Shown here: positions 1-64,000 of the stretch, in pieces | How the letters are laid out: the number at the start of each line of letters is the position of its first letter | How positions within the stretch are numbered: the first letter of the stretch is position 1 | DNA from: Octopus vulgaris | Lineage: Eukaryota | Assembly: GCA_951406725.2 (NCBI GenBank) | Contig: OX597831.1 | Coordinates: forward strand, 930,001-994,000 | Length of the DNA stretch: 64,000 nucleotides | Direction: 5' to 3' | The notes under the pieces: model-generated | Told to the model about the DNA's origin: nothing | The model's database searches: none | What the model saw: the letters and a program-made list of their open reading frames with translations, nothing else | Made by a program: the position numbers and the translations under genes

Positions 1-215
1 TTAAAACTATATACAACATCGATATTCTGTTTTCCTCTTAAATGAAATAAAATCCTGTCTGTTAGGCCAAAAAAATATATGTATGTATCTATCTATCTAT
101 CTGCCTATTTGTCCGACCGTCCGTCCGTCCATCCATCTATCTCTCTCTCTCTCTCTCTTCCCCCCCTCTCTCTCTCTATATATATATATTAATGTTTGCT
201 TTTATGTTGAGTTAT

Positions 216-434
216 AATGGTTTCAAATTTTGGTGCTGAGTCAGCAGTTTTTGAGGGGAGTGGGGAAGTTGATTACATCGATCCCGGTACTTGACTGGTA
301 CTTGTTTTACCAACCCCGAAAGGATGAAAGGCAAATTTGAGCTTGGTAGAATTTGAACTCAGAATATAAAGATAGCTGTAATACTGCTAAGCATTAAGTC
401 TGGCGTGCTAACAATTCCGTCAGCTTACTGACTT
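216..434 (-). mobile_element. SINE family B copy (diverged)
   Basis: Reverse complement matches the family B body (GAGTTCAAATT...GCCTTTCATCCTTTCGGGGT...GTACCAG) seen at 6239 and 33432. Confidence 0.75.
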
Positions 435-1027
435 ATGTCAAATTTAAAATAACATGTTTATTATTCTTTAAGAAGAAGATTGTTGATAGTGACTTTGAAG
501 TCATTGTCAATTCTGTTCTTGTAAGAAATGATAAATATATGTGTACACACACACATGTGCATGCAGGTATATGCTGCTGCACTGATCAATAGCTAAAGCA
601 GAAACAGTTTATTCTAAATATCTTCCAAACAGCTTTCATACAGAAAGGCAATTTCAACACCCAGTGGCAAGAGCATGATTTGAAGTAGCAAGGAGGTTTG
701 AAGATGGAAGCTGAAAATGAACAACATGACAACGTTATGGAAGGAAGATTTAATTATCAGAATACAAGGAGTCATGATTTATAACTTTCACTTCTGGAAG
801 CTGGATAAAAGCACTAGTTACAACTCATGAGCAACGCACAGCTAACACCATCATACTTTACAACTTCATATAAATTTCAAGCCATGCCATTCTTGATGGT
901 ACTTCATGGTCATTACACATACATTTCAAAGCCAAGATTCCAACATAAACTTTGATTTGCCTTTATAGTAGTAGAAAATCATTTGATCCTGAACCATTGC
1001 TGATCCTGTATATAGCATGAGTACTCG

Positions 1028-1565
1028 TTAATCCTTTTTGATACCAACCCACTTAAGACCACCAATAGTTCTATGATACAAATTTACTGTCTGACACCTG
1101 TGCAGGTGGCACGTAAAAAGCACCCACTACACTCACGGAGTGGTTGGCATTAGGAAGGGCATCCAGCCATAGAAACATTGCCAGATCAGACTGGGCCTGG
1201 TGCAGCCTTCTGGCTTCCCAGACCCCATTTGAACTGTCCAACCCATGCTAGCATGGAAAGCGGATGCTAAATGATGATGATTTCTGTTAGCATATGCTGC
1301 TTTTGTTTTTTAGAAATAGATATTTTTAAAAAATTATGAATTTAGTAAAATAACCTTCTAATTAGTAAGCTGGGGTCTGGAACAATTTAGCATAAAATTT
1401 TGATGGAAATTTCGAAACAGTAAGTTTATGTCATAGATCCTAGGGTGTTCCCAGGTGTATTGGTAACAATAGGGATAAAAATAACAAAATATTTTACTAA
1501 ATTCTTCATTGTTTTCAAAATTAAGGCAAAGCATTTCCACAGGAATATGGCAGCAAAAGGGTTAA
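1028..1565. mobile_element. TTAA-flanked piggyBac-type MITE, interrupted by a family C SINE
   Basis: Starts TTAA-TCCTTTTTGATACC and ends AAAAGGG-TTAA; internal similarity to the MITE at 23056-23277. Confidence 0.55.
1092..1281 (+). mobile_element. SINE family C (RTE-type 3' tail, (GAT)n)
   Basis: GGCACGTAAAAAGCACCC...AGGAAGGGCATCCAG...CCATGCTAGCATGG...GATGATGAT; about 10 related copies in the window. Confidence 0.8.
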
Positions 1566-1654
1566 AGTGGACCATGAATACTATTCAACTACTCAAGCAT
1601 TTAGAACTATATTTACCAAATAAATACAACTACTTGTCCATCATTGTATCTCCA

Positions 1655-1915
1655 CCCCTCTCTCTCTCTCTCTTTGTTTTTCTTTCCCCTGCCTCCAAGG
1701 GGTATACCAGTCACTGCTCTTCTAAACTTACTGACTGCTTACTGCCACTGATAAAATCAGCTTGATTGGCATTTCCACTAATCACCATGCTAAATCTTTC
1801 CTCTCTAGAACATCATCCTTTGTAACCCCACCACCTCAACCTTCCTACACCATCGACATTTTCCCTGCAGGTGTTGGCTTACAGATACTCAAACTGAACA
1901 TAAGCCACATCAATA
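1655..1915 (+). mobile_element. Decayed CR1-type LINE ORF2 3' end
   Basis: Frameshifted peptides LSLF..HCSSKLTDCLLPLI and NHHAKSFLSRTSS..IFPAGVGLQILKLNI resemble the invertebrate CR1 C-terminus (SFFPRT..LWN.LP...FP...LQ.FK). Confidence 0.55.
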
Positions 1916-2471
1916 TCATCAGTCTCAGAGGGACAGTAAATGTCATAGATACTGCCAAACTGAACATAAATTGTACTGATCTCACCCAGTCTCAGAGGGC
2001 TTTTGAAGGTCCTGGGTATTATCTCCATTCCTCACTGAGCTAGAAATCAAAAAACAATGTTCTGTTTCATCCACAAGTAAAGTTATTTGGGAAAAGCTGG
2101 TTACTGATCCAAAGAAAGTCATTGTCTGCAACCATCTGACATTAGAGAAATGGGACTTAATCACTAGACTAATTAATTACAGACACCACCACCATCCATT
2201 TGACATCCACATTTCCATGCTTCTATGTGATGGATGAAATTTATTGTAGCAGATTTTCTATGGCTAGATGCTCATTCTGTCACCAACTCTTATCTATTTC
2301 CAAGTAAGGTAAATATTTCCCTATGACCAGATATGGTCTCACTGAATAGTGGAAATGAATGAAACTGCTTATGTTACAGTGACAATCATTTACAACAATC
2401 TCACGATGACAAGACAAGGAGACACAAACACACACACTCACCCACACATATACCTACATATATACATATGT

Positions 2472-3122
2472 TATAACGAAAACAACAAATCTTGAACAAC
2501 CATCTTTCAACTTTTAGACATCATAAGAGGCATTCAACTACCCTTTTGGCTTCAATGAGGAAACTTAAAAACAAAGGGATTAAATACAATGCCAAATGGA
2601 AAATCCTTTCCAAAACCAAATCCTATATCAACAGGTCAAAAAGATGTTTAATGTGTTCTCTTGAAAAACTATATCTCTCGAAGAATTTGAGAACCTCAAC
2701 AACAATGTAAATTCCAGAAATTAGGTTTTTCTTCATGTCTTCATTTTAAGAAATACATCTTGGTGGAATTTAAAAATAGGCCACTGAACACATTGTAAAG
2801 CATTAATATCTTCTTTACACTTTTTTCGGACACTTGTTTATTGTAACATTGGTTATCTTGCCCAGTGCTTTTCTTTCTGTCTTCTTTCTTATGAGCATTC
2901 CCTATTCCAATGTGATCTGCTTTAAAAAGCAACTGACAAACAGTCTTGTTCTCAGCTTGAAAAATAATGAAATAAATTACTGTTTTGGCAACAAAACCCT
3001 GGGTAACTGAATTTCAGAAGACTTAGGGTTTTTATTATGACATTATCTTTACTCTCTTGCTGATCGAGTGCTATTCTACTTGCTGAAGCCTTACCACATA
3101 ATAAGCCTCACTACACAATATA
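2472..3122 (+). mobile_element. Penelope-like element remnant: GIY-YIG endonuclease C-terminal part plus 3' region
   Basis: ORF 2492-2710 NNHLSTFRH..HSTTL...LKNKGIKYNAKWKILSKTKSY....KRCLMCSLEKLYL matches the typical PLE GIY-YIG tail (NNHxxSF..STxLSxxIWxLK..Y.I.W.IL..A..Y....RCxLCLxEK). Confidence 0.75.
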
Positions 3123-3124
3123 AA

Positions 3125-3163
<39 letters not shown>

Positions 3164-3339
3164 CAGAGAGATGGACTTCTTTTAGTTTCTATCTACCAAA
3201 TCCATTCATAAAGCTTTGGTTAGCCCGGGGCTATAGCGAAAGACACTTGCTCAAAACCTCTTACCACACAGCCTTGCACCTACAGTAGGAAATAAAGAAT
3301 CATAGTGAGCATTACTTGGGAAAATATCTTTTCATAAAT

Positions 3340-3622
3340 TATTTCAGGTGTCTATATAGTCATGGACAGACATATACAACCCCTTGGTCCTCTCACCAAT
3401 TTGACCCACTGGAACATCTAAGATGTGATGGCTGGGGTAAGAGAAGTGAGATGGCTGTACCAGTACTCAGTAGGTACTCACTTTCAGCTGAGTGGATTGA
3501 CGCAACATGAAATGAAGTGTCTTGCTCAAGGACAAATACGATGCCACCTGGTCAGGAATCAGACTCATAATCTCAGGATGATGAGCCCTAACACCCTAAC
3601 CACTATGCCACATACCTCCACA
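3340..3622 (-). mobile_element. tRNA-derived SINE (family F, CORE-like)
   Basis: Minus strand begins TGTGGAGGTATGTGGCATAGTGGTTAGGGTG, followed by CCTTGAGCAAGACACTTCATTTCA; related copy at 56692-56960. Confidence 0.65.
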
Positions 3623-4178
3623 TAGCAGGAAATGCCAATTAATAATTACAATTGAGAGTTTAATAAAGATTAGATGTTAAGAACAAAAAATATGTAAGAG
3701 AAACCATTGTGAAATAATTGAAAATGACTTTCCATAGCCTATAGCCATTAATCTTATTAGTTATCTACTCAGTAGTAGGAGCAGGAAACTAATACTCCAA
3801 ATTCTACCCCAAAATAGATTATTTTATAAGCAAGTGTTGAAACCTAATAGTAAGGTTATGGTACTGGACTAGTCACCAGACTGTCATGTGTTCAAACATC
3901 ACCATTTACTACCGCGAATACATGGAACTTGTGAGCAAGGTAGGTAACCATGGCTGGATCTTGCTGGTGGGGAGGGGGTAGATAAAATAAAAACTAATTT
4001 CATACTGTAACTAATTTAATTGACTATCTTCTCCACTCCTGACCCCCCCCACTACCACAACAATTGTCTTTCAGTTAATGAGAGAACTTCTACATGACTG
4101 TTTGATCTGCTAATAATAACAGCCAGCCACAGTTTCCTCAGACAAGTCTGTCTCTCTCCCACTCTCTCTCTTTCTCTC

Positions 4179-4221
<43 letters not shown>

Positions 4222-4877
4222 CAGAAGTAAGTCAATTCTGAAACATTATACTACCATGTCTTGTTGTGGTCACCAATTAATGACTACAAGAACCTACTGG
4301 ACATGAGAGGAACATACACAAAATCCAGAGTCACCCTGTTAGGGTTGTCCTCAATGAAAGAAATACAAAGAATGAATATCCAGAGTGGTGGATCTGCTAC
4401 TGACAACCAAGTGTTTGATCAGCTAACCCCATGCTACAGGTCTATTTTGGGCACAGTTCACTTGCAGAGTGGGACAAAAATGGAAGGTACACAACAATTG
4501 TTCTTGTACCAAATCCAAAGAAAACAATGCCTTTTTTTTTTTTTACATCATTTGATTATGTTTTCAAGCAATCAAAATTGTGAACTGTCTTTCAAAACAT
4601 CAAAAATGAAGAGTGTTTAGACATGAAACACACTGACACTCATTGTCTATAGAGTGTATCAGTTATGCCACAGGTCTATCAGGTTTTAAACAAAAAAAAA
4701 TCCCTACCCCAGTGGAATGCTGCCTTAGTTACGGGAGCATTTAACTAGGGTAGTAATGAGTACGACAGCAATAATTTTAAGAAACAAATGAGGATTGCAA
4801 ATTAAAGTCAGTCTTGTTTTTTAAAACCCTGAACCTTACAAAGGAGATGACTAAGGACAGAGATATGTAGTGCAAAG

Positions 4878-5088
4878 CACTGGTGATGGTGCAACAGAAA
4901 AAAAGCACCCAGTGCATTCTGTGGAGTGGTTGGCATTAGGAAGGGCATCCAGTCACTGAAACCAAGTCAAAACAGACTATGGAACCTGGTGTGGTCTATA
5001 GCCTTGTTAGTTCCCGTCATGCCATCCAACCTATGCCAGCAAGCATGGAAAACGGATGTTAAAGGATCATGATGATGATGATGATGAT
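4878..5088 (+). mobile_element. SINE family C copy
   Basis: AAAAGCACCC...GGTTGGCATTAGGAAGGGCATCCAG...GCATGGAAAACGGATGTTAAA..(GAT)n. Confidence 0.7.
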
Positions 5089-5769
5089 ACATGACTGATT
5101 CTTTTATCCTCTTGCACATTCCAATCATTAAACTGCAGTCATACTGGAGCATATTATTAAAAGCTATGTGACATGAGACAAAACCACATTAAATGTGCAC
5201 ATCTCTAATTATCCAACAAGACATCTGCAGTGGATTTGAGCTTCAGATCTTTTAGCTTTTGTCTAATGTCTAAGCTGTTTGCAAGTACTACAGCCAGACA
5301 GTTCATGTCTGATATTTAAACATCAAGAGGAGTCATGTGACTGTTTAAAAACAGATATTCAAACAAATTGTATGCAAATACCTAAATTTAGTAAACTCAC
5401 ATCCGACAAACTCATCCTAGCATGGGAAAAATAATTAAAAAAAAAAACAAAACAAAAAAAACAAGAAGAAAATAAAAGGAAGTTATGAAGTTGTAAACCA
5501 ACTTATATTTACATAATAAATTACTGATCTTGAATCCTTTGGGAGTTTCGCCAAAAATGAGAATTAAATTATTTATAAAGTACATAATTACTTTCACTAA
5601 TAATATAGAAGTTGTGTTACTTTCAGTATATAAAACAACAAAAATAAAGTCTACAAGTGTTACACCACCTTCACAGTTGGATGGCATTATATAGAGGAAG
5701 CAGGTGCAAAAATACCTGATTTTAAGAAAATATATAAATTTCTAAATGCTGCAGTGTATACTATGTATT

Positions 5770-6230
5770 TATAATTACTGTATAACTACCACAGCACACA
5801 CAACATATGGACAACTACCACACTATACAATATATACATAACTACCTCTCAACACACAACTACCATATAACTTCAACATTACTCATACGATACAACCACT
5901 ACACTACACATAACATATACAAACTACCACATTACATGATACACACACAACTACCAGACTGCATACACACACTACTACCAGACTATATACACATAATTAC
6001 AACACTATTCTATACATAATACACATGAAACAAGCATAACAACCACCATACGCAACATTTTTGTAATTACTGTACTTCACATCTAAAACTAATACATCAT
6101 ACTATTAGCTACCACATAATCATACTACCATACATATTCCTAACTACCAAACTATACACTCACAGGTACCACACTATATACTATACAACATTAACTACTA
6201 CATTACACAATATACTGTTAACTGCTACAC
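5770..6230. repeat. Degenerate minisatellite (ACTACCACAC-rich)
   Basis: Recurrent AACTACCACA/ACTACCAGAC motifs at roughly 20-bp spacing. Confidence 0.55.
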
Positions 6231-6238
6231 TTTCAGCC

Positions 6239-6471
6239 AAGGCAGCGAGCTGGCAGAAACGTTAGCACGCCAGGCAAAATGCGTAGCCATATTTCGTCTG
6301 CTGCTACGTTCTGAGTTCAAATTCTGCCGAGGTCGACTTTGCCTTTCATCCTTTCGGAGTCGATAAATTAAGTACCAGTTATGCACTGGGGTCGATGTAA
6401 TCAACTTAATCCATTTGTCTGTCCTTGTTTGTCCCCTGTGTGTTTAGCCCCTTGTGGGTAGTAAAGAAATA
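6239..6471 (+). mobile_element. SINE family B, near full length
   Basis: GGCAGCGAGCTGGCAGAAACGTTAGC (A-box-like)...GAGTTCAAATTC (B-box-like)...GCCTTTCATCCTTTCGGAGTCGATAAATTAAGTACCAG; near-identical copies at 33432 and 37752. Confidence 0.85.
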
Positions 6472-6503
6472 TATACTTTCAGCCATTGAAAGAGCCTCTA
6501 CAG

Positions 6504-6749
6504 CAGTGATTCTCAACCACTTTTGTCTATGGATCCCTTTGATTCCTATTCTACTCTACTGGGCCCCCATGTTTAAAAAAATCATATTTTATATTTATAA
6601 TCAAATATTATTAGGAATTGTATAAAAGAATTGTTAAAATATTTTGTGTTTTATAGAAATATAACCAATTTATTGCATATAAATATTAACAACAAAATCT
6701 TATATGAATTTCCAAGGTCTTTATGGACCCCAGTTGAGAACCACTACTG
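6504..6749. mobile_element. hAT (Charlie-type) MITE
   Basis: TIRs CAGTGATTCTCAAC / GTTGAGAACCACTACTG; 8-bp TSD CTCTACAG (6496-6503) / CTCTACAT (6750-6757); inserted in the head of a family D element. Confidence 0.75.
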
Positions 6750-6950
6750 CTCTACATGATCACTCAAACTGCTAGAAATAGCAGTTAACTTTCCCTTGAC
6801 TCACATCCTATCATATTAAATGGGGTGGGACACACTGAATAATGTAATTCTCAATGCACTTTCTCTGAATAAAATACAGGTTGGTCATAACCGGACTGCA
6901 TTTGATGACAGATCTGCTTGATCATCAGATGTGTCTTGGGGATAAACATT
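6750..6950 (+). mobile_element. Interspersed repeat family D (SINE-like, (CAA)n tail)
   Basis: CTGCTAGAAATAGCAG...GGACAC..GAATAATGTA...GGTCAT...TTTGAT..GATCTGCTTGATC...GGGATAAACA; about 20 copies in the window. Confidence 0.7.
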
Positions 6951-6968
6951 GTCACCTACAATGGAGTG

Positions 6969-7028
<60 letters not shown>

Positions 7029-7683
7029 TTTTTGTGAATAACAACATCACTGGTCATGTGTTTTTAATGGATCAATCATCAGTGATAGTGTCTGCGCAAC
7101 TTGAACAAATACTGTAGGGAATTTTTGTTTGAAAGCACCAGCTTGTCAGTTTTCTTGGCAATGTTTACATTCTTCACTGACATGCATTGGAATTGAGTTC
7201 AAATTCTCTTCTAAACAACATTGTAGAGAGCATGTATCTATGTTTGTGTTGAATATATGTGTGTCTGTATATATGTTTATATGTAAAACGTGTGAATATG
7301 TTCATTTGGATATGTCATTTATGTGTTGTATATTTTTGGTGTTAAGCCTTATGTCAATCGAAGCATCCAGCAGACCCATAATTACAGATCTGATTATAAT
7401 CAAAGGGATTCCAGCAACATCCATCATGCCCTTTCTTTTATGGAAGACACAAGGATGTGTTGCAAGGTAGATTTGGCTGCTATTTCTAGCAGGTTGATTA
7501 AACATGGAGTGATTCTCTTGTAAGCTCACATGCATGTGCCAAGCATATGTATGCATGCTTACTGTGCATGTATATATAAGCATATACATGTAGGTGAGGT
7601 ATATGTGCATTTTATAGGAGTATGACAATCACAAGTATATATTTATGCACGAACACTCATGTATACGCACACACACACACATG

Positions 7684-7720
<37 letters not shown>

Positions 7721-8492
7721 CTGTCATGCTGTATGCATGCGTTTGCATGCATGTGCACATAATTATTTACATACACACATATATTTATGTACACATTTTG
7801 ATGCTCAGATATATAAACACACATTCACATTTATATACATGCATATATATATATATATATATATAGGTGTACATAAAACATACACATGCTTTATCAGTGT
7901 ATAGGGGCAAGAGTGGTGTGAAAAATACAAGTACAAATAATCATTGTGTATGCATATGCGTGTGTGTGTGTGCATTTATACATACATATAAAAGTAAACA
8001 CATAAATGCATAGAATATATACATATTTTTATGTGCATACATACATCTATGAACACACACACACACACACACACATATACATATTTATAAATTCCTGTGT
8101 ATATATATGTATATGTATATATATATATATGTGTGTGTATTGTATGTGTGTAGTGTCTTCCTAATCTGCCAAACGATAATTCAAAATGCATTAAAAAGTC
8201 TAGCAGAAACAGAACCAAAAAATAACAACCAAAAATAATAAAAAAAAAAAAAACAAAACGAAAATGGATTGACGAGGAAATCAGTACAAAGACTGAACTG
8301 ATTCCATCATGATGAAATGTTTACCGAAGAGTCAAAGATGGTAAGCTGAATGAAGCTGGGAAGCTGGAAACCTGAAGATACTGAAAGGGATGATGAGGTG
8401 TGCTGTGGGGTGGGTGGGTGGGTGGAAGATTAAGGTTAATCTTTGTTGATAAAATATCAGCGATATTGTTGATTTCTACCACTGCACTGCCA

Positions 8493-8820
8493 CTAGCACC
8501 ACCACCACAACCACCACCACCGCCACCACCACCACCACCACCACCGCCACCAACAACAACAACAAGCTACCCCACTACCACCACCACCATGAGTACTGAC
8601 ACCAGCACTAACACTGCAATCACCACTACCAGCACTGCTACCACCACCACTGCCACCACCACCACCAACAACAACAAGCCACCCCACTACCACCACCACC
8701 ATGAGTACTGACACCAGCACTAGCACTGCTATCACCACTAGCAGCACTGCTACCACCACCATTACAATCAACTGCAAACAACACTCAAACGTCACCATCA
8801 CCACCAACAAAACCATCCTC
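8493..8820. repeat. (ACC)n-rich low-complexity tract with internal ~70-bp duplication
   Basis: ACC triplets; ATGAGTACTGACACCAGCACTA occurs at ~8589 and ~8701. Confidence 0.8.
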
Positions 8821-9949
8821 CACTAGCAGCACCTCCCTACCCCCCATCATAAGCTACAAACAGCAGCACCACTATCCTAACTACCTCATCTTTCACCACA
8901 TCCTACCACTATCCCCCATTAACAGCACTGCCATTACCAAATCTTCACCACTACTTCCACAGTCATTATTGTCAACAGGCGTCCACATTTTTTTTTTTCA
9001 AACATTTTCTGTCTTCATCATATGGCATTTCCTCTGTCTATGTGCTCTGAGTTCAAATTCTGCTATGGTTGACTGTACCTTTTATCCTTTCAAGACTGAT
9101 AAAAATAAATACCAATTAAGCTGTTGGGGCTGATGCAATTGACTTCTCTCCCTTTAAAATTTCAGGCCTTGTGCCTATAGTAAAAACAAAATAGAAGTTA
9201 AGTACACTGAGGGGATGGAACAATATAATCAGCTGTTCCTTTTTCCCAACTTTATGGCCTGTGAACAATTCTAGACATCAATGCAGATAGTTTGATTAGC
9301 GTTTTTTTTTCTGCAGATGTCCAAAAGGTGACAACAGTACCTAATATACACTTGTCCAGTGTCTGTACATTGCTGATTTGGGGTTTATGTACAACAGCTG
9401 TTATCATGTGAAGCACGAATCTGGTATTAGCTGAGTCTATAGTGAAAATCAACCCACAGAAGAGTAGGTAGACTTCTCCTGTTTCGTGGCTACAGTGAAG
9501 GAAATTGAAAGGTTTGAAGCCAGAACTCTTCCCTTTCAGGCCAAGCCCTTGTCAACTTCTTCAAGTACCAATTGATAAAGTGATGGTAGTGAGAGAAGTG
9601 ATATCTTCAAGTAAATTCCATAAAAGGTGGGTATGAATTGTGAAATGAGCATGATTTAATGGACTCACTCTGTAGAGTTGTAGGCTGGAAGCAAGAACTA
9701 GGAGAAGGCATTTGCTGTAAGTGTATCAGGATAACCAGGGGTTTTATGTGGGGTATCCCAAATATATGTGGTTGCCTTACCATTTTGTGGACACTTTCTT
9801 GCTCTTATTTTATTGTTATTGATCATTTATCCTTTTTACTTAATGTAAATTCATTTTTCTTGTATTTCATCCTTTATATTGCCCCCTAACATTTTGAGCT
9901 CCTGTGATAAATAAAAGAAATCGTTATCTCGGCAGTGGATTCCAGAATC

Positions 9950-10642
9950 ATTAATGAACTGGAGAGATTTCCTTGTAGTATTTAGTTTTGTCCCTTTACA
10001 TTGAAATCCTGCCAATGTCAACTTTCAGGAGTCAATAAAATAAAGTATCAGCCAAGAACTGGTGTTGATGGCTTTCAGCCTTTTATTATTACTATTATTA
10101 CTGCCTTTCAACCTTTCAGAGTTGATTAAATAAAGTACCAGTCTATGACTAATCATCTCTCCTCAAAATTGCTGACCTTGTGTTTAAATTAGAAACCATT
10201 ATTATCATCATTATTAAGGTGGCAAGCTGGCAGAATCGTTTGCATGCTGGATGAAATGCTTAGCTGTATTTTATCTACCGTTACACTCTGAGTTCAAATT
10301 CTGCTGAGGTCGACTTTGCCTTTCATCCATTCAGGGTCAATAAATTAAGTACCAGTTATGCACTGGGGTCGATGTAATCAACTTAATCTCTTTGTCCTTG
10401 TTTGTCCCCTCTATGTTTAGCTCCTTGTGGGCAATAAAAAAACAAGAATCATTAGCACACCGGGTGAAATGTTTAGCGGTATTTTGTCTGTCGCTACGTT
10501 CTAAGCCCAAATTCTGCCGAGGTCAACTTTGCCTTTCATTCTTTCAGGGTTGATAAATTAAGTACCATTGGAGTACTGGCATCAATTTAATCAACTTAAC
10601 CCCTCCCCCAAAATTTCAGGCCTTGTGCCTTTAGTAGAAAGG

Positions 10643-10690
<48 letters not shown>

Positions 10691-10828
10691 GTTGTTGTTG
10701 TTGTTATTATTAAGGCGACAAGCTAGCAGAATCGTTAGTATGCCAGGCAAAATACTTAACGGCATTTCATCTGTCTTTTGTGTACTGAGTTCAAATTCCA
10801 CTGAGATTGAAACCATTATCATCATCAT

Positions 10829-10860
<32 letters not shown>

Positions 10861-10870
10861 TTATTATTAT
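9950..10870 (+). mobile_element. Cluster of about 5 tandem family B SINE copies with (ATT)n tails
   Basis: Repeated GGCAAGCTGGCAGAATCGTT / TTTGCCTTTCAT / AAGTACCAG blocks at ~9960, 10100, 10216, 10446 and 10712. Confidence 0.75.
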
Positions 10871-11739
10871 ACTATCTTTAGATACTGCTTTAGCAATTAT
10901 TATAATTATTGTTATTCTTTATTTAAAAAAAAAAAATAATATCACCCTCTTCCTTCAATTTTTGTATTATTTTTCTTTGTCCTTTTATCATTATTGATGC
11001 CAATGTTGTTATTCTTCATTCCTCGTCTCCTTCATCTGCCATCTCATCTCCTATTCCTGCCACTACTTTTTCTTCTACTCATTCGTCTCCTTCAATCACT
11101 TCTGAATTACTGCGATATTATTAATCTTCCCAGTCACAGCGGAATTTAGTTATTGCAATATATAAAAAAAAAAAAACCCAAAAAAAACAAAACAAAACAG
11201 AACAAAAACAACACAGAACAACGTCTGAGAAGAAGGATATGGTTTATAATAATCTTTGTGATTTTCCGTTTGTTGTATCATTATCATCATCATCTACACC
11301 ATCATCATCATTATTATTATCATTATTATTATCATCTACAATAGTTGTTGTTGTTGTTGTTGGTTAAGAAATCATTAATTTTTTTTTTCTTTTTACTTTT
11401 CTACTGCAGTCAATAATCTTTGGCAAAGTTAATTATTACTAAAAAAAAAAAAAAATAAAAATAAAACAACACCAAAAAAAAAACCCCCTATCATTATAGT
11501 TATTATTTTTGTTGTTGCCGTGTGTTTGTGTGTTTCTCTTCTTTTCCATTTCTATCAGGGTTAATCCTTATTTGACAGAGAGGAAGAAGGAAATTCAAGA
11601 ACGTTAAGTTTAGTTTGCAAGATTTGAAAGGAAGGAATATTAATGAACGTAATACAGATTCTAACTGATGCTTTTACACCACTGATGTCATATAGCATGT
11701 TCAATAGACATCAAACAACTTGATCACCGTCACCACATG

Positions 11740-11961
11740 CACGCACACACAGACATACACAAACATGCACACAAACACACACATACATACATATATATGT
11801 AAGTGTGCATGTGTGTGTGTATGTATGTATGTATATGAATAAATAAATAAATATATATATATAAATATATGTGAATACATACATGTACACATACACATAG
11901 ATACACATGCACACACATATATACATACATGCACACAAATACACACATATATATATGTATG

Positions 11962-11992
<31 letters not shown>

Positions 11993-12490
11993 CTGTGTGT
12001 GTGCATGTGTGTATATATACACATATATGTATATGTACATAAATATATGTGCATACATACATATACACATACATAGATACACACATACATAGATACACAC
12101 ACACACACACATATATACATACATGCACACAAATACACACATATATATATATGTATGTATATATATATATGTGTGTGTGTGTGTGTCTGTGTGTGTGCAT
12201 GTGTGTATATATACACATATATATATATGTACATGAATATGTGCATACATAAACACATACACACATACATAGATACATACACACATATATATATACATAC
12301 ATGCACACAAATACACACATACATATATATGTATATATATATGTGTATGTATGTGTGAGTGTATATATACACACATATATGTATATGTACATAAATATAT
12401 GTGCATACATACATACACAAACACACACACACACACACACATAGATACACACACAAACACACATGCACATACACACACACCACACATGTT
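11740..12490. repeat. Compound (CA)/(TA)/(TG) microsatellite with ~180-195-bp higher-order period
   Basis: Anchor CATGCACACAAATACACACAT recurs at ~11928, 12122 and 12300. Confidence 0.8.
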
Positions 12491-12948
12491 ATAACATCTG
12501 CTGGCAAAGAAAGGGATTCTCCCCCCAATAGAAGGGGGGATTGTGTGATGTGCGATGATGCATGGTTGCAAAACATGGGCACGAGATGTAGGGGGTATGT
12601 GTAAAGGCTAGAAAGAAAAGAGCTGGGCATGCTCTACTGGATGAGCAGTGTTTAGCGTGCATGAACGACAAAGCACAAATGAGCTGAGAGAAAGACGGGG
12701 TATAAAGTGGAATCAGATGTTGTGTGCAAGAGGGAGATGACTGAACCAGGATGGACGTGCGATGCATATGAAGGATGACAGTTGGGTAAAGAGGCCCCAA
12801 ACAATCCAAGTGGAAGGAACCTGCAGAAGAGGGAGGCATGGAAGAGAAGTGATGAAAACTTGATCTTGAGAAACTGAACATGATAAAGGAAATGACAAAG
12901 AAATGCAGCCCATGCAAGCAAGGAAAAAAAATTATATAAAAATGATGG

Positions 12949-12978
<30 letters not shown>
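12490..12978 (+). mobile_element. Decayed RTE-clade LINE 3' end
   Basis: Frameshifted peptides ..VHERQSTNELRER.GI / RCCVQEGR / MHMKDDSWVKR..IQVEGTCRRGR, ending in CCCATGCAAGCA..(GAT)n. Confidence 0.75.
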
Positions 12979-12979
<1 letters not shown>

Positions 12980-12980
12980 A

Positions 12981-13120
12981 TTCTTTTATTTGTTTCAGTC
13001 ATTTGACTACAGCCATGCTGGAGCACCGCCTTTAGTCGAGCAAATCGACCCCAGACTTATTCATGTTGGGGGGGGGGTGGAAACACAGACACAAAAACAT
13101 ATACACACACACACATATAC

Positions 13121-13161
<41 letters not shown>

Positions 13162-13300
13162 ACGGGCTTCTTTCAGTTTCCATCTACCAAATCCACTCAC
13201 AAGGCTTTGGTTGGCCTGAGGCTATAGTAGAAGACACTTGCCCAAGGTGCCAGGTAGTGGGACTGAACACAGAACCATGTGGTTGGTAAGCACAGCCACT
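12981..13300 (-). mobile_element. SINE family A copy (internally deleted)
   Basis: Reverse complement of the 41385-41782 head and tail with a central microsatellite. Confidence 0.8.
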
Positions 13301-13301
13301 C

Positions 13302-13340
<39 letters not shown>

Positions 13341-14256
13341 TATATAATTTTGGTTGAGTCAGTCTTTTGCTACTCTTAGTTTCACCCGTAGGTGCAGAGG
13401 ATCTTCAAGCAAGTCATAACTCTTTTTTTCCCGATAGTCAATACTAAATGTATCCATATAATATATATATATACCTGACAAAAAAAAAAAAACGGGTGGA
13501 GAATATCACACCTGGAATGTCTTTGAAGATAGATCAGGATTGAAGCTGGATCAGGACTGAGCAGGGTTAAACAACAACCTAAAGTATGACCCAGCAGAGC
13601 AAAATCAATAGTATTTTTTTTTTATTATTCATAAATGATTCTAAGCCTGAGAAAGACATCAACAGTGCAGTAAGCATTATTAAACTGCAATCTCATCTCT
13701 ATGTTAAATTAGTGTCAGTACATTTAATGCATATAGCATTAAGAACTCTAATTGGAAATATTTATGTGGTATGGGAAAATTTGTTGTTGTCGTTGTCATC
13801 ATCATCATTGCTGTTTTAATGTCCACTTTTCTATCCTGGCATGGATCAGTCAAAAATCGTTGAGGCAGATTTTCTATGGCCAGTCTTTACTCGTTACCAA
13901 GTATGGTAAAATTTTCCCCCTAGTCTTTCCAATGACAGCATATGACCAGACATGATCTCATTGAAGATTGCAAGCAACGTCATTTGTATGATAGTGACAC
14001 ACATTTATAACTGTACATGATGTCAAGACAAGGACACACACACACACAGAGAAAGGGGCTTATATCAAGCCTATGCCCAAGGCCTTGATTCACCTGCGGT
14101 TATTGAAGAAGACCCTTGACTAAGGTGCCATGACATCAATGTTTGATGACTTTTTTCAGTAGAATTTTCTGGTCAGTTCTATTGGACATTTTAACAGACA
14201 GTATATATGACCTCAGTATCTGATCCTGGTCTTTAAACATATATACATGTGTGCAG

Positions 14257-14321
<65 letters not shown>

Positions 14322-14346
14322 CATATCCATACACACACACATGCAA

Positions 14347-14396
<50 letters not shown>

Positions 14397-14569
14397 TGTA
14401 TTAGTAAATGACATTAGTAATAAACTAATACTGTTTGCATCATGCTAGCAAGTATGGGAGTTAACTCCAGACTTTCATTGTATTTGTTGAAGTAGTAATA
14501 AAAGCATCATTAATATATAATAATGTACATTAATTGGTCTAGAAAATTAAAAATTAAAATAATCAGATG

Positions 14570-14740
14570 TTAATGTTCAGTGGACCAAGAAAAATAATAT
14601 GATGCTGAACCAATGGAAATATGAACTTGTCCAGTTTGGTAAATTGGATGGTCTTAAGTTAACCATATGATGTTCCTTTAGATAAACTCTTCATAGCATC
14701 AAGTACCATCAGGAAACCTAGAACTTTGTTGACAACCCAC
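14570..14740 (+). mobile_element. Highly decayed CR1-type RT C-terminal fragment
   Basis: QWTKKNNMMLNQWKYELVQFGKLDGLKL resembles the W...NNM.LN..K.ELL.FG motif of CR1-type ORF2. Confidence 0.45.
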
Positions 14741-15158
14741 ATTAAAATGAAGTTCATATTGCTTCGGGATAATTAAAAATTCTTCTCTTTTTTCATGATT
14801 TTGCTAGGAGGAAGGATTGCAATATGACCTCTCTCAGGGCCTTTGACACTGTGGTGCAAGTGGCAAGGAGGACTGAAAAAGGAACTAAAACTCATGGCTT
14901 GCTGTAGGGTAACACAAATCTGGTGGAACATTGTCTTGTTAAATACACATTTTATGTTGATATAAATTTAGGTATGAGAAAGGATAGTTAACATATGGAT
15001 ATATGTTCCTCCTATTACATAACAGTCAAAAGTATTTGCACTTAATATTTCGCCAAATATCCTTGTTCCAAACTATAATTATTGGATCAAAAGAATGTAC
15101 ATATGGTAAATTTCCTATGGAATTAGATTTTTAGATCATCATATATATATATGTTACG

Positions 15159-15206
<48 letters not shown>

Positions 15207-15229
15207 AAAAAAAAAAATACACACACATA

Positions 15230-15729
<500 letters not shown>

Positions 15730-16665
15730 GCATGATTGTGAATACCCTCCCATCACAAACACACACACAAATATATGACATATATGTTTATGATTTTATT
15801 AAAATGAAAACACTGAAATGCACATTTGCAAGATCAGTGTATGAATTTAATTCACACAAACACAACATACACCCACTTGTGTACATGCACGTGTATACAT
15901 ACACACATGTAAGTATATCTATATATGTAAATAGACTCTCAAATTCATCCTCTTTATCTCAATTGAGATGTTATTAGATATGTAATGATCCAATAACCTC
16001 TCTCTCTCTTTCTTTCTCTCTCCTTCACTCTCTCTCTCTCTCTCTTTCTCATATATACCTTTTATTTCACTATTTGTTACCCAATGCACTCTTCTTCGTG
16101 GTGTTTGAACTAGCCTAATTTGATATTTTCACAGCATTTAATTAACCATTAGAGAGTTTTAAAATGTATTTCATGAGATCTGATGATTTGATTTTAAACT
16201 GAATCCTAGCAGTTTGTCGAAGATGCCGATATTTCCAGTTATCAATGATTTACCACAGAACACAGATTCTTTCTTATCTATGGCAAAACCCTCACCACCC
16301 CTTTAAGACACAATTGAACCAGCAGCCAGAGAGAGAAGAAAACAAAAAATTAAATAAAGGACCCTGGTGCTGATATGAAAGCATAGATTCAAATTTTTTT
16401 AGAGCAATCACAAAATGATTACATATTCAACTGAAAGAAACTGCAATGGCTTTCAAGTATTGGTGGATGGGAAGAGAGCGATAGCAAGATTGTGGATTGA
16501 TGTTGAAATGATTTCCATAAAGAGCATACATTCCCAAAATAAATTCGATATATCAAAGACGACAAATCAAATTTTCTGGGAACCAATGAATATAGATGGC
16601 TTTTGTTTTAAAGTTATTAACTTCAACTAGTCAATGCTTAACTGTCTGCGAGTTCATAATAATGT

Positions 16666-16685
16666 GACTACTACTGCAACTACTA

Positions 16686-16725
<40 letters not shown>

Positions 16726-16900
16726 AATAACTGCTGCCATTGCTACTTGCTGCTGCTTAACTCTCACCACTCCCGCTGCTGCCACCATGACCACAACCAC
16801 TATGACCACAACAACAAGCACTACAACCATGATGGTTTTTAATGACAATACCGCTGCTATGATGATGACCACTGCTGCTGCCGCCAATACAGCCATCACC
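16666..16900. repeat. (ACT)n/(GCT)n/(ACC)n triplet tract
   Basis: Read directly from the sequence. Confidence 0.8.
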
Positions 16901-17086
16901 AACATCCTCATAAAATGTTTCAAAATCAAAGAACACAAACAAATACGTCTCACTGAAATGGAAGAATTAATCCAAAAGGAAATAATCTGATGGAGTGAGA
17001 TAATCTTATAGAGTGAGTTCAATTCAAGATAAGGACAGGAGCTATCCACACTGTAGTAGTCTCTTTAATAAACCACAAACCACAAC

Positions 17087-17716
17087 TTAACCCTTTTGTT
17101 ACCAGGAGTGGCTGTGTGGTAAGTAGCTTGTTTACCAGCCACATGGTGCCGGGTTCAGTCCCACTGCGTGGCACCTTGGGCAAGTGTCTTCTACTATAGC
17201 CTCGGGCCGACCAGAGCCTTGTGAGTGGATTTGGTAGACGGAAACTGAAAGAAGCCTGTCGTATATATGTATATATATGTATGTGCATGTATGTTTGTGT
17301 GTCTGTGATTGTCCCCCTAGCATTGCTTGACAACCGATGCTGGTGTGTTTATGTCCCCGTCACTTAGCGGTTCGGCAAAAGAGACCGATAGAATAAGTAC
17401 TGGGCTTACAAAGAATAAGTTCCGGGGTCGAGTTGCTCGATTAAAGGCGGTGCACCAGCATGGCCGCAGTCAAAATGACTGAAACAAGTGAAAAAAAAAA
17501 AAATTTCAGTTGAAAACACACCGTTTTCCTTTCAATTAATTTTGAAAATAATGAAGAAAAAAGTGAAATAACTTTGCCATTATTAAGCTGATGCTTCAAA
17601 CATAAATTAACGTGAAATTCTAAAAGGAAGTTTTAATTTAGATTACTTTAAAACAGGAAGTTTGTACCATATGAGTAGGAGGTGGTCTCAGGTGGGTTGG
17701 CTATCAAAACAGTTCA
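17087..17716. mobile_element. TTAA MITE (same family as 23056, opposite orientation) interrupted by SINE A
   Basis: TTAA-CCCTTTTGTTAC at 17087; sequence after 17503 is a diverged reverse complement of the MITE at 1028 and 23056. Confidence 0.6.
17104..17503 (+). mobile_element. tRNA-derived SINE family A, near full length
   Basis: A box TGGCTGTGTGG, B box GGTTCAGTCCC, CORE-like TTGGGCAAGTGTCTT, central microsatellite, 3' end GACTGAAACAAGT plus poly(A). Confidence 0.9.
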
Positions 17717-18339
17717 ATGTGATTGACTGGAAGTTACATGAAATCCAGAAAAAAAGAAATGAGAGTCTGCACTTAACCAATATGTCCAACCACTTTTTTT
17801 TTTTTTTTTTTTTCAGAATACTAATCCCCTGGAATTCCCATTCTGACTGCATTTTACTTGTAGTCTTCAATTTGCAGCTGTTTAAGCTGAACAACCAAAA
17901 TCAATCTTATCAGAGTTAGGAAACATGCAGAGGCAATGAACACAGTCTCTCCTTTCTAACCTCCCCACTAAACACACAGACAGATAGACAGACAGACAGA
18001 GGCTGTTTGAGCTAAATTTACTGATTTTTTATGTCTCCCTTTTTTCATATAACATTATGATGTATTGGTGAGCAGTCAATGGCATTGGAGAGCACGAAGG
18101 TTAAAGTTGTAGTTGAGAAAAGTTAACAGATATGGAAGACTGGAAGTCATCTGAATATTGGAAAAGAGTAACCTGTATCTTGATTTGTGCTGGGTATCAA
18201 AATGCTGACACCATGAGTGTTGCTTGATGCTCTGTGGGCCCTATAAAGGCTATAAGACATGACATGGAGAGCTGCAATGGAGACTACAAAGCTGTGGCCA
18301 TCAAGAAGGGACACAGCCGGCATTCTGACTGTGTCTGCA

Positions 18340-18730
18340 TATCATTATCTGACTGTGTCTCCCACATCATTAAACAGGGCCTTAGGCTCTATTCAGATGG
18401 CTATGTGAAACTGCTGGAGACTGTAGTCAAACCCTGAAGAGGGTTGCTGCTGGAAGAGCAACCCTCTCCAGCTGCCACACATATGCTGCTGGAGGAACAT
18501 GTGTGTGGTAGCAGGATTTGGCTCCCTGCCATACATCTGGAAAGAACCAGAAGTGGTTGTTGAAGAATTTTTACTACTTTACCAGTCCCAATTTCTGGCC
18601 TGCTAATTCCCTGGTTGTAATACCATAGATTACTGTGTGTGGGATATGGCTGAAAAAGAGAGTGACTGCTCCAAGCTGGTGGCCAAAATCAAGGAGGTGG
18701 CTGAAGATCTTCCTGGGGACACAATGAGCA
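18340..18730 (+). pseudogene. Decayed Tc1/mariner transposase, DD37D (maT-type)
   Basis: PHIIKQGLRLYSDGYVKLLETVVKP..., then QDLAPCHTSGKNQKWLLKNFYYFTSPNFWPANS/(frameshift)PGCNTIDYCVW; 37 residues between the last two catalytic Asp after correcting the frameshift. Confidence 0.75.
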
Positions 18731-18878
18731 GCTACTTAGGGTAAACTGCTATCTCCTAGCCATAATCTAGTTGATATCTTGGGATTTTAAAAAAAAAATA
18801 CTTTAATTTTTGGATGGGATATTGTGTTTTGTTTTCCTTTTAGGAAAACTATCACATATAACCCGAACACTCTGTGTG

Positions 18879-18929
<51 letters not shown>

Positions 18930-20459
18930 CCATGAATGATATCCAGACTACAGTAGGGAAGGCAAGCCACTGGATTTGGTTGAAATGAGACAATGAGCAA
19001 TGGTTAGAAGAATATTGAGTGAAACCTGTTAACCAGTTGATCTGGCAAGCAGGGCCTCATTTCAGTGAGGTGGCTGGTGTGCAATGATGCCATTCAGAAG
19101 TAGGCTCCAAAATAGTGTGCATTCTCCTCTAATGACCTCATAAACTTGCTAGCATCTGGTATGCAAGTTGTTTGCAAAAAAATTAAATATGTGTGTATGT
19201 ATGCAATAATGCACAGGACAATGCAGTATATATACATATGCATGACAATAACCCATTTGCGTTATCGTTTATACTCCACCAGATCTGGAACCTTATCTGT
19301 GTTGGATCTTGAGCCTATAGTTGACTGTGGAATCTGTACCGGAGTGTACTCTTGTGTGACTTTGCGTACATATTGTGTATTTTGGTCAAAGCTTGTAAGT
19401 CTTTGCATAACTGGAGGGACAAATCCATATTTACTTTACTAAGTATGTAGATGTCTTGCCCAAGGTGCCATGCAGTGGGATTGAACCCGGAATTATGTGG
19501 TTGGGAAGTAAGCTTCTTACCACACAGAATTTTTATTGTACCAACCAAAAATCAGTGCAGTATACCACATTTATATGGTCCCAGGACAATTAGAGCTGGT
19601 GGAGTTACACAAGAAAAGATGGTGTGTAAGACTTCTACAGTTGGATTAGATACTTGTCTCCAGAAACAGTAAGACATCCAACTATAAATAGTAATACAAT
19701 ACGATACAAAACCATACAGCTTTATTCAATAAACAAAAATCATTAGAAAAACAAGAAATTTTGCAGAAATAGCAACATTAATGATATACTCACTTTCTAA
19801 ATAAATAAACACACAATCACACATAATATTAAAATGCACATAGCACCAAACACACATACAGTATCAAATCACACAATAACACTAAAGACTCACATAGCAC
19901 CAAACACAACATTAAACGACCACACATCAACAATTACAAAGTAACAATCTCACATAGCACTAAACATACACACATATGTAGTCTCTCTTTCCTGCTTGGG
20001 ATGCCATATATCTTCCCTTCTGTAAGAGACTTGTTCCTGTCTATCTATCATGCTTTAACCTCTCAACCCCTGGCATAAAGTCACCTCCCTCACAACTCCC
20101 AGACTCAGTTGAGGGAGACTTGTCTTGTGAGTTAATTGATGGCTTCACTAATGCCAGTACCACACAAAAACAAGTACCCAGTTCACTCAGTAAAGTGGCT
20201 GATGTTAGGAAGGGCATCCAGTTGTAGAGGCCATACCAAAGCAGACACTGGAGCTTGGCAGTCCTCTGGTTTGTCAGTTTCTCTCGATCTGTCCAACTTG
20301 TGTCAGCATGGAAAACAAACTTTAAATGATGATTTTATATATATATATATATATTGGATTATCAAATAAATTTGTTTGTTTTATCTGATAAATTGAAAAT
20401 TGAGCTGGTTTGCTGTTGACTATTAAATTCTATCAGAGTAGAATGTGAGTCAGTGGAGT

Positions 20460-20940
20460 ACATCAAAGTGATCATTTGATCGGCTAGAAATAGCAGCTAA
20501 ATCTCATTTGAATCACATCTTACAAACAGCACTACATATATTGCATCTGAAAAAAAAATGAGATGGTCATAGCTGAAATTCAACTAATCATACATCTGCT
20601 GGTTTAGGGCTGATGTGGAGCTGAGCAATAAGAGGAGAGAGGCGACAGATCTATTTCTCTCAGGTAACATTCCCAGATCTGGGAGATATTTCTAACAAGT
20701 GAATCAAGAAATCAAGTGTACAACACAGAAGAAAGGAACTAAGGAAGGATCTCCACATGGTCACCTGAACTTCTAGAAATAGCAGCCTCAATCCACATCC
20801 ACTGTTTTAAACAAATAAGGACACGCTGAATGATGTAGCTATAAAGAGTTTGGATTGTAGTACCTCTTATCATATAGCTCTGCTGGATCAGGGCTGACCT
20901 GGGACTAAAAAAAACAATAACAACAACAACAACAACAAAA
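20460..20940 (+). mobile_element. Two family D copies
   Basis: CTAGAAATAGCAG at ~20484 and ~20773; the second ends GGGACTAAAA(CAA)n. Confidence 0.7.
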
Positions 20941-21686
20941 TGCCACCATTAAATTTGAACTCATGAAATAACCAATGCCATATCTGTACAGTTGTTTTAC
21001 TTCTATTCTTGTGGTTAACAGAAACAATCAATCAATCAATTATGTAAGAAACCATAGCAATGCTAAAAGGTCATAACTGAAATATTTTCCTATTTAGAAT
21101 TGCAAACATTACTTGGAAAGCATGGTAAAAATTCAATCGATCTTTATCACTCTAGTGATAAATCATCTCAGCAACAATATAGCTACGGAACATTCTAGAA
21201 CTTGTTTTCTGGAGTATATGGAGAGAATTTGAATGTAAAATAAACTAATTCACTTTCCCATGGTTTCTTTGCAATATGACATCACTGTAGGGTGAGCCAT
21301 CAATCCTATTCTTTCACACACATATATATATATGTGTGTGTGTGTGTATCCCATTGGCTGTCTGTTCCCTTCCCAGCATGCTTAGCGGTGTGAAATTGCT
21401 AAATAAGAGATACATCCTGTTTGGTTCTCTCTGCATCATATTGGCTTCCCAAGATGCCAAGCAGTATGAGATCACTGCTTGCCAAAAGATACATCCTGTT
21501 TAGCTTTTTGCATGTATCAGCTTCATGAGTTGCCTGTCTTCTTCTAACCAACTACTATCACATGACTGTATGATGCAAGACAATATATTCCTGTCAATTT
21601 CTTAATCTGACTTATTATTGGCTGTCATCTACATTTGATTCTCAGAAGAGAAATGGTTGATAAAAAAGCCAGGAGCGGTTGGTAAA

Positions 21687-22163
21687 AAAGCCAATCTTGT
21701 AATCTTCAATTCAGTTTTCATGCCTATCCTCATCTATGGTCATGAATGTTGGATAAAGACTGAAAGAATATGATCATGAATACAAACAACCAAAATGGGA
21801 TTCCTCCAATGAATCTCTGGGGTAACGGTACTTGACAGGGTGTGTAGCTTGGAGATTGGGGACTCTCTCCAGGTTGAGCCACTACCTCTCCATATTGAGT
21901 GGTCACTGTCCCAGTAATATGGACATGTGGTTAGAATGCTGCTAGAAAAGCATCACAAGACAGACTCTTCAGGCCAAACCAGCCAGCAGGAGAGCTAGGA
22001 GTAGACCATGGGTGAAATGGTTGGCTAGTATCCATGGTCTTAGCTGATCATGCCTGGAATTCCAGCAGATAAGTGAAATGATGATTGCTTCAGATAGGAC
22101 CTTATGGAGGAGGTGGCTGAGGACTGTACTTCCAGGAATAATGGGCAGTGAAAATGGATGGAT
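21687..22163 (+). mobile_element. Expander/Rex3-like RTE LINE 3' end (stop-interrupted)
   Basis: KANLVIFNSVFMPILIYGHECWIKTERI*S*IQTTKMGFLQ*ISGVTVLDRVCSLEIGDSLQVEPLPLHIEWSLSQ*YGHVVRM..; ends GAAAATGGATGGAT. Confidence 0.8.
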
Positions 22164-23055
22164 CTACACAGAATCCTAAGCCTAATAATTATTTACTAAA
22201 ATTACTGTGTTTACAAAATTATTTCATAAGTCAACATTAGTCATTTGATCAAAAATTTGATCAAAAATATGCTAATGACATTTAGAATCAGACTTTATTT
22301 TATTTATTTATTTTTTTGAGTAAGCAATTGTATTCTTTCTTAGAATGAATAGAAAATTTTAGGGAAAACTTAAATACCAGCATATGAAACACCTCCACCA
22401 CCTATTTCATAGCATCACACCTTGAAAGCCTTTATGAAGTTATTCAACCAACCTGCAGGAAAAAGCAGCCCAATTTCCCTTAAATCACTTCTGCTATCTT
22501 AAGAAAGGAAGGACATGGATAATGCAGTGTTAAATGCACTTGAAAAGACATGATGGTCATATCTGGAATGCTTTTGATTACAGGTCTATTCAATCAGGGT
22601 TAGCCAAGACCAAAGAAGTACAACAACATTGTATAGTATCTTTTGACCTTCACGCACATATACAGGGCAGTGCTGCTGTTGCTATACACACAAAAATCTA
22701 TTTGACCACATCAACCTCCATCCAACCAAAAGGCCATTTGATTAGTGAATAGACATTCACCAATACTCAACTACCAACTACTAGCAAATACACACAGATG
22801 CAGTGCTTTGCTTTCTATTTTTCCTTCTTCTTTGCTAACTGCTGCTGCTATTCTAAACTACCAACTGAAACCTCAGCTTGCCCATCACTTACAACTATAT
22901 ACATTATATACATCTACATGCATTATAGATTCAGGATTACACTGCTGAATTATGCAAGTTGGGTATTATCCCAGGCTGTTGATTGGCAGAGTTGTTAGAA
23001 CATCACAAAGAATACTTTACTTCATTTGTTTCAGTTTTCTGTGCCCTGAGTTTAA

Positions 23056-23277
23056 CCCTTTTATTACCAATCTGGCTGAAACTGGCTCTGGCTCTGAGTA
23101 CAAATGTCTTGCTTATATAAGTTTTGAATTAAAATCTTCCACCAAACCTTAGTCACAATTTATGTTCCTAACACTAGGTGAATGATAACTAAGTTATTTT
23201 ACTAAATTCTTTTTGTTATATTTAAAGTAATTGAAAGAAACACAGTGCATCTCAAAATAAATACAGTAATAAAAGGG
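23056..23277. mobile_element. piggyBac-type MITE
   Basis: Perfect 12-bp TIR CCCTTTTATTAC / GTAATAAAAGGG with TTAA on both sides (23052-55, 23278-81); inserted in a family B SINE. Confidence 0.85.
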
Positions 23278-23644
23278 TTAAACCTTACCAAGGACAGTTC
23301 TAACTTTCACTCTTTCAAGGTCGATAAAATAAAGTACTAGTCAAGTACTGGGATTGATTCTTCTTCTTTCCATATTTCTCTCTCTCTCTCACTCATTCAC
23401 TCTGTGTGTCTGCTGTCTGGCTGTCTCTCTCTTTTGATCAAGAAGAAACATGGAAAGAAATGGGTTCCACCAAGTTGTACATGACATATGTCATGATGAC
23501 CTCCCTATGACTCCATTAAGAGTTGAGGCATCTTCCCCTATCATCATCAGAACCTTACTTCATCACATCTTAGAGACATCATTCAGTCTTTCCAGTTACT
23601 ACAGAAACATCTCATTGCAAATAGTGTCCTAATTTTAGCACACA

Positions 23645-23681
<37 letters not shown>

Positions 23682-23684
<3 letters not shown>

Positions 23685-24095
23685 TCATCATCATCATCAT
23701 CATCATTTAGCATCCGCTTTCCATGCTAGCATGGGTTGGGCAGTTCAACTGGGGTCTGGGAAGCCAGGAGGCTGCACCAGGCCCCAATCTGATCTGGCAA
23801 TGTTTCTACAGCTGGATGCCCTTCCTAACACCAACCACTCCGTGAGTGTAGTGGGTGCTTTTTACGTGCCACCGGCACAGGTGCCAGACGGGGCTGGCAA
23901 ACGGCCACGGTTGGATGGTGCTTTTCACGTGCCACCGACACGGGGACCAGGCGAGGCTGGCAACGGCCATGATCGGATGGTGCTTCTTACATGCCACCAG
24001 CACGGAGGCCCGTTGGGGCGGCGCTGGCAGTGGCCACATTCAGATGGTTCACTTACGAGCCACCGGCACTGGTATCACAAGTACAATTTCCATAC
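23682..24095 (-). mobile_element. SINE family C, long copy with 4 internal ~62-bp repeats
   Basis: (CAT)n tail, CCATGCTAGCATGG palindrome, repeated GGTGCTTTTTACGTGCCACCGGCAC. Confidence 0.85.
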
Positions 24096-24111
24096 CGAAA
24101 CATATGTATGT

Positions 24112-24142
<31 letters not shown>

Positions 24143-24840
24143 TTTTATTAGCCACAGGGGCATTTGCAGAAATTGGGGATGGTAGTCAATGCTTTATAGA
24201 ACATACACTGTTTCATCAAAATGCTGTAATGAATACATGACAATTGTAAAAACATTATGCAGTCTTACACTCAACTCATCAGTATTCCACAATATATATA
24301 TATGTATACACACACACACACACACACTCACACACAAATATATATAGATATACATATAAATACATACATATACATACATACATATAAATATATTTAAACA
24401 TACACCACACACACATACAGTCATTGTAGGTCTTTACATCATACTGTCATCCAACATTAAGTATCATTACATTACATATATCATTAAAATCTCTTTAGTC
24501 GCTGCATGTTTCTCATTTTCACTTCACCATGATAGGAAGAGAACAATGTAGTTAATATAGCAACTAAATAAACCTGCATTTGGCAATCGAACTTGCTAGA
24601 AAAGACAGCCAAATATCTCTCAAATCTCTCAAGTTACATTCCTACCATCTTTAAAGAGAAAGGATACATTTAAGAATGTAGTAGCCCCTGATTTATAAAA
24701 AGACAGTCTTTAGCATTCTTATTTTTTCTTTTACTGGTTTTGGTAGTTGGACTGTGACCATGCCAAGGTACCAGTTTTAAGGGTTTTAGTCAATTACACC
24801 AACCCTGGTACTTATTTCAGTTTGATAATTCTTTCATCAA

Positions 24841-25070
24841 TTGCAGCATGGAAGACAAAATTCTGTTCTAGCATAGAATTTTTTCAGTGAACAGGTTGCG
24901 ATCTCAAAGCGACGAAAATATTTTGACAAATTAAATTTAAATGTTGAAGTGAATCTAACGATTTTTGTGTGTTTCTTAAATGGCTTATAAACACCTTCCA
25001 TGCTGCACTTGTTTTCATTCCAGCACACAATCTCAGATCAGGTCACTTGCTATGCAAGTACATATCCGTA
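24841..25070 (+). mobile_element. Asymmetric fold-back element with variant hammerhead motif (24877-24932)
   Basis: Inverted repeats GCAGCATGGAAG / CTTCCATGCTGC and AAAATTCT / AGAATTTT around CTAG; second family member at 38880-39085 (minus). Confidence 0.55.
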
Positions 25071-25203
25071 GTTCTTTTATCAATTTAAATTTATCAAACT
25101 ACAAGGTTATTCTTTGACATAAATGATGCAGTCAGTGTCAAACACTTGGAAATATAAACACATTAAAACATTGCACCACATATATATATATATATATATA
25201 TAT

Positions 25204-25435
25204 AGGGGAAGAATTCACAAAAAAACCCCACATATTTGTTCTTGTGTCAAGTTATATATAAAAACAATATTAAACTGAAGGATGTCTCAATACTTTTTAA
25301 TAGAGTGCATCTTTAGCCACTTTTACAAGGAATGGGCTGACAGTGACTTCAAGTTCACTTTCATCAGAGAGTTTGATGAAGGTGAGCAGACCAAAACTCT
25401 AAAGTAATTTAAAACTTTTCCTTGTAAAACCTAAT
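25204..25435 (-). mobile_element. Fold-back element, same family as 30667-30890, decayed hammerhead arms
   Basis: Inverted repeat TTTTACAAGGAA / TTCCTTGTAAAA around TTCATCAG..TTGATGAA; 25235-25310 is the reverse complement of 30815-30890. Confidence 0.6.
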
Positions 25436-25638
25436 GTATATATATGTTATGTGTGTGTGTGTGTGAGTGTGTGCACGCATTTATGTATGTATGATGGGTT
25501 TCCATATAGCTTCCATGTACTGAATTTCATTGGACAACCTGGTGCTTGAAGGGCATCACAGTAGGATTGAACACAAAACCATGTAGTTGTGTAGCAAAAT
25601 TCTTAACAACATGGCTATGTTTATTTAAATACCATATA

Positions 25639-26040
25639 GATGTAGGCATGACTGTGTGGTAAGAAATTTGCTCCCCAACTACATGGTTTCAGGTTCAGTG
25701 CCATTGCATGGCACCTTGGGAAATTGTCTTTTTCTATAGCCTTAGCCAGCCCAAGGTGCTGTGAGTGGATTCAGTAGACAGAAACTGAAAGATGACTGTG
25801 AGACACACACACACACATATATACATATGTATTCACATATGTGTGTTGGTCTTTGATAACTGGTACTGGTTTGTTTACTTCCCCTAACTTAGCAGTTGAG
25901 TAAAAGAGACCTAGAGAATAAGTATGATTTTAAAAGAATAAAAAAAGCACTGGGGTTGATTTGCTTGATAATACCTCTCAAGGTGATGCCCCAGCATGGC
26001 AGCAGTCCAATGACAGAAACAAGTAAAAGATAAAAAGATA
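25639..26040 (+). mobile_element. SINE family A (diverged, full length)
   Basis: Colinear with 41385-41782. Confidence 0.8.
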
Positions 26041-26242
26041 TTGATGGCATATGATAAAAGTTAGATACAAGAAGGAAGCAATGCTTTCTCATACAATAAT
26101 TATTATTATAAGAAAATTAATACATTTATTATCAAATGACAGACCAAAACAACTCTTCTGAACCAATAAGGATCTTGATATTATTCAATTCCCTAGAAAT
26201 AGCAGCAAAAATCTCCATGAAATTGCATTCTTTTATCTTAAA

Positions 26243-26636
26243 CTAGCAGTATTGCCCGGCGTTGCTCGGGTTTGTTTCAACCCTTTAGAATTGGAATTTT
26301 TGAAAAGTAAAAATTTTGCATTATGTAGCTTGTTATTCTCGTTAAGTGAACATTTCTCTGGTTGAAATACACCGAAAAATGGCGACGTAGCAGTCAAAAA
26401 ATCGTAAAAAATAAGGATTTTCATAGAAAAAAAGCACCTTTTTGATGTAAATAATTTTTGGTGTTAACATGGTCTGATTTGAATTTTTTCTTCTACGGAA
26501 GGAAGAGCAAGCCTTCTTCTATCATACTCTCAATTTTGGTCAACTTGTGCCACAGGGTCTCGGAGGAGATAGTGTTAGTTGAAGGCTACCAAACCTGCCA
26601 TACACAGACAACTTCAGCTTTACATATATAGAGAGA
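26243..26636 (-). mobile_element. Non-autonomous Helitron
   Basis: Minus strand: 5' TC(TCTCTATATATGTAAAG)...3' hairpin CCCGAGCAACGCCGGG, then CTAG; inserted between A (26242) and T (26637) with no TSD; splits a family D element. Confidence 0.85.
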
Positions 26637-28836
26637 TAAGGAAAGAACGCCTTAGACAATGTAAGTCCTATATACTTCTAAAAAGACATGATGGTCACGG
26701 CTGGAAAGCCCTTCATCATAAGTTTGCTCAACCAGTGCAGATCTGGGACTAAACAACAAAAACAGCAGCAGCAGCAGCAGCTAAGTTGACGAAAGACATT
26801 ATTACAGTTTCTGTTGTTTTCAGAAAACTAACCTAAAAGCAACATGTCTGAAAGAACTCTCAAACTGAATAAGATTGAAAACAATAAAATGTAATCATTA
26901 TTTAACTGAAGGATAAAACTGATATATTACGGTGAAACAAAGGAAATTGTTATCTTAATGTGAAATAAACCGATATTTTCCTCTAGAAAATAAAAGCAAA
27001 GTTGCTGTTTTATTGATAAATCAACTTAAATCGTTTGTCGACTGCCACAAGAAATTAAATTGTTTATTCTGATGGGAAATTACAATGAATTTTAAACACA
27101 TTCACAATTGGTGATGCCTTGCTACCTATAATTTAATACTTCAGTCATTCTGCTCCTCTTGTTGTTGTTGTTATATTTGTTGTTGTTGTTCATATTTGTA
27201 GTTATTGTACTTGTGAAGCAGCAGAGGCAGGGGTGGTGGTGGTGTTGTTGTTCTAACTGTTGTTTTTAGGTGGTAATGAGTTGTCACCGCTGGTTGTTGT
27301 TGTTGTTGTTGTTAGAGATAAGGTGTTCTTGAGTGTTTGTTTATGTGAAGTAATAGTAGCAGCAATAGTACTTCTGATGGTGTTGCTGTTGTTACTAATG
27401 GTAAAGTAGTATTGATGTTGTTATTAGACATAACGCTAATGTTGCTGAAGGCGTTATTATTGTTGTTATTACAAATAAAGTGGTATAGTTATTGTTATTA
27501 GAGATAGTATTTTTTTTAAGGTACTGCTGCTGTTGTTTTTGTTGCTGTTATCACTGTGAATATTGGGGATGTTTTTTGAAGCAGTGTTTTGAAATTAAAA
27601 TCAGTTTTCAAACTTCACACACACAAAGAAATAAATGTACACTTTGCGTTATTGAAATTATACAAAGAACATTTTCTTAGAGTTTTAGCATAAAGACAAT
27701 AACAAAACTGAGGAAATTTTAAAGGTTATTTCTAGTGTCACACATGCTTCTCAAGTTACTTCTATAAGATGTTAACTTGTTTTCTAACAGTTAAAAGAGC
27801 TGGGGCATGTAGGATCAAAATGTCTTACTCAGAGATGCATTGAACCAACTGCAATTGGATATGAACTGACAATACACTAACTACTCAGCTATATTTCACA
27901 TCAACATGGAAAATACAGTAAAAGATTTCAATATCTTGTGAGATGATGAAGGAGCCTTGTTGTTGATTATACATTTTTATATATTCTTTCTTTTTCTGAT
28001 CCCAGTTATAGGACTGTGGCCATGCTGGGACACAATTTTCCTCTTCCTCCACCCTAGTACTTTAACAGACAATTACTTTGTTGACTTCATAAAGCCAAAT
28101 CAAATTGGAATTGTGTGTATGTTTGTTAGCCCCAGGTCAATCCTGATCAAGCAGACCTGCGGTAAAAATGACACCACTAGTTACCATCACATAATATTTA
28201 GAAAGGATTTTTCTGGGTTAAATATAATTTTAGAAGAGATGTTTTCTGAATTATAAGCTAATGGGGATTCCAACTATGCACATAACAATTGGGAAATATA
28301 AACAAAGACACAATACATGGAATATTCACAGCTGAGTTTTCTCATCAGTCAGTGATGCAAAATATCATATATATATATATAAATCAAATTAGAGATAAAA
28401 CCACTATTAGGCAACTCAATTTGATTTATATTTATACTGTGAAATCTGATTTAATCCTAAATCTAATTTTTCCCTGTAAGTTTGTATATACTCCCTAATA
28501 TTATTATTATATATATATGCAATGACGCCACCAATAGTTGAATGCAAAAATGACCTTTTCTTGAATATGTTTACTTTTTATTTTTATAAAAACTTTCGTT
28601 ATCCAATAGCATCACCATTAGTCAAATATAGCAAGGTTGAATTCGCTTTAGGCATTCTTTTTGTTACTATTTATCTGCTGGTAATATTTCAGATGTTCAG
28701 TTTGAATTTCACTAAATTGGATCAACCTGATAATGTTGTGTTAATATATATTTTTGAAAATATTAATATTAATTTTAATGATATTTTCTATATATATGAC
28801 TGACTGTCAGTCTGTCTGTCTGTCTCTCTCTGCCTA

Positions 28837-28879
<43 letters not shown>

Positions 28880-28886
28880 GTGTGTG

Positions 28887-28924
<38 letters not shown>

Positions 28925-28989
28925 AATACAATAGAAACAATTGTCGGCTTTTTAATAAAGATGTAATTTTCTCTATACATATTTTTTGT

Positions 28990-29022
<33 letters not shown>

Positions 29023-29306
29023 TTGAATGTGTGTGTGCGTATGTGTGCATACACATGCAAACAGCCTTCAATCCTTTCAACTCATTTATCAAATGCACCC
29101 ATTTCACTTGCCAGTAGCACATTTCAGATTTCAAGAGTACCAGGCTTATGTGATTAGCTTACACACCAAGCGAAGAGAAAAAAAATCAAAGCAAAAAAAA
29201 AACTACAACAAAAACCTTGAAAACAAAACAAAGACACATGGCCAAACGGTCAGTAGATGGATTGATAAGCAGATAAAATGACTACCAGAAAGGCAAACAG
29301 GGAGAC

Positions 29307-29337
<31 letters not shown>

Positions 29338-29867
29338 CATCCACAGACAGATACTCTTCTGCAAATTCTCTGTATTGTCTCAGCTTTTCAACACACCCAT
29401 CATTGCCCAGATGTCAATACATTGAAACTCTGGTCATTAAACAGTGTTTACAATCAAAATACACAATCACAGTCCATACCTTGAATTTTACAACCCAAAC
29501 ATACTCAATCAAGTAATTACATAATGTTTACAATCTAGAAGCTATTAATTGTTTCTTCACATAATGTTTAAAATCTAAACACACCCAATCAAGTGTTATT
29601 TATAATAACTAATGAAGAGTTCATATAAGTGTTTGTAATTTATATACTTTAAATCAAGTGTTTACATAATGTTTACAACTTAAACACTATCAAATTTTTA
29701 TATTGTTTATATACATAGTAAATACAATAGTAATCCAGTGATTATAGAAACATTTACAACCTACTATAAACTATAATCTTCAGAACATTCTATTGTCTAT
29801 ACTACTTTCCTATACATTCTATTACTTATACAGTTGTATATATTCTGATGACTATTCTGCTCTACTA

Positions 29868-30196
29868 TCATCATCATCATCATCATCATCGTTTAACGTC
29901 CGTTTTCCGTGCTAGCACGAGTTGGACGGTTCGACCGGGGTCTGGGAAGCTAGGGGCTGCTCCAGGCTCCAGTCTGATCTGGCAGAGTTTCTACAGCTGG
30001 ATGCCCTTCCTAACGCCAACCACTTCGTGAGTGTAGTGGGTGCTTTTTACGTGCCACCTGCACAGGTGCCGGGGGGGGGGGTCCGGCATCGATCACGATC
30101 GGTTGGAGCTTTTAACGTGCCAGCGGCACGGAAGCCAGCCAAGGCGGAGCTGGCAACATTCGGATGGTCTTTTTATGTGCCACCGGCACAGGAGCC

Positions 30197-30197
<1 letters not shown>
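29868..30197 (-). mobile_element. SINE family C with 3 internal repeats
   Basis: Homologous to 23682-24095. Confidence 0.85.
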
Positions 30198-30232
<35 letters not shown>

Positions 30233-30666
30233 TGACTATACTGCTCTACTATATATATATATATATATATGTATGTCTATATGTTTGTATATGTGTGCAT
30301 GTGCTTGAGTGAGTGTCTATAAACATTTTTATGTGAGTATGAGTTTGTAGATAAATGTATACAATATAGAAGATGGAACTCAGAGTAGACAGATAACTTT
30401 TGATATAATATATATATGTACTGATTTCAATATCAAACAAAATTAGAGCTTTATGTGTATATATATGTAGATATTAACAGTTATTGCCAAGCTAATATGG
30501 CAGTCCATAAATATAGGACGAAAGTTGCCGTTGATTAGCTCCAAGAGGCCATCGCCACTAGCTAGCTATATGACACACAAACCTGGGTCCATTATAACTT
30601 TCGAACAGGGGAGGTCAGCCGCTTTCCCTTGCTGGTCAGGCATCTGCAGACATGTTTCAGGGTAAT

Positions 30667-30890
30667 GTATATGTAAACTAATTAACTTTTATTAGGAAAA
30701 GGTTAACAGTGACATTGAAATTCTGGCTAGCTCACCTTCATCAGACTGATGAAAGCAAGCAAGCTTAAACTTTGAAATTACTATTAATCTTTTCTTTGTA
30801 AAAGTTAATAAACATATACTCTACTAAACAGTATTGAGTAATTCTTCAGTTCAATGTTAAAGGGTTAATATATATAACTTGACATAAGAA
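30667..30890 (+). mobile_element. Fold-back element with head-to-head hammerhead-like arms
   Basis: Imperfect palindrome 30667-30819 centred on TCATCAG-A-CTGATGA; minus-strand 30707-30748 reads CAGT-CTGATGA-AGGTGAGCTAGCCA-GAAT-TTCAATG-TC-ACTG. Confidence 0.65.
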
Positions 30891-31340
30891 CACACACACA
30901 CACACACACATTTATGGGTACAGGCATGGCTAAATTCACAATAATGAGGTCCCAGTTTCAATGTTACTGTGCGGTATTTTAAGTAAGTATATTTTGCTAT
31001 GGTCTTGAGTTAATGCAAACTTGACGAATGAAATTGGATGGATGGAAACTGTTCGGAAGACTGTCAGGTAGATTGTACCTGTAATTCAATGGGCCAACTT
31101 TGTAACATACTGTGAGATGTTAATTCTGCCTGTTGAGAATTATATTAAGGATAAGAGAACCATTTATTTTATTTATGTGCATGTACACAAACATCCATCC
31201 ACCATCTGAAGCATGTTAAATTAAAAGAAAAAAAACACATGTAAAAATACATTTTTATATACTGGCTCCTTCATGGGAGTATCACTCATTCTCTCTCTCT
31301 CCCTATTATATATATATGGAGAGACAGATAGATAAATAGC

Positions 31341-31412
<72 letters not shown>

Positions 31413-31962
31413 CAGTTATGTAAGTACACACACACGTGCACACAGACACACACACACATGTATATAAATTTGTGTGTATGTCTGTGTTATAACAGCATTG
31501 GACATACAAATCAATACTGAGTAGAGCTAATCAATATATACACCTGTAGTAGTAGTGGTGGTGGTGGTGGTGGTGGTGTTAGTAGTAATAGTAGTTGTTT
31601 GCTGACAATGTCTATATAGGAAAATAGGTTTCACTGGGCAATGAATCACCAACTTTACCACTCAATGTCAACTGGTCAATTTATCAAGTTGAATAATAAA
31701 GGGTTTAAATACGCATGCATACACCCCCTACACCGACACAAAGGCATACACATGTTCATCTACATGTGCACACATAGATACATGGACATGCCTGAACATG
31801 CACATGTGTGCATGCACACACACGCACATATACACTTACTCATCATCACTCTTATATAGAGAAACACAAAGTGATGGTGACGTACAGTCATGCTGATATC
31901 TCTTCCAGAAATAATATATATGTTGCGTGTGTGTGTGTGTTTATATGTATATATATATAAAT

Positions 31963-32175
31963 AATGTTTGCTTCCCAATCACATGGTTCCAGGTTCAGTC
32001 CCACTGCATGGCAGCACCTTGGGCAAGTGTCTTCTACTATGGCCTCGGGCTAACCAAAGCCTTGTGAGAGGATTTGGTAGACAGAAACTGAAAGAAGACC
32101 GTCATACTTTGATACTTTGATAGGTTTCGGCCATTATTGGCCCAGGCCATGTCTAACTTAATAGCACCACCTGGT

Positions 32176-32206
<31 letters not shown>

Positions 32207-32411
32207 GTTTGTGTGTCTGTGTTTGTCCCCCCACCATCACTTGAAACCCGATGCTGGTGTGTTTACATCCCCGTAACTTAGCAGTTTGGCAAAAGAGACC
32301 GATAAAATAAGGTACTAGGCTTACAAAGAACAAGTCCTGGGGTCGATTTGTTTGACTAAAGGTGGTGCTCCAGCATGGCCGCAGTCAAATGACTGAAACA
32401 AGTAAAAGAAT
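31963..32411 (+). mobile_element. SINE family A (5'-truncated, with a ~70-bp internal insertion)
   Basis: Colinear with 41385-41782 except for 32104-32176. Confidence 0.85.
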
Positions 32412-32769
32412 AACCTTAATATATCACAGTAAATTTACTGATAAAAGAACCCAATACTGATGATAGAATCAAATTTGTGACTTCAAGAGCCACTTGTTTG
32501 GTGGTTTGTTAAAAGAAATCTTATATATACTATGTATTTACACACACACATGCATGCATAAAACCTGTGTTTATCCAGTACCAGTTTGTCCAACACATAC
32601 ATACACCCATGAAACTGTATGTAAAAACAATGAATTTGAACACCATAGAGCAAAGCCTTCTATCAAGTCTGGCTTATTAACTATCTAGCTTAGTTACTTG
32701 TCTATGTTCCCCATTTATCTGTAATTTCTTGGTTCAGTATCTTCTTATAAGGTTGCACCATTGTAGTAT

Positions 32770-34290
32770 GTATGGATGTGGCCCTCCCCAACCCACATCC
32801 CATCATCTCTGATGTATCCCCAAGGTTTGATATTACCCCTCATGCTTTTCTGTGCATCAATGACCTAGTTGTAGCCATTTCTAACAACACATACTCCCAC
32901 GCAGATACTACAATTCACACCTTTTAAACAACCTGCATACCTTCATCCACATGCAACCTACACATCACATGATTATCGTTTATTGACTCCTTAAACAAAT
33001 ACCTTGAAAGTACCCATCAATGTGGTCATGACGACTTTGCTTTCTTCCACTCCTATCAAGGGGAACATTCTTATACCTTATCCTCTCTAGTTATAGACAA
33101 CACACAACAACAGACCCTGTGGTAATCTCCCCTGCTAGGCAGTGACTTGGTGGTCATTAGACTGTTAAATAGAATACCTTGTGGTATGTGTTACAACACT
33201 TTGCGATGTGAGTTCAAATGCTACCACGGTCAACCTTGTCTTTCATCCTTTCAGGGTTGATAAAAAGGCACTAATCCAGGTTAGTGATCTGGTGAAACTG
33301 TTAGCAGGTTGGGTGGGATGCTTTGCAATATCTGATACAGCTTTTTGTCTCCTAACAGCAATGCTTACAATGACACTGGTGTGAAACTGTACCAGCTCAT
33401 GTTGGTGACCTTTTCATTGGATAAACATCAATGGTGGCGAGCTGGCAGAAACGTTAGCACACCGGGCAAAATGCTTAGCGGTATTTCATCTGCGTTACGT
33501 TGTGAGTTCAAATTCCGCCAAGGTCGACTTTGCTTTTCATCCATTTGGGGTCGATAAATTAAGTACCAGTTACACACTGGGGTCGATGTAATCGACTTAA
33601 TACCTATGTCTGTCCTTGTTTGTCCCCTCTGGGTTTAGCCCCTTGTGGGTAATAAAGAAATAGGTATAGAAAGAGGAAACTTGCATGTATGGATAACTAA
33701 CAGTCTTCCTCAAAAATCGCACCCAACCCTGCACATACATGTGCAGATACATGGTCAACCTTGGCTAGTTGAGAACCTACATATAACATTGCTAAACATA
33801 CATCATAAAAACTACAATTTCTCATTAGAACCAAGACATGCTTCAATGTGACTTGCTGTTGTTAGTATCTGTAGCTCAAGTAAGACCCACATTAGAGAGC
33901 TGCTCACAGCTATAGAGTGGTATTGTGGCAACATACATAAACCTTTTAGACTGTAACCGAAATATGGCCATTCAGTTGACTTGCATCAATATGGTTCAAC
34001 CACTTGGCCACAGATACACTATTTCTTCTTTCAACATATTTTATTATAGTTCTACTGTCCCTTATTCCACTGAATTAGCTGTGTACTTTCTCTCCACAGG
34101 CCTATTCTCCTCTTTCTATCATTGTTACTGTTTCTCAGCTTCTAGACTCTACACCAAAAATTTCTACCAATCTCTCTTTCCCAGAATTCTAACCCATCAG
34201 AATCTCTCTACCCCACTTCGCTCCTGCCATATTTTCCTCACAGACTCTGACTTATAGATTTTCAAGCTGAACCTTAGCCAAATGAATCAG
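32770..34290 (+). mobile_element. Decayed CR1-type LINE (RT core ~32790-33110 and 3' end ~33990-34290), interrupted by SINE B
   Basis: PQGLILPLMLF/CINDLVVAISNNTYSHADTTIH resembles the RT GVPQGS..LF..INDL...YADD motifs; VQPLGHR..SSFNIFY..STELA and NFYQSLFPR resemble the CR1 C-terminus. Confidence 0.6.
33432..33665 (+). mobile_element. SINE family B, full length
   Basis: Near-identical to 6239-6471. Confidence 0.85.
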
Positions 34291-34468
34291 ATGAGAATCA
34301 GAAAGCTTTCCAAATGTCAAAGGCACTGTTTCTCTCCTCTGGCTACATTATAACATGAATACTCTAACTACTACTCACACACCAAATTTTGAACAAGAAA
34401 CTAGGAAAGCATATATCTATGACAAATTCCTGACAAAACAACACACAGATACATACTCATGCACACAT

Positions 34469-34505
<37 letters not shown>

Positions 34506-34700
34506 GCTAAAATGTTTACTGAATGGGCAGTAATAAATAAATTATAAAAAAAAACCAAGAAACAAAACTTCCCCAAAGCAATTTGTAATAATTAGACAAT
34601 AACTCAAAAAGCATAATTCAAAATTCAAAAAAACACAAAGTATGCTAAACAGAATATCACTGAATGAACAAAATGGTGAACTTGGAAAAGAACAAAAACA

Positions 34701-34733
<33 letters not shown>

Positions 34734-35182
34734 CTTATTTCTGAAGAAGAAAGCATTCAGCATATTTCCGACCACTGATTCTCAGAAGACCAACTAATTT
34801 TTGGACGGAAATAAATCAAATGAAGTTAGTTTACAATTTTATTTCAATGTATTTAATTTTTTTTTTTTCATTCTTATTTTGTATATATGTTTTGTTGTTA
34901 AATTTTTCGAAATTTATCCGTTGAAAGTGAGAAAAGAATGAAAGGATATCTATGAGAGACAAGTCAATTTGTAATATTATTATATGTCTTTGTTGTTGGT
35001 GTTGGTGTTGCTGTTGTTGTTGTTGTTGATGTGACGAGTGAAAAGACAAATACTGTTCCAACAGTGCTGCACTTAGCATATTTATAGCAAAAATATCGTT
35101 TGCGGACTTTAACAATGAGAATTGTTAAGAATTTTATTGAAACATACTAAGATAAAACTTTAATCTCTCTCTCTCTCTTTCA

Positions 35183-35218
<36 letters not shown>

Positions 35219-36498
35219 CTCTTTGCTACAAATATCTCTTTATTTCTTATTTTCTCTCTCTATCTCTCAGCCTTTCCCCACCTGACTAAGCAATAAAATA
35301 AAAATGCTTTTGGGAACATGTAGCAGAATTTCTTGGAGAATATCAAGTCAGAACCGATAACCACCCTATGGATAGATACTTGTCACTATCAAATCTATTT
35401 ATAATATAATATAACAAACAAAATTTTATTCTTATATTCATATGCATGTGTGGGTGTTTGTTTATACATACTGGAGCCTGGTGCAGCCTTCTGGCTTCCC
35501 AGATCCCCGGTCGAACCGTCCAACCCATGCTAGCATGGAGAACGGACGTCAAACGATGATGATGATACATACTCCACTTGTAATGGTTTTGTCAAATTTT
35601 CTGTTTTGTTAGATTTTTGCTAAATTTTCCATTTGTCATGTTAAACCTTTGAAATATTACTTATGTAACGCAAAGCACTCCTTATATTTTGCACCCATTT
35701 GTAGAATATTCTTGTAATATCTTTTGTGCAACATCTTTTCTGTCTCTTTTTCTTGCCTCTCTTTTACCTTCCTCTCTCTCTCTTCCTCTCCATAATACTC
35801 TCCTTTATTGCTTCTGTCGCTTTGCCCTCCATGACTCTTTCTCTCTCCTCCCACTACCACATGACCCGTGGTAAACATCTCTCATCCCTTTTATGCTTTG
35901 CTGTTCTGACTTTCTATCTTGCCATTCTCTCGTCTCAAGTTCTATAGGAAATTTTCATTTTCCACTGTGTTACCCATATTCCTCTGTCTGGCAGCCACAC
36001 AGCTTTTCTTGTGTTGTATGTGTATAATAATTACAATTATTTTATTTTGGCATGTTTGTTTTTGTCATCGTCCTATATGTTTGTTAGCTATTCCCAGTGG
36101 CTTTCTGCTACTGGCACCACCAAAAAGTGAACAATATCAAAGATAATGGCACAAAATTGTAATGATCTTTTGGACAGTGACTGATGAGGAACCAGCAACA
36201 AATTTTGGGTTTGTTATGTTTTCGTCAAATTTTCTGTTTATCAGGTTTTTGTTAAATTTTCTATTTGTTATGTTAAATCTTTGAAATATTACATACATAC
36301 AGCATTTTATTGAAGCTGAAAAAACTTTACATAGTTTATAAACTATTGCATTTGTCTAAAAACTAACAACTGCTTGATGATCAGTTAACAATTTGTGAAG
36401 TCTTTATTAACTCTGCCTTTGGTATTTGAGTACTATAAGCTCTATTTTTTCTCCCCAACTTGTTTGGCACTTATGTGCATATGTGTGTGTGTGTGTGT

Positions 36499-36890
36499 CA
36501 TCATCATCATTTTAATGTCCACTTTAATGTCATTTAATGTCCAACCGCATGGGTCAGGTGGATTTTCTATGGCTGGATGACCTTCATATTGCTAAACCTC
36601 ACCTGTTTCCAAGTAAGGCAATATTTCCTCAATGGCTGGACATGTTCCTGCAGACTATTTGCAATGAATGGCATTGCTTGTATAACAGTGACATTCATTT
36701 ACAGCTATCACTCGATGTCAAGACAAGGAGACACACACACACACACACACACATATACATATACACACACATACAAACATATATACAATGGTTTTTCTTT
36801 CGAGTTCTGCCTACAAAATCTGCTCACTGGGCTGAATCCAGAACCATATAGTTAGGAAGCAAACTTCTTACCACACAGCCACAGTTGTGC
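36499..36890 (-). mobile_element. Chimeric SINE: family A head + microsatellite + distinct body + RTE-type tail
   Basis: Same layout at 13797-14135, 54180-54510 and 58680-59010 (+); body also at 2188-2440 and 37489-37725. Confidence 0.65.
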
Positions 36891-36912
36891 CTATGTGTGT
36901 GTGTGTGTGTAT

Positions 36913-36945
<33 letters not shown>

Positions 36946-37157
36946 TGTGTGTGTGTGTGTGTGTGTGTGTGCATGTGAACATATTCGAATTTAAGAGAAA
37001 GAAAATGTACTCAAGGTCTTGTTCACATGTCATTGCCTCTGTGAGACTCAATATCTGAAGATCATGCTTCAGCCCCTCATCTCACGTCTTCGTAAGCCTA
37101 ATACATACATACATGCATACATAACACACACACACACACATATATAAATATACATAC

Positions 37158-37191
<34 letters not shown>

Positions 37192-37751
37192 CAAGCATTC
37201 TGAATCAGTCTCCAGTAATTGTTAAACTATCTCTCATCTATTTAATCCTAACCATCTTGCTTTGTTTCTCTGAAGTTCATCCTTAGCAGCTCAGTTCACA
37301 CAAAATGTGTTCCAGCCTAAACTGCATGAACCAGTCGGTCCATTTAATAATCCACATCGTTGACTGACAGACACTCTGACCTTCTAACACTTCTGATTTC
37401 TTTGTCAAGTCTTTTACCCAATTCTTCCTCTCCAGGGCATATTCCCTCTGAACGCTTCACCACTCATGATTTTTAGAAAGTCAGTTTTCATCATCATCAT
37501 CATTTTAACATCCACTTTTCCATGCTTGTATGGGTTAGACAGAATTTGTTCCGGCAAATTTTCTATGGCCAGATGTTCTACCTGTCGTTAACCCCTACCT
37601 ATTTTCAAGTAAGGTCATTTTCCCTCCTGACTAGACATACTTCCACAGAAGTTTGCAAATGAAGAAAACTGTTGCATGCTGGTGATACCCATTTATAATT
37701 ATCATGCAATATCAAGGCAAGAAGACAGTATCACATCATATTACATATATA

Positions 37752-37982
37752 TATTTCTTTACTACCCACAAGGGGCTAAACACAGAGGGGACAAACAAGG
37801 ACAGACAAACAGATTAAATCGATTATATCGACCCCAGTGCGTAACTGGTACTTAATTTATTGACCCTGAAAGGATGAAAGGCAAAGCTCATCTCGGCGGA
37901 ATTTGAACCCAGAACGTAACGGCAGACAAAATACGGCTACGCATTTTGCCCGGCATGCTAACGTTTCTGCCAGCTCGCTGCC
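37752..37982 (-). mobile_element. SINE family B, full length
   Basis: Reverse complement of 6239-6471. Confidence 0.85.
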
Positions 37983-38879
37983 CTATATATAATACATATA
38001 TATATACACATATACATATATACAATGGGCTGATCAAATCCACTCAGAGGTTTTGTTGGCCTGAAGCAAGAGTAGGAGTTACTTGCTCAAAGTACCATGC
38101 AATGGGATTGAACTGGAAACCATACAGCTGGGAAGCAAACTTACCATGCAGTGAAGCCAATAGCTGCATGTAATTAATTAAGATGAATATTAATTATATT
38201 GATTACAAAAGCCTCAAAAGACCTGTGAATATCATCTGCACAAGCTTTGTCTTCTGACTAAACTATTAGGAAAATAGATAAATAAAACCTAGTCATTACC
38301 ATCTCAAGTCTATAAAATCATCAGACCATTGAATATTTTCAAAGTGTATGTCATAACACTTAGTGCATCTTAGATAATCTGTATGTATGTTGAGTGTTGT
38401 CTGAATGTATGGGCACACTTTGCAGTTGCCCAGTTTTGATCTATGTATGTTGTGGCTTGCTGTCAATAAATACTATAGGGCCCAGTGTATTGGTTTTCCT
38501 GGGGCCTGTAATGCAGCTAAGATAACCCTGGGTATGTTGAGGAAGTAAGTCAAATCTGATCAAACTTTTATGAATATTTGGCCATGGAACAATTTTTTCA
38601 TTCATTTGTTTTATGCTCACTCCGATGCTAGCATGGATTGCATGAATATATATTATTGAAACATTGTTTGACAGCTAAATGACATTCCCATTACCAACCC
38701 TTAACTTGTTTTTTTAAGTAATGTAGTTTTCATTCCATTTACCTTTGAAAATGCAGACCTACTGAATGATTGGTTGATGCGGAAATATCAATATATTTAA
38801 TAGCCGACAACTGTGCATACAATCAGACACATGACTGAAGGCAAATAATACGATATTTAATTGTTAACGAAACTTAATT

Positions 38880-39085
38880 ATAGAGATGTACTTGCATGAC
38901 AAGTGTTTTGATCTGAGATTGTGCGTTGAAACTAAAATGATTGTAGCATGGAAGACACAAACTAGCCATTAAGAAACACACAAAAACTGTTAACTCCAAT
39001 TAAACGTTTATTGTTTGTGATATGGTGTCAAAATTTTCATCCCTTGAGACTGCAATCTGGTCACTGACAAAATTTGTGCTGCATG
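38880..39085 (-). mobile_element. Second copy of the 24841-25070 family, with variant hammerhead at 39026-39069
   Basis: Minus strand reads TGTCA-GTGACCA-G-ATTGC..GGGAT-GAAA-AT-T-T-TGACA. Confidence 0.55.
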
Positions 39086-40024
39086 ACTATGGACTAATCA
39101 CAGGAGTTAGTCTCAGATTTTAAAGCAAAAATTTTGTAAACATCTAGTACTTCAAATCAGAGATCTGATTATCCTTGGCACCACTCTGAGATAACTAAAC
39201 AGGAGACTAATATCAATCTCTTAGGCATGTTCACTCTACATTCCTCACAAAACCAAAATCTATAATGAGTAGCTCTCTAAATGTTTATTCATTCTGCTAC
39301 AAGTAGCAACCAAACCTCAAGAATCTTAAAAAAAAAAAGAAAGGTACACTGGACAATGTAGTATCGTAAATTAACTATCTCAATAAAACGATGGTATGGT
39401 CATAAATGGAATGTTTTTAAGAATAGATCTAATTCAATAAAGGCTGATCTGGGGACTAAAAAACAACACAAAAACAACCATAATACACAGTATTTATTAC
39501 ACACACCACACATACACACTCAGGGAGCTTTTGCACAGTCATCTAATTTGCTAGAAATAGCAGTCAAATTTTCCTAAAACCATATCTTGCCATGTTAAAA
39601 AAGAAAGGACACACTGAAGTCCAAGATATATAAAATTTTGAGTGATATACTTAAGTCACCTGGTTTAATTACATCACCTGGTTATTAGGTGTCTTTAGAG
39701 GAATCCACTTTGTTGCAAGCACCTGGGACAGGTCTATGGGCCAAGGACAAATTCCTTCCACTTGCCATCCAGTTTTTGGGAGCCTTATAAAGGATGATGG
39801 ACAGAACCTTTAACTCCTGACTGAGTGTTAAAAATATATAGCATGGGTACAGGTGTGATTATATCAATGAGAAGCTTGCTTCCCAATTATGTGGTCTTGG
39901 GTTAAGTCCTAGTGTATAGCATCTTCTACTAAAGTCTTGGGCTAACCGAAACCCTGTAAGTGGATTTGGTAGACAGAAACTGAAAGAAGCCCAGTGTGTG
40001 TGTGTGCATGGATGTCTGTGTGCT

Positions 40025-40056
<32 letters not shown>

Positions 40057-40890
40057 TGTGTGTGTGTGTGTGTATCTGAGTGAGAAATTAATAAAATAAG
40101 AATCAGTACAACATACACATGCTCACACACACACGTGCTCTCACACACACATGTGCTCACACACACACACACACACACGTGCTCTCTCACACACACACGT
40201 GCTCACACTCTCTCTCTCTCGCACACACACACACACTCACACACGTGCTTACACTCTCATACACACACATACACAAATATACTCATACTTACACATATAT
40301 AAGCCAAAGGAAGAATACTGATATGGCTGCTTGATTTTTTGGAAATACTCAAATTTTCCCAACCACACACTCTTAACAAAAAAAAAATGGACATATTAGA
40401 AAATGTTAATTTGATCAAGTAAAACCTTCAAGGTGGTGCCCCAGCATGGCCGTAGCCCAAAGACTGAAACAAGTAACAAGTATAAGGTATAGTGATGACT
40501 GGCTTTTGATCAAAAGCCTGCAAGATCAGATCTAACTTGGGGGTTAAATAAGAACAAAAAAACAAAAACAAAAAAACCCCCCAAAAAACAACAACAACAA
40601 CAACAAAAAAAACAAACAAAAAACACAAAAATCAATTACAACTTTCAACATATATCTTCAAGTGTTGAAAATCTTTGACTACAATACTTGGATTGGCAAA
40701 GAGGATTTTCACGAACTTAGAATCATCTGACCCACAGCTCTTTAATCAAGATGGCTTGCTAAGTCTTACTACTGCAGATAAAGCCATTACATTTGCTGCC
40801 TTTCTTGTTTCTAACTTGACATGGTACAATTAAAAAAATAGCCCCTTCTAAAACTCTTCATCTTCTCTTCAGTTGTTTCTGTACAACGAA

Positions 40891-40926
<36 letters not shown>

Positions 40927-40931
40927 TACAC

Positions 40932-41026
<95 letters not shown>

Positions 41027-41384
41027 TACACCCATACTTACACACATACGAGCCAAAGGAAAGAGTATTGATATGGCTGCTTGATTTGCTGGAAATAGCA
41101 GCCAAATATAACTCAAACTTTTCCAACTACACACCCTTAGAAAAAAAAAAGACATATTAGAATATGTAGACTAAGAGAACATGATGGCCATATTTGGAAT
41201 GCATTTCATTAGAAATCAGTTTAATCAATAGCGCCCTGGGCTAAACAGCAACATATATATATGTATGAGTGTACATACATACATATATACACACACATAT
41301 ATGTATGTATAGATATATACACATAGACATTTATGTAGACATACCTTTATAATTTCTTATATATATATATATATATATATATAT

Positions 41385-41780
41385 GGCGCAGGAGTGGCTG
41401 TGTGGTAAGTAGCTTGTTTACCAGCCACATGGTTCTGGGTTCAGTCCCACTGCATGGCACCTTGGACAAGTGTCTTCTACTATAGCCTTGGGCTGACCAA
41501 AGCCTTGTGAGTGGATTTGGTAGATGGAAACTGAAAGAAGCTCGTCGTATATATGTATATATATATGTATGTCTGTGTGTGTGTTTGTGTGTCTGTGTTT
41601 GTCCCCCTATCATTGCTTGACAACCGATGCTGGTGTGTTTATGTCCCCGTCACTTAGCGGTTCGGCAAAAGTGACCGATAGGAAAAGTACTGGGCTTACA
41701 AAGAATAAGTCCCGGGGTCGAGTTGCTTGATTAAAGGCGGTGCTCCAGCATGGCCGCAGTCAAATGACTGAAACAAGTAA

Positions 41781-41782
<2 letters not shown>
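41385..41782 (+). mobile_element. tRNA-derived SINE family A, full length
   Basis: GGCGCAGGAGTGGCTGTGTGGTAAG...GGTTCAGTCCC...TGACTGAAACAAGTAAAA, inserted in (TA)n. Confidence 0.9.
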
Positions 41783-41812
<30 letters not shown>

Positions 41813-42340
41813 TATATATAAACATACACACTCAAGCATATACACTCCCCACCTACATAGAATCAGAGAGATAGGTATGAATGTATAAAAAATACACGCG
41901 GACACATACAAAAACACACATACATAGACATACACCTACAGACGTATATTAATCTTAAGACATATTCATGTGTGGGTGGGTGGGTGTATGTGTGTTTGTG
42001 TAGACACACACACAAACACACATGCACTCATGCACACACATACAACTAAACAAAGATGCAATACAGATAGGAGGAGGGACTATTTCTCCTGCCTCCACCA
42101 ATTGCTACTACTGCTGCTGCTGCTGACAGCACTAACATAGATGGGAAATCATTTACTCCTACTACTACTACTCCCACTACAACTCCTACTCCTCAAGCCA
42201 TCTTTTTTTTTTTGCAATCCATCTTGGTACACACACACATACACACACACTTATATGTGTATGTGTATATATATAAAGTCTATAGTGTGTGTAAATATAT
42301 GTATGTATGTATGTATGTATGTATCTATCTATCTACCTAC

Positions 42341-42419
<79 letters not shown>

Positions 42420-43362
42420 CCTATCAATCTATCTACACACACACACATGTACATATAAATATATATTTCTGTAGGTGTTTTTTTCTTTGTTTATGGTTGG
42501 CTATCAAATCCAAAGATGACCATCTTCTATACATACAAAATCTATGTTACTTTTTCTAACACATACCATCTTCTATATACTGTCACACATCAACATCACC
42601 AACACCATCACCAGCATCATTTCATTATCCACCTCTTTCCTTCCCCTCTCTCATTCACTCAACCAATTCACCTAAAAAAAAAATCATAGACACACACATA
42701 TATGATGATGATGATGATGATGATGATGCTACATCTGCTTTCCATGCTGTCATGGATCAGGCAAGCTGTCATTGTACAAGATACATTTTATCATAGCACC
42801 AGTACTACAGAGGTTGTCTTGTCTCCTGCTAGACTAATGAATCCTGTCTATGCTGTCTGGTCATTTAAGGCCAATAAGATTGAGATCGAGTGGGTTAATA
42901 TAAGAAGTAATCATGACCAAAACAGAACCACAGTGAGATGTGAAAGATGAAAGTGTATGACTATGATTGGAGAAAGAGATTGACAGAAATAAAATAGCAG
43001 AATAAGATGGTGTAACTGAAGAGAATCAGTGGTGAGCAGCTACATGCTTTTTATTGATAATGAGAATGAATACAAAAAGGAATAAGTGGTGTGATGGAAA
43101 AAAGAGTAATAGGAGCAAGAGGAAAGTAATGTGGTATGTCAACAAAGAGTGATAAAGGTGTAATGTGAGAGAGAGAGAGAGAGGTTGAAGGATTGCAGGA
43201 TAGTAATAAAGGTGGTGGTAAGAGAGTATGAGTGATGGAAAGTAATAGAGATAGGCAATGACATGGAAAGAGAAAGTGGTGGTATAGAAGAAGAAAGTGA
43301 TGAAGAGTAAATGGAGGCACAAGATGGAGATTTAACAAAAATATGATGGGCAAGAGACCCAA

Positions 43363-43405
<43 letters not shown>

Positions 43406-43532
43406 AGGAGGTGACAGGACACAGATAGTGGGTCTATAGCCAGCGGGAGGAGGTGTCTTCCTGGGGCTACAAACTACAGTAGCATCCACCCTTTTGGGTT
43501 AGCCATATTCAAATGGCATATATGCATCACGT

Positions 43533-43581
<49 letters not shown>

Positions 43582-43589
43582 GATTCCAA

Positions 43590-44690
43590 CTGCCATCATT
43601 CTTCCTATTTTAAATGTTTTACCATGTTTGCATGGCCTTATCCAGCACCACCCATTGCAACTAATTGCGATTCCATGTCATCTTCTTTGGGAAGCGCAGT
43701 TTCTTGAGATCAGTCCTTGTTTCATATCTCTTTAAGCCTCCCTCTTCTACAGGTTCATCCTCTTCGAGCAGTCAGCAGTTTTTTTTTTTTTTATACAACT
43801 GACATCTTCCATAAACAGTCTTCTATCTTTACACACTATATTTGATTCTTCTTACAGCTAGCTTTTCTCTCTCAGTACATTTTGCTCAACTGTTCAAGTA
43901 CGCTAACATTAGACGTTCAATAACGTATGAATGTTTGATTTCTTCCTCGCTACCACATGCAGCACTACTATGCTAACATTTCACTTAGTACACAAGCATC
44001 ATACAATTTACTCTTCGTAACCATTAGAGGTAATAACTCCCTGAACTTTATCTACACCATACTTACAAATTCCCTACAACTAATTAAATAGACACTATCA
44101 ACTAGTTTTAGAGGGTTTTCCAAGCATTTGAAGAACTTTATTTCAGATGTACTCTTACTGTTAACTACTCTCATACATCTGCTACATACAAAGTCTTTCT
44201 TCTTGGCCAGCCTGCCTATAATACCTCTTTTCATTACACCTCTTGTGGCATCCATACTTTACACTAGATACACTGTATGGAGTTTCTACTAACTCTCCTT
44301 TGTCTGCCACTCAAGCATGGCCATTTTCCAGATGGTACCAAGGTCCTGCCTTCTTTCTGACTAACTGAACCCAGAGCATTTGCTAAGCTTACTTTGAAGC
44401 CTCTTGAGTCTAAGTTTTGCTTCCTTCTTTGGAATTTCATTTGCAAATCTACCAAAGATTCACATTAGGGACAAAAGGACTCTTTCAATCAAGAGGAATT
44501 GAGAACTGAACCCTAGTGGAAATCCTCTTTGCGCACTAAATTCATTGTTGACTCTTACTTTGCTAATTTCACCTCTATAAATGGCTTGCACGACTATCAA
44601 GAGTCATTTATTTATCCCTAGATTCTTTAATGACAACCAAATTAGAAGATGTTTGATTGGTCTATCCATCTTAAGCCTTTAAATTTCTTT
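43590..44690 (-). mobile_element. Decayed RTE-clade LINE (RT region to 3' end) with Cys-rich insert
   Basis: Fragments LDSRGFKVSLA, PSGKWPC..VSRNSIQC, GIIGRLAKKKDFVCSRC and KFRELLPL...KLYDACV. Confidence 0.7.
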
Positions 44691-44754
44691 ATTTTTATAA
44701 TTTTTATCATTATGGAATATATATATATATGAAATAGAGTGAACACATTCTTAC

Positions 44755-45045
44755 AGTTGGTTAGGGTGTTGCACTCATGATCACAGTTTCAATTCCTAGA
44801 CTGGGTAGTGCATTATGTTCTTGAGCAAAATACTTCACCTCACATTGCTCTACGATCACTTCAATACCTCACGCATGCAGGTACACTGTGCACCTGTTCA
44901 GGCAACATCGATTTAATGGAGGGAGTGAGATAATGTACAGCACGTACATTTGATCACTAAAAACAAATCATTTCTGCAGGTCTTTCGGCAACAGCTGAGC
45001 ACACATACATCATCTTCAATGGGAGAGTCCATCATCATCATTATT
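44755..45045 (+). mobile_element. tRNA-derived CORE-like SINE
   Basis: TGGTTAGGGTGTTGCACTCATGATC..GTTTCAATTCC, then TTCTTGAGCAAAATACTTCA; (CAT)n tail. Confidence 0.6.
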
Positions 45046-45089
45046 ATTATTTGTACTCTTACTATTATTATCATTTTAATTTTTATTAT

Positions 45090-45310
45090 TAAGAGGGCAA
45101 GCTGGCAGAATTGTTAGAACACTGGGCAAAATGCTTACAGGCATTTCATCCATCTTTACGTTCTGAGTTCTAATTCTGCCGAGGTTGACTTTGCCTTTCA
45201 TCGCTTTGAGGTTAATAAAATAAGTACCAGTTGAACACTGGGGTTGGTGTAATTGACTCCCCCAAAATTCCAGGCCTTGTGCCTAGAGTAGAAAGGATTA
45301 TTATTATTAT
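45090..45310 (+). mobile_element. SINE family B (alternative 3' end, (ATT)n tail)
   Basis: Family B head and body, ending CCCCAAAATTCCAGGCCTTGTGCC..GAAAGGATTATT. Confidence 0.8.
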
Positions 45311-45314
45311 TAAC

Positions 45315-45566
45315 ATTCTGTTGTGTCTGGGGAGAGTCATTTTCATTGCGTCTTGCAACCTTTTCAAGAGTCTAAGACTATTGAAAAGGTTGCAAGACGC
45401 AACAAAAATTTTAGAAGAATAGAAATAAGAAATGAGTGGAAATTTTACCGGTGCGTTAAATCATAAGGCACAAAAAGAAAATGACTCTCCCCAGACACAA
45501 CAGAATATGCTTCAACACACGAACTCATATAATGAATCTTGCAAACCAAATCCAAAAACGAAATAT
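45315..45566 (+). mobile_element. Fold-back element with U3-A8 hammerhead-like arms
   Basis: Perfect 30-bp outer IR (45315-44 / 45477-506) and 22-bp inner IR (45346-67 / 45381-402). Confidence 0.6.
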
Positions 45567-46572
45567 TATTAACATTATTATCACTATGAAAAAGGGAAAT
45601 ATGAGGTAAATTCTCACAAAAGTAAAATGGAAAGGTGGCTGTAAAAGTAAAAGAGTCCCAGTTATCATTTAATAACAGTGGATTTCTAATGTGTGACAGT
45701 GGTCATCAGGGGTTTGATAGTGAAGATGATGGCTATAAGAAGATTGTAAAGGATCAGGTGCATACATCACTCACTTAAATAGATGTACCCACACAAAAGT
45801 GTTACTGAAACCAAAAATCACAAAAAAAAGAAAAAAAACAAAACAAAAAAAGCTTACACAGAAAAGTTTCAGTAAGCATCTGAACTCAAAAGAAGAATCA
45901 CTATCTAAGCCTACAGCAGGAAAACCATCTGAGCCTGTACCATACTCTCTCTCTCTGTATAAATATATGTATGTATGAAAACATGCATGTATTCATAGAC
46001 ATTCATAGACATATACATTCATACATACATTCACATATATGCACGTATGCATGTGCACACATACACATCAAGTAAATATGTTGCATATACATTATATATA
46101 TATATGCAAAAACATATATTGTACATATATGTACAAAAACATATGTGTATATAAGTATAGTCTACATATATAATACATATAAAGAGATGTGTTTGCATAT
46201 GTATGTAACTAAGTGTGTATGTTCATTGTGTCATTATCAAAAAAGCTGGAAACCTTAGATTTCAATTTATCCGAAATGTGTAGTGCTTAATTGATTAATT
46301 AATTAATTAATTAAATACACAGCTGTATTATATATACTGTCTTTAATGTTATTTTATCTCTAAAGTCTATATTTATACACGTATATTGTCTCTTCAGGTT
46401 AAATAGGTCTCTCTGCTTAAGTATATCTTACTAGGATGTTCACAATATTAAATATTAACACTTTCACCACATTTAATGAACAATATATCTTAATCCATTT
46501 AAATAGCTATTCAAAAAATGAAATAACAAAAAAAATTACACTTTTTAATGAAAAGTATTGCTATAGTTACAT

Positions 46573-46616
<44 letters not shown>

Positions 46617-46795
46617 AAAGCAGGCTTAGTACATTGTCACTCAAATGTTTAGTTAATTACATTAATCACTGATTATTTTATTCATTTCTGTAAGTTACAC
46701 GGCTAAGTTACAGGACATCAACAACAAGACTGGATTTTTAAGCAATGTAAATAAGTAAATACAGACATGGAAAATATATGTAACACTCACACATG

Positions 46796-46833
<38 letters not shown>

Positions 46834-46834
<1 letters not shown>

Positions 46835-47064
46835 TTTATTTAAAAGCAGTAGAAAATTCAACAAAACCTGTTACTCTGAGTTTCACGTTCCCGTTCGTCG
46901 GACAGTTTTTGCTAGAAAAAACTGTCCGACGAACGGAAACATGAAACTCAGAGTAACAAGTTTTGTTGAATTTTCTGCTGCTTTTAAATAAAGCATATTA
47001 CTCTACCCCTGGTATTTGAGTACTCTTTTTTCCACCTTGTTTCACATTTATGTGTTTACTCCGG
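46834..47064 (+). mobile_element. Fold-back element: 160-bp palindrome plus 70-bp tail, hammerhead motif in each arm
   Basis: Arms 46834-46910 and 46916-46993 around CTAG; flanked by (TA)n; copy at 51100-51338. Confidence 0.85.
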
Positions 47065-47100
47065 TATATATATATATATATATATACAGTTTTTGCTAGC

Positions 47101-47148
47101 AAAAACTGTCTGACGAACGGCAACGTGAAACTCAGAGTAACAGGTTTT
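47101..47148 (+). ncRNA. Minimal type I hammerhead ribozyme motif (canonical core)
   Basis: Stem I CTGT/ACAG, core CTGACGA (47110-16), stem II ACG-GCAA-CGT, GAAA, stem III CTCAGAG, GUA triplet (predicted cleavage after 47139). Confidence 0.75.
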
Positions 47149-47771
47149 GTTGAATTTTCTGCTGCTTTAAATAAAGAATATATATATATATATATATATA
47201 AAAGACAAAGTAAAAATAATAGTCATTACACTTTTTCTCTATTGCAGTAAATTTGTACATCACTCTTGTGAATCCAGTACAAACTGGAGTACAAACCACA
47301 GATTCACAATATAGAATGGTGATAAACAATAACCTTGGACCCTGCCACAAAAATAAGCGGAGTTCTTTACTAATCTCAAAAATACTGTTAACCTGGTGTA
47401 CTAACAGAGAACTTATAAAGTATTTTGTCTGGATTGATAATCCCTCACTAATAACTCTCTCTCTAGGTGTATATGTGTGTATGTGTCTGTGTATATATAT
47501 ATATATATCTATATACATATATATATTTTGCAGAATTATAATTTTTATTCTGTTTTTTTTTGTGCATACTCTAAGTATGTTTCACAAAGTTTAGTGGCTG
47601 TGTACTCTGAAAAAGACAAGTCGGTTAATGGTGAAAATAAAACTAAAATTTTGTAACATTTTATAGTCTTCTTTCCAAGTTGTTAAATTGTTATCTCCAA
47701 TGTTTACAACATGGCCATCCATAGAAATTTTTTTAAAAAAGAAAATAACAGTATGGGTTAAGCATGTCCTT

Positions 47772-47842
47772 ACCACACACACACATATATATATATATAC
47801 ACACACACATGTATATATGTATGTATATATACTCACACACAC

Positions 47843-47873
<31 letters not shown>

Positions 47874-48402
47874 TATATATATATACACACACATGTATAT
47901 ATGTATGTATATATACTCACACACACATATATATATATACACACACACACACATATATATATACACACACACATGTATATATGTATGTATATATACTCAC
48001 ACACACATATATATATATACACACACACACATATATATATACACACACACATGTATATATGTATGTATATATACTCACACACACATATATATATACACAC
48101 ACACACACATATATATATACACACACACATGTATATATGTATGTATATATACTCACACACACATGTATATATATACACACACACACACATATATATATAC
48201 ACACACACATGTATATATGTATGTATATATACTCACACACACATATATATATATATACACACACACACATATATATATACACACACATGTATATATGTAT
48301 GTATATATACTCACACACACATATATATATATACACACACACACACATATATATATATACACACACATGTATATATGTATGTATATATACTCACACACAC
48401 AC
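47772..48402. repeat. Minisatellite built from microsatellite blocks, 8 units of ~78-84 bp
   Basis: Anchor CATGTATATATGTATGTATATATACTCAC at ~47808, 47892, 47972, 48050, 48128, 48208, 48286 and 48366. Confidence 0.9.
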
Positions 48403-48724
48403 AAATACATATAAGAACATGCATTAAATAAATATGATATACAGAAACCTGTCACTGCCAATGTTATCTTTAAGATAGTATGTTCAGACTAGCATGTATT
48501 TAGCATACCCCACCACATACAAACATATACAACCAACACATATACACACTATCATATGTATTGAGTACTCTTTGAGCTGCTTGTAATTCTGTATAAATCC
48601 TGTTATATGTATGTGTTGAGTTGTCCTTCCCTAGTTTGTAACCTAAAATATATATATATAATCAGGAGAAAACAGAATGAAGGAGAATAAGCGGAGGTTG
48701 ATACACAGGGAGAGACAAGACTAA

Positions 48725-48745
48725 GATAGATAGATAGATAGTGAG

Positions 48746-48806
<61 letters not shown>

Positions 48807-49250
48807 AAGATTAAAAAAGGTAAGAAAAGAGGGAAATAAAAGAAAAGCATATAAATAGATAGTGAGCGGAGAAAAGGTTTTTAATATAAAGTAAGAATGT
48901 ATGAGATGTATAGAGAGTTAGAGAAGATAAAGTGAGAGAGAGTGAGAAGTAGAAAGAGCAGTAAGAAGGAGAGAGAGAGAGAGAGCGAAAGATAGAGGAG
49001 TAAACAGAGAGAGAGAGTGCGAAAGAGTGAGAGAGCATGAGAGAGAGAGAGAGTGCGAAAGAGAGAGAGCATGAGAGAGAGAGTGTGAAAGAGAGAGAGC
49101 ATGAGAGAGAGAGAGTGTGAAAGAGAGAGAGCATGTGAAAGAGAGAGAGCGAAAGAGAGAGAGAGAGTGTGAAAGAGAGAGAGCATGAGAGAGAGAGAGA
49201 GTGCAAAAGAGAGAGAGCATGAGAGAGGGAGAGCATGAGAGGGAGAGTGT
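48725..49250. repeat. (GA)n tracts and ~30-bp GA-rich minisatellite
   Basis: Repeated GTGTGAAAGAGAGAGAGCATGAGAGAGA. Confidence 0.8.
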
Positions 49251-50418
49251 GTGAGCTTCTGAACTCGATTTTTCTCCCCATATTTTTTAACAAGATTGTC
49301 AACCAGTCAACCACCAATATATATTCCACACTTTGTTTTCCTCTTTTCCTCCGCCTTCCACATTTCCCTGCCACCACCACCACCACCACCACCACCACCA
49401 CCACCACCACCATCACTGCCGCCGCCGCTGCCATCGCCGATCAGTCCTTTAGTCCTTTAAGCTCCTCCTGTCAGCCAGCAGCACCAGCCACTCCTACAAG
49501 CCATCCGCTCTCCTTTGGGTCCTGCGCCATTCCTTCTGTTTCTCCCTTTTAGGAAGGCGGAGGAGGCAGAGGAAGAGGAAGGGGGGGGGGAAGGTCACTG
49601 CAAGCTTCGTGAAGCAATCCATCCGCTGTTTCTGTTTCACTATTATATAAATGACCCCTGTAGCCATCAGCACCACCCCCAACCAACAACCAGCGCAGCC
49701 ATAACCACCACCACCACCACCACCACCATCACCACCACCACTACTACTGACAAAATATCATTACAATATATGAGCCAACCCTGTTACTACCATAACTACT
49801 ACAGCTGCTGTTACTCTGTCCACCACAGTGACCATTACCACTACTGCAGCCACTATTACCAAACTGTCAAAACACAACACAAAACCCATTCACATTTCTA
49901 CCACAACAATGTCACTGCCTTTAACATCACCGATATCAAACCATGACCAACGCCACTATGTTCACACAGTCGCAAATGCCAACACCAGGAGTTGACAAGA
50001 GAGCTTATATGTGGTCACATTGCCAGCTAGAAACAGCAACCAAATCTCTCTCATGTCACATCGTATTATCTTAAAAAAAAAAAAAAGAAAGCAAAAAAAA
50101 CATGAAGGATGCAATGGATAATGATGTAGTTTTAGATAGGTAGAAAAAATGTGGGATGGTCATAGTTGGAATAACTGTGATTTTATGTCCGCTTGATCAG
50201 TGTTTACTTGGGACTAAACAACATCATTAACACATTCACAATGCTAACACCATTACCACTAAATTAATTACTACAATCATCATCAAGCCAATCACAACCA
50301 GACCATTCCACAACAACCACCACCAACACCACTATCACTACCGCACATTAAACTGTTGCCCAGCCCTATGCCACTGTTAACAACACTAACTCTCTTATAC
50401 TTCTGCTAACAATTAATT

Positions 50419-50800
50419 ACTGGTTTCAAATTTTGGTGCAAGGCCAGCATTTCAGGGAATGGGATATGCTGATTACATTGACCCCATTGCTCAACTGGTA
50501 CTTATTTTATCAACCCCAAAAGGACGAAAGGCAAAGTTGATCTCAGTGGAATTTGAACCAAGAATGTAAGGATGAATGAAATGCCACTAAGTATTTTGCC
50601 TGGCCTGCTAATGATTCTGCCACCTAGCAGCCTTACTACTAACTAAAACTGGTTTCAGTTTTTGACACAGAGCCAGCAATTAATTACATTGACTCCAGCA
50701 TTCAACTGGTATCTATTTTATTGATCCTGAAAGGATGAAAGGTAAAGTTGACCTTGTCAGCATTTGAACTCAGAATGTAAAGACAGACAAAATGCTGTAG
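50419..50800 (-). mobile_element. Two tandem family B SINE copies
   Basis: Reverse-complement family B body at ~50490 and ~50705. Confidence 0.7.
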
Positions 50801-51099
50801 CCATAGGGACCCTTTACTCTGGTCCTGTAGAGAACATGGCAACCTTTCTAGTAGTGGTGCCTTGGAAAATTGCACCCAGTACATTCTGTAAAGTGGTTGG
50901 CATTAGTAATGCATGTAGCTATAAAAAAAAAATGCCAAATGAAAATGGATGAGAGAGGTATGGGAAGCAGGTAGTAACCTCAAATAAGAACTGACTCACC
51001 ATTTCATGTCTGCTTTAGATGGGATTCATCTGATCCATGCCAGCAATGGAAAGTGGATGTATAATGATAATGACAACAATATATATATATATATATATA

Positions 51100-51336
51100 C
51101 TTTATTTAAAGCAGCAGAAAATTCAACAAAACCTGTTACTCTGAGTTTCCCGTTGCCGTTCATCGGACAGTTTTTGTTGAATTTTGCTAACAAAAACTGT
51201 CCGATGAACGGCAATGGGAAACTCAGAGTAACAGGTTTTGTTGAATTTTCTGCTGCTTTAAATAAAGCATATTACTCTACCACTGGTATTTGAGTACTCT
51301 TTTTTCCACCTTGTTTCACATTTATGTGTTTACTCC

Positions 51337-51338
<2 letters not shown>
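51100..51338 (+). mobile_element. Fold-back hammerhead element (copy of 46834-47064)
   Basis: Palindrome 51100-51267 with near-identical tail; plus-arm motif CTGT-CCGATGA-ACGGCAATGG-GAAA-CTCAGAG-TA-ACAG at 51197-51234. Confidence 0.85.
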
Positions 51339-51394
<56 letters not shown>

Positions 51395-52039
51395 TCAATA
51401 CAGTGGCTCATAAAAATATATATGCAATTGCTGAACCAAACAATCTTTTGCAGCATCATACAGCTTGGCACTGATTTAGGCAATGATAACAGGAAAACAT
51501 TGCCAGACGACTCAGGCATTGGGGATTTCCCACAGAATACACAAAATACAGATGTGTGTATGTGTCTCTATGTAAGCATATACATATCCGCATACCTATA
51601 TATAGACACATTCACATACATACTTATTCATATACACAGACAAGAGTATTTTATACATACATGTATTATTACATTTATGAACATGTACTAAATACCTATG
51701 CATACACATATACACATACAGACATACATACATATGATTGCATACTTTCATATTGACTTACACCAAAACAGACATACATAACAATGCACAGAAACACACT
51801 CATGGCAATACGTGAGCATACAAGTGGGTTAATTCACACAAGCAAGTTAAATGCTAAACAATACACACAAACCATGTACAGTTATCAATGTTTTAGATAC
51901 CAGATAATGTATAAAAACAACAAATACACACACATGCACACATGTACTCACTCACTCGCATGCATACATACATGCATACATGAACACACACACACACATA
52001 CATACTATCTCCTTCTGAGGTTTCTTCCTTTTACTCAAT

Positions 52040-52665
52040 GACAGAGCCAAGCTACAAATTGCAGCCACATCTCTCTCCCAAATTACATCCTGCTGTTTGA
52101 AAAAAGGGAACATATTTGGATGATGGGGTTCACAGTAGGCTGTGCAAGAAAATGGATGGGATAATCAAGGCTGGAATGTTTTCTACTGTAAGTTTGTTTG
52201 ATTAGGGATGACTTGAGTCAAAACAATAATTGAAACAACAACAACAAACCAATGGGAAAGCCTCTGTGTGGTTGCTTGACATGCTATACATAGCAGCTAG
52301 ATCTTTCACAAGTCACACATCATATTGTGCTAAAAAGAAATGATTCACTGAAAGATATATTGCCAATAATATACCAGACAGACAGGATGCTCATGGCCGC
52401 ATTGCCTTTCATTATATCTTTTCAACCTGGGAAGATATAGTGAAACTTGGGGATAAACAACAACTGAAGTAGTGTCTATGCTATTGACTGACCTGCTAGA
52501 AATAACAGTCAAAGCTTGATTCTATCACATGCAATTGCTTTCAAAAATGAGGAATACATTCAAGAATGTAGTCACTTCTCTGTAAAGTGATGATAATCAT
52601 GGCCAGTAGACTTTGATCACAAGTTTGCTTAATTAGAGTTGACATGAGGCTAAACAACACTGACT
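52040..52665 (+). mobile_element. Three tandem family D copies
   Basis: Three colinear ~200-bp diverged units, each ending (T/C)AAA(A)CAA. Confidence 0.65.
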
Positions 52666-54506
52666 ATAATTGTATTAAGCCAACAAGGAATCTTCTCGGA
52701 CTGAATCTCAATCTTTCCTCTGTCATTTTCTCTTTTGGCTTCATATATTTCCTCATTTAGCGCTACTTATTTCCATAGACAAACATCCACTAAATAATTG
52801 CTATATATAAAAACTCAATATCACTGGTAAAATGCTATCTTTAGGAAAATAAGTTAGTGGCAATATACATATGTGTGTGTGTGTGCATGTTTGTGTGTGT
52901 ATATATACACACATACACACACATATATACATGTGTATATATACATGTATACATGTATTTCTATAATTATACATCTATATACACACACATATATACATGT
53001 GTGTGTATATATATTTATATAAGTATATACATATACACAGACACATACATATATGTATGTAACACACTTAAACACACACACACATACGCGCATAATTTAT
53101 ACTACACAAAACAAAAGCAGAGAGAAAATCATTAGTTGATAACACATCTCTCTTATTATAGAATATCCCCCCAGAAAAACTAGAAGATTAGTCACGGAAG
53201 TGATATTAATAGCAAAACATAATGCAAAACTCAATAGACAGATTGCACATCCGTAATATTACTATTAGCAGACATCAGGGCTAAACTGCTTCCTGATTAC
53301 TGAAAGAAACTTGATGTGAACACTCAGAGAGTTTAAAGTTTAGTGATAATGAATGAGGAATACAAACACATACACAATATCTGTCCTATGATTATCACAC
53401 AGAATGACTAACAACTGCTACTTCATAACCATCTCTTTGTCAAGATTAAACCGGAAAAGTCTAGGAACATATTTACAAATCCAGGATATTTAGTGTTCTG
53501 AACAGAACACAGAAATGAATCAGAAAGATATGAAAACTTAATAAAAATGAATGCATTTGAGTTTTCAATATTATATGGTTAACCCTTTTCAGATGTGAAT
53601 ATTTTTCATGGGTCAAATACAGACACCATTTTCGTCCATGGCATGAATAAGATCCCTAAAAACTGTAATATGAAAGGGTGTTTGAAATAATACCCATACT
53701 GTATTGCTCGCATGTGGGTTAACTAGCGGTGCATTGGGGTCTTAGGTAGAGGGTTCTGTTTGAAAAATATATTGCAGTCTCTGCCCAATTATAATACAAC
53801 CAGCAATAAGCCTGCAACTTGTACCAGTAGGCGTGGAGTGGGAGTCCCAGGACTATGAAGTGGGTCCAGGAAGGAATAACTGTTAGTGATTGGAAAAGGA
53901 ACAGTTGCATCTGATAGGACCCTATGGGGAAGTCGTTTACATTTTGAGCCTATGCACTTCGACAGAAAGGATTAAGAGGTAGAAAAATGGAGAGAGAAAA
54001 AAACCTGTAGAGATTAAAAGTTCATATGTATATATACACTTGATCAACCCCAGCTAGGTGAACTAGGCGAGGGGCTATGATGTTGAAAGGCCAAAAAACC
54101 CTGAGACCTTAGAAGCATCACTGATGATATATCCCAGAGCATTCATGAGATATATCTTAAAACTAAGTACACACACAAATCATGATCATCACCACCGTTG
54201 TTTTACTACTCACTTTTCCATACTTACATGGTTCAAAGAGAATTCATTGAGGCATATTTTCTGTGGCTTGATGCCCTTCCTGTTACCAACCCTCATCCAT
54301 TTCCAAGCAAGGTAATATTTCCCCATGGCAAGACACGTCTTCGTGGAGGATTAGAAACAAATAGCACTGCTTGCATGATGGTAACACTCATTTATAATTA
54401 CTATACAGTGTCACTGTAGTAATTATAGACACTCACCCAAAGTGCCCCACTGTGAGACTGAACCCCAAACCATGTAATTGAGAAGTGAAATTCTTAACCA
54501 TACAGC

Positions 54507-54561
<55 letters not shown>

Positions 54562-55596
54562 GTCTTTAATCAATGTATCTCAGAGAAGGATATAAACATG
54601 TATGTCAATAAATTATATAAACAAAACTAAGTCCCTTGAGATATTTGTTCAATACCGAGTTAGAGACACTTCTCTCACATTTTCTGCCAGCAATGTAGTG
54701 AACTGCCGATGGTTGCTCTGTCAGAAAGTTGTAGACAATGCTGCTATTGCCTATGAATGTGAAAATATAATAAATAACTTTTTGGTGATCATAATTATGA
54801 CAATGTTTATCAGCCTATGTTTTAAATAATTTTGAACTCCATTAATAATGTACCAGAGAGTAGAGGTTGACTTTGTAACATCATCATCATGATAATCACT
54901 CACTACTACCATGAGTTTCATTCAAAAGGAATGAAACAAGTCGAAGAGTGTTGTTCAAGAAAGTTTTAAAAGCTGACACAGAAGTCACATGTATTTTGAC
55001 TTTCACCTTTGAGCCAATACATGAGTCTTTACATCAATGATTCCTAACCACCTTTGCACCATGGATAAGTTTCTACATGGTTGCTCAGTCTACATGAAAT
55101 AGTAAACCAATTACAGATAGGAACAAAATCACTTGTGTAAATCAATGAAGCAGGTTGTGTGTGAACCAACAAGACAAAAAAAAAAAACACTTTGCAGTTG
55201 CTGAACCTGCTGAAAATAGTAGCAAAATCCTCCTTAAATCACATCTTATCTAGTTAAATAAAGAACGATCTATTAGATTAGACATGTTTTCAGAGATGAT
55301 TGCAGAGGAACAACACTCTTTGTATGATAGTGATATTTACTTATAATTACAAGGTGACACAAACAAACAAACAAACACACACACACAGGGCCTCACTACT
55401 CAAACCCAGGATGCCTTCAATTGAACCCACCCTGTAGCAAGTATCAGACCACATCTCTTGTTTAAGTAGCTGTATTTTCCTAAATTTTTCTCATCAGTCT
55501 CAGAGACCTTGCATTAAGTTTACAGGTGTTACCTTTTCTCCTCTAAAGAAGTCATAAAAAATATATCTTTACCTCTCAAAACATATAAACAACTAC

Positions 55597-56022
55597 AGGT
55601 CCAGGTATGACTGTGTGGTAAGAAGGTTGCTTCCCAACCACGTAGTTCTAGGCACTTTGGGCAAGAGTCGAGTGCAATAACCTCAGGCTGACCAAAGCCT
55701 TGCTAGTGGGTTTGGTAGATGGACACTGAAAGAAGCTCATTGTGCATATGTGTGAGTATATGTGTGTATGTGCATGTGTATGTGTGTGTGCGCGCATGCA
55801 TATGTGTTTGTCCTCCACCACTGCTTGACAACTGATGTTGGTTTGTTTACAACCCAGTAACTTAATGGTTCAGCAAAAGAGATTGACAGAATAAGTATCA
55901 TGCTTAGAGAAAAAAAAAAAAGATACTGGGGTCAATTTGTTCAACTAAACCCTTCAAGGCAGTGCCCCAGCATGGCTGCAGTCAAATGACTGAAACAAGT
56001 AAAAGATAACAGATGAAAGATA
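55597..56022 (+). mobile_element. SINE family A (diverged)
   Basis: Colinear with 41385-41782. Confidence 0.8.
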
Positions 56023-56342
56023 ACCACAGGTCAACAAACTCAAAGCACATTTGTAAACTCCCATGTGCACTTAGTCCAGAAGACACAGTTGAGGGCTTTT
56101 AACAAATATCAACAAGAAAAACTCTCAGATTGCTCATTTGTGTCAATGTGCTTTTTCCATGTTAGCATAGTTAGATAGGTATATTATTGAGACATTGTTT
56201 TACAGTCAGCTGCCATTCCTGTCTCTAATCCTTCCTTATCTGTTTTCCACAAGTCTTCAAAAGTGTAAAGCCAGTGAACAATTTGTTAACAGGGGAAATG
56301 ACAACAATGTCTCTGCTTGCAGCCATGTAATTTCCAGGGAAG

Positions 56343-56382
<40 letters not shown>

Positions 56383-56392
<10 letters not shown>

Positions 56393-56546
56393 AAAAATTG
56401 AATAGAAATTGCTTTTCTGATAATTTTTCCACTTAAATAATCAGATGCTTAAACATCTAATTATTAAAGTAGAAAAATTAGCAGAAAAGCCATTTCTATT
56501 CAATTTTTCAAATATATAATACTCTATCAGGGGTTTTCTATTTCTT
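56383..56546 (+). repeat. AT-rich ~135-bp palindrome plus short tail, in (TA)n
   Basis: TTTGAAAAATTGAATAGAAAT...ATTTCTATTCAATTTTTCAAA. Confidence 0.75.
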
Positions 56547-56691
56547 ATATATATATATATATATATAGGGAGAGAGAGAGAGAGAGAGAGAGAGATAACA
56601 AGTTTCTTTCAATTTCTGTCAACTATTCACAAGGCTTTGTAAGTGCATGTGTATATACACACACACACACACACACATGCACATATTATAA

Positions 56692-56960
56692 AAGTATGTG
56701 GCCTAATGGTTAGAGTTTTGACCTTATAAATATAGGGTTGTGGATTCAATTCCTGGAGTCAGAAATGTGTTTTGTCTTTAAGCAAAGTTCTTCATTTCAT
56801 GATACACCATTCAGCTGTAAATGAATACCAGCCAAGTCTGAGTGCTGATCCATTCCCTTCTCTGTCCAGAAGTTACACTCTGCTTGTCCCATTGGGTCAA
56901 ATTTGAGGGATGGACAAGAGGGTGCTTGTGTCTGCTCATGACTACAGAGGCAACAAAAAC
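56692..56960 (+). mobile_element. SINE family F copy
   Basis: Homologous to 3340-3622. Confidence 0.55.
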
Positions 56961-57051
56961 AATTAGTAAAAGCAGGGTACATGTTACTAAGTCATACTTA
57001 CTTGTGACTGACACCCTTGCTCTTTCATATGTGTATTTATATAATGAGGAG

Positions 57052-57421
57052 ACCTATTGAATCAAGTACATCAACATCAAAATAAAATGGAAATTGTAGT
57101 TGTGATACCCATGCCAGTGGCACGTAAAAAGCACTATCTGAATGTGGCCGGTGCCAGCGCCGCCTTGACTGGCTTCCGTGCCGGTGGCATGTAAAAAGCA
57201 CCAACCGATCATGGCCATTGCCAGCCTCCTCTAGCCCCTGTGCTGGTGTCACGTAAAAAGCACCCACTACACTCAATGAGTGTTTGGCATTAGGAAAGGC
57301 ATCCAGTTGTAGAATCACTGCCAGATCAGACTGGAGTCTGGTGCAGCCTCCTAGCTTCCCAGACCCCAGTCAAACCATCCAACCCATGCTAGCATGGAAA
57401 ACGGACGTTAAATGATGATGA
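57052..57421 (+). mobile_element. SINE family C with 3 internal repeats
   Basis: GGCACGTAAAAAGCAC x3; CCATGCTAGCATGGAAAACGGACGTTAAAT(GAT)n. Confidence 0.85.
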
Positions 57422-57810
57422 TGAATGAGGGAAATGGAAGATGGATTTAGTAAGAATCTTTATTCAGCACAACAGTCGTTTCAATCTATCCTGCATCTGT
57501 CCCTTATGGGCGAGATATAGTACACCTAATTGTGTTGCATCCATCAATGCAGGCTGTGACTTGTCAGTATATGTAGTAGTGTATCTTATTTACACTAGAC
57601 ACCTGATGAGACACAGCCTTCATTGATGGATGCAACACAACGGGATGTACTATATCTCACCATTAAGAGACAGAGGCAGGATGGGTTGAAACGATCATTG
57701 TGCTGAATGAAGATTCTTGCTAAATCTATCTTCCGTTTCCCTCATTCACTATAAACTCGTTGTAACTGTGGAATTCCTGACATAGATCCAGTGACAATCA
57801 TATTGTAACT
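57422..57810 (+). mobile_element. 327-bp fold-back element with long-stem-II hammerhead motifs
   Basis: Arms 57422-57567 and 57603-57748; right arm CAC-CTGATGA-[78 nt]-GAAA-CGATCA-TT-GTG. Confidence 0.7.
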
Positions 57811-58188
57811 GTGGATGGCATCAGATAGCCTAAATGGTGAAAGTGCTCTGATTGACATACTATTAGACATACACTCAAAGCCCAAATAATTACGCTTGCT
57901 TCCTCACTACTTGGTTCTTGGTTCAGTCCCTCTGTGTGACGCCTTGGACATGTGTTTTCTACTATAGCCTCAGGCTGACCAAAGCCTTGTGAGTGGATTT
58001 CGTAGGCAGAAATATATACTCAAATAAACATCAGCACAAACATACAGACACTGAAACTCATACACACGTGTGTGTGTGAGCAATTAAAGCCAATCCCCTG
58101 TTTTGGTGGTACAATAAAATGAACATTATCTATGCCATAAAGTGGGGGTGGTAGGAAGAGAAAAAAAGATTAATAAAATAAAAAAGTA

Positions 58189-58602
58189 CAGATGAAGATG
58201 TGTGGTAAGAAGCTTGCTTCTTCACTGCTTGGTTCTGGGTTCAGTCCCTCTATGTGACAACTTGGACAAGTGTCTTCTACTATAGCCTCAGGCTGACCGA
58301 AGCCTTGTGAGTGGATTTGGAAGACAGATACTAAAAGAAGCCCATTATATGTATCTATCTAGCTGCCTATCTATCTATCTGTGTGTGTGTGTGTTTGTGT
58401 GCCTTTGTGTATGTGGTCCCCTCCACTTGACAACTGGTGTTGGTTTGTTTATATTCCCGTAACTTAGCAGTTCAGCAAAAGGAATGACAGAATAAGTACC
58501 AAGCCTAACAAAAGAATGAGTACTGGGTTGATTCACTCAACTAAAAATTCAGGGCAGTGCCCCAGCATGGCCACGGTCTAATGACTGAAACAAATAAAAG
58601 AT
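58189..58602 (+). mobile_element. SINE family A (diverged)
   Basis: Colinear with 41385-41782; partial copies also at 57880, 39846 and 59323. Confidence 0.8.
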
Positions 58603-59477
58603 GCAACAAGAGACTGCGTACACAAGCAACAAAAATTGGTGACCTTCTCTGTTGCTATGGATACTATGTGAAGAAGGACGGTGATAAGTGTGGTTGTGTG
58701 GTTGAAATGTTCACTTGCCAACCACATGGTTTCAGAAAGAAGTCATCCTACATGAATATACATGTGTATGCATGTTTGTGCCTCTTTACCTGGACATTGC
58801 AAAATAGTTGTAAACAAGCGTTTACAAGCAGCATCTTTCATTTCTGAACTTTCATGAAAGCATGCCAACCATGAAGAAATATTATCATGCTTGGAAACAG
58901 ATGAGGGTTGGCCACAGGAAGGGCATCCAGCCACAGAAAAAAAAAGTGCCTCAAAGAGTTCCATCTGACCCATGCAAGAGTAGAAAAGGGGACTTGAAGA
59001 TGATGATCATGATACCAACATGCACATACACACAGAAACACATATACATTCAAGTACATAAATAAAAAAAAAACACTTAGACTTAGACACATGCATAAAT
59101 ACACACACCAACTTATCTATAAATACACATACATCTATAGAATCATGTATTTCTATGTATGTATGTATGTATGTCCATAAACCCACAAAATACTGTTCAT
59201 ATTTTTCTAAATTTATATATATAATGTCATCATATACATATACATTATCCTCTGTGTGTGTGTATAGGTGTGTGTATGTGTGTGTGTGCGTGTGTTTGTG
59301 TGTGTGTGTGTGTGTGTGTTTAGGGGCACAGGAATGGTGATGTGGTTGAGAAGCATACTTCCCAAATACATGGTTACAAGATCAGACCCATTGCATGATA
59401 CCTTTAACAAGTGTTTTCAACTATGGCCTTGACTGACTAAAGCCTTGTGAATAGATTTGGTAGATGGTTACATAAAT

Positions 59478-59553
<76 letters not shown>

Positions 59554-59744
59554 AAATGTGTGAGTTTTTGTTTACGTTTACATTGATTGTTAAAACAGGT
59601 GTTGTGTCCCATTATGTCAACAAGTTGATAAATATAAAAATTGATTAATTAAGTAGCAGATATAAATAAGTTATGGAAGTTAATATGATCAAGTAAATCC
59701 TTTTAAGGCAGTGAAAATGAATAAAACAACATATATACATAAAA

Positions 59745-60233
59745 CTATCTAACCCCTCCCCCATTAAATGAGGTGTCTTTGTCTTGGAAATTACTTGGTG
59801 ACCCTGCCAGTGCTGGTGCCACAAGAAAAGCATTTAGTAGACTTGTAAGGTGGTTGGCATTAGAAAGGGCATCCAGCCATAGAAATCATACCAACGCAGA
59901 ATATATAGCTTAGCACAGTCCTCTGGGTTGTCAGATCTAGTCAAATCATCCAACCCATGCCAGCGTGGGAAGCAAACATTAAATGATGATATATGTATTA
60001 TAAAATATATTTTATATATGTGTGTGTATATCATGCTAGTGTCACGCTAAAAGCACCCAGCACACACTGTAAAGTAGGTGGTGTTAGGAAGGGCATCCAG
60101 TTGTAGAGACCAAGCCAAATCAGACTGGAACCTGGTGCAGCTCCTCAGCTTGCCAGCACTGGTCAAACCATCCAACCCATGCCCACGGACACCGGACATT
60201 AAATGACGATGATGATGATGATGATGATGATGA
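59745..60233 (+). mobile_element. Two family C copies
   Basis: AAGGGCATCCAG...CAACCCATGC...(GAT)n at ~59865 and ~60090. Confidence 0.7.
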
Positions 60234-60250
60234 TACATCATATATTTACG

Positions 60251-60316
<66 letters not shown>

Positions 60317-60456
60317 TGTGTGTGTGTTTGTGTGTACACGTGTATATATGAATATATACACACATGATATGGCTCTGTATGGATGCTGTCCATACTGATG
60401 AATACAATAATATACACTCATACACATAAATGCATTGATACATGCACCTGCACACC

Positions 60457-60491
<35 letters not shown>

Positions 60492-61029
60492 GCACACACA
60501 TCTATACACACTCCCTGTTTATCATCTGTTTTCCTTCCCATTCACAAGCTCAGTGTCCAATGGGGATGGAGAGGGTGAAAGAAGAACCCCCCCACCGACC
60601 ACTCCTTTATCGTTTCTTCTCTCTTCCTTGCCACAGTGAGTCATATGACACAACATCCATGGAAGAAACAATAGGGAAAATCATAGCTGAAACAAAGGAT
60701 AGTGAGGAATGATAGAATAACAGAATAAGAGGATTGGGGAAAATGAGAATGAAGAAATGAAAGAAGAAAATGGTGAAGGAAGGAAGAAATGGAAGACTAG
60801 GAAAGAGAAATGAATAAGAGAATGAAAGGTATAAACACATGCACAATGTCAAGTTATTGTCAGTAACTTAGTAGTGTTATGTAGTCACTCTTAATAGTTA
60901 GTATTAATAGTTAGTATTGATAGTGACTAGTTGACTATAGTGAGCTCTGGACTGTGGAGATTAATGTAGTATTGTAGTGGTTAGGAGTTGACAGCGATGA
61001 CTAATTACTATTAGTTAATGTTGATCATT

Positions 61030-61800
61030 AGTATAGGACTGTGGTAGTTAGTACTGAAATGTAATGGTTAGTGTAGGACCAAGGTGGTTTGTATAGGACT
61101 GTGATAGTATAGGATTGTGGTGGCAAGTATAGAACTGTGGTGGTTAGTATAGGACTGTGGCGGTTAGTACAGGACTGTAATAGTGAGTATAGGACTGTGG
61201 TGGCTAGTATAGAACTGTGATGGTTAGTATAGGACTGTTGTGGTTAGTATAGGACAGCTATAGGACTGTGACAGTATAGGACTATAGTGGTTAATGTAGG
61301 ACTGTAGTGGTTAGTTTAGGAATGTGGTGGTTAGAATAGGAATGTGATGGTTAATATAGAACTGTGATGGTTAGTGCAGCATTTGATGGCTAGTTTTGGA
61401 CTGTGGCTGCTAGTATAGGATTGTGGTGGATAGTATAAGACTGAGGTTAGTATAGGACTGTGAAGGTTAGTATAGGACTGTGGTAGTTAGTACAGAAATG
61501 TAATGGTTAGTGTAGGACCATGGTGGTTTGTATAGGACTGTAGTGGTTAGTTTAGGAATGTGGTGGTTAGAATAGGAATGTGATGGTTGATATAGAACTG
61601 TGATGGTTAGTACAGCATTTGATGGCTAGTTTTGGACTGTTGTTGCTAGTATAGGATTGTGGTGGATAGTATAAGACTGAGGTTAGTATAGGACTGTGAT
61701 AGTTAGTATAGGATGGTTGTGGTTAATATAGAACTGTGATAGCTAGTATAAAATTTTGGTTGTTAATATAGGACTGTCGTTGTTAGTATAGGATTGTGAA
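61030..61800. repeat. 20-bp minisatellite (GGTTAGTATAGGACTGTGGT) with higher-order duplication
   Basis: More than 30 degenerate units; 61301-61462 is repeated at 61537-61699. Confidence 0.9.
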
Positions 61801-62015
61801 AGTGGCATATTATAATGATTAATATTGGTGGTTTGTACAGGGCTATGACACTTAGTATTCATTAGTGCTATGCTGATAGGTTAATCTAGTATTCAGGTGG
61901 TTAATGGTACACTTGGTAGTTTGTGGTATATTCTGGTGGTTAATATAAGATTGTAGTAATGAATTAGTGTATAGAACTGTAATGGTTTAAGAAAACCTGA
62001 GATAATCAATGATGT

Positions 62016-62119
<104 letters not shown>

Positions 62120-62629
62120 CGAGTGTTTAAAAATTCCAGCACATTGGATGTATGATGTATCATGATGTGATGGTCAGATTTGGAATTTAGCCTTGTGGGG
62201 TTTCAGTTAATAGTGTAGACATGTTACATAGTGTATAGTGCAATAGTCTAGGTACAACGTGGTAGGTAGGGCATGAAAGTAAGGGCGTGTTGTATGGGGC
62301 AAAGTGTGACAGGGCATGTTGAGTGTGTCATAGTATGACTTCCAAGACATGTTATATGAAGTGTTGAATGTCAATCTGGAGATATAGTGTAACAATTAAA
62401 GCAATTAAGGTTTGTTGTACTGGGTGATGTGTGGGAGTTGTGAAGAGTTTTCTGAGTGGTATGGTCTCATAATTCAGCCATGGGGTTTGGCTAAATTACA
62501 ATGTGGTAGTTTGGACATACTGCATCCTATTTTGCTGTTTAGTTTGTTCAAATGAAACAGACATACAACAACAGCCAGTTCAATGGACCAGAGGTATTTG
62601 TCGTAGCAGTAGGAGAGAGTATAGTTTAA

Positions 62630-62849
62630 CTCTTTAGTGTTCAGTTTATTCTGTCAAATGTGATGTTTGTTTATTTAAAATAGTTTGAATTAATCCTGCA
62701 TTATCTTGTAGTTTAGCTATTTCAGTGATGTGATTTTTTAGTTTTAGAATGACATGGTAGGGCTGAGGTGAGAGGCGAGATCTGGTCAGTTTCAATATAA
62801 AACAGGTTAAATATTTTGGCCGGATATGGCCAGCTTGAATGCTAAAGGG
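62630..62849. mobile_element. TTAA-flanked piggyBac-type MITE (second family)
   Basis: TTAA-CTCTTTAGTGTTCA...TGAATGCTAAAGGG-TTAA. Confidence 0.7.
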
Positions 62850-62923
62850 TTAAAAATGACCGAATGCTTGCAGATTGTTAATGAGTGTTTAAATGTTTGC
62901 CAACATTTTGAAGGGAAAGATGG

Positions 62924-62964
<41 letters not shown>

Positions 62965-63027
62965 GGGGGAGAGATAAAAATGGGCAACAGAAACCTTGTG
63001 GAAGCAACTGATACAATTTAACATATA

Positions 63028-63073
<46 letters not shown>

Positions 63074-63359
63074 GGAGGGGTGGGTGTATGTATATATTTG
63101 TGTGTAGGTGGGGTGTATGTATACATATATGTGTGTGTGTGGGGTATATGTATATATATGTGTGTGTGCATGAATATGTATATATGTATGTATACAGTGT
63201 ACATAGGGATGGGAGAGAAGTTCCAAGCAGTGGCCAATGGTCAGGATCTGGGAATGTGTAATTCAAATAACTAGATGTGAGCTGCAATAACTATAGCCAT
63301 CTTCTGACATTTTACATATCATTGTGTCTTGATTCTTAAGGAAGTATATATGTATATAT

Positions 63360-63670
63360 ATCACGTGATCACGTGACCGACCAGTCCATCAGATGTAGTT
63401 ACACATCGCTGGTCACAATGCGTTCGCATTGTTTTAGCCTTCAAATGACGCCACCCTGCTGGCTAAGCGAGCAGGCCAATAGAAGAAAGAGTGGTAGAAA
63501 GTGTGGTGAAAGAGTACAGCAGGGATCGCCACCACCCCCTGCCGGAGCCTCGTGGAGCTTTTAGGTGTTTTCGCTCAATAAACACACACAATGCCCGGTC
63601 TGGGAATCGAAACCGCAATCCTATGACCGCGAGTCCGCTGCCCTAACCACTGGGCCATTGCGCCTCCACA
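63360..63670 (-). mobile_element. Young tRNA-derived SINE (family E)
   Basis: Minus strand GGAGGCGCAATGGCCCAGTGGTTAGGGCAGCGGACTCGCGG...GGTTTCGATTCCC (A and B boxes), CpG-rich body, (ATCACGTG)2 tail. Confidence 0.75.
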
Positions 63671-63744
63671 TGTATATATATATAAAGTTTGGATAAGCGA
63701 TATGTTCAGTGTAAGTTTGAAGCAACTGTCAATAAAATTATTGA

Positions 63745-63963
63745 TTTCAAAATGGGGCACAAGGCCAGTAATTTTGGAGAAGGGGATAAGTCAGTTACAT
63801 CAACCCCAGCACTCAACTGTTACTTATTTTATCAACCCCAAAAGGATGAAAGTCGAAGTCAACGTTGGCGGAATTTGAACTCTGAGCACGAAGACAGATG
63901 AAATGCCACTAAGCAATGAAAACACAAAGCATGTGTTAACAATTCTGTCAGCTTGCTACCTTC
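63745..63963 (-). mobile_element. SINE family B copy
   Basis: Reverse complement of the family B body. Confidence 0.7.
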
Positions 63964-64000
63964 AATAAAATTATTAAAAACATTGGTTTTAACATTTGTA

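What the first reader, a model, noticed from the sequence alone, without database searches (positions are those of the whole stretch)
24877..24932. Hammerhead variant with swapped G3-C8 catalytic-core pair
Seen: TTTCA-GTGAACA-G-GTTGC GATCTCAAA GCGAC-GAAA-ATAT-T-T-TGACA. The independent copy at 39026-39069 (minus) has TGTCA-GTGACCA-G-ATTGC..GGGAT-GAAA-AT-T-T-TGACA. Both keep G3 and C8 and differ only at free position 7 of the core. Known: C3-G8 is a Watson-Crick tertiary pair, and compensatory swaps can restore activity. Both copies also have an extra G after A9 and a 1-bp helix III with a palindromic loop (AATATT, AATT). Standard CUGANGA searches would miss them.
Basis: partly seen in the sequence, partly recalled or inferred. 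Interest (0 to 1): 0.8.

Follow-up and report, generated by a model that had tools for sequence, protein, structure and literature searches.

The report
Core-swapped hammerhead in Penelope-like retrotransposon
Thousands of copies of a Penelope-like jumping gene in this animal genome (likely an octopus) carry a hammerhead-ribozyme motif in which two paired core letters are swapped relative to the standard form kept in related elements; it likely still cuts RNA slowly, which would make it a natural version of a swap that the papers searched describe only as a laboratory mutant.

Summary
The motif is real. It is a minimal type I hammerhead fold with G3-C8 in place of C3-G8, in the terminal repeat (pLTR) of a Penelope-like retrotransposon. 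The two window copies are decayed solo pLTRs of one family (72% identical), not independent copies. The genome holds 8,619 matches to the swapped core (30 in the control). Young copies follow an RT + GIY-YIG frame of up to 1,025 aa and form a pLTR-ORF-pLTR partial tandem. G3 and C8 are the majority letters in young, middle and old subfamilies. The sister lineage (tree support 100) and a metagenome outgroup have C3-G8 in the same stems, so the swap arose in this lineage as a compensatory double change. The extra G, palindromic helix III and U17 are known features of these ribozymes. Cleavage is untested. Only 4 of 62 copies start near the cut site, so transposition mostly uses uncut RNA. Natural U3-A8 and engineered G3-C8 (partly active) are published; nine searches found no natural G3-C8, but Lünse 2017 was unavailable. 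This scan noted G3-C8 candidates in two other genomes (unchecked notes). Verdict: new variant of a known kind.

The parts
24870..25070 (+). Solo pseudo-LTR (pLTR) copy of a Penelope-like element, middle-aged subfamily, ending at the longer ('tail') 3' end
   Evidence: 90-95% identical to the best-scoring genomic copies; the same unit terminates RT + GIY-YIG elements
24882..24928 (+). Minimal type I hammerhead fold with G3-C8 core: stem I 24882-86/24924-28 (one mismatch from decay), G3 24887, C8 24892, A9 24893, extra G 24894, stem II 24895-99/24909-13, GAAA 24914-17, U16.1 24922, U17 24923; predicted cut between 24923 and 24924
24917..24922 (+). Palindromic helix III (AATATT) that would give 6 base pairs in a dimer
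   Evidence: sequence
24980..25069 (+). Start codon and first 30 codons of the element's ORF, carried inside the pLTR
   Evidence: in L188 the same ATG frame runs on past the pLTR end into the ORF N-terminus
24838..24866 (-). Short inverted remnant of the same unit at the 5' side of the copy
   Evidence: sequence read directly; 29 of 62 sampled copies scored as having an inverted partner
38877..39084 (-). Older solo pLTR copy of the same family
   Evidence: 72% identical to copy 1 over 201 nt; 76-84% to its nearest genomic relatives
39026..39069 (-). Second G3-C8 hammerhead fold (N7 = C, palindrome AATT, stem II damaged by decay)

Best explanation
The motif is the minimal hammerhead fold in the terminal repeat of a multi-copy Penelope-like retrotransposon, with the core 3-8 pair swapped from C-G to G-C in this lineage, and it likely still cuts RNA slowly, as a dimer or with help from the element's protein. 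Shown: location in the pLTR, link to an RT + GIY-YIG ORF, majority G3/C8 in three subfamilies, C3-G8 in the sister lineage and an outgroup, paired stems with compensatory changes. Inferred: transcription starts in the pLTR about 59 nt before the cut site; a transcript from a partial tandem carries two same-sense motifs about 4.3 kb apart that pair through the palindromic helix III; G3 pairs with C8 and holds the 2'-OH of residue 8 in place for catalysis. Also inferred: cutting is rare, so most reverse transcription, starting 145 or 208 nt from the RNA start, copies uncut RNA and leaves thousands of solo pLTRs such as the two in the window, which are decayed and probably inert.
For: Anatomy matches the published minimal hammerheads of Penelope-like elements in every feature but the identity of the 3-8 pair (PMC4209133). 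L188 is a pLTR-ORF-pLTR partial tandem; L183 has a 1,025-aa open frame with GIY-YIG (PF01541, E 1.8e-5) followed by the unit at 100% identity to the young reference copy. G3: 33 of 33 young, 68 of 72 middle, 25 of 27 old copies; C8: 32 of 33, 70 of 72, 26 of 27. Majority letters differ between subfamilies at 3 of 33 core and stem positions (all CpG-type transitions) against 51 of 149 downstream positions (Fisher p 0.003, after removing 3 misaligned columns). Helix III changed length (AATT, AATATT) and stayed palindromic. In 12 hand-picked copies 97% of cells pair and 7 of 12 pairs change on both sides; pair 3-8 is G-C in 8 and C-G in 4. Family A and family B ORFs are sisters (SH-aLRT 100, quick tree) and outgroup L291 has C3-G8. 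The engineered C3G/G8C double mutant partly restores cleavage in a Penelope-like hammerhead whose single mutants are dead, and that ribozyme needs the element's protein (PMC11167929).
Against: No cleavage assay. Only 4 of 62 copies begin within 4 nt of the cut site against 20 of 62 at the upstream start: no genomic trace of frequent cutting. The young sister family B carries another core change, C at position 9 in 47 of 47 parsed copies, which may mean that the core is only loosely constrained in this clade. The drawn active-type dimer is 7-8 kcal/mol above the best predicted dimer for young and middle copies, and 18-20 above it for the window copies (tertiary contacts are not modelled). Related sequences can beat the shuffle control without any structure, and the 12 rows were chosen because they parse. 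In PMC11167929 hammerhead mutants did not affect insertion in vitro.
Confidence: 0.65

Rival explanations
1. The motif descends from a hammerhead but no longer cuts at a useful rate; the fold is kept as a binding or promoter-proximal structure, or simply hitch-hikes, and the double change was fixed by drift in a master copy.
For: Copies mostly derive from uncut RNA. The sister family has A9C. Hammerhead mutants did not affect insertion in vitro (PMC11167929), and Naiad elements spread without canonical hammerheads (PMC8557442).
Against: The two changes restore exactly a Watson-Crick 3-8 pair; U4, G5, A6, A9, G12-A15.1 and U16.1 stay as majority letters across three subfamilies while loops, N7 and a third of the downstream positions change; helix III stays palindromic through an indel.
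Confidence: 0.27
2. The motif is an efficient ribozyme that makes unit-length or circular RNA as the main transposition intermediate, as proposed for retrozymes.
For: Two same-sense motifs flank the ORF in a partial tandem; one copy starts exactly at the cut site (L261); this role was proposed in PMC4209133.
Against: 5' ends cluster 59 nt upstream of the cut site; no short head-to-tail arrays among the loci examined; the engineered swap only partly restores activity (PMC11167929, PMC8495972).
Confidence: 0.06
3. A chance hairpin in a repeat that only resembles a hammerhead.
For: No Rfam match; the window copies fold poorly.
Against: Related lineages have the canonical core at the same place in the same stems; no G3-C8 hit in 40 shuffles; it lies where Penelope-like elements carry their hammerheads.
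Confidence: 0.02

Closest known systems
Minimal type I hammerheads (min-HHR) of Penelope-like element pLTRs (Cervera & de la Peña 2014, PMC4209133)
   Same: Type I topology, short stem I, G10.1-C11.1, extra nucleotide between 9 and 10.1, palindromic helix III for dimer formation, U17 common, location in the pLTR, thousands of solo copies
   Different: G3-C8 instead of C3-G8. None of the 56 representative motifs in that paper's Fig. S3 has G3; the 3-8 covariant it reports is U3-A8 in Schistosoma mansoni
Natural U3-A8 hammerhead core variants (Perreault 2011, PMC3088659; Cervera 2014)
   Same: Compensatory change that keeps the tertiary 3-8 Watson-Crick pair
   Different: U3-A8 needs two transitions and can pass through a U3-G8 wobble (seen in one Fig. 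S3 row); G3-C8 needs two transversions with an unpaired intermediate
Engineered C3G/G8C hammerheads, including PAc, a Poseidon element of Anolis carolinensis (Frangieh 2024, PMC11167929)
   Same: Same swap; PAc has a like layout: hammerhead near the ORF start in the pLTR, two reverse-transcription start sites giving a tail, uncut RNA as the main substrate
   Different: There the swap is a laboratory rescue mutant; here it is the natural state of a family. The cut site here lies 56 nt before the ATG rather than 26 nt after it; the tail is about 63 nt rather than 30-40
C-terminal EN+ Penelope-like elements, Nematis-like (clades as in Craig 2021, PMC8557442)
   Same: Single ORF with RT motifs and C-terminal GIY-YIG, partial tandem, inverted 5'-truncated copies, tail at one end, short CxxC linker like the Nematis rows of Fig. 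S2 (compared by eye)
   Different: Clade not tested with named references; the stretch between RT motifs A and B' is longer than in the Nematis examples shown

Membership tests
Canonical hammerhead core (CUGANGA...GAAA...UH) | C at 3 and G at 8 | tested here: not met
   G3 and C8 in both window copies and as majority letters in all three subfamilies; filed as a variant, not as a canonical member
Canonical hammerhead core (CUGANGA...GAAA...UH) | Watson-Crick pair between positions 3 and 8 | tested here: met
   G-C in 8 and C-G in 4 of 12 aligned copies; sequence complementarity only, no structure
Canonical hammerhead core (CUGANGA...GAAA...UH) | U4 G5 A6, A9, G12 A13 A14, A15.1-U16.1, H17 | tested here: met
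   in the old subfamily G12 reads A in 9 of 27 copies, which fits CpG decay
min-HHR of Penelope-like elements | Stems I and II closing a type I three-way junction, G10.1-C11.1 | tested here: met
   MFE fold of young copy L188, z -2.04; pair counts. The window copies are decayed and do not fold so alone
min-HHR of Penelope-like elements | Extra nucleotide between 9 and 10.1; palindromic helix III | tested here: met
   extra G; AATATT and AATT give 6 of 6 and 4 of 4 pairs in a dimer
min-HHR of Penelope-like elements | Located in the pLTR of a Penelope-like element | tested here: met
min-HHR of Penelope-like elements | Site-specific self-cleavage (weak, dimeric or protein-assisted) | not testable with these tools
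   no assay; indirect 5'-end count shows no clear excess at the cut site (4 of 62)
EN+ Penelope-like element | C-terminal GIY-YIG endonuclease | tested here: met
   PF01541, E 1.8e-5, above curated cut-off, residues 915-1005 of 1,025; not matched in the L182 and L245 frames at E 0.1
EN+ Penelope-like element | Reverse transcriptase domain | tested here: inconclusive
   RT motifs visible in the translation (DKSG, SMDVVSLYPSI, GAIG...DVANL, YVDD) and like rows of PMC8557442 Fig. S1; the top homologue is named 'Reverse transcriptase domain-containing'; Pfam RVT_1 and PDB sequences gave no match
EN+ Penelope-like element | Partial tandem forming pLTRs, inverted 5'-truncated copies, optional tail | tested here: met
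   L188 tandem; inverted pairs with the tail at one end in L171, L184, L186, L191, L192; 29 of 62 copies with an inverted partner
Nematis clade | RT phylogeny with named Nematis elements; short zinc-finger-like linker before GIY-YIG | tested here: inconclusive
   linker resembles Nematis rows and not Neptune rows by eye; no named reference was in the tree
Non-LTR retrozyme | Short non-coding head-to-tail tandem units with a hammerhead | tested here: not met
   copies are dispersed solo or inverted pLTRs of a coding element

The most novel reading that the evidence does not exclude
This retrotransposon clade is selected for slow ribozymes. The cut site lies between the likely capped RNA start and the start codon, and upstream of the reverse-transcription start sites, so fast cutting would remove the cap and break the template. 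One lineage crossed a two-transversion valley to G3-C8 and its sister changed A9 to C as separate ways of slowing a still-needed ribozyme. If so, this is a naturally fixed G3-C8 ribozyme in a recently active element, and a class of thousands of genomic hammerheads is invisible to CUGANGA searches.
Probability: 0.2. Interest if true: 0.8.

Novelty: new variant of a known kind. Interest (0 to 1): 0.56.

Why it matters
What hammerheads do for Penelope-like elements is open: PMC8557442 calls their function unclear, and PMC11167929 found them dispensable for insertion in vitro. A compensatory swap of a tertiary core pair, fixed in a lineage that then made thousands of copies, is the kind of sign expected if the catalytic fold is under selection. 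The family comes with near-intact ORFs and natural comparators (C3-G8/A9 old relatives, a C3-G8/C9 young sister), so rate against role can be tested directly. It also shows that descriptor searches with a fixed CUGANGA miss whole families: here 8,619 pattern matches in one genome.

Tried and rejected
Rfam gathering scan of the window: no match. First partner candidate rejected: L092 is an insertion of the unit into an unrelated Hydra-clade-like ORF; a young family of that type has its own canonical hammerhead and no pLTR similarity. Splice-acceptor reading of the 5' boundary: 458 copies have a CTAAC...pyrimidine...AG stretch upstream, but copies that start there abut the target with no shared exon, so a transcription start is preferred; splicing is not excluded. 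Revertant subfamily: 35 family-context matches with C3, of which 28 are C3-C8, 4 C3-A8 and 3 C3-G8; those inspected were single-mutant copies of this family, copies of the related C3-G8 lineage, or unrelated. RNA evidence: no RNA holder listed on record; contigs of four runs cover the unit, but cannot show ends, strand or expression. Pfam RVT_1 and PDB sequence searches gave nothing for the ORF. The first subfamily comparison (p 0.028) was distorted by a misplaced 2-nt gap in old copies and by ragged 5' ends; it was recounted (3 columns corrected, the 17 upstream columns dropped). The cluster of 5' ends at +43 is at least partly an alignment artefact of loop II differences. The careful tree did not finish; the quick tree is cited. 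The third short match at 36820-36829 is not part of the family. Lünse 2017 (PMC5785218) and Przybilski & Hammann 2007 (PMC1986816) were not held.

Full report
Observation. Both parse as type I minimal hammerheads with G at 3 and C at 8, an extra G after A9, a 5-bp stem II, GAAA, a palindrome running from A15.1 to U16.1, U17 and a 5-bp stem I. A relaxed descriptor allowing any Watson-Crick 3-8 pair finds only these two hits in the window; 40 blockwise dinucleotide shuffles gave a mean of 0.05 hits and no G3-C8 hit. Rfam has no match at gathering threshold. The two copies are not independent: they are 72% identical over 201 nt. Both are decayed and do not fold into the junction alone, whereas a young copy does as its minimum-energy structure, with 7 of 200 shuffles as stable.

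The repeat. The window lies in a 2.8-Gb, microsatellite-rich genome. The closest named homologue of the element's ORF is annotated Octopus vulgaris, and its last 113 residues match this genome at 100%, so the host is likely an octopus. The swapped-core pattern has 8,619 matches against 30 for the reversed control. In 30 loci from that list the unit starts about 25 nt before the core, ends at one of two 3' points (145 or 208 nt from the start) and often abuts (TA)n. Of 62 copies chosen by their 3' end, 29 scored as having an inverted partner at the 5' side. These are the marks of Penelope-like insertions described in PMC8557442 (passages, section 11 and one supplement part read) and PMC11167929 (passages read).

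The autonomous element. Three loci showed a shared upstream extension; 458 genomic copies carry it. Walking upstream led through a (CATA)n-rich 3' region of about 1 kb to the end of a GIY-YIG domain. A search with that domain returned 150 scored matches of 8,461 candidates, with open frames up to 1,025 aa. Of those I fetched 13 with long frames; all 13 carry the unit at 98-100% identity to a young reference copy. L183 has the 1,025-aa frame, with PF01541 at E 1.8e-5. L188 is a partial tandem, pLTR-ORF-pLTR, in which the ATG inside the first pLTR runs on into the ORF N-terminus (that copy has a stop and a frameshift further on). RT motifs are visible by eye, but Pfam RVT_1 and PDB sequences did not match. 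The short linker before the endonuclease looks like the Nematis rows of Fig. S2 in PMC8557442; this is a comparison by eye, not a clade test.

Direction of the change. Among 132 near-full copies, G3 is present in 33 of 33 young, 68 of 72 middle and 25 of 27 old copies, and C8 in 32 of 33, 70 of 72 and 26 of 27; mean identity to the group majority is 98.5%, 95.1% and 86.5%. A family-context search for C at 3 found only 35 matches: 28 C3-C8, 4 C3-A8, 3 C3-G8. Inspecting them, and 4 more from a second pattern, revealed an old related family (C) with a canonical core in nearly the same stems I and II. Its downstream peptides resemble the N-terminus of a young family (B) with 1,311-aa frames, whose ORF is 54% identical to ours over 815 residues. 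Families A and B are sisters among 34 proteins (SH-aLRT 100, quick tree only). Family B has C3-G8 but C at position 9 in all 47 parsed copies. An outgroup metagenome contig, L291, has a canonical C3-G8 motif just behind its ORF (parsed by eye). So C3-G8 is ancestral and G3-C8 arose once on branch A, before its oldest sampled subfamily.

Signs of constraint. Decay after insertion is neutral, so only differences between subfamilies bear on selection. Majority letters differ at 3 of 33 core and stem positions, all CpG-type transitions, at 8 of 13 loop and N7 positions, and at 51 of 149 downstream positions (Fisher p 0.003). These figures follow a correction: three columns misaligned by a 2-nt gap were recounted without gaps, and 17 ragged upstream columns were dropped; the uncorrected test gave p 0.028. 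The downstream region is partly coding, so it is not a neutral yardstick. Helix III went from AATT to AATATT and stayed palindromic. On 12 copies from families A, B and C, chosen because they parse, 97.2% of cells pair and 7 of 12 pairs change on both sides, above all 500 shuffles and all slid controls; relatedness and selection of rows inflate this.

How it likely works. Of 62 copies, 20 begin within 4 nt of one point 59 nt upstream of the cut site, 4 begin within 4 nt of the cut site, 22 inside the motif, 11 downstream and 5 upstream. Where the start abuts AT-rich target, the base before it is G in 15 of 66 cases, though neither the template (C or T) nor (TA)n supplies a G (counted from the listing); in other loci it is G in 16 of 28, partly through microhomology with inverted partners. 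I read this as a capped transcription start whose cap is copied as an extra G (inference; the cap-G effect is recalled, not from a call). A splice acceptor at the same place is the alternative, since a branch-point-like motif and pyrimidine tract precede it and the Drosophila virilis element has an intron ending at helix I (PMC4209133), but no shared upstream exon was seen. On this reading the RNA starts in the pLTR, passes the hammerhead, and meets the ATG 56 nt after the cut site. A read-through transcript of a partial tandem has two same-sense motifs that could pair through helix III (6 of 6 pairs), although that drawn dimer is 7-8 kcal/mol above the best predicted dimer. Inverted copies lie head to head and cannot supply the second motif. 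Reverse transcription starts downstream of the motif, so cutting would break the template; the 5' ends suggest that it mostly does not happen before copying, as found for PAc (PMC11167929).

Comparison with what is known. PMC4209133 (parts 1-2 of 4 of the text, parts 1-2 of 3 of supplementary file 2; file 1 could not be searched) describes the extra nucleotide, G10.1-C11.1, the palindromic helix III, weak dimeric cleavage and a natural U3-A8 variant; none of its 56 representative motifs has G3. PMC3088659 (passages) reports U3-A8 as the natural covariant and rejects other core changes in its filter. PMC11167929, PMC8495972 and PMC3884650 (passages) mention G3-C8 only as an engineered, partly active form. 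PMC6765202 and PMC6155905 (passages) and bioRxiv 10.64898/2026.07.22.740005 (term search, one passage; supplement not seen) added nothing on G3-C8. Nine searches found no natural G3-C8 hammerhead. The library lacks most subscription papers; Lünse 2017, a large survey of these variants, was not held and could contain such a record. Two unchecked notes of this scan report G3-C8 candidates behind Penelope-like RTs in other genomes; I did not test them.

Verdict. A real, lineage-wide compensatory core variant of the known minimal hammerheads of Penelope-like elements: new variant of a known kind, interest 0.56. Slow catalysis is the most likely function (0.65); a non-cutting relic is the main rival (0.27). 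The window's own copies are ordinary decayed solo pLTRs; the interest lies in the family.

Noticed in passing
L235:2580-2630 +, L243-L245 (family B): Young sister Penelope-like family with 1,311-aa open frames in ~4.6-kb tandems; its hammerhead has C3-G8 but C instead of A at core position 9 in 47 of 47 parsed copies, with compensatory stem changes relative to its old relatives.
   Followed up: partly
L209-L212, L195, L205 (family C): Old solo pLTR family with canonical core in nearly the same stems as the G3-C8 family; downstream peptides resemble the family B N-terminus.
   Followed up: partly
L132, L135, L137, L139, L140: Young Hydra-clade-like Penelope family (RWK and DKT motifs), dozens of 727-aa open frames, with a canonical CUGAUGA hammerhead-like motif upstream of the ORF.
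   Followed up: partly
L092:4387-4733: An inverted pair of the G3-C8 unit inserted inside the ORF of an older Hydra-clade-like element; a G3-C8 element also lies next to a Neptune-like ORF in L142 and L178.
   Followed up: partly
L183:2971-6045 -: The stretch between RT motifs A and B' is much longer than in the Nematis, Neptune and Poseidon rows of PMC8557442 Fig. S1, like an insertion in the fingers domain.
   Followed up: no
L183:1990-2970 -: The element's 3' region carries internal (CATA)n microsatellites and so spreads them through the genome.
   Followed up: no
L147:1501-1522 oriented; 458 genomic matches: Branch-point-like CTAAC, pyrimidine tract and AG immediately before the common 5' boundary; may be a splice acceptor, an initiator, or both.
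   Followed up: partly
window 23648-24072, 29866-30194, 57087-57424: Other abundant dispersed repeats with a 63-bp internal unit (SINE-like) near the finding; not part of the element.
   Followed up: no
window 61028-61798: Minisatellite of about 39 copies of a 20-bp unit.
   Followed up: no
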